In this document: positions 1-32,000 of the stretch, in pieces
Layout: each line of letters starts with the position of its first letter
Position numbering within the stretch: the first letter of the stretch is position 1
Assembly (NCBI RefSeq): GCF_000195975.1
Contig: NC_005070.1
Location: forward strand, 1,170,001 to 1,202,000
DNA length: 32,000 bases
DNA from: Parasynechococcus marenigrum WH 8102
Lineage (GTDB): Bacteria > Cyanobacteriota > Cyanobacteriia > PCC-6307 > Cyanobiaceae
Direction: 5' to 3'
Made by a program: the position numbers and the translations under genes
Notes under the pieces: model-generated
Seen by the model: the letters and a program-made list of their open reading frames with translations, nothing else
Database searches by the model: none
What the model was told of the DNA's origin: nothing

Positions 1-1403
1 TCGGTGACCAGAGCTAGGCGCCAGGCCGGTAGTTGCAACCCCTCCAGCTCCGCCGTGCCGGCGGATTTCAATGCAACGGGCGTGTTCTGTTCAATCAGCC
101 TTTCAATCGCCGGCGCATCTGCTGGATTGGGAACGAAGCGGCCGATGCAGTCGTGTTCCTCCAGCAAGGCCACCGCCCGGCTGGGTTGAGCAGAAATCAA
201 CCAGACCGCGGTTTTCTCCTTCTGAAATCCTTTGATGAGCTCGCCGAGTTTGCCGAACTGATTGGGATACGCCGGCATCGGACGACTGGCGAGGTCAAAG
301 CTGTTGGGATGGCCGTCCTCCTCCAGCAGCTCTGCCATGTCAAAGCCATGGAATGCCTCGGCCAGGCCATAGGCCTTGTCGATCGTGCGCTGCAGAACAG
401 CTGGCCAGAGCAGATCACGTTCCTCCTCCGATAGGCCCAGTTCGCTGGCCATGTCGCTGTAGTGGTCGATGGCGTGATCCAGCCACTGCTGGCCGTGGGC
501 GACTCCGTGACGGCGCTCATCGATGACCACCGCAGCGGAGGCCGGCAGATAGTCGAGCAGGCATGCAGGTTGTCCCCAGGCCAGTCCCATCAGGCGTCGT
601 AACCCCTCCGGCGTGCCTCCCTCCAGCAGTTCTTCTGTGGCTTCGTCCCCCAGCAAGCGATCCAGCCCTTCCGGCATCGACTCCCGCAGCTGATCGGCCA
701 CCAGGGGGCTAAAGCCCGTGGGGGTGAGCTGCAGGCGATCCACCGGGTCCAGTGAGCGCTGGGTGGCTGGATCAAATTCTCGAAGTTTGTCCAGCTCCTC
801 TCCGAAGAACTCCAGCCGCACCGGCAGTTCGCTGCTCACCGGATAGATGTCAACGATGTCGCCGCGTCGGCTCCAGGTTCCTTCCTGGTCGATGGTGGAC
901 ATCCGTTCGTAACCGAGGCGAGCCAAGGTTTCGGCTAGCTCGTCCAGGTCGAGCTCGTCACCCTTTTTCAGGGTGCGACAGGTGGCCTCGAGTGCCTGTC
1001 GCGGTGGCAGATGGGGTTGAAGACAGCGTTCGGTGGCCACGATGGCTTTCCCCGCTGGATCGTCGGTTCCAATCAGGTCACTCAGCACCTGAAGCTGTCC
1101 CCAGATGATTTCACTGGTGGGATCGAACGGTTCGTAGGGCGATCCCTCGCTGGTTGGGTACAGACTCGCGCTGCTCCACCCCATCAATTCCAGAAGCGCT
1201 GTCCAGCGACCGGCTTCCTCCAGGGTCGGCACCACCAACAGCAATGGCCTTCCTTCTTTTTGTGCCAGGGCGCTCGCCACGAGAGCACGACTGATCCGAC
1301 CGGCCCCCCGCAACAACAGCCGTGCATCACGTTCGGTGCGCTGCAGCAGTTCGCCAGTGAGGGCTGCTGAGCGCAGCTGTGTCACCAGGGAACGCAGGGG
1401 CAT
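1..1403 (-). CDS. mfd: Transcription-repair coupling factor Mfd, N-terminal part (3' end lies beyond the window start)
   Basis: Manual reverse translation from ATG at 1403 is open to position 1. It reads MPLRSLVTQLRSAALTGELLQRTERDARLLLRGAGRISRALVASALAQKEGRPLLLVVPTLEEAGRWTALLE...YERMSTIDQEGTWSRRGDIVDIYPVSSELPVRLEFFGEELDKLREFDPATQRS. This is the UvrB-homology N-terminal region typical of Mfd. It is absent from the ORF track because there is no stop in the window. Track ORFs 33-434, 197-520, 590-775, 752-1108 and 1011-1370 are shadow frames. Confidence 0.85.
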   Translation of the reverse strand, partial: MPLRSLVTQLRSAALTGELLQRTERDARLLLRGAGRISRALVASALAQKEGRPLLLVVPTLEEAGRWTALLELMGWSSASLYPTSEGSPYEPFDPTSEIIWGQLQVLSDLIGTDDPAGKAIVATERCLQPHLPPRQALEATCRTLKKGDELDLDELAETLARLGYERMSTIDQEGTWSRRGDIVDIYPVSSELPVRLEFFGEELDKLREFDPATQRSLDPVDRLQLTPTGFSPLVADQLRESMPEGLDRLLGDEATEELLEGGTPEGLRRLMGLAWGQPACLLDYLPASAAVVIDERRHGVAHGQQWLDHAIDHYSDMASELGLSEEERDLLWPAVLQRTIDKAYGLAEAFHGFDMAELLEEDGHPNSFDLASRPMPAYPNQFGKLGELIKGFQKEKTAVWLISAQPSRAVALLEEHDCIGRFVPNPADAPAIERLIEQNTPVALKSAGTAELEGLQLPAWRLALVT

Positions 1404-1465
1404 GGCGGGACGGAATCGGCAAACGCTGATCTTCGCAATAGGGTGCGACCAATCGCGTCAGCACC

Positions 1466-1702
1466 ATGCCGCGCTACCGCTGTCCATCTTGTTGCTGTGG
1501 GCCGGCCGTGGTGTTGAAGCCACCAAGGGGCGCGCTGCCGGTTTGTTTCCGTTGCGGCGAGCTCATGGAAAAGCAGCCACTCGTCCGTCCTTTCCCGTTG
1601 GTGGTGCTTGTTGCTGTGGGCAGTGTTTTGGTGATGTCGTCCATTCCCTTGATGCAGGGCCCGACTCCACCTCGACCGATCAATCCAGAGCGAAGCGCAT
1701 GA
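1466..1702 (+). CDS. Small zinc-ribbon plus single-TM protein, function unknown
   Basis: ATG start and core-like high GC. It has a CPSC...CFRC cysteine pair arrangement followed by a hydrophobic helix (PFPLVVLVAVGSVLVMSSIPL). Divergent from mfd. Confidence 0.5.
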   Translation: MPRYRCPSCCCGPAVVLKPPRGALPVCFRCGELMEKQPLVRPFPLVVLVAVGSVLVMSSIPLMQGPTPPRPINPERSA

Positions 1703-1722
1703 TTTAAGACGTTCAAATGATT

Positions 1723-1749
1723 AGTGATTGAAAATCACTTTTGTTTTGT
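1723..1749 (+). terminator. Weak rho-independent terminator-like hairpin after the zinc-ribbon gene
   Basis: AGTGAT (1723-1728) pairs with ATCACT (1734-1739) and is followed by TTTTGTTTTG. The stem is short and AT-rich, so this is tentative. Confidence 0.3.
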
Positions 1750-1901
1750 GTGCTTCGTCGAAATAAACATCTCTAAAACTTTTTCATGTCTAACGTTGAA
1801 GGGCAGTCAGTCCTTGGCATACGGCATGCAGAGGATCGAATATCCATGCAATGCTTTGATGCCGTCAGCAAGCTGTTTGTGGGCAATGTATGTACTAGAA
1901 C

Positions 1902-2459
1902 CTAACGAAAGTTGTCGTTGCGAAAAATGGAGACTCTTAAGGTCGGACCGTCGCTGGCTATTGGTTCACTTCCAGCTGGAATCAACTCTGTTGCCCATTG
2001 ATAAATATCTGCATCAGGATTGAACCCTCGGAAGACAACGTTGGCTTGCTGGCCTGGTTGAATCGCTGGATCAAAGCGAATACTCAGCTCGTCGTCAGTT
2101 TGTGACATTGTTGCCTCACCAAGCCCGGGTTCGCCACGACGACGAAGGCTGTATTCACCGAGATACACCTCTGGATTCTTGGGTCCCCATGTCCATTGGT
2201 CGAGACTGGTCAGCTGAGACAGCACCAAACGCTCCAACTCGGCCCCAGCATCCTCTGGAACGCGGACACTGATGGTGGTTCGATTGCGTTGACCTTCCGT
2301 TGAGGAGGGATTGTGGATGCTCACCTTTGTTGGTGGTCTGCGGAAAAAGGTCTGTGCCAATGCAGGCCCACTGTTCATCAGCAGGACAAGTCCGGACAAC
2401 AGCCAAGAGGTGAACCAGGTCACGTGGTGGTTTGTTCGATCGTTCAAGGCTAGAAGCAA
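1902..2459 (-). CDS. Secreted protein of unknown function (possibly the cyanobacterial DUF2808 family)
   Basis: 185-aa ORF with an N-terminal signal-like segment (WLLSGLVLLMNSGPALA|QT). The track start is a TTG; an in-frame TTG and a GTG lie just downstream, so the start is uncertain. GC is intermediate, lower than the core. The family guess comes from overall size and architecture only. Confidence 0.55.
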   Translation of the reverse strand: MLLALNDRTNHHVTWFTSWLLSGLVLLMNSGPALAQTFFRRPPTKVSIHNPSSTEGQRNRTTISVRVPEDAGAELERLVLSQLTSLDQWTWGPKNPEVYLGEYSLRRRGEPGLGEATMSQTDDELSIRFDPAIQPGQQANVVFRGFNPDADIYQWATELIPAGSEPIASDGPTLRVSIFRNDNFR

Positions 2460-2616
2460 CTCAGAATGGGTTCCAGTGCCGATTGCCGCTAGCTCATCTC
2501 ATCTCTTCGAAAGGAACTGCTGCATCAAGACTTGGCTATGGCCTGCTCCTCCAGGAGCATATTTTTTGCTTATAACCCTGTTGCTGCAGGGGGTCTGAGG
2601 CTAAATGGTAATTAGT

Positions 2617-2636
2617 GTGCGCATAAAAGTGCGCAA
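2617..2636 (+). repeat. Left-end paired 8-mer module GTGCGCAT-AAAA-GTGCGCAA
   Basis: Read directly from the sequence. It has the same architecture and orientation as 12285-12304. Candidate protein-binding site (arm-type or operator). Confidence 0.6.
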
Positions 2637-3009
2637 AGGCTGAGTCCTGCCAAAGGGCGCTTTACCAAGGCCAGCACTGGGATGTCGGCTTTTTTCAAGC
2701 TTAGCCGGGAAAGCTTGATTATCAAATAAGGACCACCGAGGCGGTCCCTATCTGCTGCGCTGAGCCACCAGTCCACCGTAAAACTGGCTGTTTTCATAAT
2801 ACTCAAAACAGCTAAGCTGTAAGTATCTCAAATACGCGTTTTAGTGCCCAAACGTTAGCTACCTATTCAGGCTGACCTGATCATCAATCGTCTTCGTCTT
2901 GAAGCCAGCATTGAACGTCAGCGTGCAGTCTTTGAAATTGATGATGACGCACCACATGTGCCGTCCTACGACCCACTAGCAAATCCCCAAAGCCGTCGCA
3001 TAGCAACCC

Positions 3010-3420
3010 ATGTCAGCTGAATTTCAATCAATCGACGATCAGATCAAGGCGTCGTACCAATCTGCATCACAAGTCGAAACTCAGGCCCGTCAGCTTGAAG
3101 CCAGAATCGCCAAGATCGATGGTGCAAAGCGATACCTGCCATCACGTCGTTACGGTCAACCGATCGACATAGCAAAAATCAGGTCAAACCTGACACTTAC
3201 ATCGCTTATTGCACAAGATTCCGCAGAGCTAGCTCACTTTTGCGGTATCCACCCTGGCATTCGTCACCGTATGGACGAGGAGAAGGAGGCCAGAGCCCTT
3301 GCAGCGCAGGCCCTGCAGATGCGCACTGAAGCTCTCCGCCAGCAGAACCAGCAGCGTCAGCAGCAGGTGCAGCAACGTTCTCAACTCTCTCCGTGGCAAC
3401 GCGGTTACGGGAGCGTCTGA
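3010..3420 (+). CDS. Hypothetical protein, predicted coiled-coil with a Gln-rich C-terminus
   Basis: 136-aa ORF with ATG start. It contains an RQQNQQRQQQVQQRSQ tract. Its stop TGA (3418-3420) overlaps the next ATG (3420-3422). Confidence 0.55.
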   Translation: MSAEFQSIDDQIKASYQSASQVETQARQLEARIAKIDGAKRYLPSRRYGQPIDIAKIRSNLTLTSLIAQDSAELAHFCGIHPGIRHRMDEEKEARALAAQALQMRTEALRQQNQQRQQQVQQRSQLSPWQRGYGSV

Positions 3421-3773
3421 TGCTTGCTCGTCCTCATCCCGCCCTGGGCTGGCTGCACATCAGCCCCGCCGACACCAGACGTGTCATGGATCGTCTGCTC
3501 ACTGAACGTGATGCAGCTCTCGAAGTCGACCCAACCTTCAGTGGTGTGCCGCAGTCGTTCATCGACTGGACATGGCAAACATGGTTGCCATCACACCTGC
3601 ATCGCTACGAGCAGCAGGTGCAGGAACACCTCAGCTACCTCAACTTCAAGATCGCTGAGCTGAACGGTGATCTTGAAAAAGCTGCTGGCGGCATCCTCGA
3701 CAGCCGTGATGAAGCCGTTGATCTTCGTGATCGCTTGCAGCGTGAGCTTGATGCTCGGGAGCTGCCGTCATGA
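3420..3773 (+). CDS. Hypothetical protein, translationally coupled to the 3010-3420 gene
   Basis: Same frame as track ORF 3393-3773. The internal ATG at 3420 gives a TGATG stop/start overlap with the upstream gene. The C-terminus looks coiled-coil (LNFKIAELNGDLEKAAG...LRDRLQRELDAREL). Confidence 0.55.
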   Translation: MLARPHPALGWLHISPADTRRVMDRLLTERDAALEVDPTFSGVPQSFIDWTWQTWLPSHLHRYEQQVQEHLSYLNFKIAELNGDLEKAAGGILDSRDEAVDLRDRLQRELDARELPS

Positions 3774-3839
3774 CTCGCTCAGGCCTCTAACCAACGCAAT
3801 CGCCATGGATGCCCCTACTGCCAAGAAAAAACTGTTTCC

Positions 3840-4097
3840 ATGCCCGAAAACCAAGTGGCAGCAACGTATTCCAATCAGCAGCTACCGCCGATACAACCGC
3901 TACCCATGACCAACATCCTTGATCACGTCTCACCAACACCAGTCCTTGAAGTAGACGTCTGGCCACGCTCAGCAACGCGCAAGGAATGGTTCGCCATCAC
4001 CAGGCGCATCATTCAAGACACCATCGCTGATATGAACCTCGATCCTGCTGCTGAAGCAGAAGTGATCGAGGCCTTCAAAGGTGCAGGGCTGTTGTGA
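3840..4097 (+). CDS. Hypothetical small protein (start ambiguous: 3840 or 3906)
   Basis: 85-aa ORF. The in-frame ATG at 3906 forms an ATGA overlap with the stop of a 34-aa basic ORF (3805-3909, MDAPTAKKKLFPCPKTKWQQRIPISSYRRYNRYP). Two gene models are therefore possible. Confidence 0.4.
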   Translation: MPENQVAATYSNQQLPPIQPLPMTNILDHVSPTPVLEVDVWPRSATRKEWFAITRRIIQDTIADMNLDPAAEAEVIEAFKGAGLL

Positions 4098-4577
4098 ATG
4101 ATTGGGAGCTGACTAACTAATGGTCGTGCAGCTGCAGCTCAATCTCTCCATAGAAGAGAGCCTAGCGCCAACGATGGCCACGCACAGGGTGGTGGTGAGT
4201 AGCAGTTCATTGAGCATCTTTTCCTCGTTGTCTCTGTCCTTGGTCTATGACAAATAGTCAGCACTTGTAGCTCTTGTTACAAGCCTGAATGGAGTGAAAA
4301 CCAGCCAGCAAGAGCTGCAGGCTCAGTCACTAGGCACTGCAGCGGATTTCTAAGATATCTTGCAAACCAGCGAAAATCACCTGCCATCACTAATTACAGA
4401 AAGCCTGAAAAATGACCTGAAGCAACCAATTCAATTAGCTATACTGTTAACACCAGTTGCACGGGAGGAGTTGGGGGATGTTCAGCGCAAAGGGTATTAG
4501 GGTAACTTGATCATTCCTACCATCATTGACCTCCATAATTAGAGCATCACGTCCAAATCAAGAAATGCACTGAAATC

Positions 4578-5051
4578 ATGGAATACGTTGATTTTCTAAA
4601 TAGCAACGCCAGGATCGTTCACAATCAGGTAGTCAAGGCTGGGTATCAGATAATAGAGAACTCTCCCTATTGCCTTATGGCAAAACAGATATTGGCATTG
4701 CACAACGGAAGAGAAAAAAAGATTTATCTATGCACACAAAATCTCAAAAATATCTTGGTTTGGAGTGCTCCGACGGGTCCGAGAAATGTGTTCGCAAAGT
4801 CTAAAGTAAAACAAGCAAGATTTTATATGAGCAAGGCCCTTACACATGAAGCTGTTCATGCAGCCCAGTATTGCAATAATAATAACCTAATTGCCCCAGA
4901 AAGATCATCTTCTGTTGTTACCGATTTCAAAAAACAAGCTATACAGCTCTCCCTTGCTGTTGGAGGAACAAAACAAAGGGAGGAAGAGGCCTACCTACTA
5001 GAAACAAACCCAGCATTCGTTGTAGCGGCACTTAAGAGATTTTGTTTTTAA
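4578..5051 (+). CDS. Small putative zinc metallopeptidase (HExxH zincin), family unassigned
   Basis: 157-aa ORF with ATG start and very AT-rich codon usage. It contains ALTHEAVHAAQY, an HExxH motif followed by Q, reminiscent of SprT-like or DUF4157-like zincins. An acidic REEEAY segment downstream could supply a third ligand. Confidence 0.6.
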   Translation: MEYVDFLNSNARIVHNQVVKAGYQIIENSPYCLMAKQILALHNGREKKIYLCTQNLKNILVWSAPTGPRNVFAKSKVKQARFYMSKALTHEAVHAAQYCNNNNLIAPERSSSVVTDFKKQAIQLSLAVGGTKQREEEAYLLETNPAFVVAALKRFCF

Positions 5052-5458
5052 TTTTTGCAGCCCTAAGCATTAATTGTTAACCGCTCTTTTTTTGCATGCA
5101 TTTTAAATCATTATCCCAGCTCTTCCAGCAACGCATTACAGTGGAAGCTTCCGCCTCTAGCTACCTCAAAACTAAGTTTCTTACTGCAATGCCGTAAGGA
5201 ATGGCTTACAACGTGCTGCCATTAGTGAATAAGAGAATTTACACGAAACTCCTAAGTCGAAGCCTATACGACTACACCGCGAAATTAGCGCTAGTCCATG
5301 TTAGGTGCGAATAGAACATAAAAAGCCTTTCAGCCGATAATTTGCCGTCCTAGTAGTACACATAAACTATATGCAAGTACACTGGTAGTGCCATTTGTTG
5401 CATTGGATGCAGCTTATCAAGTTAAAATTTGTCATTATTTATTTTTATAAAAATGTAA

Positions 5459-5656
5459 GTGCTTCTTAAACTACTTGTTTCGTTGACGACTATTTCATTT
5501 TCAAACATTGTGCAATTGCAATTATTAGTTCCATCGATTTGCACGACTCATTACGGATACAAAGAGCCGCTTTCTGCGGATTGGATCAAGATCGGCGAGG
5601 AAACCGGTAAGGATGGAATCACTACGCCAATTTTTACCGTTTGCAAGCCAGCTTAA
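5459..5656 (+). CDS. Possible small secreted protein
   Basis: 65-aa ORF with GTG start and a hydrophobic N-terminus (LLKLLVSLTTISFSNIV). It sits in the AT-rich block, preceded by TTATAAAAAT. Weak support. Confidence 0.25.
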   Translation: MLLKLLVSLTTISFSNIVQLQLLVPSICTTHYGYKEPLSADWIKIGEETGKDGITTPIFTVCKPA

Positions 5657-5860
5657 TCAAATTGAGAATAGTGCTTGAAATTATATACTCAAATTTCTAA
5701 ATTAGAATTATTTACCATTGATCGTTCTTCACAATCGTCATCATTCCTTAACATCAAGTGAACTAATCAAAGAATTTGAGGGCATAGCCGCAAATTTGAT
5801 TGATTGTAATGATTTGCAAGCCTTTTGAACTATAGGCCCGATACTTGTATCATTTGCTTC

Positions 5861-6148
5861 TCAAATTTGATTGCAAACATCGGCGACAATCCTGGACTCG
5901 TAAATATTCACGGGAATCTGCCATTCTTTCCACTGACCTTCAGAACCTGTGGAATTAAAAAGCCTGTCTTGGCAATAAACACCAATAAAAATTCTCTGAT
6001 CTTTATTGTTCTTAGCAGGTATAACAACAGCAAAATCATTTTTGCGAGCATATTTGAAATCTAAGCGAAGGGGACCATACTTTCTTTCTTGTGCAATTGC
6101 ATTAGATGCAAGAGAAACGACGCATAAAAATCCGAGAAATCGTTTCAT
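5861..6148 (-). CDS. Small secreted protein, unknown function
   Basis: Internal ATG at 6148 of track ORF 5861-6232 gives MKRFLGFLCVVSLASNAIA|QERKYG..., a canonical signal peptide. The ATG overlaps the TGA of the upstream ORF (ATGA at 6145-6148). Confidence 0.55.
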   Translation of the reverse strand: MKRFLGFLCVVSLASNAIAQERKYGPLRLDFKYARKNDFAVVIPAKNNKDQRIFIGVYCQDRLFNSTGSEGQWKEWQIPVNIYESRIVADVCNQI

Positions 6149-6378
6149 ACATGAAAATAGTTGGGAGGCTGCATAATTTTTAGATTTTGCAGGCTCTGGC
6201 TGTAGGAGTTCAATGTTGCGAAAAGGGGCCATAATGGTGGCAAGCCTGCGGGTCTGAAGGAATAAATTCCTCTCTGTAAAGTAGCAGTCGATAAATGTCG
6301 ATATGTTGTTTTAGGTACCAACCCACTGTCAACAGAGCCCACTAATGTAACCATGCCAAGTACTCCTGGCGTATGCAA
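6145..6378 (-). CDS. Hypothetical protein, coupled to the downstream secreted-protein gene
   Basis: 77-aa ORF whose stop overlaps the ATG of the 5861-6148 gene (ATGA). No recognisable domain. Confidence 0.35.
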   Translation of the reverse strand: MHTPGVLGMVTLVGSVDSGLVPKTTYRHLSTATLQRGIYSFRPAGLPPLWPLFATLNSYSQSLQNLKIMQPPNYFHV

Positions 6379-6479
6379 ACATTTATCAGGAAATGTCTGG
6401 AACTCAACAAATAACTCTTAAATAAGTGACATTTGAGCAATAGTTTAGCCTAAATCAGCTTGTAACTAGTGACAGCGAC

Positions 6480-6659
6480 TTAATCCCACAAGACTCTCGG
6501 TTGGAACCTGCCATTACGGCGCTCATCAAGTATAGCTTCAGCAACATCAACTTCACAAGTAATGCTTTCCAGTGGGCAGGCCAAAGCGCGAAAAGGCCTA
6601 TGTGAGCCTTCAGCGATGAGGCTTCCAATTGATTGGGCGTTGGTGATGTGGATCGTCAT
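6480..6659 (-). CDS. Possible 59-aa protein (below the ORF-track cutoff)
   Basis: Manual translation gives MTIHITNAQSIGSLIAEGSHRPFRALACPLESITCEVDVAEAILDERRNGRFQPRVLWD. An AGGA lies about 12 nt upstream of the ATG. No family recognised. Confidence 0.3.
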   Translation of the reverse strand: MTIHITNAQSIGSLIAEGSHRPFRALACPLESITCEVDVAEAILDERRNGRFQPRVLWD

Positions 6660-6771
6660 TTGTTAAATCCTATTCTCTTAGGTCTAAACCTGCTCCGTCG
6701 GAGGTAGTCGTATCACATCTCACCAAACAAACGCCCAAGCCACACCAACGTCAACTGTGATTCTCCTCCAA

Positions 6772-7005
6772 TCACTTAGGTGATTTGAAGAAACCCTCAC
6801 TCCAAGCTGCGGTGGCCCGCAGAGGCTTGAGAAGCTCCGTCAGCGTGACAGTAGATACAGCACTCATTGATCGTCGCTCCACAAACTTGACGCGGCAAAA
6901 CGCCAAGCGATGATTGAACTTGCAGAGGCACCGAACGCGAGAAATGCGATCATCATCTGGGAAGTATTCACGGGTAACATAAGAGAATGCTTCCAAGCTA
7001 CTCAC
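6772..7005 (-). CDS. Hypothetical Cys-containing small protein
   Basis: 77-aa ORF with GTG start, divergent from the HTH gene at 7112. Weak support. Confidence 0.3.
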   Translation of the reverse strand: MSSLEAFSYVTREYFPDDDRISRVRCLCKFNHRLAFCRVKFVERRSMSAVSTVTLTELLKPLRATAAWSEGFFKSPK

Positions 7006-7111
7006 TAACGACTAACGCTGTTGTTACCAATTTGCAGCAGCAACAACTGGTCACGTAATACGCGCGTCATCTCAGCAATGCCGCTGACCCAATAAATCGC
7101 CGCTGATCACC

Positions 7112-7495
7112 ATGGCAAGGACTACCGCGAAAGAACGTTTAGCCCGAAGGGAACATGCGTTGGCGTTGCTTGCTGACGGCAACAGCTTTAGAACAGTTGC
7201 GGCGCTTGTGTCGGGAAAGTACGGGGTGTCTGAGAAGACTGCTCAACGGGACTTGACTTGGGCGAGAAACAGACTGGTAGGAGAACTGAGTTCGACGGAA
7301 GTCAAAGAGCTGTTGGCATGGTTCTGCCATAGAACTCAGACCATCGTTCAGAAAGCCGAGAAAGCAGGTGCTTACGGTGCTGCTGTTGCTGGCATGAACC
7401 TGATTTACCAAGCGGTGCTGTCGCGCGAGCTGGACAGTATTCACAGCAATCGGCATCGGGGATACGGCAACCGACACGGGAACTACAAGGGTTAA
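7112..7495 (+). CDS. Small helix-turn-helix DNA-binding protein (regulator, or possibly small-terminase-like)
   Basis: 127-aa ORF with ATG start. The N-terminus KERLARREHALALLADGNSFRTVAALVSGKYGVSEKTAQRDLTWARNRL has an HTH-like pattern. It ends 8 nt before the TTGCGCAC pair at 7503-7521. Confidence 0.6.
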   Translation: MARTTAKERLARREHALALLADGNSFRTVAALVSGKYGVSEKTAQRDLTWARNRLVGELSSTEVKELLAWFCHRTQTIVQKAEKAGAYGAAVAGMNLIYQAVLSRELDSIHSNRHRGYGNRHGNYKG

Positions 7496-7502
7496 GGCCG
7501 AG

Positions 7503-7521
7503 TTGCGCACTATTTGCGCAC
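7503..7521 (+). repeat. Paired 8-mer TTGCGCAC-TAT-TTGCGCAC
   Basis: Two exact copies with 11-bp phasing, in the intergenic region between the HTH gene and the 3' end of the helicase gene. Confidence 0.6.
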
Positions 7522-7640
7522 AATGATGCCCTTGATATCAGGTATACCAGCCAGCAAGGTCTATCTCGGCTCCTGACATGCTCCTGATGTGGGAGATCAG
7601 GCATGGATTCTCCTTTCAAGGTCGTTGTCTCTGAGTTGGC

Positions 7641-7667
7641 TTTCAACCCTTTCAACCCTTTCAACCC
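7641..7667 (+). repeat. Three perfect tandem 9-mers TTTCAACCC (iteron-like)
   Basis: Copies at 7641-7649, 7650-7658 and 7659-7667. An inverted 10-bp copy (GGTTGAAAGG, 7769-7778) lies about 100 bp away, and a degenerate TTTCAAGGT at 7614-7622 is in 9-bp phase. The repeats sit immediately 3' of the primase-helicase genes. Confidence 0.65.
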
Positions 7668-7743
7668 AGTGCTGTTCATCCCAAAAAGAAGAGGTTCAGC
7701 AGTTGGCTATGCAATAGGAAAGGGTCGAAACCCTAGAAAGGCG

Positions 7744-9060
7744 TCAGGCACACCTCCTGCTTTTTAGCGGTTGAAAGGAAACCACCTTTCCGCGCTTGTG
7801 GTCTGAACGGGTGAGCTTCTCCACCAACCTTTTGTTGGCCAAAGCATCCAGCGCCTGCAGAGCCTTCTGACGGGCGTTGTCCCCCAGCTCTTCAGCCATT
7901 GCCTTGGCAACCTCAGCTGGCTCCATGGCCCGGCTAGTGAGCATCCAGTGCTCTTCCACCAACGACAGCACTTCACTGTGCCGTTCGGTGAGTTTTGCCC
8001 TGACTTTGCTTAGGTCCAGCTGTTCGCTGATGGTGTTGCTGTCGCCGTGGCAGGACCAAATGGCACGGTCAACCTGTTCAATCACGCAGTCCACCGACTT
8101 GCTGCTGCGCCCCTCTGTGGTGAGCCGCACCCAATTGTCTTCTTTAGCGTCGGGGTTGAGCCAATGCAGGTTCACCACATGACTCGCCATTCGGCTGAGC
8201 CCCCTTCCTGCTGATGCGTTGGAGGCACGTTCATGTGCCCGTGATTTGGAACTGTGGTGCAGCAACACCGTGGTGATGTTGAACGGCGCGATGCTCTCCA
8301 GCAGGTTCTGAAGAGGCTGGACAGCAGCGTCACTGTCGGAGTCCAGACCAAGCGGTCCAATCAGCGACAGAAAGGCATCTAGTACCAGCACTGCCCAGGG
8401 GTTTTGTTCGCAGTCAGCGGTGATTTTCTCAATGCCTGCCTCATCAAGATGCAGCCCGTGTTCACGGGTGTAGAGCCGCACAACGGGATCACACACCCTG
8501 TAGTTGTCCAGGTCGGTGCGAATCATCAACCCGTTGGGCACCATCACCTCACGCCAATCAGCCAAGGGTTGATCGGTGCCAACGATGATCACCTTTGGGC
8601 ATGGTGGAGCCAGGCTGAAGCGTTCAAGGAACTCACCTCTGCCCTTGGCCAGTTCGCCAAGGATGTTGCACACCACAGCCGACTTGCCGACCTTTTGAAG
8701 GGCAACCACCAGCGTCAGGGTCCGCGCTGCAATGAGGTCCTGAGCTAGCCAACGCTCCTCTGGAATCTTGAACACGTCATCTGGGCTGATGCCCTCTGAC
8801 TCCCCGCGCAGGTTGGCGCGAGCCGTTGCCACCACAGCCGCCAGATCCTTGCCGGTGAGGCTCAGCCCTAATTCACCAGCCTGTGCCCGCAGCAGGATGT
8901 TTCGCTCATGCCACGGGGTCTTGGCGACTAGGTGGTGCTCCGCCGCATCGTGCAGTTGAGCCAACGCATCAACCCTGTCGCTAAGGGCTTTGGCCTCTGG
9001 TCGTTTTGATGGATCAGCGGCCTCAACCTGATCAACGATTGCGTGTAGTTCAGCGTGCAT
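7744..9060 (-). CDS. RecA-fold replicative ATPase/helicase (AAA_25 / RepA-like) with a C-terminal winged-helix-like domain
   Basis: Walker A ALQKVGKS, Walker B AVLVLDAF, and a TVLLHHSSKS segment typical of AAA_25 proteins. The track start at 9144 is a TTG. The ATG at 9060 overlaps the primase gene end by 11 nt, so it is preferred. Confidence 0.85.
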   Translation of the reverse strand: MHAELHAIVDQVEAADPSKRPEAKALSDRVDALAQLHDAAEHHLVAKTPWHERNILLRAQAGELGLSLTGKDLAAVVATARANLRGESEGISPDDVFKIPEERWLAQDLIAARTLTLVVALQKVGKSAVVCNILGELAKGRGEFLERFSLAPPCPKVIIVGTDQPLADWREVMVPNGLMIRTDLDNYRVCDPVVRLYTREHGLHLDEAGIEKITADCEQNPWAVLVLDAFLSLIGPLGLDSDSDAAVQPLQNLLESIAPFNITTVLLHHSSKSRAHERASNASAGRGLSRMASHVVNLHWLNPDAKEDNWVRLTTEGRSSKSVDCVIEQVDRAIWSCHGDSNTISEQLDLSKVRAKLTERHSEVLSLVEEHWMLTSRAMEPAEVAKAMAEELGDNARQKALQALDALANKRLVEKLTRSDHKRGKVVSFQPLKSRRCA

Positions 9061-9964
9061 AGCGGCTCCATCCGTGTTGCTTGGCGTGGAAAAACAACGT
9101 TCCTGCACCGATCTGTTCGCCACCAGAACGGTCAACTTGCACAACGTCCCAACCGCATGAATGGCTAGGGCTGTGAGCCTCCATCAGGTCAATGGCTACC
9201 TGTTCATCGACGTCAATGTCTCGGCAGGCCGCCATCAAGCCCCACAAGATGTCGCGGTAGTCGGCATAGGTGCCTGAACCTTCAACACGCTGTGGGATTG
9301 CTTCCAGTGCGTTGACGATTTCCCGCAGTGGCAGTGAGTTGTGCCGACCGCTGGTAAACCGCTTCCTGGCAGCAGGTTGCGGCTTTGGCACCGGCAACTG
9401 TGGCAGCACTGCATCCAGCTCTTCAGCTGAATAACGCGGGCCGTCCGCACTGATGATTTGAACCTGACCCTGGGATTCACCACTTCGGTTGATGTAGTGG
9501 CTCCCTGCCATCCGCATCATGCGGTTTTTGCCTTTACGGGAGCGATCACACCCTTCAGCTGCGATGTGCAGCCTTTCCATCAGCACGGTCCAGAGCGCCG
9601 GTTCAATGGGGCTCTTCAACCCCAGATATTGGTGGATGCTCTTGCCTTGTGTGTCGATCTGGAAGGTTGGCTCCAGACCAAGGAGTGATTCGCACAATCC
9701 AACCTGTTTAGACCGTGGTCGGTCATCGTGTTCAAAGAACAAGGTGCTGCAAAGGCTGATGTCCTTTGCTTTGGTGCCGCCGATGTTGGGCTGCAGGTAA
9801 ATCCCGTAGCCCTGGTTGTTCAGATCCTGGAAATGTTCCAGGTCCATGGCGAAGTTGCCATTGATGGCTCCACCGGCTTTGCCTTTGTATGGGATGGCAC
9901 GGATGTGGACATCACGTTCATCCCTGCCAAGCAGGTCCAGATGCCAATGGGGCTTGGGCTGCAT
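9050..9964 (-). CDS. Archaeo-eukaryotic-type primase-polymerase (Prim-Pol) with a PriCT-2-like C-terminal domain
   Basis: AEP-like motifs: LFFEHDD (acidic motif I), KSIHQY (motif II His) and MRMAGSHYINR (motif III). The C-terminal YADYRDILWGLMAA is PriCT-like. ATG at 9964 (the track start at 9967 is TTG). Confidence 0.8.
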   Translation of the reverse strand: MQPKPHWHLDLLGRDERDVHIRAIPYKGKAGGAINGNFAMDLEHFQDLNNQGYGIYLQPNIGGTKAKDISLCSTLFFEHDDRPRSKQVGLCESLLGLEPTFQIDTQGKSIHQYLGLKSPIEPALWTVLMERLHIAAEGCDRSRKGKNRMMRMAGSHYINRSGESQGQVQIISADGPRYSAEELDAVLPQLPVPKPQPAARKRFTSGRHNSLPLREIVNALEAIPQRVEGSGTYADYRDILWGLMAACRDIDVDEQVAIDLMEAHSPSHSCGWDVVQVDRSGGEQIGAGTLFFHAKQHGWSRYAR

Positions 9965-9974
9965 CAATGATCAG

Positions 9975-9994
9975 TTGCGCACCACCTTGCGCAC
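9975..9994 (+). repeat. Paired 8-mer TTGCGCAC-CACC-TTGCGCAC directly upstream of the primase start
   Basis: Two exact copies with 12-bp phasing. In the gene orientation it reads GTGCGCAAggtgGTGCGCAActgatcattgATG. Confidence 0.6.
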
Positions 9995-10134
9995 TGACGC
10001 CCCGGGAGGCGTAACTTGCTTCAGTAGTGCCAGTGCATTTGGATGCAGCAACCTGCTGCTTGTATAGCAGTTTGGGGCTTAGCCTTGAGGTATCACGGGC
10101 CTCATGGCTGCTCAATTTTTGGGCAGTCATTTTT

Positions 10135-10353
10135 TTATACCTCGCGGTCTGCTTGTTTCTTGAACCGGCGGTAATCCCGCATGTGGTGCTCAAAAGAGTC
10201 CTGCCACATCTCTCTGTTGTCTTGGCTGCGGTGCTGTTCCTGTGCCCGTTCGGCGCACACTGATGCGTGACGCGCAGACTGCAGCATTTTTTCCTGCGCG
10301 GTTAACTTGAACGGCACTTTCTTGCCGTTGTCATCAAAGGTTTGGCGCTGCAT
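10135..10353 (-). CDS. Hypothetical 72-aa charged protein
   Basis: The ATG overlaps the stop of the upstream Xis-like ORF (TGATG at 10353). No domain recognised. Confidence 0.5.
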   Translation of the reverse strand: MQRQTFDDNGKKVPFKLTAQEKMLQSARHASVCAERAQEQHRSQDNREMWQDSFEHHMRDYRRFKKQADREV

Positions 10354-10598
10354 CAGACCAACTCCTTAATCAGTTGTTCTGCCTGCCGACGAAGCTGACC
10401 GCGTCGGCTCAGCAGCTCCTGAATTGCTGCAACTTCCCAGCGAATCGGGCTTTTAGGAGTTGGCCCCGAAAACCAGTGCTCACCTTCGATTAAGGGACCA
10501 CCTTGAGAGTCCTTTAGTCGTTGGAGATGGCCCTGCGACAGGCAGAGCATGGGGGCTGCAGCTGATGTCTTGAACAGCTGCCGAATACTATCTGGCAT
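10353..10598 (-). CDS. Excisionase/AlpA-like small DNA-binding protein (putative)
   Basis: The track ORF starts at TTG 10652, but the first ATG is at 10598. MPDSIRQLFKTSAAAPMLCLSQGHLQRLKDSQGGPLIEGEHWF...IRWEVAAIQELL follows the pattern of MerR-type excisionase HTH proteins. It sits between the integrase and the replication genes. Confidence 0.45.
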   Translation of the reverse strand: MPDSIRQLFKTSAAAPMLCLSQGHLQRLKDSQGGPLIEGEHWFSGPTPKSPIRWEVAAIQELLSRRGQLRRQAEQLIKELV

Positions 10599-10911
10599 GG
10601 AAATAGGCGCACGAAGGTAACGTGCAGCGCCCCCTTGTCTCGTCCGGAGCAACTGCGACCCGTTCCAGAGCCTTCGTGTTTGGGCAGTACCCCTAACCGT
10701 CGCCTAGCCGGTTAGTGCTTTGTTCCTTTGCAGGATTCCGACCGTCACATGATGCTGTGATCGCTGGCAAGCCAGAAATGTCGGGGCCGAACTCAGAGAA
10801 TTCCTTCGTGGGCAGGGTGAAGAGTTTCGCTTACCAGCACGGTGAAGTTCAAATGAACATCACGTTCATAATGTAACCACATCCATTCGGTTCTGCGCAA
10901 CCCTGATGTAT

Positions 10912-12267
10912 TTACATCTCTGAATTGACCCGTTCAACCTCTGCTTTGAGGCTGGCGGCGTCAATCCAACGGCCATACCAACGTTGATGCGTCACCAAAT
11001 CGTGGCCCATCAACTTTGCTGCAGCACGGTGCGACATCTTCGTGTCTCCGTAGTTTGCGCGCCATGCAAATCCGTGCCGCAAACTATATGGCGTGATGTC
11101 TTCCGTTCCAGGGTTGGATTTCAAATTTTTCCATGCTCTGCATCTAACGCAGAGCATTTGCCGGAACTCCACCCCGACGTAACTGAATGAATCAATGTGG
11201 TTCGGATGGTCAGGCTTCATCCTGTCAATTTGAACCTGCAGTGCCGCTGGTAGTTTCGCCTTGCCTCCAAAAAACTGCTGCAGGACTTTGGCACCTTCAC
11301 GATTGCGCCCTTTGATTTCCAGGGGAAAGATGTCCCTGGCCTCAGGCGGATGCTTCATCTGTTTTGTGTTCCGCTTGGTGCTGACAACCCTTGCCTGACC
11401 ATCAACCTGGTGCAGGGTTGCAAGTTCGCTTGGACGGATGCCGCAATATCCAACAATCGCCACGGCAACATATTCACGGACCCTGCCCTCTTCCAGCAGG
11501 TCATCCAATAGTTCAACGAACATATCTGGCTTGATTGCCGGAGTGAGTGCATGTGTTGTTGAAACTGTCTTAAACCCCACCAGCTCTTCAATCTGCTTTC
11601 TGTCCGGCGGTAGATACCTTTTCGGCATCCCGCAAACATCAACGGCGAATTTTAAAAATCTGCCGATGTCGTCCAGGCTCTTTTTGCGACCGGATGCACC
11701 TGCCTCAATCTGAGCGCCTGGTTTGTGCTCCTCACCATTAGGGCCAAGGAAGTGGACTTCCTTATATGCCTGCATCAACCCCAGACCAGTCCTGGGCTTT
11801 GGTTTGTGGTGGTTCAGTAGAGCCATGGCCCGCTCCAGCCTGTAGTCGTAGTCCCGCAGGGTTTTCCAGCGGCAGCTTGATTTCGACTTGAGGAATTTTT
11901 CCAAGACGGCATCCCAGCCTTTGTTCGTCGTCAGGCCATGGCCGGACTGAGCTTCCGCTTGCTCATCAAGGGTGTCGGCGTTGATCTTGGCAACTTCGTT
12001 CAGTTCTTTTTGAGGATCAGCCTGAAGCGCCTTGGCTATGGCGATGACCTTGTTGAGGATCTGGCGCTTGCTGGATGCCTCCCAAGGGAACGGCAGCATC
12101 ACGCTGCTGCGACGACCGTCTTCAGTCCTGTGAGTCAGCTTGCAGGAGCCAGACAAGTTGCCGTCGCTGCGCTTATGGCCGCAGACGTTCCAGCCCAAGC
12201 CGATTTCGGTCTTGATGTCTTGCCGCAGGCTCTTGGCCCACTCCTCACCAGACCGAAGCTTTGGCAT
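10912..12267 (-). CDS. int: Tyrosine recombinase / phage-type integrase
   Basis: The C-terminal catalytic domain has GIRPSELATL (Arg I), TPYSLRHGFAW (box with H-x-x-R) and LMGHDLVTHQRWYGRW (His and nucleophile Tyr). It also has a long N-terminal domain. Confidence 0.9.
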   Translation of the reverse strand: MPKLRSGEEWAKSLRQDIKTEIGLGWNVCGHKRSDGNLSGSCKLTHRTEDGRRSSVMLPFPWEASSKRQILNKVIAIAKALQADPQKELNEVAKINADTLDEQAEAQSGHGLTTNKGWDAVLEKFLKSKSSCRWKTLRDYDYRLERAMALLNHHKPKPRTGLGLMQAYKEVHFLGPNGEEHKPGAQIEAGASGRKKSLDDIGRFLKFAVDVCGMPKRYLPPDRKQIEELVGFKTVSTTHALTPAIKPDMFVELLDDLLEEGRVREYVAVAIVGYCGIRPSELATLHQVDGQARVVSTKRNTKQMKHPPEARDIFPLEIKGRNREGAKVLQQFFGGKAKLPAALQVQIDRMKPDHPNHIDSFSYVGVEFRQMLCVRCRAWKNLKSNPGTEDITPYSLRHGFAWRANYGDTKMSHRAAAKLMGHDLVTHQRWYGRWIDAASLKAEVERVNSEM

Positions 12268-12284
12268 CTCCTGGGTGCTGCCCT

Positions 12285-12304
12285 GTGCGCATTAGTGTGC
12301 GCAA
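12285..12304 (+). repeat. Right-end paired 8-mer module GTGCGCAT-TAGT-GTGCGCAA
   Basis: Read directly from the sequence. It lies 18 nt upstream of the integrase start codon on the opposite strand. A further exact GTGCGCAA is at 12341-12348. Confidence 0.6.
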
Positions 12305-12412
12305 AAACATGGATACAAGCAACCACAAGTGATCACATTTGTGCGCAACCTCGCCGGTCAATGCAGCGCAGATCAAAGGCTGGGCCTGTGTTTATGAGGA
12401 TTCTCAGGCGAC

Positions 12413-13174
12413 TTATGAGTTTTTCAGCGACTGCTCCTCCAGCAGCATGTTGAATTGCAGGAGCTGTTCGTCGGTAAGTTGCTGACGGCTGCTGGCCTGC
12501 AGATGCTCCTGCAGAAAGCCTCGAGCCTGCTCTGCCTTCCAGCCCAGCTGTTTGAGCATTTGATCGCCCTGTGTGATCAGATCACTGCGGCGAATCGGAA
12601 TGTGGGCTTGATCCGGCTGCTCCTGGGGCTGCAATTGCCGTAGCTGGCGCAGGTAGGCCACCAGATCTGCATAGCGGGTCAACCGATGGCGACTGGCATG
12701 GCCGAAGGCCCGTTCGAGGTAAACCCGTTCCTGATCTCGCCCCCAGCCAATGCGCTTCAGCTCCAGATCGATGGCGGTGAGTTCTTCGCTCCAGTCCTCC
12801 GGATCTGTCGGTGTTTCTGATGGTGGATCCGATGGGGGAGCGATCAGTTGCGGTGTCTCTGCTGCAGGCGGCTGATCCACCGCGACCGGCTTCGCCATTG
12901 CCCTCGGTTGTTTGATCGGTGCCGGTTGAGAACGGGATTCCGCCACCCGAGTCTGAGGAGGCGTTGGCTCTGGCTTTGGTTCGGGGGCGACCTGCGGCTT
13001 GGCATCAACCCCCGCAAGCTTCTCTTGCAAGCGCCGCCGGGCGCGCTCTTCTGCGTCTTCCGCATTGGCAGCTTCGCCCAGGCAGCTGGCGATGCAGCGC
13101 TCACCATTCCAGGCCTCGACGCGCACGATGCAGCGCAGGGTGTCGACGTGACACAACTCGGCTCGTACCTGCAT
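12413..13174 (-). CDS. Conserved hypothetical protein with a Pro-rich linker and two internally repeated C-terminal segments
   Basis: 253-aa ORF with ATG start and core-like GC. It has an internal duplication (RIGWGRDQERVYLERAFGHASRHRLT versus QLGWKAEQARGFLQEHLQASSRQQLT). Confidence 0.7.
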   Translation of the reverse strand: MQVRAELCHVDTLRCIVRVEAWNGERCIASCLGEAANAEDAEERARRRLQEKLAGVDAKPQVAPEPKPEPTPPQTRVAESRSQPAPIKQPRAMAKPVAVDQPPAAETPQLIAPPSDPPSETPTDPEDWSEELTAIDLELKRIGWGRDQERVYLERAFGHASRHRLTRYADLVAYLRQLRQLQPQEQPDQAHIPIRRSDLITQGDQMLKQLGWKAEQARGFLQEHLQASSRQQLTDEQLLQFNMLLEEQSLKNS

Positions 13175-13211
13175 CCGTCTGGAACCTTTGCGCTCTTTCT
13201 AGGCTGCCGCC

Positions 13212-13940
13212 ATGGACATCACGGCGCTTCCCTCTCTCACCGACGTTTTTGAGGGCGCAGATCAATGGGGCGAGGTACTGGCTTTACTGCCTGTTCTTGT
13301 GATGTTGGAGCTCATTCTCTCCGCTGATAATGCCATCGCACTTGCGGCGATTGCCCGTTCCAGCCGCAGTCCTGAACAGGAGCGTTTGGCCCTGAACATC
13401 GGCATCGGCCTGGCGATGCTGCTGCGGGTTGGCCTGATCGCTCTGGCTCAGTGGGTGTTGCAGAGCGCATGGGTTCAGCTTCTCGCTGCCGCCTATCTGT
13501 TCTGGCTGTTCATCAATCACCTGCGTCAGTTTTCTCAGGACAACGCCGATGACGCGGCTGCGACGGTTGTGTCGACCCAGGCCAGGAGCCTGATGCAGAC
13601 CGTTCTGCTGCTTGGTTTCACTGATCTGGCCTTCTCGATTGACAGCGTTGCGGCGGCAGTTGCGGTGAGTGACCAGCTCCTGTTGATCAGCACGGGGGCC
13701 GTGATCGGAATCATTGCCTTGCGCTTCACGTCCGGGCTGTTCATCCGCTGGCTGGACGAGTACGCACGGCTCGAGACGGCCGGGTTTCTGTCCGTTGCTT
13801 TTGTGGCCCTGCGTTTGCTGGTCCACGTTCTGATTCCACAGTTCAATCAACCGGATTGGTTGACCATGCTGGTGGTGTTCTTGTTGTTCGCCTGGGGCTT
13901 TTCCGTCCGTTCGCCGATGGAGGCCGATCATGCTGGTTGA
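13212..13940 (+). CDS. terC: TerC-family integral membrane protein
   Basis: LELILSADNAIALAAIA and FSIDSVAAAVAV are the paired TerC-family signature segments. Multiple TM helices. Confidence 0.85.
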   Translation: MDITALPSLTDVFEGADQWGEVLALLPVLVMLELILSADNAIALAAIARSSRSPEQERLALNIGIGLAMLLRVGLIALAQWVLQSAWVQLLAAAYLFWLFINHLRQFSQDNADDAAATVVSTQARSLMQTVLLLGFTDLAFSIDSVAAAVAVSDQLLLISTGAVIGIIALRFTSGLFIRWLDEYARLETAGFLSVAFVALRLLVHVLIPQFNQPDWLTMLVVFLLFAWGFSVRSPMEADHAG

Positions 13941-14268
13941 GCTGCGTCAGGCCGGTAGCGAAGCGCTGCTGGATCGACTGGACCTGGAGAACGCGCCCCA
14001 GCCAGGGCGCTGGCTGGAAACGGAGGAGCAAAGTTTTCTGGTGTTGCAGCGACGTCATCGCTACACCTTGCGGAATGGCCGTTATGAAATTTCGTCGGTT
14101 GCCTTATTGGTCAAACCCCAGATCAGGCCCGCCGATGCCCAGCGTTGGCGGCATGGCTGGGTGATTGGCGACCCCGACTGCCGCTTCAACGCCCGTAGTC
14201 CTTTGCTCCGTTGTGCTGTTTGGCCGGAAGGGCCCTGCGACAACTGCACCCATCGGGAGTTGCGATGA
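13930..14268 (+). CDS. Conserved hypothetical protein with a Cys-rich C-terminus
   Basis: 112-aa ORF that overlaps the terC end by 11 nt and the next gene by ATGA. It contains CRFNARSPLLRCAVWPEGPCDNC. Confidence 0.6.
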   Translation: MLVELRQAGSEALLDRLDLENAPQPGRWLETEEQSFLVLQRRHRYTLRNGRYEISSVALLVKPQIRPADAQRWRHGWVIGDPDCRFNARSPLLRCAVWPEGPCDNCTHRELR

Positions 14269-14918
14269 CCCAGGACGGCTGGATTCGCACCACTTTGGTG
14301 TGCGGGCATGGCGTGGCCTCTGGCTGTAGCACAACGTCCCCCTATCCGGAGGGAACCATTGCCATGCAGCGACCGTTGTTTGCCCAGCTTGGGCTCGATC
14401 TCTCTGACTGCTGGCCTGGAACGTTGAATCTCAGCGTTGCGCCACTGGAAGTGCAACTTCGCGATCCCGACCACACGTTTCCCCATCTCCACTGGACAGA
14501 CCTGCACCCACCGGAAACCTTCTCTTTCTGGCGCATCACCGTCCAATCAGCTGCTGATGACGAGGTTCCAGCCTGGATCTATTACCCCCATCCGGAAACG
14601 AAGGAGCGACACCAGCAGCCCCGATCCGTGATGGAGGTGCTAGCACCAAGGCTGAACTCGGCTTGGCCTGGTACCGAGCTGCTGCTTTGCGACTCCATGC
14701 AGCGCATAGATTGCGTCGATGGTCTGCGGCTGCGGGCTCAGTTGCTTGAGTTTTTGAAATTCCGCGTGCTCGCCGCCCAGGATGGATTTTTCGTGGAGTC
14801 CAGCGTTGAGGAACGCCGGGCCTGGCTTGCTCAACACCATCCCCAGGCGCTGGTGTTGAACGATGCTTCCCTGCAGATGGTGTGGGACCGAGCCCACGTG
14901 CTCTACACCGAGTCGTGA
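14265..14918 (+). CDS. Conserved hypothetical protein with an N-terminal DUF120 / CTP-dependent riboflavin-kinase-like segment
   Basis: The ATG at 14265 overlaps the upstream stop (ATGA). GHGVASG...PYPEGT...LGLDLSDCWPGTLNLSV resembles the G-x-V-x-S-G...GTLN(L/V) pattern of archaeal RibK/DUF120. Confidence 0.65.
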   Translation: MTQDGWIRTTLVCGHGVASGCSTTSPYPEGTIAMQRPLFAQLGLDLSDCWPGTLNLSVAPLEVQLRDPDHTFPHLHWTDLHPPETFSFWRITVQSAADDEVPAWIYYPHPETKERHQQPRSVMEVLAPRLNSAWPGTELLLCDSMQRIDCVDGLRLRAQLLEFLKFRVLAAQDGFFVESSVEERRAWLAQHHPQALVLNDASLQMVWDRAHVLYTES

Positions 14919-14979
14919 GGGCCAACGCCACACAAAGGCCAGCCTTCTTAATATTTGTTCATTCGAACGGGTTCAGTTG

Positions 14980-15144
14980 ATGGCGCCTGAAGATGCTTTC
15001 CAGCGCGAGGTCTTCCGCCGCGAGCTGGATGATGAAGCCGATGCATCGCGTCTGCGGGCGCTTGCGCTGGAGCTTTACGACCTGTGGCAGCGCCAGCGCT
15101 CGGTGACGAATCAGCTGGTTCTGCAGGACATCCGTCAGTCCTGA
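14980..15144 (+). CDS. 54-aa NblA-like small protein (tentative)
   Basis: This is the internal ATG of track ORF 14863-15144. MAPEDAFQREVFRRELDDEADASRLRALALELYDLWQRQRSVTNQLVLQDIRQS has an F-x4-F...L-x-LY spacing close to NblA family proteins (for example EQQFSIRSF...LVKLYEQM). Confidence 0.45.
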   Translation: MAPEDAFQREVFRRELDDEADASRLRALALELYDLWQRQRSVTNQLVLQDIRQS

Positions 15145-15150
15145 TCTGGC

Positions 15151-16167
15151 TCAGTTATCTCCAATGGACTGCTGTTCGGCGGCAGCCATTTGTTGAACGA
15201 GGGCCTGGCCACGGCTTCGGGACTTGCCCTCCAGTTGCGCCTCTCTGATTAATAGCGGGCAGCCGGAACTGCTCACCACAAGACCCAGGTCCTGAATGCA
15301 GGCCAAAACGGTGCCACCGGCATGACCTCCTGTGGGCCACTGACCGACGAGCTCCTGAGCCTCTGGGCTGAGTTGATCCTTCAGACGATCGATGAGGGGT
15401 TCTGTCTGCGTCAGCTTCAGACGTTTGCCGTTCCAGCTGGTCTGTGCGCCGGGATAGAGCCCCATGACCTGGCGGTGGATGGCCAGGGCGGAGTTGCTCC
15501 AATCGATCTGGTAATCCTGTTTGCAGAGCATTCGGGCATAACAGCTGGCTTCGGCCTGGTGCTGCACGCCGAGCCGATGCAACCGTTCATCGGTTGGACC
15601 CGCACCAACTGCTTCGATCAGCGGCATCGCCTCCACCATCAGCTCCGCCGTTAGGCCACTGAGTTTTTCCGCCAGTGCATGGGCATTGTCCTGAAGCCCG
15701 ATGCTCAATCGGCGTTCCAGCAGCACCGGACCAGTGTCCAGGCCTTCCTCCATGGCCATCACGCCGACGCCGGTTTCCGCATCACCGTCGAGGATCGACC
15801 ATTGAATTGGGGCCGCCCCGCGCCAGCGCGGCAACAACGAACCGTGACCGTTCCAACACCCCAGTGGCGGTTGTTCCAACACCTCGAGCGGCAGGATCTG
15901 GCCGAAGGCCACCACCACAGATGCATCAGCTTTGAGGGCTGCCAACTGCGCCTGGCAGTCAGAATCTTTCTTGATCCGTTCTGGCGTGAACACCGGCAGG
16001 TTGAGGTTCAGGGCCTCTTGTTTCACGGCCGAAGCCACAAGCTGTTGCCCCCGCCCTCGGCGGCGATCCGGCTGACTCACCACCCCAACGATCGTGTGCC
16101 CGGCCTGATGAAGCTGTCTCAGGGTGGGCACGGCATAGGCCGGTGTACCCCAGTAGAGGATGCGCAA
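15151..16167 (-). CDS. fmt: Methionyl-tRNA formyltransferase
   Basis: LRILYWGTPAYAVPTL...VVSQPDRRRGRG...WNGHGSLLPRWRGAAPIQWSI are hallmark Fmt motifs. The probable TTG start at 16167 lies 3 nt after the pmbA stop. The upstream extension of the track ORF (to 16341) overlaps pmbA and looks non-protein-like. Confidence 0.88.
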   Translation of the reverse strand: MRILYWGTPAYAVPTLRQLHQAGHTIVGVVSQPDRRRGRGQQLVASAVKQEALNLNLPVFTPERIKKDSDCQAQLAALKADASVVVAFGQILPLEVLEQPPLGCWNGHGSLLPRWRGAAPIQWSILDGDAETGVGVMAMEEGLDTGPVLLERRLSIGLQDNAHALAEKLSGLTAELMVEAMPLIEAVGAGPTDERLHRLGVQHQAEASCYARMLCKQDYQIDWSNSALAIHRQVMGLYPGAQTSWNGKRLKLTQTEPLIDRLKDQLSPEAQELVGQWPTGGHAGGTVLACIQDLGLVVSSSGCPLLIREAQLEGKSRSRGQALVQQMAAAEQQSIGDN

Positions 16168-16169
16168 GG

Positions 16170-17534
16170 TCAGGCTTCCCCAGTGATGGAGAGGCCCTCC
16201 ACCCAGACGTGGGGCGCCACACCACGATGGGTGACCTCCTGTATTGGTTCCAGGTGAAGAATCGATATCAACAGGCTGCGGATGTCTCCGGCAACTGTTG
16301 CTGCCTCCACCGAGATCCTTTCCCCGCCTTTCACCAGCCATCCATCGAAGGGGAGCGAAAACGATCCCTGGGTGGCTTTGACCCCGGCATGAAGGGCGGA
16401 AAGATCTTCGATCAGCACAAAGGTGTCGGCTTCACGGGTGTGATCCAGCTCTTGGCCGCTGGTTTGCCCCGGGGTGGTGCCAACGACGAACCAATCGGGA
16501 CCGACGGAGACCTTGGCTCCAAGGCCGGCATGGCCGGTGGGCTTCACCCCGAAGGCTCTGGCCGTGGCCTCTGAATGCAGGAAATTACGAAGACAACCGG
16601 ACTCGATCAACGACAACCTTTGAGTGGGTGTGCCCTCGCCATCGAAGGGAGAGGCGCTGATGTGATCCGGGTGCAAGCCATCGTCCTCAAGCGATAGGAA
16701 CGGGACTGCCAGGGTCTGACCAAGGCTTTCGCGGGTGCTGAGGCTGACTCCATCGAGGACGGCCCTCGCACTGAACATGCTGCTGAAGGCACCGATCAGG
16801 GAGAGGAAGGCTTCCGGTGTGAAACACACGCGATAACTGCCGGTTTCGATCGGCTGGTAGGCCAAATGACTGACGGTTCGTTCAACCGCTTCATCAATGC
16901 ATCCCTGGATGTCCAGGTCGCTGCTGCCGAGGGCCATGCGGATGGCACCGGAACTGCGGGGCTTGCGGCCGCTCTCCTCAGCCCGGGCATAGAGATACAG
17001 GCTGGCCTGGGTGCGCTCCATCGTGCGGATGGCACCATCGCTGTTGAGATAAAGGTTGGTGGACAGCGACTCGGCAAGACCGTTGTAAGGAACGGTTTGG
17101 ATGGCTGGATGACGGCTGAGCAGCTCCGCTTCCGCTGCACGCAAATCCTTGAGCAACGGCAGGATGCCCTGACGTGGCATCAGGGGACGATCCAGTTGCG
17201 GCAATGGATCCGTTGCCATCGGTGAAAACTGCGGCACATCATCGGGATTGCCGAATGCACTGGCCTGTTGGGCCCCTTCCAAGGCACGGGCCAGCCCGGA
17301 GTCCGTCAAATCAGTGGTGCTGGTGATGCCCACCAGGCCATCACTGTTCCAGACTCGCACCGTGATCGAGCTGCGCTGAGCAGCCTTCAACTGTTTGGCT
17401 TCGCCGCGGTCCACCTGGACTGAGCAGTCATCGCTGCAGGCGGCTCCAAGATCCCACTGACGGATACCAGCGGACGTTGCCAGCGTGTGAACTCGATTTC
17501 TAAGCTTGCCCGCATCGAGGGTGTTGTTGGTCAT
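16170..17534 (-). CDS. pmbA: PmbA/TldE-type metalloprotease subunit (peptidase U62)
   Basis: 454-aa ORF with ATG start. Its length and sequence character are those of a U62-family protein, and it lies immediately downstream of tldD (2-nt spacer). Confidence 0.85.
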   Translation of the reverse strand: MTNNTLDAGKLRNRVHTLATSAGIRQWDLGAACSDDCSVQVDRGEAKQLKAAQRSSITVRVWNSDGLVGITSTTDLTDSGLARALEGAQQASAFGNPDDVPQFSPMATDPLPQLDRPLMPRQGILPLLKDLRAAEAELLSRHPAIQTVPYNGLAESLSTNLYLNSDGAIRTMERTQASLYLYARAEESGRKPRSSGAIRMALGSSDLDIQGCIDEAVERTVSHLAYQPIETGSYRVCFTPEAFLSLIGAFSSMFSARAVLDGVSLSTRESLGQTLAVPFLSLEDDGLHPDHISASPFDGEGTPTQRLSLIESGCLRNFLHSEATARAFGVKPTGHAGLGAKVSVGPDWFVVGTTPGQTSGQELDHTREADTFVLIEDLSALHAGVKATQGSFSLPFDGWLVKGGERISVEAATVAGDIRSLLISILHLEPIQEVTHRGVAPHVWVEGLSITGEA

Positions 17535-17536
17535 GG

Positions 17537-18946
17537 TCAGCGACCTCCCACCGTGATCGAATCCACCTTGATGTGGGGTTGCCCGACGGTGACGAAAATG
17601 CTGCCGCTGACGGAGCCGCAGTAACCGGCGGCAAGATCCAGATCATCGGCACACATCGAAATCCGAGGCATCACGTCCTTGGCATCACCAATCAGCGTTG
17701 CTCCCTTCACCGGGCGGGTGAGATTTCCGTTTTCGATCAGGTAGCCCTCCTCCACAGAGAAGTTGAACTGACCAGTGGGACCCACACTGCCGCCACCCAT
17801 CGACTTGCAGTAGAGGCCCCGTTCCACAGAGGCGATCAGGTCGTTGGGTTTGTGCGGCCCTGCATCGATGTAAGTGTTCCGCATCCGGCTGGCGGCGGCG
17901 AAGGCATGGCTCTGACGACGTCCGCTGCCCGTGCGCTGATGACCTGTGCGCAGTTCACCGGCGCGATCACTGATGAAACGCTGCAGAACGCCGTCCTTGA
18001 TCAGCACTGTGCGCTGGGGCTCCATACCCTCGTCGTCCATGGATAGCGACCCGAAGGCACCACTGCTCAAACCTTCATCAATGGCCGTGACGGCTGGATG
18101 GGCAATCAGCTCACCCACTTGCTCCGCAAAGGGTGTCGTGCCCCGTTCGATCTGGGTGGTTTCCAGCAGATGTCCGCAGGCTTCGTGGAAGATCACACCA
18201 CCGAAACGGTTGGCCAGTACCACGGGCATCTGTCCAGCTTCCACGTAGTCGGCGCGGAGCATGGTGCCGGCGCTCTCGCAGACTTCAGCAGCGCTGGTTT
18301 CCACGTTCCAGGTAAAGAGATCATCTGGGCGATCAGTGCTGCCGTAGCGACGACCCACGCTGGAGCGATGGTCACCATCTGCCGCCAACACGGATAGACC
18401 CGTCGACTGGTGCAGACGGATATCACGGGCGAACGTGCCATCGGAGGCAGCCACCAGAACCTCCTGCCAATCCCGTGCGTAGCTGCCGCGACGCACCTGA
18501 AGGTGCTGACCAAGCCGTTCAAGCTGGGATGTTCCCTCCAGCAAGCGGGAACTGGCATCAAGCATCGTCGGGCATTGCTGCAGCCAACTGGTTTTCTCGA
18601 GGGCGTAATCCTTGAGTGCTCCGAGGCCTTCAAACGTTGACTTGCCAGCCAAACCGTTGCCTTCCAGGTTGAGCATGGCCAGCGCCTGATCCAACGCCCG
18701 GGTCAAGCCGTCAACGCTCAGATCATTGGTGCTGACGAATCCATCCCGTCCGTTGAGAAACACACGGATGCCAGCCCCACGGGCAAAGGTGGGATTGACG
18801 CTGGTGATCCGCTCCTGCTCAGCCAGGAGACCGAGGTGATCGGTGTGTTCCAGGAACACTTCCACCAAGTCAGCTCCGGCGCCGCTGCCGCGCTGCAGCA
18901 GGGCCTGAAGGGTGGAACTCCAGGCCTGGGAAAAGGATTCAGTCAA
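17537..18946 (-). CDS. tldD: TldD metalloprotease (peptidase U62)
   Basis: 469 aa. It contains the [10 protein letters not shown] (HExxxH) TldD active-site motif. The TTG start lies 3 nt after the acsF stop. Confidence 0.9.
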
Positions 18947-18949
18947 TGA

Positions 18950-20020
18950 TCAACGCACGGCGGGCTGGAACTTGGCGCTGTCAATCGGAGACATCAAGAA
19001 CAACTTGGCCATTTCGGCACCATTGCTGATCCAGCGGGGAAGTTTCTTGAAGAGCTTCAGGGGGGCAGGGCTGGAGCTCCGATCGGCAGCCTCGAGAGCT
19101 GCGTTGTTCTCAACCAGACGTTCAAGACGTGTCCAGAATTTGGGATTATTCACATCGAGAACAACAGGGAAGACCCGGGCTGTTGTTTCGTTGGTTTTTT
19201 CGATCACCATCTTGTCGTAGGTGCGTGCATCGAGCCCGAGTGCCTCGTAAAACTCCTTGCGGGCCACATCACGCACGTACATGGTGGCGAACACGGCAAG
19301 CAGGAAGAAGCGACACCACAGCTTCGCGATCGGACCACGCACCGTGTCGGGCTGAGACTTCATCAGGGCATCAAAGAAGTCGCCGTGACGGTTCTCGTCC
19401 TGACACCAATTCTCGAAAAAGTTGAAGATCGGGAAGATTTTGCTCTCGGGATTCTTCTCAAGGTGGCGGTAGATGGCGATGTAGCGCCAGTAGCCGATCT
19501 TCTCGGATAGATAGGTGGCGTAGAAGATGAATTTGGGTTGGAAGAAGGTGTAGTCCTTGTTCGCGGTGAGGAAGCCGAGATCCAGCTGCATGCCGAAATC
19601 ACTCATCGCTTTGTTGAGGAATCCGGCATGGCGGGCTTCATCCCGTGCCATGTGGGCAAAGCATTCAGCCAGCAGGGGGTTTTGCTGCTTGATGCGACGG
19701 CTCAGTTCCTTGTAAAGGAGAAAACCAGAGAATTCCGACGTGCAGCTCTGTTCCAGGAATTCAACGAAGACCCGACGGGTCTCGGGGTCAAGTTTGTCTG
19801 CAGCACCGTCAAAGTCGTCGTTGCGAACGAAGTGATGGCGGTTGTAATCCTTGCGGAATTCCTCGCAGATGGCCTCCAGTTCTGCCTCGTTGGGACGCAG
19901 ATCCATGGCAGCCATGTCATCAAAGTCCGTGGTGTAAAACCGCGGTGTGAGGATCGTGTCTTTGACAGGATCCTTCGTTGCAACGGCGTTGGCTTCTGCG
20001 ACGGCGGTTGGAGGGACCAT
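18950..20020 (-). CDS. acsF: Mg-protoporphyrin IX monomethyl ester oxidative cyclase (aerobic)
   Basis: [15 protein letters not shown]...[11 protein letters not shown]...[15 protein letters not shown]...[11 protein letters not shown] carries the diiron carboxylate motifs of AcsF/CHL27. The ATG at 20020 is preferred over the GTG at 20035. Confidence 0.92.
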
Positions 20021-20077
20021 CGGCTCCGATTTCACGTGGAGACCAATGTAGGGCTGACAGTGCGGAGTTCGAGCTGA

Positions 20078-20518
20078 TCAGTTACGTCCGAGCCATTTCT
20101 GTCCATTCAGCCGTTGCAGCAGTCGTGACACCAGCAGTGGCAGCGACATCCGCTTTTCGTCGATCAGGAACGACTCCAGCAGGGTCGGTTCACTGCCGGC
20201 TTCAGCCAGGGCGATCAGCTTGGGGCTGGTGATGTCGGCGCTGCCAAAGCAGAGCCAGAAGCGCCTGCCGCCTGGCAGCTCACCAATCACCATCGGACAG
20301 CTTCCCCCGACCACCGGGCGCTCCCCCTCAACGCGCTCCAGACGATCAGCCTGGATGCCGTTGTCCTCGAGCTGCTTGCTCACCGCAGGGATGAACAGGG
20401 TGTCGATGAACTCCGGAAAGGGCTTGTCTTCCGGTTTCGGGGGTTTCGGCTTCGGCTTGGGGGCCGCTTTTGTGTCCTCTTGGGCCGCAGCAGAGGCCGT
20501 ATCGGGAGTGTCGCTCAC
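20078..20518 (-). CDS. Conserved cyanobacterial hypothetical protein (possibly DUF2996)
   Basis: 146 aa with GTG start. Lys/Pro-rich N-terminus followed by KPFPEFIDTLFIPAVSKQLEDNG. The family name is recalled from memory, not verified. Confidence 0.65.
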   Translation of the reverse strand: MSDTPDTASAAAQEDTKAAPKPKPKPPKPEDKPFPEFIDTLFIPAVSKQLEDNGIQADRLERVEGERPVVGGSCPMVIGELPGGRRFWLCFGSADITSPKLIALAEAGSEPTLLESFLIDEKRMSLPLLVSRLLQRLNGQKWLGRN

Positions 20519-20563
20519 CGGGTCCTGATTTCTAGGTGAACTGTAGTCAGCGTTGGTCGCGTC

Positions 20564-21034
20564 TCACCAATCAAGATCCGGATCAAGGCCCCAGCCGTCT
20601 GAGCTTGAGGGGGGGTGATCAACCGCTCGCGATGGGGGGGAGGGTTCTGATGGGGTGGCTCGTTTTTCGGAGTTCGGTTTCTGAACAATCCTGTAAGGAA
20701 CGGCCACGGTGGGGGCTGGTTCGCGCACATCCCGTTGGGGCGGTGGTGTGACCACCTCACGCATCTCCGGTTCAGGTCTGGGTCGCTCCAGCGGTTGATG
20801 CCGTTGTCGTCGAAGCGGCGGGGTGGTGGGCACCAGCAACAGAACAGAGACAGCGCTGAGTCCAGCTCCTGTCAGCCCGGCTAGGGCTGTCCAGGCGCCG
20901 ATGGGGAGGGGTGGCGACCGCCAGATCAGCAACTGCAGCCGGGTGTTGCCGGAGCTGTTGAAGGCTGATGCCAGCAGCACTGCCGCCAGCGGAGCCAGGC
21001 ATGGCACGAGCAACCAGCGCTGGAGGGAGCTCAT
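20564..21034 (-). CDS. Membrane protein with two N-terminal TM helices and a Pro-rich tail
   Basis: 156 aa. The ATG overlaps the ubiX stop (ATGA at 21031-21034). Confidence 0.6.
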   Translation of the reverse strand: MSSLQRWLLVPCLAPLAAVLLASAFNSSGNTRLQLLIWRSPPLPIGAWTALAGLTGAGLSAVSVLLLVPTTPPLRRQRHQPLERPRPEPEMREVVTPPPQRDVREPAPTVAVPYRIVQKPNSEKRATPSEPSPPSRAVDHPPSSSDGWGLDPDLDW

Positions 21035-21639
21035 TTGATCGGTCCAGTCCAGCGCTGCAGGGGAGCCAGATCATCCTCGAATCCATCGAGCAGGCGAATC
21101 ACGATGAAGTCGACCATCTCCTCGAGGGTTCTGGGTTGGGTGTACCAGGCAGGAATCGGTGCGGCAATGCGTGCGCCGGCTTCCGCCAGCGCCGTGAGAT
21201 TGCGCAGGTGAATCAGGTTGAAGGGCATCTCACGGGGAGCAATCAGCAGCGGGCGCCCCTCCTTGAGGTGAACGTCAGCGCAGCGTTCAATCAGATCCAT
21301 CGCGACGCCGGCCTGGATCCGCCCCGCGGTTCCCATGCTGCAGGGCACGATCAACATGCCACTGGTGCGAAAGCTTCCGCTGGCGATGCCGACACTCTGG
21401 TCATTCCAGCGATGGCAGAACAGCTCTCCTTCGCTGCAGTTCAGACGCTCACGCCAGAAGCTGGCCTGACGCTCGGGATTCACAGGAACCTGCACCCCCT
21501 GCTCCGCCTGGAACACCGCATAGGCGCCTCTGCTCAGCACCAGATGGACACTGCGACCTGCCTGCAGGAGCAGCTGAAGGGTGCGTTCGGCCAGCGGCTG
21601 GGCGGAGGCACCTGTGACAGCCAGCACATAGGGATGCAT
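21031..21639 (-). CDS. ubiX: Flavin prenyltransferase UbiX/Pad1 family
   Basis: MHPYVLAVTGASAQPLAERTLQLLL...MLIVPCSMGTAGRIQAG...LIAPREMPFNLIHLRNL are typical UbiX flavoprotein motifs. Confidence 0.88.
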   Translation of the reverse strand: MHPYVLAVTGASAQPLAERTLQLLLQAGRSVHLVLSRGAYAVFQAEQGVQVPVNPERQASFWRERLNCSEGELFCHRWNDQSVGIASGSFRTSGMLIVPCSMGTAGRIQAGVAMDLIERCADVHLKEGRPLLIAPREMPFNLIHLRNLTALAEAGARIAAPIPAWYTQPRTLEEMVDFIVIRLLDGFEDDLAPLQRWTGPIK

Positions 21640-21641
21640 GG

Positions 21642-23996
21642 TCAGATGCCGCTGAGGGTCACGGCCATCGGCTGCTCAGGGCTTTCGACGGTGCTGCTGT
21701 CTGCGTTGTTGTCCCCCTCATCCGCTGTCGGCTCAGGAATCACCTCGAGATCGATCTGATTGCGGAGCACGTCAACCTTGATCACTCGTACGCGAACTTG
21801 GTCACCTAGCTGATAGGCCCGTCGGTTCTTGCGGCCGACAAGGCGGTTCTGCCTGGAGCGGTATTCGTACCAGTCATCGTTGAGAGAGCTGACGTGAACA
21901 AGTCCCTCAACGCGGGTCTCTCCCACCTCAACAAAAAAGCCATAGCTCTGCACGCCGCTCACATGACCTGCGGCTTCCTGACCTACCAGCGGTTCCGCCG
22001 ATCTGGCCTGGACCATGGCCAGCAGATCCCGCTGAAGCTCCAGCACCTGACGCCGCCGGCTGTTGAGCCGTTGAACCAGGCGCTGACTCACGATATTGGT
22101 GAGTTTCTCTTCCTGTGCGCCAGTGAACAGGGACCACTGGAGATCATCAGCACAGCCACGTCGACCAAGATTGAGCCGCTCCTTCTGACGGACATTGGGA
22201 CGGTCCTTACCGTCGTTCAGCAGCATCTGGATGACCTGCTGGTTGGCCAGCTGGGCGTAGCTCAATGATCCGCAGCACCAGGGTGTGAGTGCTGCGCTCA
22301 TATCAGTTGTGTCGTCGTCGCTTGTCTCCGGTGTCTTGAGTTCGGCCTGAAATTGCGGTTGGGCCAATGCATGGCTCAGTTGCTGCTCCAGCACCCGACG
22401 CTGGTCGGACTCCGCGAAGACCGTGATCAATTCCTGCGCCGTAGGGCTTCCGTCGTCATCCAGTTCGAGGGGGAGATCAAGGGCAACAGCGGTCTTCGCC
22501 ACATCGGTGAGCACCGTGGCATCAGGCTCGCTGCTGATCCAGGCGATTCCTGGGAGCTGGAGTGCGGCACGGTGTTGTCCCCAGGCGCGATCGGCGGCCC
22601 GGAGCAGCGGTTGAAGAATGGAATTCGGATCGGTGCGATCGATCACATCGGTCCAACGGTGCGCTTGACCACTGGGATCGGCCCAGCGCAGATCCCCGAG
22701 CGCGTCAATCTGTGGGGGACGTAAGTCGAGGGCAACGGCTCCTGCGGATTGCTCATGGCCCATCAGGCAGTCGGCGCAGAACATCAGGGTCTCCAGCTGC
22801 CCAAGCTGATCTTTGATCGGTTTCAACGCCGCGGGGATGCTGCGCGACTTGGGTTTGCGCTCTGCCAGGGCCCGGAGCTGCGCGGTGCTGATGTCGGCGA
22901 CCGGACGGATGGTGCTGAGCATGAACTCCCAGTCCGTCAGATGGCCATTGGCATCAATGTCGAGTCGCACCGTCAGGGCGTCGCTGGATTCGCCCGCCTT
23001 GAGCCGACAGGCCTTCGTAAGAGCGGGAGTCAGTAGCGGTTGCCAGTCCTCCCCCAGACAAATGGCATCAGCTCGATCCCTGATCCAGAGATCAAGACTG
23101 TTGCCCTGGCCAAAGCGTTCCGCAACCGACGGTGCATGCAGCCAAAGGCGACAGCCGCCATCTCTTGCTTCCACATACACCGCGGGCAGGGGAGGGGCAT
23201 CCCGGTGCTGCCAGCTGCATAGCAACAGCGATGGCTGGTCAGTCAGGTCGGTCCGCCCTTTGCTTGGTGGGGATTTGACGGAGGCACGCGGTGCCGCAGG
23301 CCGTTCGTGCAGACCGGCTTTGGTTAGCAACAAATCGCGGTCGGCTGCTGGTCCGGCATTCAGAGGCAGGGGACGAGCCACATGCCCCTGAGCTGGATGC
23401 TGGGCGATTGGATAACGATCGATCTTGACCTCGACCACGGTCGTTGCTGATTCCTCCGATACGTGCACTTCCGCATCTGCGGGGAGCTCGATGCTGGTGA
23501 GCATGCGGTCATCCAACGGTGCCGCCACCAGCCGCTCCTGCTGCCGTTCAACCTGGGCCAGCAATGACTGGGTGCTGCGTTCGAGAATGCATTGCACACC
23601 GCCTTCCGGAGATCGTCGTCGACCGCCTTCCCGGGTCACCCGGACCAGGACGCGATCGCCATTCCAGGCGTGATTCAGCTGATGGTCGCGGATGTAAACG
23701 TCATCTCCACCGTCATCCCGGATGGCAAAGCAAAAACCTTTGCTGCTGCAACGCAGCCGCGCGTCAATAAGATCCTCAGCTTGATAGCGCACCAGGCCTT
23801 CGTCTCCCTGACGGCTGAGGACACCGAGCTTGCTCAACCCGTCAATGGCCAAGTCCAGACGTTCTTTATCAGCTTTGTTGGACAGCTTGAGGATCTTGGC
23901 CAGCGTGGTCTGGAGAACCGGCTGGTCGTAGGAGAGCTGATCCAGGAGGTCAGCGACCGAGAACTTCATGGTGTGTGGATCGAATCCGGCCTTCAT
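21642..23996 (-). CDS. RNase II/R-family 3'-5' exoribonuclease with a C-terminal S1 domain
   Basis: 784 aa. It has an RNB-family architecture plus a C-terminal S1 segment (GHVSGVQSYGFFVEVGETRVEGLVHVSSL...GDQVRVRVIKVD). The start could alternatively be the ATG at 23969. Confidence 0.85.
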   Translation of the reverse strand: MKAGFDPHTMKFSVADLLDQLSYDQPVLQTTLAKILKLSNKADKERLDLAIDGLSKLGVLSRQGDEGLVRYQAEDLIDARLRCSSKGFCFAIRDDGGDDVYIRDHQLNHAWNGDRVLVRVTREGGRRRSPEGGVQCILERSTQSLLAQVERQQERLVAAPLDDRMLTSIELPADAEVHVSEESATTVVEVKIDRYPIAQHPAQGHVARPLPLNAGPAADRDLLLTKAGLHERPAAPRASVKSPPSKGRTDLTDQPSLLLCSWQHRDAPPLPAVYVEARDGGCRLWLHAPSVAERFGQGNSLDLWIRDRADAICLGEDWQPLLTPALTKACRLKAGESSDALTVRLDIDANGHLTDWEFMLSTIRPVADISTAQLRALAERKPKSRSIPAALKPIKDQLGQLETLMFCADCLMGHEQSAGAVALDLRPPQIDALGDLRWADPSGQAHRWTDVIDRTDPNSILQPLLRAADRAWGQHRAALQLPGIAWISSEPDATVLTDVAKTAVALDLPLELDDDGSPTAQELITVFAESDQRRVLEQQLSHALAQPQFQAELKTPETSDDDTTDMSAALTPWCCGSLSYAQLANQQVIQMLLNDGKDRPNVRQKERLNLGRRGCADDLQWSLFTGAQEEKLTNIVSQRLVQRLNSRRRQVLELQRDLLAMVQARSAEPLVGQEAAGHVSGVQSYGFFVEVGETRVEGLVHVSSLNDDWYEYRSRQNRLVGRKNRRAYQLGDQVRVRVIKVDVLRNQIDLEVIPEPTADEGDNNADSSTVESPEQPMAVTLSGI

Positions 23997-24064
23997 GGCC
24001 GGGAGAAGTTCAGAGCGGCCATAGGGAAGCCAGGCCGTGCAGAGAGCTCTGAAACAAGTTCACT

Positions 24065-24373
24065 TTATGAGTCGACCAAGTCGTCCTCCGCACTCCCATC
24101 GCTGTTGCGACGCAGCAGCAGCTGGGATCCGATGATCAGAAAGCCAACAGCTGCCACCAGCTGCAGCCATTCCGTTGGGATCAGGCTGGCGATCGATCCG
24201 CCGGCCATCGCGCCCAAGAGGCTGGCCAGAACAAGGGCGGATGATGAGCCGAGAAACACTGCCAGCGGCCTGTCGGAGGTTCCGCTCAGGGCCACCGTCG
24301 CCAGCTGGGTTTTGTCCCCCAGTTCGGCCAGGAACACGGTGAGAAATGTCGAGATCAGAAGCGAAAGATCCAT
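24065..24373 (-). CDS. UPF0016/GDT1 (TMEM165) family half-size membrane protein, second of a pair
   Basis: Contains the family signature ELGDKTQLAT. 102 aa, about 3 TM helices. Confidence 0.85.
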   Translation of the reverse strand: MDLSLLISTFLTVFLAELGDKTQLATVALSGTSDRPLAVFLGSSSALVLASLLGAMAGGSIASLIPTEWLQLVAAVGFLIIGSQLLLRRNSDGSAEDDLVDS

Positions 24374-24376
24374 CGT

Positions 24377-24709
24377 TCAGGCTCCGGTTGTATCCAACAT
24401 CAACGTCTGAATTGCCTGTGCTCCCAGCCAAAGCCCCAGGGCCACCATGAGAAGGCCGGCCATGGTTTCCAGTCGCTCTGGTGGAAGCGTGCGAGCCAGC
24501 CACTGACCCAGAAGCACGCCGACCAGGCTTGAGCAGATCAGGGCCAGGGCGGCTCCGAGAAACACAAGCCAGGGCGATCCGGACTGAGCCGAGAGGAGCA
24601 GTGTCGCTAACTGGGTCTTGTCCCCCAGTTCGGCGATGAACACCGTGCTGAAGGTGCTGAACACCACGGCCGCAAAACCAGGGCGGCTGGATTCCTTGAT
24701 CTCAGCCAT
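24377..24709 (-). CDS. UPF0016/GDT1 (TMEM165) family half-size membrane protein, first of a pair
   Basis: Contains ELGDKTQLAT. 110 aa. It lies 3 nt upstream of its partner. Confidence 0.85.
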   Translation of the reverse strand: MAEIKESSRPGFAAVVFSTFSTVFIAELGDKTQLATLLLSAQSGSPWLVFLGAALALICSSLVGVLLGQWLARTLPPERLETMAGLLMVALGLWLGAQAIQTLMLDTTGA

Positions 24710-24714
24710 GGAAC

Positions 24715-25080
24715 TCAGCCATCGGGACGGCGTTGGGCGCGGTTGAACCTACGCATCTCCCGGCTGCGACCGCCATACACCGAACGGATTTGCTGTTGGC
24801 AGCACCCGATGGCGAAGGCATCCAGTTGGTCCGGTTCAACACCGAAAAGCTGATCCATGTTCCGGACCCGGCAGAAGCGAGGCCGTTCGTCGTAAATCCG
24901 GCAGCGTCGACCACCGCTGTCGTAGTGGATGCACCAGCCGTCCTTCCCCACCATCGCCAAGTAGGTGGCCTGGTCCTCGTCGTTGAGGGCTTCGAGGGCT
25001 TCGGGACGTTCCTCCGGTGCCAGGCGGCAGCAGGCTCCGCACTGGGAGATGCACTGCCATTGAAGAGGCTGGCTGCTCAT
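24715..25080 (-). CDS. YkgJ-family (UPF0153) cysteine-cluster protein
   Basis: CISQCGACCRL...CIHYDSGGRRCRIYDERPRFCR matches the YkgJ Cys pattern. Confidence 0.8.
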   Translation of the reverse strand: MSSQPLQWQCISQCGACCRLAPEERPEALEALNDEDQATYLAMVGKDGWCIHYDSGGRRCRIYDERPRFCRVRNMDQLFGVEPDQLDAFAIGCCQQQIRSVYGGRSREMRRFNRAQRRPDG

Positions 25081-25188
25081 TGCTGCAGCTGTGACAAGCC
25101 GTCACAGTGGGTGCATGCCGAAAGGCGACTCTGAGCAAAGGCCCCGTAATCTGTTGACTGATCCGCAACGTGTGAGCGCTTTATCGCT

Positions 25189-25296
25189 ATGGGCATCGAC
25201 TTCCATCTGATCGCCAATTTCGGCGCCCTTGCGTTGATCACCCTGGCTGGTCCTGCTGTGATCTTCATCCTCTTCTACCGCCGCGGAGCCCTCTGA
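25189..25296 (+). CDS. psb30: Photosystem II reaction centre protein Psb30 (Ycf12)
   Basis: Manual translation gives [35 protein letters not shown] (35 aa). The AGPxxIFxLxxRRGxL C-terminus matches Ycf12. It is too short for the ORF track. Confidence 0.8.
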
Positions 25297-25301
25297 GCTG
25301 C

Positions 25302-27206
25302 TTAGGCGCGTAATCCAAGGGCCAGGGCGGCTTCCTCCAAAAGGGTCTGGATCCTCGAGTGGCTTGCACGTTGGTCTTTGCAACTCACCGTCTGATCTTT
25401 AGTGATTGATGCATCAAGGTGATCTCCACCGGCGTTGGTCAACCCAAAGGTGACTGCGTTGTCATCACCCAATTTCCTGCTTGCCAGATAGCTCCGTTCG
25501 CCGCAGCTCAGCCTCACGGTGTCCGTGTGCTCCCGAATGGACTTGAGTTCGAGTTGGAGCCGGCGCTCCCCCCGCCAGACGTTCAGTTTCAGTTCGTAAG
25601 CAACATCGACCCGCTCCGGCATCGGAGTCAGGGGGGAGCATCGCCATGCCACTGCTCGCCGTTGGTGTGTCCCCTGCTGCAGGGTCACCGCCAAGTGCCC
25701 ACCGTTCAGGGTTCGCCAGTCCGCCACCTGGCATCCCCGGGACCAGAACAGGGGTGCTGGATGCCCCACACCATGGGGGGTCAAGGTTTCGAGGGCAGCC
25801 CAGAGATCCCAGTTGATTTCGTTCAGCTTCAAACAAGCCTCAGGGCGAACCGGTCGTCCTGCCCCCTCCTGATCCAGCCACGGTTGGGTGAGCTGATTCA
25901 GGCGGTCATGCAAGGCGTGCACTTGGCTGGCCTTCACCGTGAATCCACCCGCAGCCGGGTGGCCTCCGAACCGCTCCAGCAGATCCGCACAGGTTGTTAG
26001 CGCCTTGTCAACGGCGAAACCCTGGGGCGCCCGTGCTGAGGCTCTCAACAGACCTTCACCATCCCCGGCCAGCAGCGCCACAGGGCGGTGGTAACGCTCC
26101 ATCAGTCGTGCGGCGACAATGCCGATCACCCCGTGATGCCAGTGGCTCTGGGCCAACAGTAGAAACGGTGGAATCAGCCCCTCAGCATCCGATTCCACCA
26201 GGGCAGTGGCTTCCGCTTCGATGGCATCGCAGAGATCCCGTCGCTGACGATTGAGATCGTCACAGCGGCGCGCCAAAGCCATGGTTTTGCCCGGATCTGA
26301 TTCGGTGAGCAGGTCCACCACCAGCACGGGATCACCGAGTCGTCCGACCGCATTGATCCTCGGGGCGAGTTGAAAACCGATGTCTTCGGCGGTTAAGGGC
26401 GTCTCGCCCAGTCCCGCCAGACGCTGCAGTGCCACGACCCCTTCACAACGGCTGCGGTGCAGGGTTGTCAGTCCTTCCAGCAACCAACGTCGGTTGGCTC
26501 CGGTCAGCGGTGCCATGTCGGCCACGGTGCCGATGCAGAACAGGTCGCGGGCCACCTGAATCGCATCCATTCGCCCCAGCCGTTCGGCAACGCTGCTGGC
26601 GAGCACGTAGGCCAGCCCCACACCGGCAAGACCTCTGTAGGGAGATGCTTCCGGGGTGGTGGCTGGATGCAGCAGTGCGGTCATCCATGGACGCGGTTCT
26701 GGAATGGAGTGGTGATCGGTCACGATCACGTCCATCGACAGCGTTCTGGCCCGTTGGAGGGCCTCCACCGCCGCCACTCCGTTGTCCACGGTGACCAGCA
26801 GTCGGATGCCTTGGCCATGCAGGCGATCGACCATCGCTGGATTGAGGCCATAGCCCTCCTCCATCCGGGAAGGGATCGCCGGCTCCGCCTTGGCGCCGAG
26901 TGGTATCAAGGCTCTCAACAGAAGAGCTGTGCTGGTCATGCCATCGGCGTCGTAATCGCCGCAGACCGCGAGAGCTTCTCCCTGTTCACAGGCGCGGCAG
27001 ATGCGTTCAACCGCTGCTTCCAGATCTGGGAAGTGTCCGCAAGCGTCGGGCAACTCCTGTGGTGTGATCAGTTCAGCGACATCCTCTTCGCTCAATCCCC
27101 GACGAAGCAGCAGGGTCCTCAGGGCCAGTGGTAACGGCAGTTGAGGCAGCGGACTGGCATCCACAACAGCCGGAAGCACCCAGGTATGCGGTGAGGTGGC
27201 ACTCAT
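25302..27206 (-). CDS. recJ: Single-stranded-DNA-specific exonuclease RecJ
   Basis: DHH-family motifs VCGDYDADGMTS, VDNG and VTDHH. 634 aa. Confidence 0.92.
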   Translation of the reverse strand: MSATSPHTWVLPAVVDASPLPQLPLPLALRTLLLRRGLSEEDVAELITPQELPDACGHFPDLEAAVERICRACEQGEALAVCGDYDADGMTSTALLLRALIPLGAKAEPAIPSRMEEGYGLNPAMVDRLHGQGIRLLVTVDNGVAAVEALQRARTLSMDVIVTDHHSIPEPRPWMTALLHPATTPEASPYRGLAGVGLAYVLASSVAERLGRMDAIQVARDLFCIGTVADMAPLTGANRRWLLEGLTTLHRSRCEGVVALQRLAGLGETPLTAEDIGFQLAPRINAVGRLGDPVLVVDLLTESDPGKTMALARRCDDLNRQRRDLCDAIEAEATALVESDAEGLIPPFLLLAQSHWHHGVIGIVAARLMERYHRPVALLAGDGEGLLRASARAPQGFAVDKALTTCADLLERFGGHPAAGGFTVKASQVHALHDRLNQLTQPWLDQEGAGRPVRPEACLKLNEINWDLWAALETLTPHGVGHPAPLFWSRGCQVADWRTLNGGHLAVTLQQGTHQRRAVAWRCSPLTPMPERVDVAYELKLNVWRGERRLQLELKSIREHTDTVRLSCGERSYLASRKLGDDNAVTFGLTNAGGDHLDASITKDQTVSCKDQRASHSRIQTLLEEAALALGLRA

Positions 27207-27239
27207 GAATCAGCATTGTGCCCGTTCCTGACGGTGGCG

Positions 27240-27992
27240 ATGACCTGGTTGAAGGGGGTGTTCTGGGATGTGGATGGGACCCTGGCTAACACGGAGATGG
27301 AGGGACATCGCCCCGCCTTCAACCGTGCCTTTGCCGACCTGGGTCTTGCGATCAACTGGGAGCCGGAGTTGTACGCCGATTTGCTGTCCATTCCCGGTGG
27401 GATGAGGAGGGTGCAGTGGTACGCCAGCAGCAGGGGCATCAGCCTCACCGAGGCTCAGCTCAACGCGATCCGCGACCGCAAACGTGTTCACTACACGGCA
27501 CTGGCGAGATCAGGTGCTGTGTCGCTTCGGCCAGGGGTCCATCGACTTCTCAAGCAGTTCAAGAAGGCCGGGATCCGTCAATGGATCGTGACCTCAAGTG
27601 GCTCGGCTTCCGTTGATGCGTTGCTGGACAGCACTCCGGATCTCAGGACGATGTTCCAGGGCGTCGTCACTTCAGACGACGTGGAGGAAGGGAAACCTTC
27701 ACCACAGGGGTATCGCTGTGCATTGGATCGCTCGTGCCTTTCGGTGGATCGGGCGATCGCGATCGAAGATTCAGAAGCCGGACTGGGGGCCGCGCTGGCA
27801 GCAGGCCTTCCCTGTCTGCTGACCCCTTCACCCTGGGACCATGGTCTGAAGGAGCGTTTCAGCGAGGCCATCGCTGTCTTTGATCATCTCGGCGAGGCGG
27901 GTGATGCTGCACCACAGTTCAGCGGCCCCCCTTGCCGCGACGGGATGGTGACGTTGGAGTACATGCAGACCCTTGGACCGACATCGGGATGA
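27240..27992 (+). CDS. cbbY: HAD-superfamily phosphatase, CbbY-like
   Basis: FWDVDGTLANTEMEGHRPAFNRAFADLGL (HAD motif I plus CbbY-like context) and a later IEDSEAGL motif. ATG at 27240 (the track start at 27216 is TTG). Confidence 0.78.
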   Translation: MTWLKGVFWDVDGTLANTEMEGHRPAFNRAFADLGLAINWEPELYADLLSIPGGMRRVQWYASSRGISLTEAQLNAIRDRKRVHYTALARSGAVSLRPGVHRLLKQFKKAGIRQWIVTSSGSASVDALLDSTPDLRTMFQGVVTSDDVEEGKPSPQGYRCALDRSCLSVDRAIAIEDSEAGLGAALAAGLPCLLTPSPWDHGLKERFSEAIAVFDHLGEAGDAAPQFSGPPCRDGMVTLEYMQTLGPTSG

Positions 27993-28327
27993 GCTCCCTG
28001 CAGCAGACCCGGCTCTCCCGGATGCAGACCCGCTTCGGACGCAGCCTTGAGGAGGGTTTTGCCGGTCCGTGGTGGCGCCGCAGTCTGCTGATCATCAGCT
28101 TGCTGGGGGGGTTTCTGGTTGGCAGCAGCCTGACGGAGCATCTGGCGAATGCCGTTGGTTCCCGCACGATTTCAGCGCTTACAACGTTGATCGCCTGTGA
28201 ATTGCTGGTGCTGCTGCGTCGACGGGTTGTGACGTCACCCATGGCGTTCCGATGGCGTCTGTTGGACCACCTGCGCATCGGGTTTGTCTACGCCGTTGTT
28301 CTGGAGGCGTTCAAGGTTGGATCCTGA
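27989..28327 (+). CDS. Ycf20-like (DUF565) small membrane protein
   Basis: The ATG at 27989 overlaps the cbbY-like stop (ATGA). It has a WWRRSLLIISLLGGFLVGSSL helix and a second helix, typical of DUF565. Confidence 0.65.
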   Translation: MSSLQQTRLSRMQTRFGRSLEEGFAGPWWRRSLLIISLLGGFLVGSSLTEHLANAVGSRTISALTTLIACELLVLLRRRVVTSPMAFRWRLLDHLRIGFVYAVVLEAFKVGS

Positions 28328-28394
28328 CGGGCAACGCGATCTTCCAGTCGTCGATCAGCAGCGTCTGCTGCACCACCTCGGTGTGGCCGACCCC

Positions 28395-29303
28395 ATGGCC
28401 TGGGAGCAGCAGTGTCGAAGCAGCGGGCTGTTTGAGACCACGTTGGATCTCTGGCCAGCCAGTGCCTCTCCCGATTGGCTCTGGTGCCTTGGATTGCCTC
28501 TTCTTACAGAAGCTGCGAGGGATCAAACCCAGCGACATCTGATCGGGTTGAGCGCCCTCCCGGGATGTGGCAAAACCACCCTCGGCCACTGGCTTGAACG
28601 TGCCGCCCAGCAGCTTGGTCTCCCCCTTCAGGTGGTTTCGATCGATGACTTTTACTTCGATGCGGAGCGGCTGGATCAGGCGATGCGCGGCAACCCCTGG
28701 GGTGTGCCCCGTGCTCTACCTGGCAGTCATGACCTCCCCCTGCTGTGCCAGACCCTGAGCCGCTGGAAACGTGGCGAGCATGTGGATTTGCCGCAATTCG
28801 ACAAATCCCTGCGACAAGGTCGCGGGGATCGCTGCGGCTGGCGCAGCTGTTCAGCGCAGATTCTGGTGTTGGAAGGTTGGTTTGTGGGTTGCCAACCGTT
28901 GCTGCCAGGCGAGTCGATTGAGCATGGCTGTGAGCATCTATCCCCGCCGATTCGTCCAGACGAGCTGGCCTCACGGGAAGCCGTGCAGGAGGTGCTCGGC
29001 ACCTATCGCCCGATTTGGGCTCTACTAGATCGCCTTTGGCAGATCAAGGCCCAGGACATTCGTTCCCCCCAGATCTGGAAGCAACAGCAGGAAGATCAGA
29101 TGCTGCGGGAGCAAGGCGTTGCTCTCGACAACAAGAGTCTCCTGGGCTTCATCCGCATGATCCTTACGGCAATTCCGCCGCAGAGTTTTGATCGGATTGA
29201 CGCTGATGTGCGCGTGGACGTCGATCCGGAGCGTCGGCTTCGCCAACTCCGGATCCGTCGTCAATCTCAGGACTCCTCGTCGTCGGCTTCACGCACGGGG
29301 TAG
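28395..29303 (+). CDS. D-glycerate 3-kinase (plant/cyanobacterial GLYK type, P-loop kinase)
   Basis: [18 protein letters not shown]-loop and VVSIDDFY, as in GLYK. The start is uncertain: track TTG 28284, GTG 28383 or ATG 28395. Confidence 0.78.
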
Positions 29304-29443
29304 ACGAAGCCCTGGGCGCGTCCACTGAGAACAGATTTACCGATGGACATCGCTCGCTGAGCAGCCACGGCAGCCTTGCCTTTCCATGTGGCACTGCGCT
29401 GGTTGCGCTTGGCCTTTGAGGTTTTCTTCTTCGGGACGGCCAT
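29267..29443 (-). CDS. rpmF: 50S ribosomal protein L32
   Basis: Manual translation gives [58 protein letters not shown] (58 aa), with the canonical L32 N-terminus. It is below the ORF-track cutoff. Confidence 0.9.
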
Positions 29444-29529
29444 TGCGCCTGGTCAACTCCAAACGGGAATTGTCCGTTGTCAGGACGCCTTGCGTCAAAT
29501 CGCTAAGGTCAAGGCAATTCAATGTTGTT

Positions 29530-31317
29530 GTGACTTCAGGATCGGAAGGGTCGGAGAAAACGTTGTCTCCTCAATCGTTAACGAGCTTGTTCGGAGAGAA
29601 ACCGAAGTCCGTCAGTTACTCGAGCTTGCTGGAACAGATCCGCAACGGTGATGTCAGCACGCTTGAACTGGTTCCAGCACGCCGCGAAGTGCGGGTGACC
29701 TACCCCGATGGAACTAAATCCACCGTCAGCATTTTTGTTAACGATCAGCAGATCCTCAGGGCCGCCGAGGCTTCGGCCACACCTCTCACGGTGCGAGACA
29801 TCCGCGGTGAACAGGCCATGGCCGGTCTGCTGGGGAACCTTGGACTCGTCCTGCTCCTGGTGGTAGGGCTGTCGTTCCTGTTGCGTCGATCCGCCCAGAT
29901 GGCCAACCGTGCCCTTGGTTTCGGCCGCAGTCAGCCACGGCTGAAGCCACAGGAGGATCTTCAGGTGCGCTTTGAGGACGTTGCCGGCATCAACGACGCC
30001 AAGGAGGAGCTCGAGGAGGTGGTCACCTTCCTTAAGCAGCCGGAATCGTTCACCGGTCTTGGCGCCAAGATTCCCCGTGGCGTGCTGCTCGTGGGTCCCC
30101 CTGGCACTGGAAAAACACTCCTGGCCCGTGCCATCGCCGGTGAAGCGGAGGTGCCGTTCTTTTCGATGGCCGCCTCCGAATTCGTTGAGTTGTTTGTCGG
30201 GGTCGGGGCCAGTCGGGTCCGTGATCTGTTCCGTCAGGCGAAGGAGAAGTCCCCATGCATCGTGTTCATCGATGAGATTGACGCCGTCGGTCGTCAGCGC
30301 GGTGCCGGAATCGGTGGAGGGAATGACGAGCGGGAGCAGACCCTGAACCAGCTGCTCACGGAAATGGATGGTTTTGCCGACAATTCTGGGGTGATTCTGC
30401 TGGCAGCCACCAACCGAGCTGATGTGTTGGATGCAGCCCTCACCCGTCCAGGACGCTTTGATCGGCGCATCGACGTGTCTCTGCCGGATCGCCGCGGCCG
30501 TGAGGAGATTCTTGGCGTTCATGCGCGAACGCGACCTCTGGATCCCGAGATCGATCTGACGGCATGGGCTCGCCGAACACCGGGTTTCTCCGGTGCTGAG
30601 CTGGCCAACCTGATCAACGAGGCAGCCATCCTCACGGCCCGTGAACAGCAACCCTTCATCAGCGATCGCCAGCTGGAAGGGGCCTTGGAACGCATCACCA
30701 TGGGCCTCAGTGCCAAGCCCCTTCAGGACAGTGCCAAAAAACGACTGATCGCTTATCACGAAGTCGGTCATGCCCTCGTGGCAGCCCTGCTGCCGGCTGC
30801 CAACAAATTGGACAAGGTCACGATTCTTCCCAGGGGAGCGGCAGGTGGTTACACCCGTTTCATGCCAGATGAGGAGAAGCTGGACTCGGGCCTGATCACC
30901 CGAGCGTCCTGTCTGGCCGACCTCGTGGTTTCTCTCGGCGGCCGTGCTGCGGAGCTGGTGGTCTTCGGACCACTGGAGATCACCCAAGGAGCCAGTGGTG
31001 ATCTGCAGATGGTGTCCCAGTTGGCCAGGGAGATGGTCACACGGTTCGGATTTTCGTCTCTGGGCCCTGTTGCCCTGGAAGGTCCCGGCACCGAGGTGTT
31101 CCTGGGGCGTGACTGGTTCAGCCAGCGCCCCGGTTATGCCGAAAGTACCGGTCAGGCCATTGACACCCGTGTGCGGGATCTTGCCAAGCAATCCCTGGAC
31201 CAGGCTGTGGCCCTGCTGGAATCACGACGCGACGTGATGGATCGCCTCGTCGATGCCCTGATGGAGGAAGAGACGCTCCACCACGATCGCTTCATGGAGC
31301 TCGCCGGACTGGGATGA
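29530..31317 (+). CDS. ftsH: ATP-dependent zinc metalloprotease FtsH paralogue (start uncertain)
   Basis: Walker [14 protein letters not shown], Walker [32 protein letters not shown] and zinc site HEVGHAL. The ATG at 29386 would run antisense through rpmF and encodes a non-protein-like peptide. In-frame GTG 29530 or TTG 29563/29587 are the alternatives. Confidence 0.88.
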
Positions 31318-32000
31318 GGATCCTCCTGCTGCTGCTTCCGCTTGTTGTTCTGGCGGCCCGCATGCAGGTCGAATGGTCCTGGTTCCAGCAGTTTCAGCTG
31401 GAAGGTGTTCTTCTGGAGCGCTGGCTGCTGCAGCTGGCCAGCGCTGTTGTCGCGTTACTCCCCATCGGTCTGGCCATCCGATGGAGTCGCTCGCTTGATC
31501 CATCTCCGGAAACCGCTTCAACAGTGCGGCTGGAGGGTTGGCGCTATTCCCTGACGCTGTTGCTGGCGATCGCCCTGCAATTGGTGAGCCTTGCCGTGAT
31601 CAATGGTCTGATCCTGCAGGCCATCGATGACTCGATGAACCTGGCCAGTGGCTGGCAGGTGTCGATTCACCAATCTCAGCTGCCAGTGCTGACGCTGATC
31701 AGTCTGGTGGCCGTGATGCAGCCCCGTCTCAGGCGTTTGCTTCCCTGGTTTGTCTCAACGGCAGTGGTGCTGATTGCGGCCAGAGCCTGGGGGGTCTGGG
31801 CCCTTGCCTGGTCAATCCCCCTGTCTGGGCTGCAGGAGCCATTCCTGAAGGCGGATGTCAGCTTTGCGCTGGGCCGCTTCGCAGCGCTTCAGCTATTGAT
31901 CGCGCTGTTGAGTTCCGGTGCTCTGTTTTGTCTGGGCAATGGCCTGCAGACTCTGTTGACCCGTCCGCCAGCTCTGAGTGATTGGAGTTGCGCGGTTCCC
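31314..32000 (+). CDS. Large polytopic membrane protein, N-terminal part (probably UPF0182 family; continues beyond the window)
   Basis: The ATG at 31314 overlaps the ftsH stop (ATGA). The frame is open to the window end. [32 protein letters not shown] is followed by several TM helices. The family call is from memory of UPF0182 N-termini. Confidence 0.55.
   Translation, partial: MRILLLLLPLVVLAARMQVEWSWFQQFQLEGVLLERWLLQLASAVVALLPIGLAIRWSRSLDPSPETASTVRLEGWRYSLTLLLAIALQLVSLAVINGLILQAIDDSMNLASGWQVSIHQSQLPVLTLISLVAVMQPRLRRLLPWFVSTAVVLIAARAWGVWALAWSIPLSGLQEPFLKADVSFALGRFAALQLLIALLSSGALFCLGNGLQTLLTRPPALSDWSCAVP

Follow-up and report, generated by a model that had tools for sequence, protein, structure and literature searches.

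A probable tycheposon-type integrative element in the 3' end of a slr1353-family protein gene of a coastal marine Synechococcus

Introduction

The tycheposons of Prochlorococcus, as described in the preprint that introduces them, combine a site-specific tyrosine integrase and an excisionase-like gene with exchangeable cargo and a primase/helicase module of 2-4 kb, are devoid of capsid and conjugation genes, vary in presence among close strains, give rise to tandem or circular junctions and leave decayed remnants that pile up at the same site (Hackl et al., bioRxiv 10.1101/2020.12.28.424599). The same text reports that tycheposon int, xis and primase/helicase genes are co-induced by mitomycin C, that PICI-like tycheposons share modules with the cargo-carrying type, and that tRNA-Arg(TCT) and tRNA-Ala(GGC) are two of the seven target tRNAs (Hackl et al., bioRxiv 10.1101/2020.12.28.424599). 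In marine Synechococcus, tRNA-Phe is known to harbour tycheposon-like insertions (Grebert et al. 2022, PMC8995045). The island described here has the gene content and population behaviour of tycheposons in common with them, but resides in a 61%-GC Synechococcus and, whereas tycheposons are reported to target tRNA or tmRNA genes, occupies the 3' end of a slr1353-family protein gene.

PICIs and SaPIs resemble the island in size (~10 kb) and layout, with int at one end and short repeats beyond a primase/helicase module, and in Gram-negative PICIs a small HTH gene, alpA, follows int. In contrast to these satellites, we detected in the island no packaging or capsid-remodelling genes, no Stl-type repressor and no relatives in IMG/VR, and we know of no helper phage for it. 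Protein genes also serve as integration sites, as for phage 21 at icd. SGI1 integrates at the trmE 3' end (PMC8409611). In both cases the element reportedly enters the last codons of a conserved gene and a substitute tail keeps that gene intact, as we find for the island; however, the integrase family is unrelated, the cargo is different, and the nearest relatives of the island integrase still use tRNA genes.

The island resembles systems with heterobivalent integrases of the lambda type in that each arm contains repeated sites, spaced from the core much as in lambda, and in the predicted structure the N-terminal sheet-plus-helix domain, linker, core-binding and catalytic domains align with lambda Int. 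To our knowledge, classical attP sites lack distant copies of such a phased pair, whereas in the island the pair recurs at the primase start, 2.3 kb away, and again 4.8 kb away where the replication module ends. In KplE1, arm sites reportedly overlap the int promoter, and one pair of the island is likewise found shortly before the int start codon. Autoregulation by IntS and TorI has been described for KplE1 (Panis et al. 2010, PMC2951348).

Results

Extent of the island and its target gene

The island comprises 9,888 bp (~9.9 kb) of the window, the whole 32-kb stretch of DNA analysed, and is delimited by the 18-nt direct repeat listed in Table 1; across the region GC drops from ~61% to 38-55%. 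The preliminary description had set the ends at 2611 and 12304, marked by a 17-bp repeat (2611-2627 / 12291-12307). We replace these ends by the two cores, where alignments of conspecific empty sites break, the 17-bp repeat being internal to the element and part of its GTGCGCA pairs. The minus-strand order had been given correctly: int, a 259-nt gap, a small HTH gene, a 72-aa ORF, primase, helicase and a perfect threefold 9-nt repeat. In the window copy, no backbone ORF, arm or motif pair is disrupted.

Table 1. Features of the island and its target site, in window coordinates
Feature	Position	Strand	Basis
Displaced original 3' tail of slr1353-family gene (AIAKS and stop)	2525..2542	-	same as conspecific empty-site tails L106-L113
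attL core, CTGCTCCTCCAGGAGCAT on + strand, attP-type C allele	2543..2560		direct repeat with 12431-12448; equals empty-site alignment overlap
P' arm with GTGCGCA pair 2617-2635	2561..2667		contiguous with core and P arm in attP contigs L043-L048
Cargo genes, 136, 117 and 85 aa	3010-3420, 3420-3773, 3840-4097	+	called in source contigs
Variable cassette, low GC (~38-45%)	4099..7100		GC profile; L101 divergence
o157, HEAVH motif	4578-5051	+	in low-GC cassette
123-aa protein	5861-6232	-	N-terminus resembles secretion signal by eye
o127, conserved all-helical protein, HTH-like N-terminus	7112..7495	+	same-position homologues in L040, L053, L058, L080
GTGCGCA pair, backbone/cargo boundary	7504..7521	-	motif pair
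CTTTCAACC x3, perfect; candidate origin iterons	7640..7667		TRF, 100% matches
RepA-like AAA_25 replicative helicase, 438 aa	7744..9060	-	PF13481, E = 1.4e-13, 51.4 bits
AEP primase-polymerase (PrimPol), 304 aa	9050..9964	-	PDB 6ZP9, S-2L PrimPol AEP domain, E = 2.5e-17
GTGCGCA pair, 12 nt upstream of primase start	9976..9994	-	motif pair
72-aa ORF	10135..10353	-	called in source contigs; start overlaps HTH gene stop; no family match
Putative excisionase-type HTH protein, 81 aa from ATG	10353..10598 (alternative 10652)	-	always after int across family
Tyrosine integrase, 451 aa, predicted N-terminal arm-binding domain	10912..12267	-	catalytic residues, fold
P arm	12268..12430		GTGCGCA pair 12285-12303, lone copy 12341-12347, gene tail SLKNS and stop 12413-12430
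Target gene, slr1353-family, 253 aa	12413..13174	-	NF058667, E = 2.8e-49; intact via element's tail
attR core, attB-type G allele	12431..12448		direct repeat and empty-site alignments

The att core is a quasi-palindromic 18-bp sequence, ATGCTSCTGGAGGAGCAG, in which S is C or G; the two cores of the window differ at this position only, as attP x attB recombination predicts, and the difference segregates as expected if the crossover falls to its right. ARAGORN and Rfam returned no tRNA, tmRNA or other RNA family over the 32 kb, which upholds the earlier view of a tRNA-free window and a non-tRNA site. This site had been placed next to a conserved gene, but it lies inside the last codons of the slr1353-family coding sequence, and the partial tRNA copy that forms part of the tycheposon definition is absent here. 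The displaced tail together with the core encodes NMLLEEQAIAKS and a stop, and since five codons and a stop from the element take the place of the lost ones, the host gene remains full length. Its neighbourhood, TerC-slr1353-DUF2808-mfd, is syntenic in relatives.

Empty sites, junctions and integrated copies

The search for empty sites proposed in the preliminary description was positive: attB, reading TTCAAC, ATGCTGCTGGAGGAGCAG and GCCATAGCC in succession, is present in seven conspecific metagenome contigs that stem from five projects or assemblies. In L106, L107 and L113, the three that were aligned over their full length, the flanks share 98-99.6% identity with the window, and the alignments extend up to window position 12431 and resume at 2560, overlapping by exactly 18 nt. 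The proposed circular junction has a counterpart in a close relative, 88-95% identical, of which six contigs (L043-L048) contain an attP-type end-to-end junction, but not at the coordinates 12304/2611. As these contigs are not closed circles, a tandem array would yield the same junction, which could therefore represent either form. No attP or circular form of the window's own sequence variant was found among the contigs searched, and the long contigs with the exact integrase are all integrated in the same arrangement.

Integrated copies at the same site were recovered in one GOS contig and two TARA contigs (L049-L051); L049 and L050 are 94-95% identical to the attP contigs, with homology beginning precisely at the core. 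All four att forms are thus on record, attL and attR in the window, attB in conspecifics and the attP type in the 88-95% identical relatives. In Synechococcus MU1642 (L012), the same site has a second gene-tail copy 1.47 kb downstream, and no island backbone proteins were detected there. The presence of the island is polymorphic within one species, which elsewhere in the ocean occurs without it.

Integration and replication genes

None of the integrase residues R278, K298, R397, H422 and Y431 varies among 17 sequences, and Y394 precedes R397 where His is usual. The AlphaFold2 model (pLDDT 83), with a predicted N-domain of helix, three-stranded sheet and helix, retrieves full-length lambda Int, XerA and Tn1549 Int in Foldseek (E = 7.5e-6 to 5e-4). 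Catalytic residues, fold and a match to the PHROGs integrase phrog_1 (E = 6e-10) sustain the earlier integrase call, although PF00589 scores 25.7 bits, short of the 27.1 gathering cut-off. At E<=1e-30, 115 clusters out of 1.84 billion representatives belong to the family, which is distinct from mainstream integrases. The Xis-like label given to the next gene is favoured by its place after int and by PF12728 HTH_17 matches in three of 16 aligned family members (best E = 1.3e-7), but not by the window copy itself, which has no profile match; there is also a weak match to RdfS (8DGL, E = 0.18). Transitive homology through these relatives places the small protein in the HTH_17 family, and it may act as an excisionase.

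The primase call fails in Pfam, where neither Prim-Pol nor PriCT models match at E<=0.1, but holds against the solved S-2L PrimPol AEP domain, with 35% identity over 96% of the query and with FFEHDD, GKSIHQY and RMMRMAGS aligned to FGEWDD, GKSIHHY and RVMRLAGC of 6ZP9. The helicase call stands well above the AAA_25 cut-off of 27 bits; moreover, the protein matches phrog_30286 (E = 8e-58) and is 27-29% identical to the S-CBS1/S-CBS3 helicase, the homologous S-CBS3 gene being annotated as the hexameric replicative helicase RepA. PrimPol and helicase together form an autonomous replication module of the kind that defines tycheposons. Two other contigs, L052 and L053, also have 9-nt tandem repeats (CTGGGTGAA x2), there ~110 nt past the helicase genes, and such repeats may act as a replication origin. 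The backbone of int, HTH gene, primase, helicase and o127 recurs in >10 metagenome contigs, always without structural genes; o127 has 37 close clusters in metagenomes, and its AlphaFold2 model reaches a pLDDT of only 54.

Phased GTGCGCA pairs

Four GTGCGCA pairs with a spacing of 11-12 nt (2617/2629, 7504/7515, 9976/9988 and 12285/12297) are distributed over the element: each attachment arm contains one, a third precedes the primase and the fourth follows the helicase, and one of the arm pairs is 18-40 nt ahead of the int start codon. When the window was resampled 3000 times under a first-order Markov model, 2994 of the resamplings contained no pair, six contained one and none two or more. The motif varies between elements: in L058 the o127 end beside it is identical, yet the motif becomes GTGCGCCAA, as in the integrase-side motif of that contig, and L051, L055, L058, L059, L074 and L080 have an equivalent pair upstream of the primase, each in its own variant. 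Variants co-vary between int-side and primase-side sites, being uniform per element and different among related elements, and the motifs that occupy both arms change along with the att/int module. The pairs are candidate binding sites for a protein encoded in the integrase module, which could be Int, through its arm-binding domain, or the HTH protein. The tycheposon preprint text examined makes no mention of phased motif pairs (bioRxiv 10.1101/2020.12.28.424599).

Cargo

The 136-, 117- and 85-aa cargo proteins have no family match in Pfam, PHROGs, NCBIfam or PADLOC, but the same three genes are found in a tRNA-Val(TAC)-type element (L100/L102), where another arm and a tRNA fragment lie to the left of window position 2668 and the cargo is still 96-97% identical. 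Cargo is thus exchanged between elements with different att modules. Relatives of the 85-aa protein occur in L067 and L078. A third contig, L101, is 98.8% identical to the window until 4098 and divergent beyond, where the low-GC cassette begins; this cassette contains a weak match to an ORF of Synechococcus phage DSL-LC02. The assembly pipeline called no gene between 4258 and 7111, yet 21 clusters are homologous to o157, and 18 of these are 157-158 aa long, with 57-96% identity. Capsid, packaging, conjugation and defence genes gave no match in Pfam, PHROGs, NCBIfam or PADLOC, in line with the initial report of an element free of capsid and packaging genes.

Relatives at tRNA genes

Relatives of the integrase with 27-52% identity abut tRNA genes: those 50-52% identical lie beside 3' halves of tRNA-Arg(TCT), those 43-45% identical beside 3' halves of tRNA-Ala(GGC), and, at 35% identity, beside a complete tRNA-Ala(GGC). 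Because these are tRNAs that tycheposons target, the comparison with tycheposons drawn earlier is strengthened.

Discussion

We consider it likely that the island is a 9,888-bp integrative and self-replicating element of the tycheposon type, whose lambda-Int-like integrase joins an 18-bp core to the 3' codons of the slr1353-family gene. We observed the island integrated, its site empty in conspecifics and, in relatives 88-95% identical, the end-to-end junction, which bears out the self-contained element first proposed. Like tycheposons, it combines excision junctions, here in those relatives only, and empty sites in populations with exchangeable cargo, and it has no capsid set, conjugation genes or plasmid lifestyle.

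The preliminary description had also likened the island to PICIs and SaPIs, that is, to satellites that a helper cyanophage induces and that replicate and are packaged into helper capsids. Size and layout, with int, HTH gene and a primase/helicase module with repeats, do resemble Gram-negative PICIs, cyanosiphoviruses encode relatives of both replication proteins (S-2L PrimPol, S-CBS1/S-CBS3 helicase), o127 is small, conserved and helical with an HTH-like N-terminus and could be a small terminase subunit, and PICI-like tycheposons that share modules with the cargo type have been reported (Hackl et al., bioRxiv 10.1101/2020.12.28.424599). Nevertheless, we regard such a satellite as unlikely. 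Genes for terS, capsid, portal or interference are absent from the Pfam, PHROGs and NCBIfam results, which leaves this interpretation unsupported; int, primase, helicase and o127 have no relatives in 2.9 million IMG/VR viral contigs, so that nothing points to packaging into particles; and no repressor gene diverges from int. The HTH_17-family gene that follows int is co-directional with it. The same cyanosiphovirus homologues might point to a defective prophage of an S-CBS-like or S-2L-like phage that has lost its structural genes, to which we give almost no credence, since identity to the phage proteins is just 27-35%, the attP junction ends enclose merely 9.9 kb, and many contigs, across integrase clades 33-90% identical, have this compact backbone and no structural genes, which argues for a stable design and not for random decay.

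A further possibility is that the window copy is fixed and immobile, a domesticated or decaying remnant of a past integration, in keeping with the single integrated arrangement of all contigs with the exact integrase and with the decayed example at the same site in MU1642. We find this very improbable, given that backbone ORFs, arms and motif pairs are intact, catalytic residues are conserved, the only mismatch between the cores is the one that attP x attB recombination predicts, the island is polymorphic in a species whose flanks are 98-99.6% identical, and relatives 88-95% identical occur in attP form.

For the tycheposon-type element that we favour, we propose that the integrase recombines the 18-bp element core with the same sequence in the last slr1353-family codons and that excision would be aided by the small HTH_17-type protein encoded beside int. 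Replication of the excised circle would then depend on the PrimPol and RepA-like helicase that it encodes and probably begin at the 9-nt repeats just beyond the helicase gene. The GTGCGCA pairs, whose copies are one helical turn apart, may be bound by Int through its arm-binding domain or by the HTH protein, and the bound pairs could both assemble the recombination complex and couple int with replication-gene expression, while ~2668-7500 would represent exchangeable cargo. As capsid and conjugation genes are absent, transfer from cell to cell would rely on something else, such as vesicles, a helper phage or free DNA. Judging from the tRNAs that its integrase relatives target, we read the island as a tycheposon-like element that may have been retargeted from a tRNA to a protein gene.

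Ends of the element, empty site and junctions

The host chromosome, which is that of a marine Synechococcus at about 61% GC, drops to 38-55% GC at roughly 1500-12300, and here an 18-nt direct repeat (the core) delimits an element inserted in the 3' end of a protein-coding gene. The right copy of the core encodes NMLLEEQ of an slr1353-family gene, and the left copy, followed by AIAKS-stop, is the original tail of this gene, now displaced; its present ending, SLKNS-stop, is supplied by the element. In the public collection, 595 sample blocks contain the exact protein of the flanking DUF2808 gene. Seven conspecific contigs (L106, L107 and L109-L113), drawn from five other projects or assemblies, are free of the island and share the order TerC, slr1353, about 160 nt, DUF2808, mfd. 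One of them, L106, is 99.6% identical to the window down to 12431 and 98.2% identical from 2560, with an overlap of exactly the 18-nt core, and therefore the island measures 9,888 bp and an empty site exists in the same species. The preliminary description, which had proposed looking for such an empty site, had placed the ends at 2611 and 12304, instead of at the core copies, and its 17-bp repeat was rejected as an att site since it and the gene-tail repeat are not collinear and it sits internal to both arms. It was right that the site is not a tRNA, but the core lies inside the end of the slr1353-family gene and not next to a conserved hypothetical gene.

The exact integrase is found in 53 sample blocks, on contigs of up to 446 kb, and is always integrated at the same place; the matches listed for it come from assemblies of estuary metagenomes (KIEF18-1, PRJNA320136) or from Logan assemblies that bear no label. 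One GOS and two TARA contigs (L049-L051), with integrases 88-90% identical, have the insertion at that gene end too. In six contigs from different samples (L043-L048; integrase 90% identical) the order is instead P' arm, core, P arm, int, so that the island's left end meets its right end, and L049 and L050 are 94-95% identical to them, with homology that begins exactly at the core. One core position is C in attP (the end-to-end junction) and attL (the left core) and G in attB (the empty site) and attR (the right core), which places strand exchange to the right of that position, inside CTGGAGGAGCAG. Since the junction contigs are not closed, they may originate from circles or from tandem arrays, and in either case the junction requires recombination at the core. 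The circular junction that had been anticipated is thus matched in relatives by an end-to-end junction, but not by a closed molecule, and none was found for the window's own sequence variant. A literature search by accession returned nothing on the origin (cell, vesicle or virus fraction) of the attP-bearing samples.

The interval from the slr1353-family gene to mfd forms a small variable region with or without the island. It spans about 0.1-4.9 kb across Synechococcus and Cyanobium (L001-L039), and among these 39 loci only L001 contains, within it, sequence that tblastn matches (E <= 1e-5) to the DUF2808 protein of the window. The slr1353-DUF2808 spacer (about 2490-2507 in the window, 5860-5900 in L106-L113) carries a 5-nt microsatellite, GAGAT/ATCTC, with 1-5 copies among conspecific contigs that are otherwise 98-99.6% identical and two in the window. 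Synechococcus sp. MU1642 (L012, positions 10724 and 12192) has a second slr1353 tail copy, the core plus KLLLLEEQQMKAAS and a stop, 1.47 kb downstream of the gene; none of the backbone proteins of the element was detected at this locus, which looks like a decayed element, or leftover cargo, at the same att site.

Gene content and cargo

Features of the element and its flanks, in window positions
Feature	Position	Strand	Remark
mfd	past the left edge of the window		left flank
DUF2808 gene	1902-2378/2459		left flank
Core, left copy (attL)	2543-2560		18 nt
P' arm	2561-2667
GTGCGCA pair	2617/2629		P' arm
Three co-directional genes	in cargo, ~2668-7500		136, 117, 85 aa
Low-GC block	~4099-7100		no genes called by assembly pipeline
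o157	4578-5051	+	HEAVH motif
o127	7112-7495	+	in cargo, ~2668-7500
GTGCGCA pair	7504/7515		just past helicase and 9-nt repeats
Tandem repeat	7640-7667		3 x 9 nt, perfect; beyond helicase
Helicase	7744-9060	-	438 aa; AAA_25
Primase	9050-9964	-	304 aa; S-2L PrimPol match
GTGCGCA pair	9976/9988		12 nt before primase start
72-aa ORF	10135-10353	-
Small HTH protein	10353-10598/10652	-	81/99 aa; ORF
Gap from int to small gene			259 nt
Integrase (int)	10912-12267	-	451 aa; ORF
P arm	12268-12430
GTGCGCA pair	12285/12297		P arm, 18-40 nt before int start codon; single copy at 12341
Core, right copy (attR)	12431-12448		18 nt
slr1353-family gene	12413-13174		right flank, then TerC

Open reading frames and the repeat bear out the minus-strand order of integrase, small gene, primase, helicase and repeats that had been read from the sequence. 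Equally, ARAGORN and Rfam at gathering thresholds agree that the 32 kb contain no tRNA, tmRNA or other RNA family, and no capsid or packaging genes were detected in the island, nor any conjugation or defence genes; PADLOC had no match for ten proteins, and NCBIfam names were given to the host slr1353 gene only. In a promoter and terminator scan, a hairpin directly past the helicase stop was the sole signal to exceed shuffle expectation.

The integrase scores 25.7 bits against PF00589, narrowly below the 27.1 cut-off, but matches phrog_1 at E = 6e-10, and Arg278, Lys298, Arg397, His422 and Tyr431 are invariant in 17 members of its family. Its AlphaFold2 model (pLDDT 83) has four parts, namely an N-terminal helix/three-stranded-sheet/helix domain (residues 1-95), a disordered linker, a core-binding domain and a catalytic domain; the top Foldseek matches in the PDB are XerA, full-length lambda integrase (alignments of 430-460 columns) and Tn1549 Int. 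The PF00589 search proposed earlier hence narrowly missed a protein whose phrog_1 match, catalytic residues and lambda-type fold speak for an integrase. Only 21 integrase clusters were returned by a word-indexed search, and an exhaustive profile search of 1.84 billion representatives returned 115 at E <= 1e-30 and 1077 at E <= 1e-3; the family is distinct and mid-sized, and ordinary integrases do not score against it. Distant relatives lie on contigs of 26-35% GC (L083, L084, L086, L087), which is compatible with Prochlorococcus-type hosts, so that the family would cover low-GC as well as high-GC picocyanobacteria.

An AEP primase and a RecA-fold helicase had also been proposed. The primase gave no match in a Pfam search, but the call is upheld by 6ZP9, the crystallised AEP domain of the cyanophage S-2L PrimPol (E = 2.5e-17; acidic, GKSIH and RxxRxAG motifs aligned), with 35% identity to the S-2L gene across 96% of the primase length. 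The helicase reaches 51.4 bits against AAA_25 (cut-off 27) and is related to the RepA-like helicase of the cyanosiphoviruses S-CBS1 and S-CBS3. The primase is a stand-alone counterpart of the N-terminal part of the 737-aa S-2L PrimPol (gene S2L_32); the helicase is a separate gene, unrelated to that protein, with an 11-nt overlap between its start and the primase stop. In L043, an attP-form relative, the primase gene holds an exact 55-bp direct repeat (2948-3002 and 3103-3157), and its sisters L044-L046 appear to lack the roughly 100 nt that separate the copies. The window copy of the small HTH protein had no profile match; a homologue follows int in 26 of 38 tabulated metagenome contigs, and 3 of 16 aligned homologues match the excisionase-type HTH_17 (best E = 1.3e-7). 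A PDB profile search with this family gave mostly spurious repeat-protein matches and a weak one to the excisionase RdfS (E = 0.18).

Contig L101 is 98.8% identical to the window up to 4098 and divergent beyond, which marks the low-GC block as a variable cassette; its DNA had no match among 50,697 phage records. The source assemblies' gene caller called nothing across 4258-7111 (2.85 kb, 38-45% GC). We nevertheless regard o157 as a real gene because it has 21 homologous clusters, 18 of them of 157-158 aa at 57-96% identity; its one phage match, at 25% identity, is an ORF of Synechococcus phage DSL-LC02. Several elements share o127, which was considered as a small terminase; the homologues recovered for it are all close ones, and its AlphaFold2 model (pLDDT 54) was too poor for a structure search. 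Two contigs from the same estuary project as the window's element (L100, 1-182; L102, 1-160) have cargo 96-97% identical to window 2668-4199, linked there to a tRNA-Val(TAC)-like fragment as well as a TTTAGAGCAA pair, so that the same cargo is found on elements with different targets in one habitat.

Paired motifs and module exchange

Integrase relatives were found at 39 metagenome loci, with a recurrent backbone of int, HTH gene, primase, helicase and, on the opposite strand, o127. Modules are shuffled: L043 joins the same integrase to a DUF3987 helicase, and L055 and L074 combine integrases only 43-44% identical with helicases 78-87% identical to those of the window.

The 17-bp "terminal repeat" of the preliminary description is part of GTGCGCA pairs, spaced 11-12 nt, that occur at four places. 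Nine of the 11 GTGCGCA copies in the window lie inside the island, and more than one pair arose in 0 of 3000 Markov resamplings of the window. Related elements have the same layout, each with its own variant, GGCGCAC and TGCGCATC among them: TTGCGCATC is carried by L055, L057 and L074, TTGGCGCAC by L058, L059 and L080, CGTGCGCA by L053 and L077, and TTTAGAGCAA by L100 and L102. Within any one element the int-side and primase-side variants always agree. The pairs were rejected as primase or helicase sites, as L055 and L074 carry another motif despite primases 67-69% and helicases 78-87% identical to those of the window. In L058 the motif switches immediately beside an o127 gene end identical to the window's, and in L100 and L102 a change of att type brings a change of the P' pair, with the neighbouring cargo still 96-97% identical. 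The motif tracks the integrase module and not the primase or helicase type, and therefore the binder is most likely encoded by that module, the candidates being the HTH protein and the Int N-domain, which has a predicted lambda-type arm-binding architecture. Sites near both genes suggest that the same predicted binder could regulate int and the primase. We suggest tentatively that a single protein of the int module would recognise phased pairs at the att arms, the int start, the primase start and the edge of the replication module, and would so couple excision to replication. Such regulation would fit the report by Hackl et al. (bioRxiv 10.1101/2020.12.28.424599) that mitomycin C induces the integrase, excisionase and primase/helicase genes of tycheposons together.

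A proposed switch of target

Targets of integrase relatives
Contigs	Integrase identity to window	Target
L040, L041, L052, L060	50-52%	P arm adjoins tRNA-Arg(TCT) 3' half
L053, L055-L057, L059	42-45%	P arm adjoins tRNA-Ala(GGC) 3' half
L061, L090, L091	39-44%	P arm adjoins tRNA-Ala(GGC) 3' half
L064	35%	complete tRNA-Ala(GGC) directly upstream of int
L079	27%	tRNA-Arg(TCT) half beside P arm

These two tRNAs belong to the seven that define tycheposon integration sites (Hackl et al., bioRxiv 10.1101/2020.12.28.424599). All the other clades examined target tRNAs, and on the simplest view tRNA targeting is therefore ancestral and the slr1353 site derived. In a P-arm-anchored alignment, the gene core GCTGC-TGGAGGA-GCAG aligns with the tRNA-Arg(TCT) anticodon stem-loop ACTGC-TTAGAAG-GCAGT; the two have stem bases in common, each has a 4-5-bp inverted repeat flanking 7 nt, and both fill the same columns relative to conserved P-arm sites. 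The attP core can also be read as a perfect 16-bp palindrome, TGCTCCTGGAGGAGCA. Judged from this alignment, mimicry of the anticodon stem-loop is a plausible route for the switch. The full reading, in which a tRNA-targeting tycheposon integrase lineage was retargeted through codons that mimic an anticodon stem-loop and one DNA-binding specificity of the int module couples excision to replication family-wide, is offered tentatively, with the balance of probability somewhat against the whole.

In L057 (149-470), L091 (about 130-520; GORG SAG GCA_902527915.1) and L056 (about 650-1000), a P'-type pair, a tRNA-Ala(GGC) half, a P-type pair of another variant and int follow one another, an order that suggests two different elements arrayed in tandem at a single tRNA.

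Placement of the element and significance

The element had been likened to PICI/SaPI-type satellites, whose integrase and replication modules it resembles in layout, and to tycheposons. The satellite reading is countered by searches of Pfam, PHROGs and NCBIfam, which found none of the packaging genes that define such satellites, and it gains no support from IMG/VR, where four scans with the integrase, helicase, primase and o127 found no relatives and hence no sign of viral origin. The comparison with cargo-carrying tycheposons fares better in modules and lifestyle: the element combines a site-specific tyrosine integrase and an excisionase-like gene with a primase and helicase of its own and swappable cargo, lacks particle and conjugation genes, is polymorphic within the species, and has a decayed remnant at the same site in another strain. 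It differs, however, in the defining trait, integration at a tRNA, and we file it as a variant that functions like a tycheposon and not as a proven member of the published integrase clade. Other mobile elements are well known to insert at the 3' end of a protein gene and to supply it with a new tail, and our finding is therefore a moderate surprise, specific to this field.

The genomic islands of marine picocyanobacteria have been proposed to be built mainly by tycheposons, which are defined by tRNA-gene integration. The present locus is a complete sequence-level case of a tycheposon relative that uses a protein gene, not a tRNA: attB, attL and attR are represented along with an attP-type junction, one species has genomes with and without the element, and another strain has a decayed remnant. 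Public estuary metagenomes contain enough of the element for read mapping to gauge its activity. The motif pairs, which co-vary within each element, give a testable handle on the link between excision and replication and, if the proposed binding is true, would provide the reported joint induction of tycheposon integrase, excisionase and primase/helicase genes with a cis-regulatory basis. If such elements can change targets, as the anticodon-like, quasi-palindromic core suggests may have happened here, islands could be seeded away from tRNAs.

Follow-up and report, generated by a model that had tools for sequence, protein, structure and literature searches.

Arm-type sites of heterobivalent tyrosine integrases are known from phage lambda (Int sites P1/P2 and P'1-P'3), mycobacteriophage L5 and HP1. 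P2 Cox, 186 Apl and P4 Vis are excision factors with several functions, binding promoters as well as att. Binding of an integrase away from att is exemplified by Tn916 Int within oriT, and mycobacteriophage L5 has dispersed "stoperators". In KplE1 (IntS/TorI), the int promoter overlaps an att arm, leading to negative autoregulation (PMC2951348). RdfS of ICEMlSymR7A is an excision factor that binds att and promoters without a consensus (PMC11963761). Hallmark genes of tycheposons, which occur in Prochlorococcus and Synechococcus, are reported to be co-induced; as far as searched, that work does not mention an arm-type or regulatory motif (10.1101/2020.12.28.424599).

We analyzed 32,000 nucleotides (the window) of the marine Synechococcus Parasynechococcus marenigrum WH 8102, in which a mobile element of ~9.9 kb, a tycheposon-like island, has integrated into the 3'-terminal part of an slr1353-family gene. 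Like lambda, L5 and HP1, the locus has a short non-core word arranged in tandem on both attP arms, tens to ~150 bp from the core, and an integrase with an extra N-terminal domain. Unlike them, it has extra copies 2.3 and 4.9 kb from the core, which bracket a replication module; one of these internal pairs lies within an ORF, alongside a core-like palindrome, and the integrase N-domain is without detectable homology to known arm-binding domains. As in KplE1, int adjoins att and points away from it, its start codon is preceded by tandem sites at a distance of 17-37 bp, and there is a tRNA association, here of the element's relatives. In contrast to KplE1, the target in the window is the 3' end of a protein gene, the sites are reused outside att, and autoregulation is putative. 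The element shares with tycheposons a tyrosine recombinase, a small Xis-like protein (p99, so classified by sequence pattern and position only), primase/helicase and cargo, and further likenesses are the tRNA 3'-end targets of its relatives, flanking partial tRNAs and tandem arrays. It differs from the tycheposons (10.1101/2020.12.28.424599) in lying in a protein-coding gene.

Motif copies, motif types and attP architecture

The 8-mer GTGCGCAA occurs seven times, at 2629 (+), 7503 (-), 7514 (-), 9975 (-), 9987 (-), 12297 (+) and 12341 (+). All copies are within the element, and the window has no exact copy outside 2629-12348, in agreement with an initial sequence-only reading that had found none in the core genome. 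None of 100 dinucleotide shuffles reached seven (mean, 2.09; maximum, 6). When the word was relaxed to GTGCGCA[AT], we counted 10 sites, compared to 3.9 ± 2.1 in simulations. The four tandem pairs, with spacings of 12, 11, 12 and 12 nt, compare to ~0.001 expected, and any pair at all was seen in 1 of 300 simulations. The earlier description of this spacing as one helical turn is only approximate, since 12 bp corresponds to ~1.14 turns.

A check of related islands revealed 30 loci that share the layout, with element-specific variants of the motif (GTGCGCA, GATGCGCA, GTGCGCCA and TAGCGCA) that are uniform across all sites of one element. We refer to them as the G type (window, L012-L022, L027, L029 and L030), the A type (L001-L002, L004-L008, L010-L011 and L023-L024; site form GATGCGCAA, the counterpart of GTGCGCAA), the C type (L003, L028 and the left part of L002) and the TA type (L025-L026). 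The type is independent of the helicase, the primase and a 127-aa helix-turn-helix (HTH) protein, and it tracks the int-p99 module. For example, the L003 ori resembles the L001 ori despite differing motif types, and the L005 and L011 helicases are 91-96% identical to that of the window, yet these elements are A type. Conversely, Int of the L012-type and RS9902 elements is 90% identical and the arms are identical, but the helicase is different (DUF3987).

The variants listed previously, GTGCGCAT at 2617 and 12285 and CTGCGCAA at 10893, are present, but the list was incomplete: a third GTGCGCAT at 3319 (-) lies inside ORF 3010-3420 and is missing from the L005 homologue. The copy of CTGCGCAA 3' of int (10893-10900, +) is probably a chance match outside the system, and L012 and L029 read TTGTGCAG at this place. 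Thus, TGCGCAACC does flank int at 10894 and 12342, as had been noted, but the flanking is probably coincidental on the 10893 side because the closest relatives lack this copy. A-type elements have a similar word, inverted, within the end of the int coding sequence.

The att core has the consensus CTGCTCCTCCAG[G/C]AGCAT[A/G]TT. It is present as 21-bp direct repeats at 2543-2563 (+; attL, CTGCTCCTCCAGGAGCATATT, with CTGC-TCCTCCA-GGAG) and 12431-12451 (+; attR, CTGCTCCTCCAGCAGCATGTT, with CTGC-TCCTCCA-GCAG), and these repeats are the true ends of the element, not the motif pairs as originally supposed. The attR core is contained in the 3' end of the host gene (12413-13174, -), and a remnant of the host-gene tail, NMLLEEQAIAKS*, is found left of the attL core. 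Elements at the identical host site are present in L017/L018 and RS9902 (L029). An uninterrupted attP was found on a metagenome contig, and in the attP of L013, the P and P' arms enclose the identical core. The order in attP is int ATG, 17 bp, pair, 32 bp, single site, 83 bp, core CTGC-N7-G[C/G]AG, 57 bp, pair; in the contiguous attP of L012-L016, the distance from the single site to the P' pair is 164 nt, equal to that of the window. The consensus CTGC-N7-GCAG fits both kinds of att core, that of the window attR and that of the tRNA-Ala anticodon arm (CTGC-ATGGCAT-GCAG).

On the P' arm, the tandem pair GTGCGCAT/GTGCGCAA (2617-2636, +; 12-nt spacing) is located 57 nt past the core GGAGCA, and homologous pairs are present in L013, L029, L005, L003 and L020. 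On the P arm, a pair of the same composition (12285-12304, +) lies 17 nt upstream of the int ATG (12267) and was found in all Int homologue contexts fetched; it probably straddles the -10/+1 region of a predicted int promoter. The single P-arm site (12341-12348, +) follows 44 nt beyond the pair and 83 nt ahead of the core, and the pair-to-single offset of 43-44 nt recurs in L012-L018, L020, L021, L028 and L001. The motif is the sole word common to both arms. From this arrangement, the end-proximal copies are best read as candidate attP arm sites (P, pair plus single; P', pair) and not simply as a transcriptional regulon.

Internal pairs around the replication module

The replication module (7744-9967, -) consists of a primase-like gene (9050-9967) and an AAA_25 helicase gene (7744-9060) and lies between the two internal pairs. 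Bracketing of the primase-helicase-ori module by two pairs is a feature of the AAA_25-helicase subfamily. A position several kilobases away from att is unusual for arm-type sites.

The ori-adjacent pair (7503-7521, -; two copies of GTGCGCAA, 11-nt spacing) is located between the stop codon of the gene for the 127-aa protein and the ori region. A pair is present at the equivalent place in L030 (G), in L002, L004, L005, L006 and L011 (A) and in L003 (C). At 7575-7586 (-), the fragment CAGGAGCATGTC, with its GGAGCA 57 nt upstream of the pair, can be compared to CAGGAGCATATC of attP (p ~0.011 against shuffles; cross-type control negative), which is suggestive of a likeness to the element's own att core. 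Ori-adjacent regions resemble their own att core and not that of the other type, each likeness being weak individually (p 0.01-0.08).

The position of this pair bears on two further readings. The 127-aa protein (p127; 7112-7495), which the sequence-only reading had proposed as one of three candidate binders, could act as a repressor or partition-like regulator: its N-terminus is HTH-like, with a weak match to Pfam HTH_23 (E 0.07), and its gene ends 8 nt from the pair, an adjacency shared by the window, L003, L005, L011 and L002. However, its phylogeny is discordant with the motif type. The p127 of L020 (G) is 59% identical to that of L005 (A) but 39% identical to that of the window (G), A-type p127s are only 20-36% identical among themselves, and that of L011 (A) is closest to that of L003 (C). 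Furthermore, L006 has the ori pair without an adjacent p127, and there is no site upstream of p127's own gene. We therefore disfavour p127 and consider it very improbable as the binder.

Alternatively, the motif could serve the helicase or primase as a replication iteron, or it could be a host word (REP, a TGCGCA restriction-methylation site or a host regulator box), given that one pair lies beside the origin and one beside the primase gene and that TGCGCA resembles the 6-bp palindromic targets of restriction systems. Against an iteron, the motif type is unlinked to helicase, primase and ori, and the putative origin has distinct iterons (CTTTCAACC x3 at 7640-7667, +; GGGTTGAAAG x3) that are conserved in relatives whatever the type. 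Against a host word, TGCGCA is at expectation in the window (15 versus 17), the host flanks of the window and RS9902 (~33 kb together) contain no pairs and only one exact 8-mer, and the C-type form GTGCGCCA is not palindromic. Moreover, a single host factor would not explain the different types that coexist in one single-cell genome. This explanation is extremely improbable.

The second internal pair (9975-9994, -; two copies of GTGCGCAA, 12-nt spacing) precedes the primase gene. All copies had been described as non-coding apart from low-confidence candidate ORFs across two of the pairs (2612-2806 and 9918-10193), but this pair sits in a conserved leader ORF of ~54 codons (9918-10130, -; ATG at 10130), in the codons ..S-A-Q-G-G-A-Q... 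The leader, which is a primase N-terminal extension in relatives, remains open in at least five diverged lineages. These lineages also preserve the codon phase of the pair (xGT GCG CAx), and in most of them the leader is continuous with the primase; in the window, a single additional C at 9949-9952 splits the ORF and separates the two. Flanks and spacer of the pair are homologous and the same in A-type relatives, while both copies are switched between G and A. Directly 5' of the pair is a GC-rich hairpin (9997-10012, -), whose stem is preserved via differing sequences in L030, L001, L002, L004, L010 and L027 and also at A-type ori pairs.

The palindrome CTGC-TATACAA-GCAG (10056-10070, -), which matches the inferred att core consensus, lies 61 nt upstream of the primase-leader pair. 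A CTGC-N7-GCAG palindrome precedes every primase-leader pair (11 loci) at exactly this distance, and likewise the L003 ori pair, against a background of 0.18 per kb; a fixed-length coding region could partly explain the exact spacing in the leader. In tRNA-type relatives, the true distance from the core to the P' pair is ~119 nt and not 61, so the geometry of an att mimic fits the window-type attP only.

It is also conceivable that the internal pairs are relics of former att junctions, left by fusion of tandem elements or by cassette capture, and that only the att-arm copies are functional today. Tandem arrays do occur (L002), core-like fragments adjoin the internal pairs, mosaic breakpoints coincide with them, and the L012-type and RS9902 elements work without internal pairs. 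Relics, however, would be expected to decay and not to co-evolve, whereas these pairs persist in the G, A and C types and change type along with the arms, even at the cost of amino-acid changes in the leader (D-A-Q versus S/G-A-Q). We regard this origin as improbable.

Candidate binding proteins and a possible mechanism

Dispersed sites of one element protein, linking the ends, int and replication, had been postulated initially. This idea has strong comparative support, because relatives keep pairs at the same four places and the variants change in concert; the end-proximal part of its regulon is now better read as att arm architecture that also overlaps the int upstream region. Our favoured binder, an assignment we hold at about even confidence, is the tyrosine integrase (451 aa; 10912-12267, -): the motif would be the arm-type site of its conserved extra N-terminal domain (~100 aa), reused as pseudo-att sites controlling replication. 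The domain is predicted to fold as helix, three strands, helix (pLDDT 78). Residues invariant in three deep G clades but different in the A type are 2.6-fold denser in this domain, and G-versus-A discriminating residues map to the predicted strands (positions 28-30, 43 and 60/62). A Foldseek search of the model against PDB and BFVD gave no significant match, a profile search of PDB sequences gave nothing, and hhalign found nothing against the lambda Int N-domain; the domain is therefore not assignable to a known arm-binding fold.

The main competitor is p99 (10353-10598, -; 81 aa from an internal ATG), read as Xis/AlpA-like and encoded downstream of int, and we consider it a possible though rather unlikely binder. 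Acting like Cox, Apl, Vis and RdfS, this small element-encoded protein would couple excision with transcription via direct-repeat arrays: head-to-tail arrays would direct excision at the att arms, repress the int promoter and control the primase-helicase operon. Nearly all elements, those of the L012 type among them, have a p99 homologue in the interval from int to the primase leader. Its clades match the motif type as well as Int does, and it has type-disjoint columns; since p99 neighbours int and is mostly inherited together with it, the correlation with the type switch extends to p99. In addition, tandem direct repeats of 11-12 bp suit winged-helix excision factors, binding of such factors to both attP and promoters is documented (PMC11963761, PMC2951348), and mitomycin C co-induces the int, xis and pri/hel genes of tycheposons (10.1101/2020.12.28.424599).

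Several points argue against p99. It has no match in Pfam or NCBIfam and its AF2 model is poor (pLDDT 61), which makes its DNA binding putative, as are its fold and family. Both arms carry sites, and if these were bound by p99, no other repeated word would remain for integrase arm sites. The putative recognition helix is not split by type: that of the window (G; SQGHLQRLKD) is nearer to that of L023 (A; SQGHLKRQME) than to that of L020 (G; SHGHLLLQMQ). L028 has an intact P arm but merely a truncated p99 remnant, in an element that appears decayed. Unlike the sites of RdfS-type factors, which are without strict consensus (PMC11963761), those of the window lie on both arms and are strictly conserved. 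Finally, the co-occurring core-type-like palindrome favours the integrase.

With the integrase as a heterobivalent binder, its N-terminal domain would bind the motif, and the attP arm sites would build the intasome. The int genes whose promoter overlaps an att arm are negatively autoregulated (PMC2951348), and we propose such autoregulation by the P-arm sites, following the KplE1 paradigm, because the P-arm pair probably lies across the int promoter. The primase-leader and ori-edge pairs would serve as pseudo-att sites, at which the integrase, through both of its DNA-binding parts, may gate or prevent both the expression of the replication module and its activity; binding would thus act as repression, and replication would be coupled to the recombination state. 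A hypothetical parallel is offered by Tn916 Int and the L5 stoperators, with asymmetric, transcription-oriented sites away from att or the operator that gate another process, but with other proteins and other motifs. The types have diverged in the motif 5' flank (GT / GAT / TA, and GCGCC); co-resident elements at one tRNA-Ala site would then not cross-react. In the L002 tandem array, a C-type P' arm is followed by a tRNA fragment and then by an A-type P arm.

Motif counts and extent of the element

The sequence-only reading had described an 8-mer restricted to the island, mostly in tandem pairs. Indeed, the window contained seven copies of GTGCGCAA (2629, 7503, 7514, 9975, 9987, 12297 and 12341), all within 2629-12348, while shuffled sequences had 2.1 copies on average and never reached seven. 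Together with the variant GTGCGCAT, ten sites were counted in the window, compared to 3.9 +/- 2.1 in simulations. The pairing was also borne out: four same-strand pairs with a spacing of 11-12 nt were found, where simulations of the window gave approximately 0.001. As had been noted for the surrounding core genome, exact copies were missing from the ~22 kb of window flank; the ~11 kb host flank of the related element in Synechococcus sp. RS9902 contained one, and neither flank contained pairs. The palindrome TGCGCA overall was not enriched in the window (15 copies versus 17 expected), and 11 of these 15 copies were inside the island. Two sites lack conservation in relatives, are probably chance occurrences and were dropped from the system: an additional GTGCGCAT at 3319(-), which lies within an ORF and was not in the original list, and CTGCGCAA at 10893, which had been counted as a flank of int. 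We conclude that the motif finding is real and biologically meaningful.

The island is surrounded by marine Synechococcus core genes (TerC, fmt, TldD/PmbA, an RNase II-like gene with an RNB domain, RecJ and FtsH) and is bordered by a 21-bp direct repeat, CTGCTCCTCCAG[G/C]AGCAT[A/G]TT, at 2543-2563 and 12431-12451. The right att copy falls in the last codons of a host gene of the slr1353 family, the original tail of which (..NMLLEEQAIAKS and stop) was displaced and is still legible left of the left copy. On the metagenome contigs L012-L016, which encode an integrase with 90% identity, we found an uninterrupted junction of P arm (the attP side next to int), core (the att repeat) and P' arm (the side at the left element end). 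Since this junction is contiguous and its distance of 164 nt between the single site and the P'-arm pair matches that obtained by joining the two ends in the window, the att sites are fixed and the element measures ~9.9 kb. Related elements occupy the same host site in L017/L018 and in RS9902.

The element encodes a divergent tyrosine integrase (Int, 10912-12267(-); Pfam Phage_integrase, E 1.2e-5, just below the cut-off; PHROG phrog_1, E 6e-10), the small protein p99 (10353-10598(-)), a 72-aa ORF, a primase-like protein (9050-9967), an AAA_25 helicase (7744-9060), the convergently encoded 127-aa HTH-like protein p127 (7112-7495) and low-GC cargo. The helicase C terminus shows a weak similarity (E 0.12) to LexA-type winged helices. 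An iteron region at 7640-7740, with three copies of CTTTCAACC and the inverted repeat GAAAGGGTCGAAACCCTAGAAAG (7718-7740), is the putative origin and is strongly conserved across all helicase relatives. No family was assigned to p99, p72, p127 or the Int N-domain in Pfam, PHROG and NCBIfam, Rfam families had no match in the window, and no helicase relatives were found among viral contigs. In line with a tycheposon-like nature, the element has a recombinase at one end, flanking att repeats, with the contiguous attP of L012-L016 as the excised form, and its own primase and helicase. The tRNA or tmRNA 3' part expected as the target of a tycheposon is not used: the window has no tRNA gene, and the element sits in the 3' end of the slr1353-family gene. 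The target in relatives is tRNA-Ala(GGC). Located ~25 nt right of the core, the P'-arm sequence CCTGTTGCTGCAGGGGGTC (2576-2597) matches, in degenerate form, the anticodon arm and variable region of tRNA-Ala (CCTGCATGGCATGCAGGGGGTC). This suggests that tRNA-Ala was the earlier target of the window-type element and that the slr1353-family gene became its target later.

Already left of attL, the GC content falls from 0.62 to ~0.52 (1500-2460, over a DUF2808 gene at 1902-2459), and this stretch may be older island material beside the element. Furthermore, a conserved TTTTTCAAGCTTA ... AAATAAGGACCACCGAGGCGGTCC is located ~60-120 nt downstream of the P'-arm pair (2690-2760; in L005, a helicase relative, 4400-4470 on the reverse strand) and may represent a cargo-operon promoter with a leader hairpin.

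Site layout and concerted switching of the motif

In attP, the int ATG is followed by 17 bp, the pair 12285/12297, a 32-bp spacer, the single site 12341, 83 bp and the core; 57 bp beyond the core lies the pair 2617/2629. All motif copies of the attP region have the same orientation. The pairs 9975/9987 and 7503/7514 are reversed relative to them and flank the primase-helicase-ori module on both sides. When the arms were compared, the motif was the sole word common to P and P' arms, and it is unlike the core. Element-specific variants of the motif are referred to as G (the window's), A, C and TA types. In G- and A-type elements alike, GCAACCACAAGT is conserved in the spacer between the P-arm pair and the single site (12305-12340), and TGTTTATSAGGA between the single site and the core; candidate roles are the -35 of an int promoter and a binding site for an accessory or excision factor. 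Neither the P arm nor the primase leader had a sigma-70-like site in a consensus promoter scan. Therefore, the placement of a putative int promoter, with -35 GGTTGC and a -10 between the two pair copies, is our reading and not the result of a tool.

Thirty related loci were fetched via helicase, integrase and p99 searches. This check, suggested along with the original description of the motif, had a divided outcome: the site layout was retained, and the word itself changed between elements. In most helicase relatives, the P arm, primase leader, ori edge and P' arm all carry GATGCGCAA, while GTGCGCCAA is used by L003, L028 and the left part of L002, TAGCGCA by L025/L026, and GTGCGCA by elements whose integrases are 45-90% identical to that of the window. 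Importantly, any one element uses one variant throughout all its sites. The primase pair aligns base for base between the window and A-type elements (..TGCGCAAGGTGnTGCGCAACTGA..) with the same position altered in both copies, a switch that entails D-to-S and D-to-G substitutions in the leader peptide. It is chiefly this switching in concert that supports the earlier proposal of a single element-encoded protein that would read all sites. A host REP or restriction-methylation word was rejected: the frequency in host flanks is not comparable, and the C-type core is not palindromic.

In the single-cell genome of Synechococcus sp. AG-673-F03 (L002, 2787-3110), a C-type P' pair (GTGCGCCAAA twice) is followed by a tRNA fragment and then by an A-type P arm together with its int. 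Judged from its sequence, this stretch corresponds to two related elements with differing site types that share one tRNA-Ala in tandem. The recombination and control of such tandem elements would be kept apart by divergent arm specificity. RS9902 (L029, 8306-17450; CP047949.1) harbors a complete element at the same host site as in the window, with a 451-aa Int homologue, a p99 homologue, a DUF3987 helicase, and prohead protease and major capsid genes. Its GTGCGCA sites are solely in the arms, and it resembles a capsid-encoding satellite.

Candidate proteins for motif binding

Helicase, primase and origin were excluded because they do not match the motif type: the helicases of L005 and L011 are 91-96% identical to that of the window, yet the sites are A type, and L003 shares its origin with L001, yet has C-type sites. 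A role as replication iterons was also rejected, since the motif type varies independently of helicase and ori and distinct iterons are present. The HTH-like protein p127, which had been among the proteins considered for reading the sites, is disfavored because its tree cuts across motif types. In the L012-type and RS9902 elements, int, p99 and the arms are like those of the window, the helicase differs (DUF3987), and the internal pairs are absent. Thus, as far as the compared sequences indicate, the motif type follows the int-p99 module. An apparent absence of p99 from L012-type elements, which would have argued against p99, proved false: p99 is missing from the called-gene list and was found by tblastn and reading of the DNA, with ~73% identity. 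Since switch events are few and the two genes are adjacent, Int and p99 are inseparable by phylogeny.

We favor the integrase as the putative binder of the motif for several reasons. The sites are present in both arms at arm-type distances, and no other word is left to serve as arm sites. The N terminus of Int has an additional, conserved domain with a predicted order of helix, three strands and helix, and residues that are fixed in three deep G-type clades and different in the A type cluster on the predicted strands. Moreover, only an integrase would recognize both elements of the composite sites described below. The signature of strand 1 is VC[GC]H in the G type, L[RA]NH in A, VRDH in C and VSEQ in TA. 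The N-domain is enriched in type-discriminating columns, with the limits that independent switches are few and p99 is linked. The -2 base (C or T) of the arm sites in L021/L022 tracks the Int clade and not the p99 clade; given the physical linkage of the P arm to int, we did not treat this as decisive. For the N-domain fold, Foldseek against PDB and BFVD returned nothing significant, a profile search of PDB sequences gave no match, and neither did hhalign with the lambda Int N terminus.

Alternatively, p99 could bind the motif and act like Cox, Apl, Vis or RdfS (PMC11963761), to which we assign about half the weight of the integrase reading. The AF2 model of p99 (pLDDT 61) was too poor for a structure search, and its order of secondary structures is compatible with a winged helix. 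An excision factor would be expected to have its sites on a single arm, in the interval from the arm-type sites to the core, whereas here they are on both arms and in the element interior.

Composite sites around the replication module

The host-side core of the window is CTGC-TCCTCCA-GCAG, and the anticodon arm of tRNA-Ala(GGC), the target in relatives, is CTGC-ATGGCAT-GCAG. The identity of the window att copies stops directly after CTGCTCCTCCAG, as would fit an overlap of 7 bp, flanked by CTGC and GCAG. In every lineage, the primase-leader pair is preceded, at a distance of exactly 61 nt, by CTGC-N7-GCAG (background frequency, 0.18 per kb), a fixed spacing that is partly expected since the leader is coding. 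The ori pair of L003 likewise has this palindrome 61 nt upstream. Fragments next to the ori resemble the element's own att core, with modest similarities (window/L030, p ~0.011; L003, 0.017; L011, 0.08) and negative cross-type controls. Directly 5' of the primase-leader pair, a hairpin (9997-10012) has a GC stem of 6-7 bp and a 4-nt loop. Hairpins were detected at equivalent places, at primase-leader and A-type ori pairs, in L001, L002, L004, L005, L006, L010, L011, L027 and L030; their stem sequences vary and complementarity is kept. In A-type elements, a CACTG-N7-hairpin-pair module is common to both kinds of site. Based on the composite arrangement of core-like sequence and pair, the own-core fragments at the ori and the hairpins, we read the internal pairs as putative pseudo-att sites, with the caveat that the core-to-P' distance in tRNA-type attP is ~119 nt.

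The view that, low-confidence candidate ORFs aside, all motif copies are noncoding did not hold for the primase pair 9975/9987, which is inside a conserved leader ORF (9918-10130(-)). It has ~54 codons, counted from the conserved ATAAAAAAATG, and both in the window and in L030, L020, L027 and the A-type elements it reads through the pair in a single codon phase. The ORF runs on into the primase in most lineages and stops just past the pair in L027. In the window, a minus-strand C run (9949-9952) has one extra C compared to L030 and L001, so that the leader ORF (ATG 10130) is out of frame with the primase (9050-9967). A genuine frameshift, a sequencing error and an L027-like arrangement are all candidate explanations for the extra C, and the in-frame ATG at 9964 could still serve as the primase start.

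In the proposed mechanism, Int N-domains would occupy the tandem sites. At attP, attL and attR, they would assemble the recombination complex and cover the int promoter region, resulting in autoregulation of the kind demonstrated in KplE1 and predicted to be common among tRNA-associated integrases (PMC2951348). Integrase bound jointly to core-like and arm-type sites at the primase leader and the ori edge would block transcription into the replication module or its activity, and replication would thereby be tied to recombination status. Such shared control fits the co-induction of int, xis and primase/helicase genes of tycheposons described in a study that, as far as it was searched, names no motif (10.1101/2020.12.28.424599). 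A broader reading, which we consider rather unlikely, is that direct pseudo-att sites (core-type CTGC-N7-GCAG or own-core fragment, ~57-61 bp, arm-type pair) bracket the replicon, making the integrase a replication licensing factor or repressor and/or allowing cassette exchange or excision between coresident elements. The G, A, C and TA types would then be compatibility groups that let several related elements stack in tandem at one tRNA-Ala without interference. Arm-type or excision-factor sites doubling as operators are an already known kind of site; the unusual part is the extension of putative pseudo-att pairs around the replicon, with concerted switching of specificity.

Island variation in marine picocyanobacteria is driven by tycheposon-like elements, and we know of no description of the cis-regulatory logic behind the co-induction of their hallmark genes. 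The strict and searchable site grammar (P-arm pair plus single, P'-arm pair, optional replicon pairs and a CTGC-N7-GCAG core) delimits elements and sorts them into specificity types. It permits direct tests of the integrase as a replication gatekeeper and suggests how related elements could stack at one tRNA without cross-excision. In L012-type elements (L012, 2551-2580; L013, 4489-4518), the primase-leader pair is replaced by another repeat, GCTTAAAAGC ... GCTTAAAGC, 20 nt apart, which may be a site for a different protein.

Follow-up and report, generated by a model that had tools for sequence, protein, structure and literature searches.

Immediately 3' of the primase and helicase genes of a small integrative island in a marine cyanobacterium lies a cluster of 9-bp repeats, and the question that this locus raises is whether these repeats are the origin from which the island replicates. 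The window is the whole stretch of DNA that was analysed, 32,000 nucleotides taken from a genome that consists of one contig of 2,434,428 bp (bases 1,170,001-1,202,000), and coordinates refer to the window unless stated otherwise. The initial annotation had read the cluster as a candidate origin situated 3' of the primase-helicase genes, a position that holds true on the minus strand (primase-polymerase 9050-9967, helicase 7744-9060). The segment at ~7613-7776 is probably the vegetative replication origin of the 9.9-kb island, a reading that draws on the architecture of the repeats, their conservation, the way in which they accompany the helicase gene throughout a diverged family, and the winged helix of this enzyme.

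The island and its replication genes

The boundaries of the island and the genes that bear on the repeats are as follows:

2543..2560, plus strand: left att core CTGCTCCTCCAGGAGCAT, an island-flanking direct repeat
12431..12448, plus strand: right att core CTGCTCCTCCAGCAGCAT, within the 3'-terminal part of a gene of the slr1353 family (minus strand, 12413-13174)
10912..12267, minus strand: tyrosine integrase at the right end of the island, facing inward
9050..9967, minus strand: AEP-type primase-polymerase (PrimPol), 305 aa
7744..9060, minus strand: helicase, 438 aa
7112..7495, plus strand: HTH-like protein (P0003), 127 aa, convergent with the helicase gene and 110 bp from the repeats
7503..7521, plus strand: TTGCGCAC pair (starts 7503 and 7514, 11-bp spacing), one of an island-wide operator-like set of 8-mers

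The window has just two copies of the 18-bp att repeat, CTGCTCCTCCAG(G/C)AGCAT (2543 and 12431), where none is expected. Two sister genomes (G183 and G386) contain an empty site with one copy of the repeat each, and in these genomes the counterparts of window positions ~2357-2363 and ~12417-12428 are separated by only ~117-124 nt. Taken together, the repeat pair and the empty sites define an element of ~9.9 kb (2543-12448). Its insertion target is the 3' end of a flanking gene that belongs to the cyanobacterial slr1353 family, and no tRNA gene is present in the window. The integrase scores 25.7 bits against Pfam Phage_integrase, which is just below the cut-off, and matches PHROG 1 'integrase' with an E-value of 6e-10. 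From the integrase (12267-10912) the gene order continues with PrimPol and the helicase and then with low-GC cargo at 3010-7000. Residues 41-189 of PrimPol match PDB 6zp9 (E 2.5e-17), the PrimPol AEP domain of cyanophage S-2L (PMC8065100). The island ORFs that were searched include no gene resembling Rep_3 or RepC.

The helicase gene probably starts at 9060, because its homologues are 438 aa long. The protein is composed of an N-terminal helical domain, a RecA-type core that matches Pfam AAA_25 (E 1.4e-13) and a C-terminal winged helix encoded at ~7744-8005. A sequence search of the PDB with the whole helicase returned no match, and the fold was recognised by structure search. An AlphaFold2 (AF2) model built from 47 homologues (mean pLDDT 85) was compared with the PDB using Foldseek, and the best structural matches are DnaB helicases, RecA/Rad51, KaiC and RSF1010 RepA, the latter (PDB 1olo) reaching a TM-score of 0.66, normalised to the target, against the helicase core. 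In the AF2 model the C-terminus forms three helices followed by a two-strand wing (H-H-H-strand-strand) with a pLDDT of ~90. When the last 85 residues are searched as a profile, the LexA winged-helix DNA-binding domain is recovered (1lea; E 1.2e-5), together with weaker matches to HrcA, MarR/SlyA and MecI. Model and profile both bear out the winged-helix domain that the initial annotation had assumed for the helicase. A Prochlorococcus-like homologue (L054) directly matches Pfam HTH_27 and LexA_DNA_bind. The fold matches and the C-terminal winged-helix matches therefore identify the protein as a DnaB/RepA-like helicase with its own sequence-reading domain, and it is the probable initiator of the island. 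The helicase family is present in 56 of the 401 genomes of the host's family, helicases with 71-96% identity occur in 13 contigs or genomes, and a scan of IMG/VR found no relative.

Architecture of the repeat block

The block comprises five parts:

7613..7622, plus strand: outer in-phase degenerate unit CTTTCAAGGT, conserved in closer relatives
7641..7667, plus strand: right arm, three perfect TTTCAACCC units, with which relatives share the GAAAG cores and the 9-bp spacing alone
7668..7713, no strand: 46-bp spacer between the arms with a more A/T-rich stretch at 7680-7694 (GC 0.40-0.45), the proposed unwinding region
7714..7740, minus strand: left arm, three 9-bp-phased CTTTC-type units (CCTTTCT, GGTTTCG, CCTTTCC), nearly invariant in relatives
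7768..7776, minus strand: outer iteron unit TTTCAACCG, within the helicase codons S-F-Q-P, with TTTCAACC invariant in all relatives

On the plus strand CTTTC cores start at 7613, 7640, 7649 and 7658, GAAAG cores at 7718, 7736 and 7773, and a GAAAC core at 7727. There are thus four cores on each side in opposed orientation, and the three inner cores of each side are exactly 9 bp apart. Tandem Repeats Finder (TRF) describes the right arm (7640-7667) as 3.1 copies of period 9 with a 100% match, and the left arm reads CCTTTCT AG GGTTTCG AC CCTTTCC on the minus strand with the same 9-bp spacing. The degenerate copy at 7614-7622 is in phase with the right arm because it lies 27 bp upstream of it. 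On the other side an inverted copy, GGTTGAAAGG (7769-7778), lies inside the last helicase codons and overlaps the outer unit at 7768-7776, and overall the units cover a segment that begins within the helicase gene, 25 nt from its 3' end, and reaches 131 nt beyond its stop codon. The spacer is only mildly A/T-rich, with a GC content of 0.40-0.50, lower than that of the region (0.53) and of the flanking chromosome (~0.6). A 19-nt motif, CCTATTGCATAGCCAACTG (7700-7718, minus strand), occupies mostly the spacer and extends into the first bases of the left arm. No DnaA boxes were found near the block.

The iterons, the A-rich stretch (7680-7694), the TTGCGCAC pair and the CCTGAT/ATCAGG repeat that the initial annotation recorded are all located where it had placed them. 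Its inventory of repeats was correct for the units that it listed and incomplete as a set, since it overlooked the three inverted units at 7714-7740, and it is the addition of these that turns the layout into one of four plus four.

The repeat cluster is real and not a product of chance. Allowing at most one mismatch, TTTCAACCC has 12 matches in the window, five of which fall within 136 bp (7641-7776), and the other seven equal the expectation from shuffled sequence (7.4). Genome-wide, this is the only locus with at least five such matches per 200 bp. The block also forms the densest cluster of GAAAG/CTTTC in the 2.43-Mb genome, with eight in 180 nt compared with a maximum of six in windows outside the cluster. 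Other genomic triples of TTTCAACCC-like matches were considered and set aside, as they either belong to coding sequence or are dispersed matches with one mismatch that form no array.

Beyond the outer degenerate unit lies a small hairpin at 7577-7605 (CATGC..CTGAT / ATCAG..GCATG) that includes the CCTGAT/ATCAGG repeat at 7583-7601. At the same position the alignment of close relatives reads CCATGC-N7-GCATGG.

The TTGCGCAC pair had been described as flanking the putative origin, and whilst its position is correct its membership in the origin is rejected. The window contains seven exact copies of TTGCGCAC, all within the island at four sites, and the whole genome contains 93. The HTH gene and the pair are duplicated together at genome positions 1,512,261 and 1,520,779 (93-96% identity), and the homology of both duplicates ends before the iteron block; the pair therefore belongs to the module of the HTH gene, with which it travels. 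It is moreover absent beside the block in two close relatives (L004 and L010).

Conservation of the block in close relatives

The relatives of the window are labelled marine Synechococcus. Ten distinct sequences of the downstream block from close relatives were aligned, and not a single indel occurs among them in the first 136 columns, which cover both arms and the spacer. Identity to the window is 86-97% over columns 19-122 of the block, compared with 79-91% over the coding DNA of the helicase in these elements. The relatives show no or almost no change in the GAAAG cores and their spacing and vary in the four bases between the cores (GGTT, CATC, CGTG, GGTA); only the copy in the window has the triple repeat in perfect form. 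Judged from this alignment, the conserved core of the unit is the pentamer GAAAG/CTTTC and not the whole 9-mer that the initial annotation had taken as the unit. The 19-nt motif CCTATTGCATAGCCAACTG is identical in eight of the ten aligned relatives.

Lineage-specific arrays behind distant helicases

A lack of repeats at this position in related elements had been named as a way to refute the origin reading. The comparison was made for the 600 nt 3' of the helicase stop codon at 25 homologous loci, using a TRF score of at least 35, and both close and distant relatives carry repeats at this position. Period-9 arrays are present in 11 of the 25 loci, a count that is inflated by kinship (the pairs L032/L038 and L034/L036) and represents at least eight independent lineages. 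In matched controls one array was found in the 600 nt upstream (1/25), none inside the gene (0/25) and none in the next 600 nt, and the genome background of such arrays is 0.028 per 600 nt.

Helicase homologues with only 28-41% identity are followed at the equivalent place by 9-bp arrays of their own, which differ in sequence:

L033: GGTTTGCAC, nine copies, four in tandem and inverted copies on both sides
L034 and L036: CGGACAGCA, 6-10 tandem copies
L042: CTAACCTCA, six copies, then very AT-rich DNA
L032: AACCTCTTT, three copies opposing one inverted copy beside the stop codon, a layout that equals that of the window
L038, L029 and L025: TTTAAAGGT, GTCCTTACC and GTCTTTTGT, respectively; further 9-bp units occur at other loci

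Where winged helices are similar, so are the repeat units (L032/L038 and L034/L036). Roughly one in two homologous loci lacks a significant array directly downstream, and most of these loci have helicases with long extensions after the winged helix. The genome of the window also contains a paralogous island whose helicase (genome positions 358,627-360,198; 35% identity) is longer and has a zinc-ribbon extension; no significant repeat cluster lies directly downstream of it, and this island is uninformative.

The in-register block of the close relatives and the 9-bp arrays of the distant ones thus both support the reading of the block as a candidate origin.

Alternative functions of the repeats

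The array could be bound by another protein of the island in a role other than initiation, for example as a pac site for a HTH/TerS-like protein, as a copy-control or handcuffing array, or as an operator. A small HTH protein is encoded convergently just 110 bp away, and satellites of the wider family can carry terS or capsid genes, as illustrated by the capsid gene of L054. However, neither Pfam nor PHROGs gives a TerS match for P0003, and the two additional copies of the HTH gene and its TTGCGCAC pair lack an iteron block. Conversely, the block stays beside the helicase gene where the HTH gene is not adjacent and another gene comes next: L004 has an hli gene there, L032 and L038 have a co-directional ORF, and L054 has a gene for a capsid protease. 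A binding array with such a function is therefore unlikely.

The inverted repeats could also act as RNA, either in terminating the transcripts of the helicase and HTH genes, which converge, or as a small RNA derived from the 3' UTR. The block does lie in a convergent intergenic region with a terminator-like hairpin at 7734-7721, and the inner arms can form a 15-bp stem that is 99% paired across the ten aligned sequences: two pairs change to wobble, one cell is broken, and at one pair both partners are changed in two of the sequences. The covariation score is nevertheless reached by 39 of 500 shuffles. The fold has z = -2.4 in the helicase sense and z = -0.8 in antisense. The stem statistics fit mirrored binding sites and a hairpin equally well. 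No T-run follows the stems, and a permissive Rfam scan of 6500-8500 gave no meaningful match. What separates the two readings is the wider family, as the arrays of L034, L036 and L042 consist of direct repeats only (6-10 tandem 9-mers) and cannot form hairpins; the family-wide feature is therefore a repeated site and not a stem, and a structural role of the arms, as RNA or ssDNA, is improbable.

That the repeats are a small coding gene (plus-strand 7603-7767 or minus-strand 7302-7679) or a chance slippage product can be dismissed as wholly implausible, since the 54-aa plus-strand ORF (FNPFNPFNP), although open in the window, L005, L007, L008 and L014, is broken in five of nine relatives (no start and internal stops in L004, L006, L010 and L011; a stop in L009) and the most conserved nucleotides lie past its stops, so that coding does not account for the conservation of the block, and since chance is excluded by the repeat statistics of the window, the genome and the homologous loci. 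The ORF at 7302-7679 had been regarded as an artefact of the repeats from the outset and, like its plus-strand counterpart, it is not conserved as coding sequence.

Comparison with known replication systems

The closest parallel to the proposed origin is found in the SaPI/PICI islands of Staphylococcus aureus, whose Rep-ori has been defined experimentally (PMC9371898, citing Ubeda et al. 2007, 2012). Directly behind rep, the SaPI ori has iterons built on penta- or hexanucleotide cores, at least two of them on each side of an AT-rich centre and in opposite directions, and the winged helix of Rep reads them (PMC9371898). The block described here likewise lies immediately downstream of the helicase gene, as do the arrays at 11 of the 25 homologous loci, and likewise consists of opposed sets of pentamer-core iterons around an A/T-richer centre, with four iterons per side and a centre that is mildly AT-rich. 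Both systems are further alike in the C-terminal winged helix of the helicase, which in the present case is predicted by modelling, in a primase gene just upstream and in an integrase-bearing island of ~10 kb. This SaPI-type layout lends support to the interpretation as an origin, and in this respect the analogy drawn by the initial annotation is upheld; it fails with regard to the helicase superfamily, since the helicase has a RecA/DnaB-RepA fold (Pfam AAA_25) and is not an AAA+ superfamily 3 enzyme. Unlike in SaPIs, the primase is a separate AEP PrimPol, the 9-bp phasing is strict and conserved across the family, and the host is a marine cyanobacterium.

Tycheposons are mobile elements of Prochlorococcus and other marine bacteria that usually integrate at a tRNA gene by means of a site-specific tyrosine recombinase, which typically belongs to a tycheposon-specific lineage (Hackl et al., bioRxiv 10.1101/2020.12.28.424599). 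The island resembles them in its small size, in the inward-facing site-specific integrase at one end, in the 2-4 kb replication module beside it and in the cargo beyond, but differs in that it resides in the 3' end of a protein-coding gene and not at a tRNA. A possible link is L054, an element of low GC content that combines a homologue of the helicase (28% identity) with a capsid-protease gene, a large serine recombinase and a 9-bp array, and that matches the PICI-like type of the tycheposon preprint (bioRxiv 10.1101/2020.12.28.424599). The same preprint names replication genes, does not use the word 'iteron' and mentions an 'origin of replication' only once, in a chromosomal context (bioRxiv 10.1101/2020.12.28.424599). 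A search of the literature on iterons in Prochlorococcus returned nothing relevant.

The oriV of RSF1010 (IncQ) shares with the island a structurally matching helicase, RepA, a dedicated AEP-like primase (RepB') and an origin with tandem iterons and inverted elements. In RSF1010, however, the 20-bp iterons are recognised by a distinct protein, RepC, and RepA lacks a winged helix for DNA binding, whereas in the island the winged helix is part of the helicase. Iteron plasmid origins of the RepC/RepA type in general rely on 17-22-bp iterons and a separate initiator, in contrast to the 9-bp units with a 5-bp core described here.

In the integrative satellite phage P4, the alpha protein ends in a winged-helix domain that binds the origin by recognising short octamer repeats. 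Alpha is a single polypeptide in which a primase is fused to a SF3-type helicase, and P4 replication requires a second, distant site (crr). The combination of a C-terminal winged helix on the helicase with short repeats is thus common to P4 and the island, but no second iteron cluster was found in the island.

The proposed origin is of an ordinary kind, but it recurs across an ocean-wide family for which the papers searched name no origin.

Proposed mechanism and implications

In the proposed mechanism the island would first be excised by its integrase. The C-terminal winged helix of the helicase would then bind the GAAAG cores, which are presented with 9-bp spacing in two opposed sets of four, and the helicase would thereby be positioned on either side of the 46-bp spacer, the A/T-richer part of which would melt. 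Helicase rings could then load in both directions, primers would be made by the PrimPol encoded next to the helicase, and these would be extended by the host polymerase. DNA binding, melting, self-loading and replication are the inferred elements of this scheme.

DnaB-type helicases normally require both an initiator and a loader. It is possible, and put forward only tentatively, that the helicase of the island is a self-loading enzyme of the RecA/DnaB-RepA fold that finds its origin via a winged helix reading 9-bp-phased pentamers and dispenses with a separate initiator or loader. If this is true, the helicase and the array would amount to a portable minimal replicon that could seed vectors for marine Synechococcus and Prochlorococcus. 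The module is small, consisting of ~170 bp and two genes, and to our knowledge replicating plasmid tools for marine picocyanobacteria are scarce; a cassette of the native helicase, PrimPol and origin is therefore a candidate basis for replicating plasmids in these organisms. For genome annotation, ORFs that are called across the repeats should be dropped. The lineage-specific 9-mers may further serve as a natural specificity code with which to study the recruitment of a winged-helix DnaB/RepA-like helicase. Overall, the block provides a concrete origin candidate for a family of small islands that replicate and carry genes between the most abundant phototrophs of the sea.

Borders and insertion site

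The island is bounded by an 18-bp direct repeat, and a second set of short motifs is distributed within it:

2543-2560 and 12431-12448, island-bounding direct repeat CTGCTCCTCCAG(G/C)AGCAT
2617-2636, 7503-7521, 9975-9994, 12285-12304 and 12341-12348, TTGCGCAC/GTGCGCA 8-mers

Two sister genomes carry an uninterrupted insertion site with a single copy of the 18-bp repeat, which together with the two border copies places the integration target of the island in the 3' end of the slr1353-family gene and not in a tRNA gene.

Paired 8-mers, hairpin and cargo

The TTGCGCAC/GTGCGCA 8-mers are confined to the island, where they are paired with a spacing of 11-12 bp. Some lie close to either end of the island, others upstream of the gene for PrimPol and downstream of that for the HTH-like protein. 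They look like operator or arm-type sites. In relatives the corresponding place is occupied by GATGCGCAAAACGATGCGCA instead.

A small hairpin (7577-7605) is located directly outside the last iteron of the proposed origin, and close relatives have CCATGC-N7-GCATGG at its position with differing loop sequences. The hairpin could act as a weak terminator for the HTH gene or serve as a single-strand initiation signal. The stretch between 4000 and 7000 is the cargo portion of the island; it contains few long ORFs and has a GC content of 0.38-0.45, whereas that of the chromosome is about 0.6.

Related regions in the same genome

Outside the window, C1:1,512,261-1,524,643 (C1 being the single contig of the genome) is a decayed sister region that retains several island-related pieces. 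These comprise the HTH gene in two additional copies (93-96% identity), a 74% identical PrimPol gene with an in-frame stop, an N-terminal fragment of the helicase and cargo that is 83% identical to 2720-3774; the iteron block is absent from this region. A second island of the same architecture (C1:353,145-363,223) encodes an integrase, PrimPol, a 35% identical helicase whose tail is a zinc ribbon and, in convergent orientation, an HTH protein; no significant repeat array was found directly after its helicase.

Helicase homologues in other genomes

NYVG01000037.1, a contig labelled 'MAG: Gammaproteobacteria', contains a version of this Synechococcus-type helicase with 79% identity, accompanied by the block of the proposed origin and by a high-light-inducible (hli-like) gene; it is probably a mis-binned cyanobacterial contig. 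A further helicase homologue resides within an element (locus L054, 7764-11745) of a low-GC, Prochlorococcus-like genome (G356). Also encoded in this element are a capsid-prohead protease fusion, a fragment of an NAD ligase and a large serine recombinase, and the interval between its helicase and capsid genes holds an AT-rich stretch along with six 9-mers of the CTAACCTCA type.
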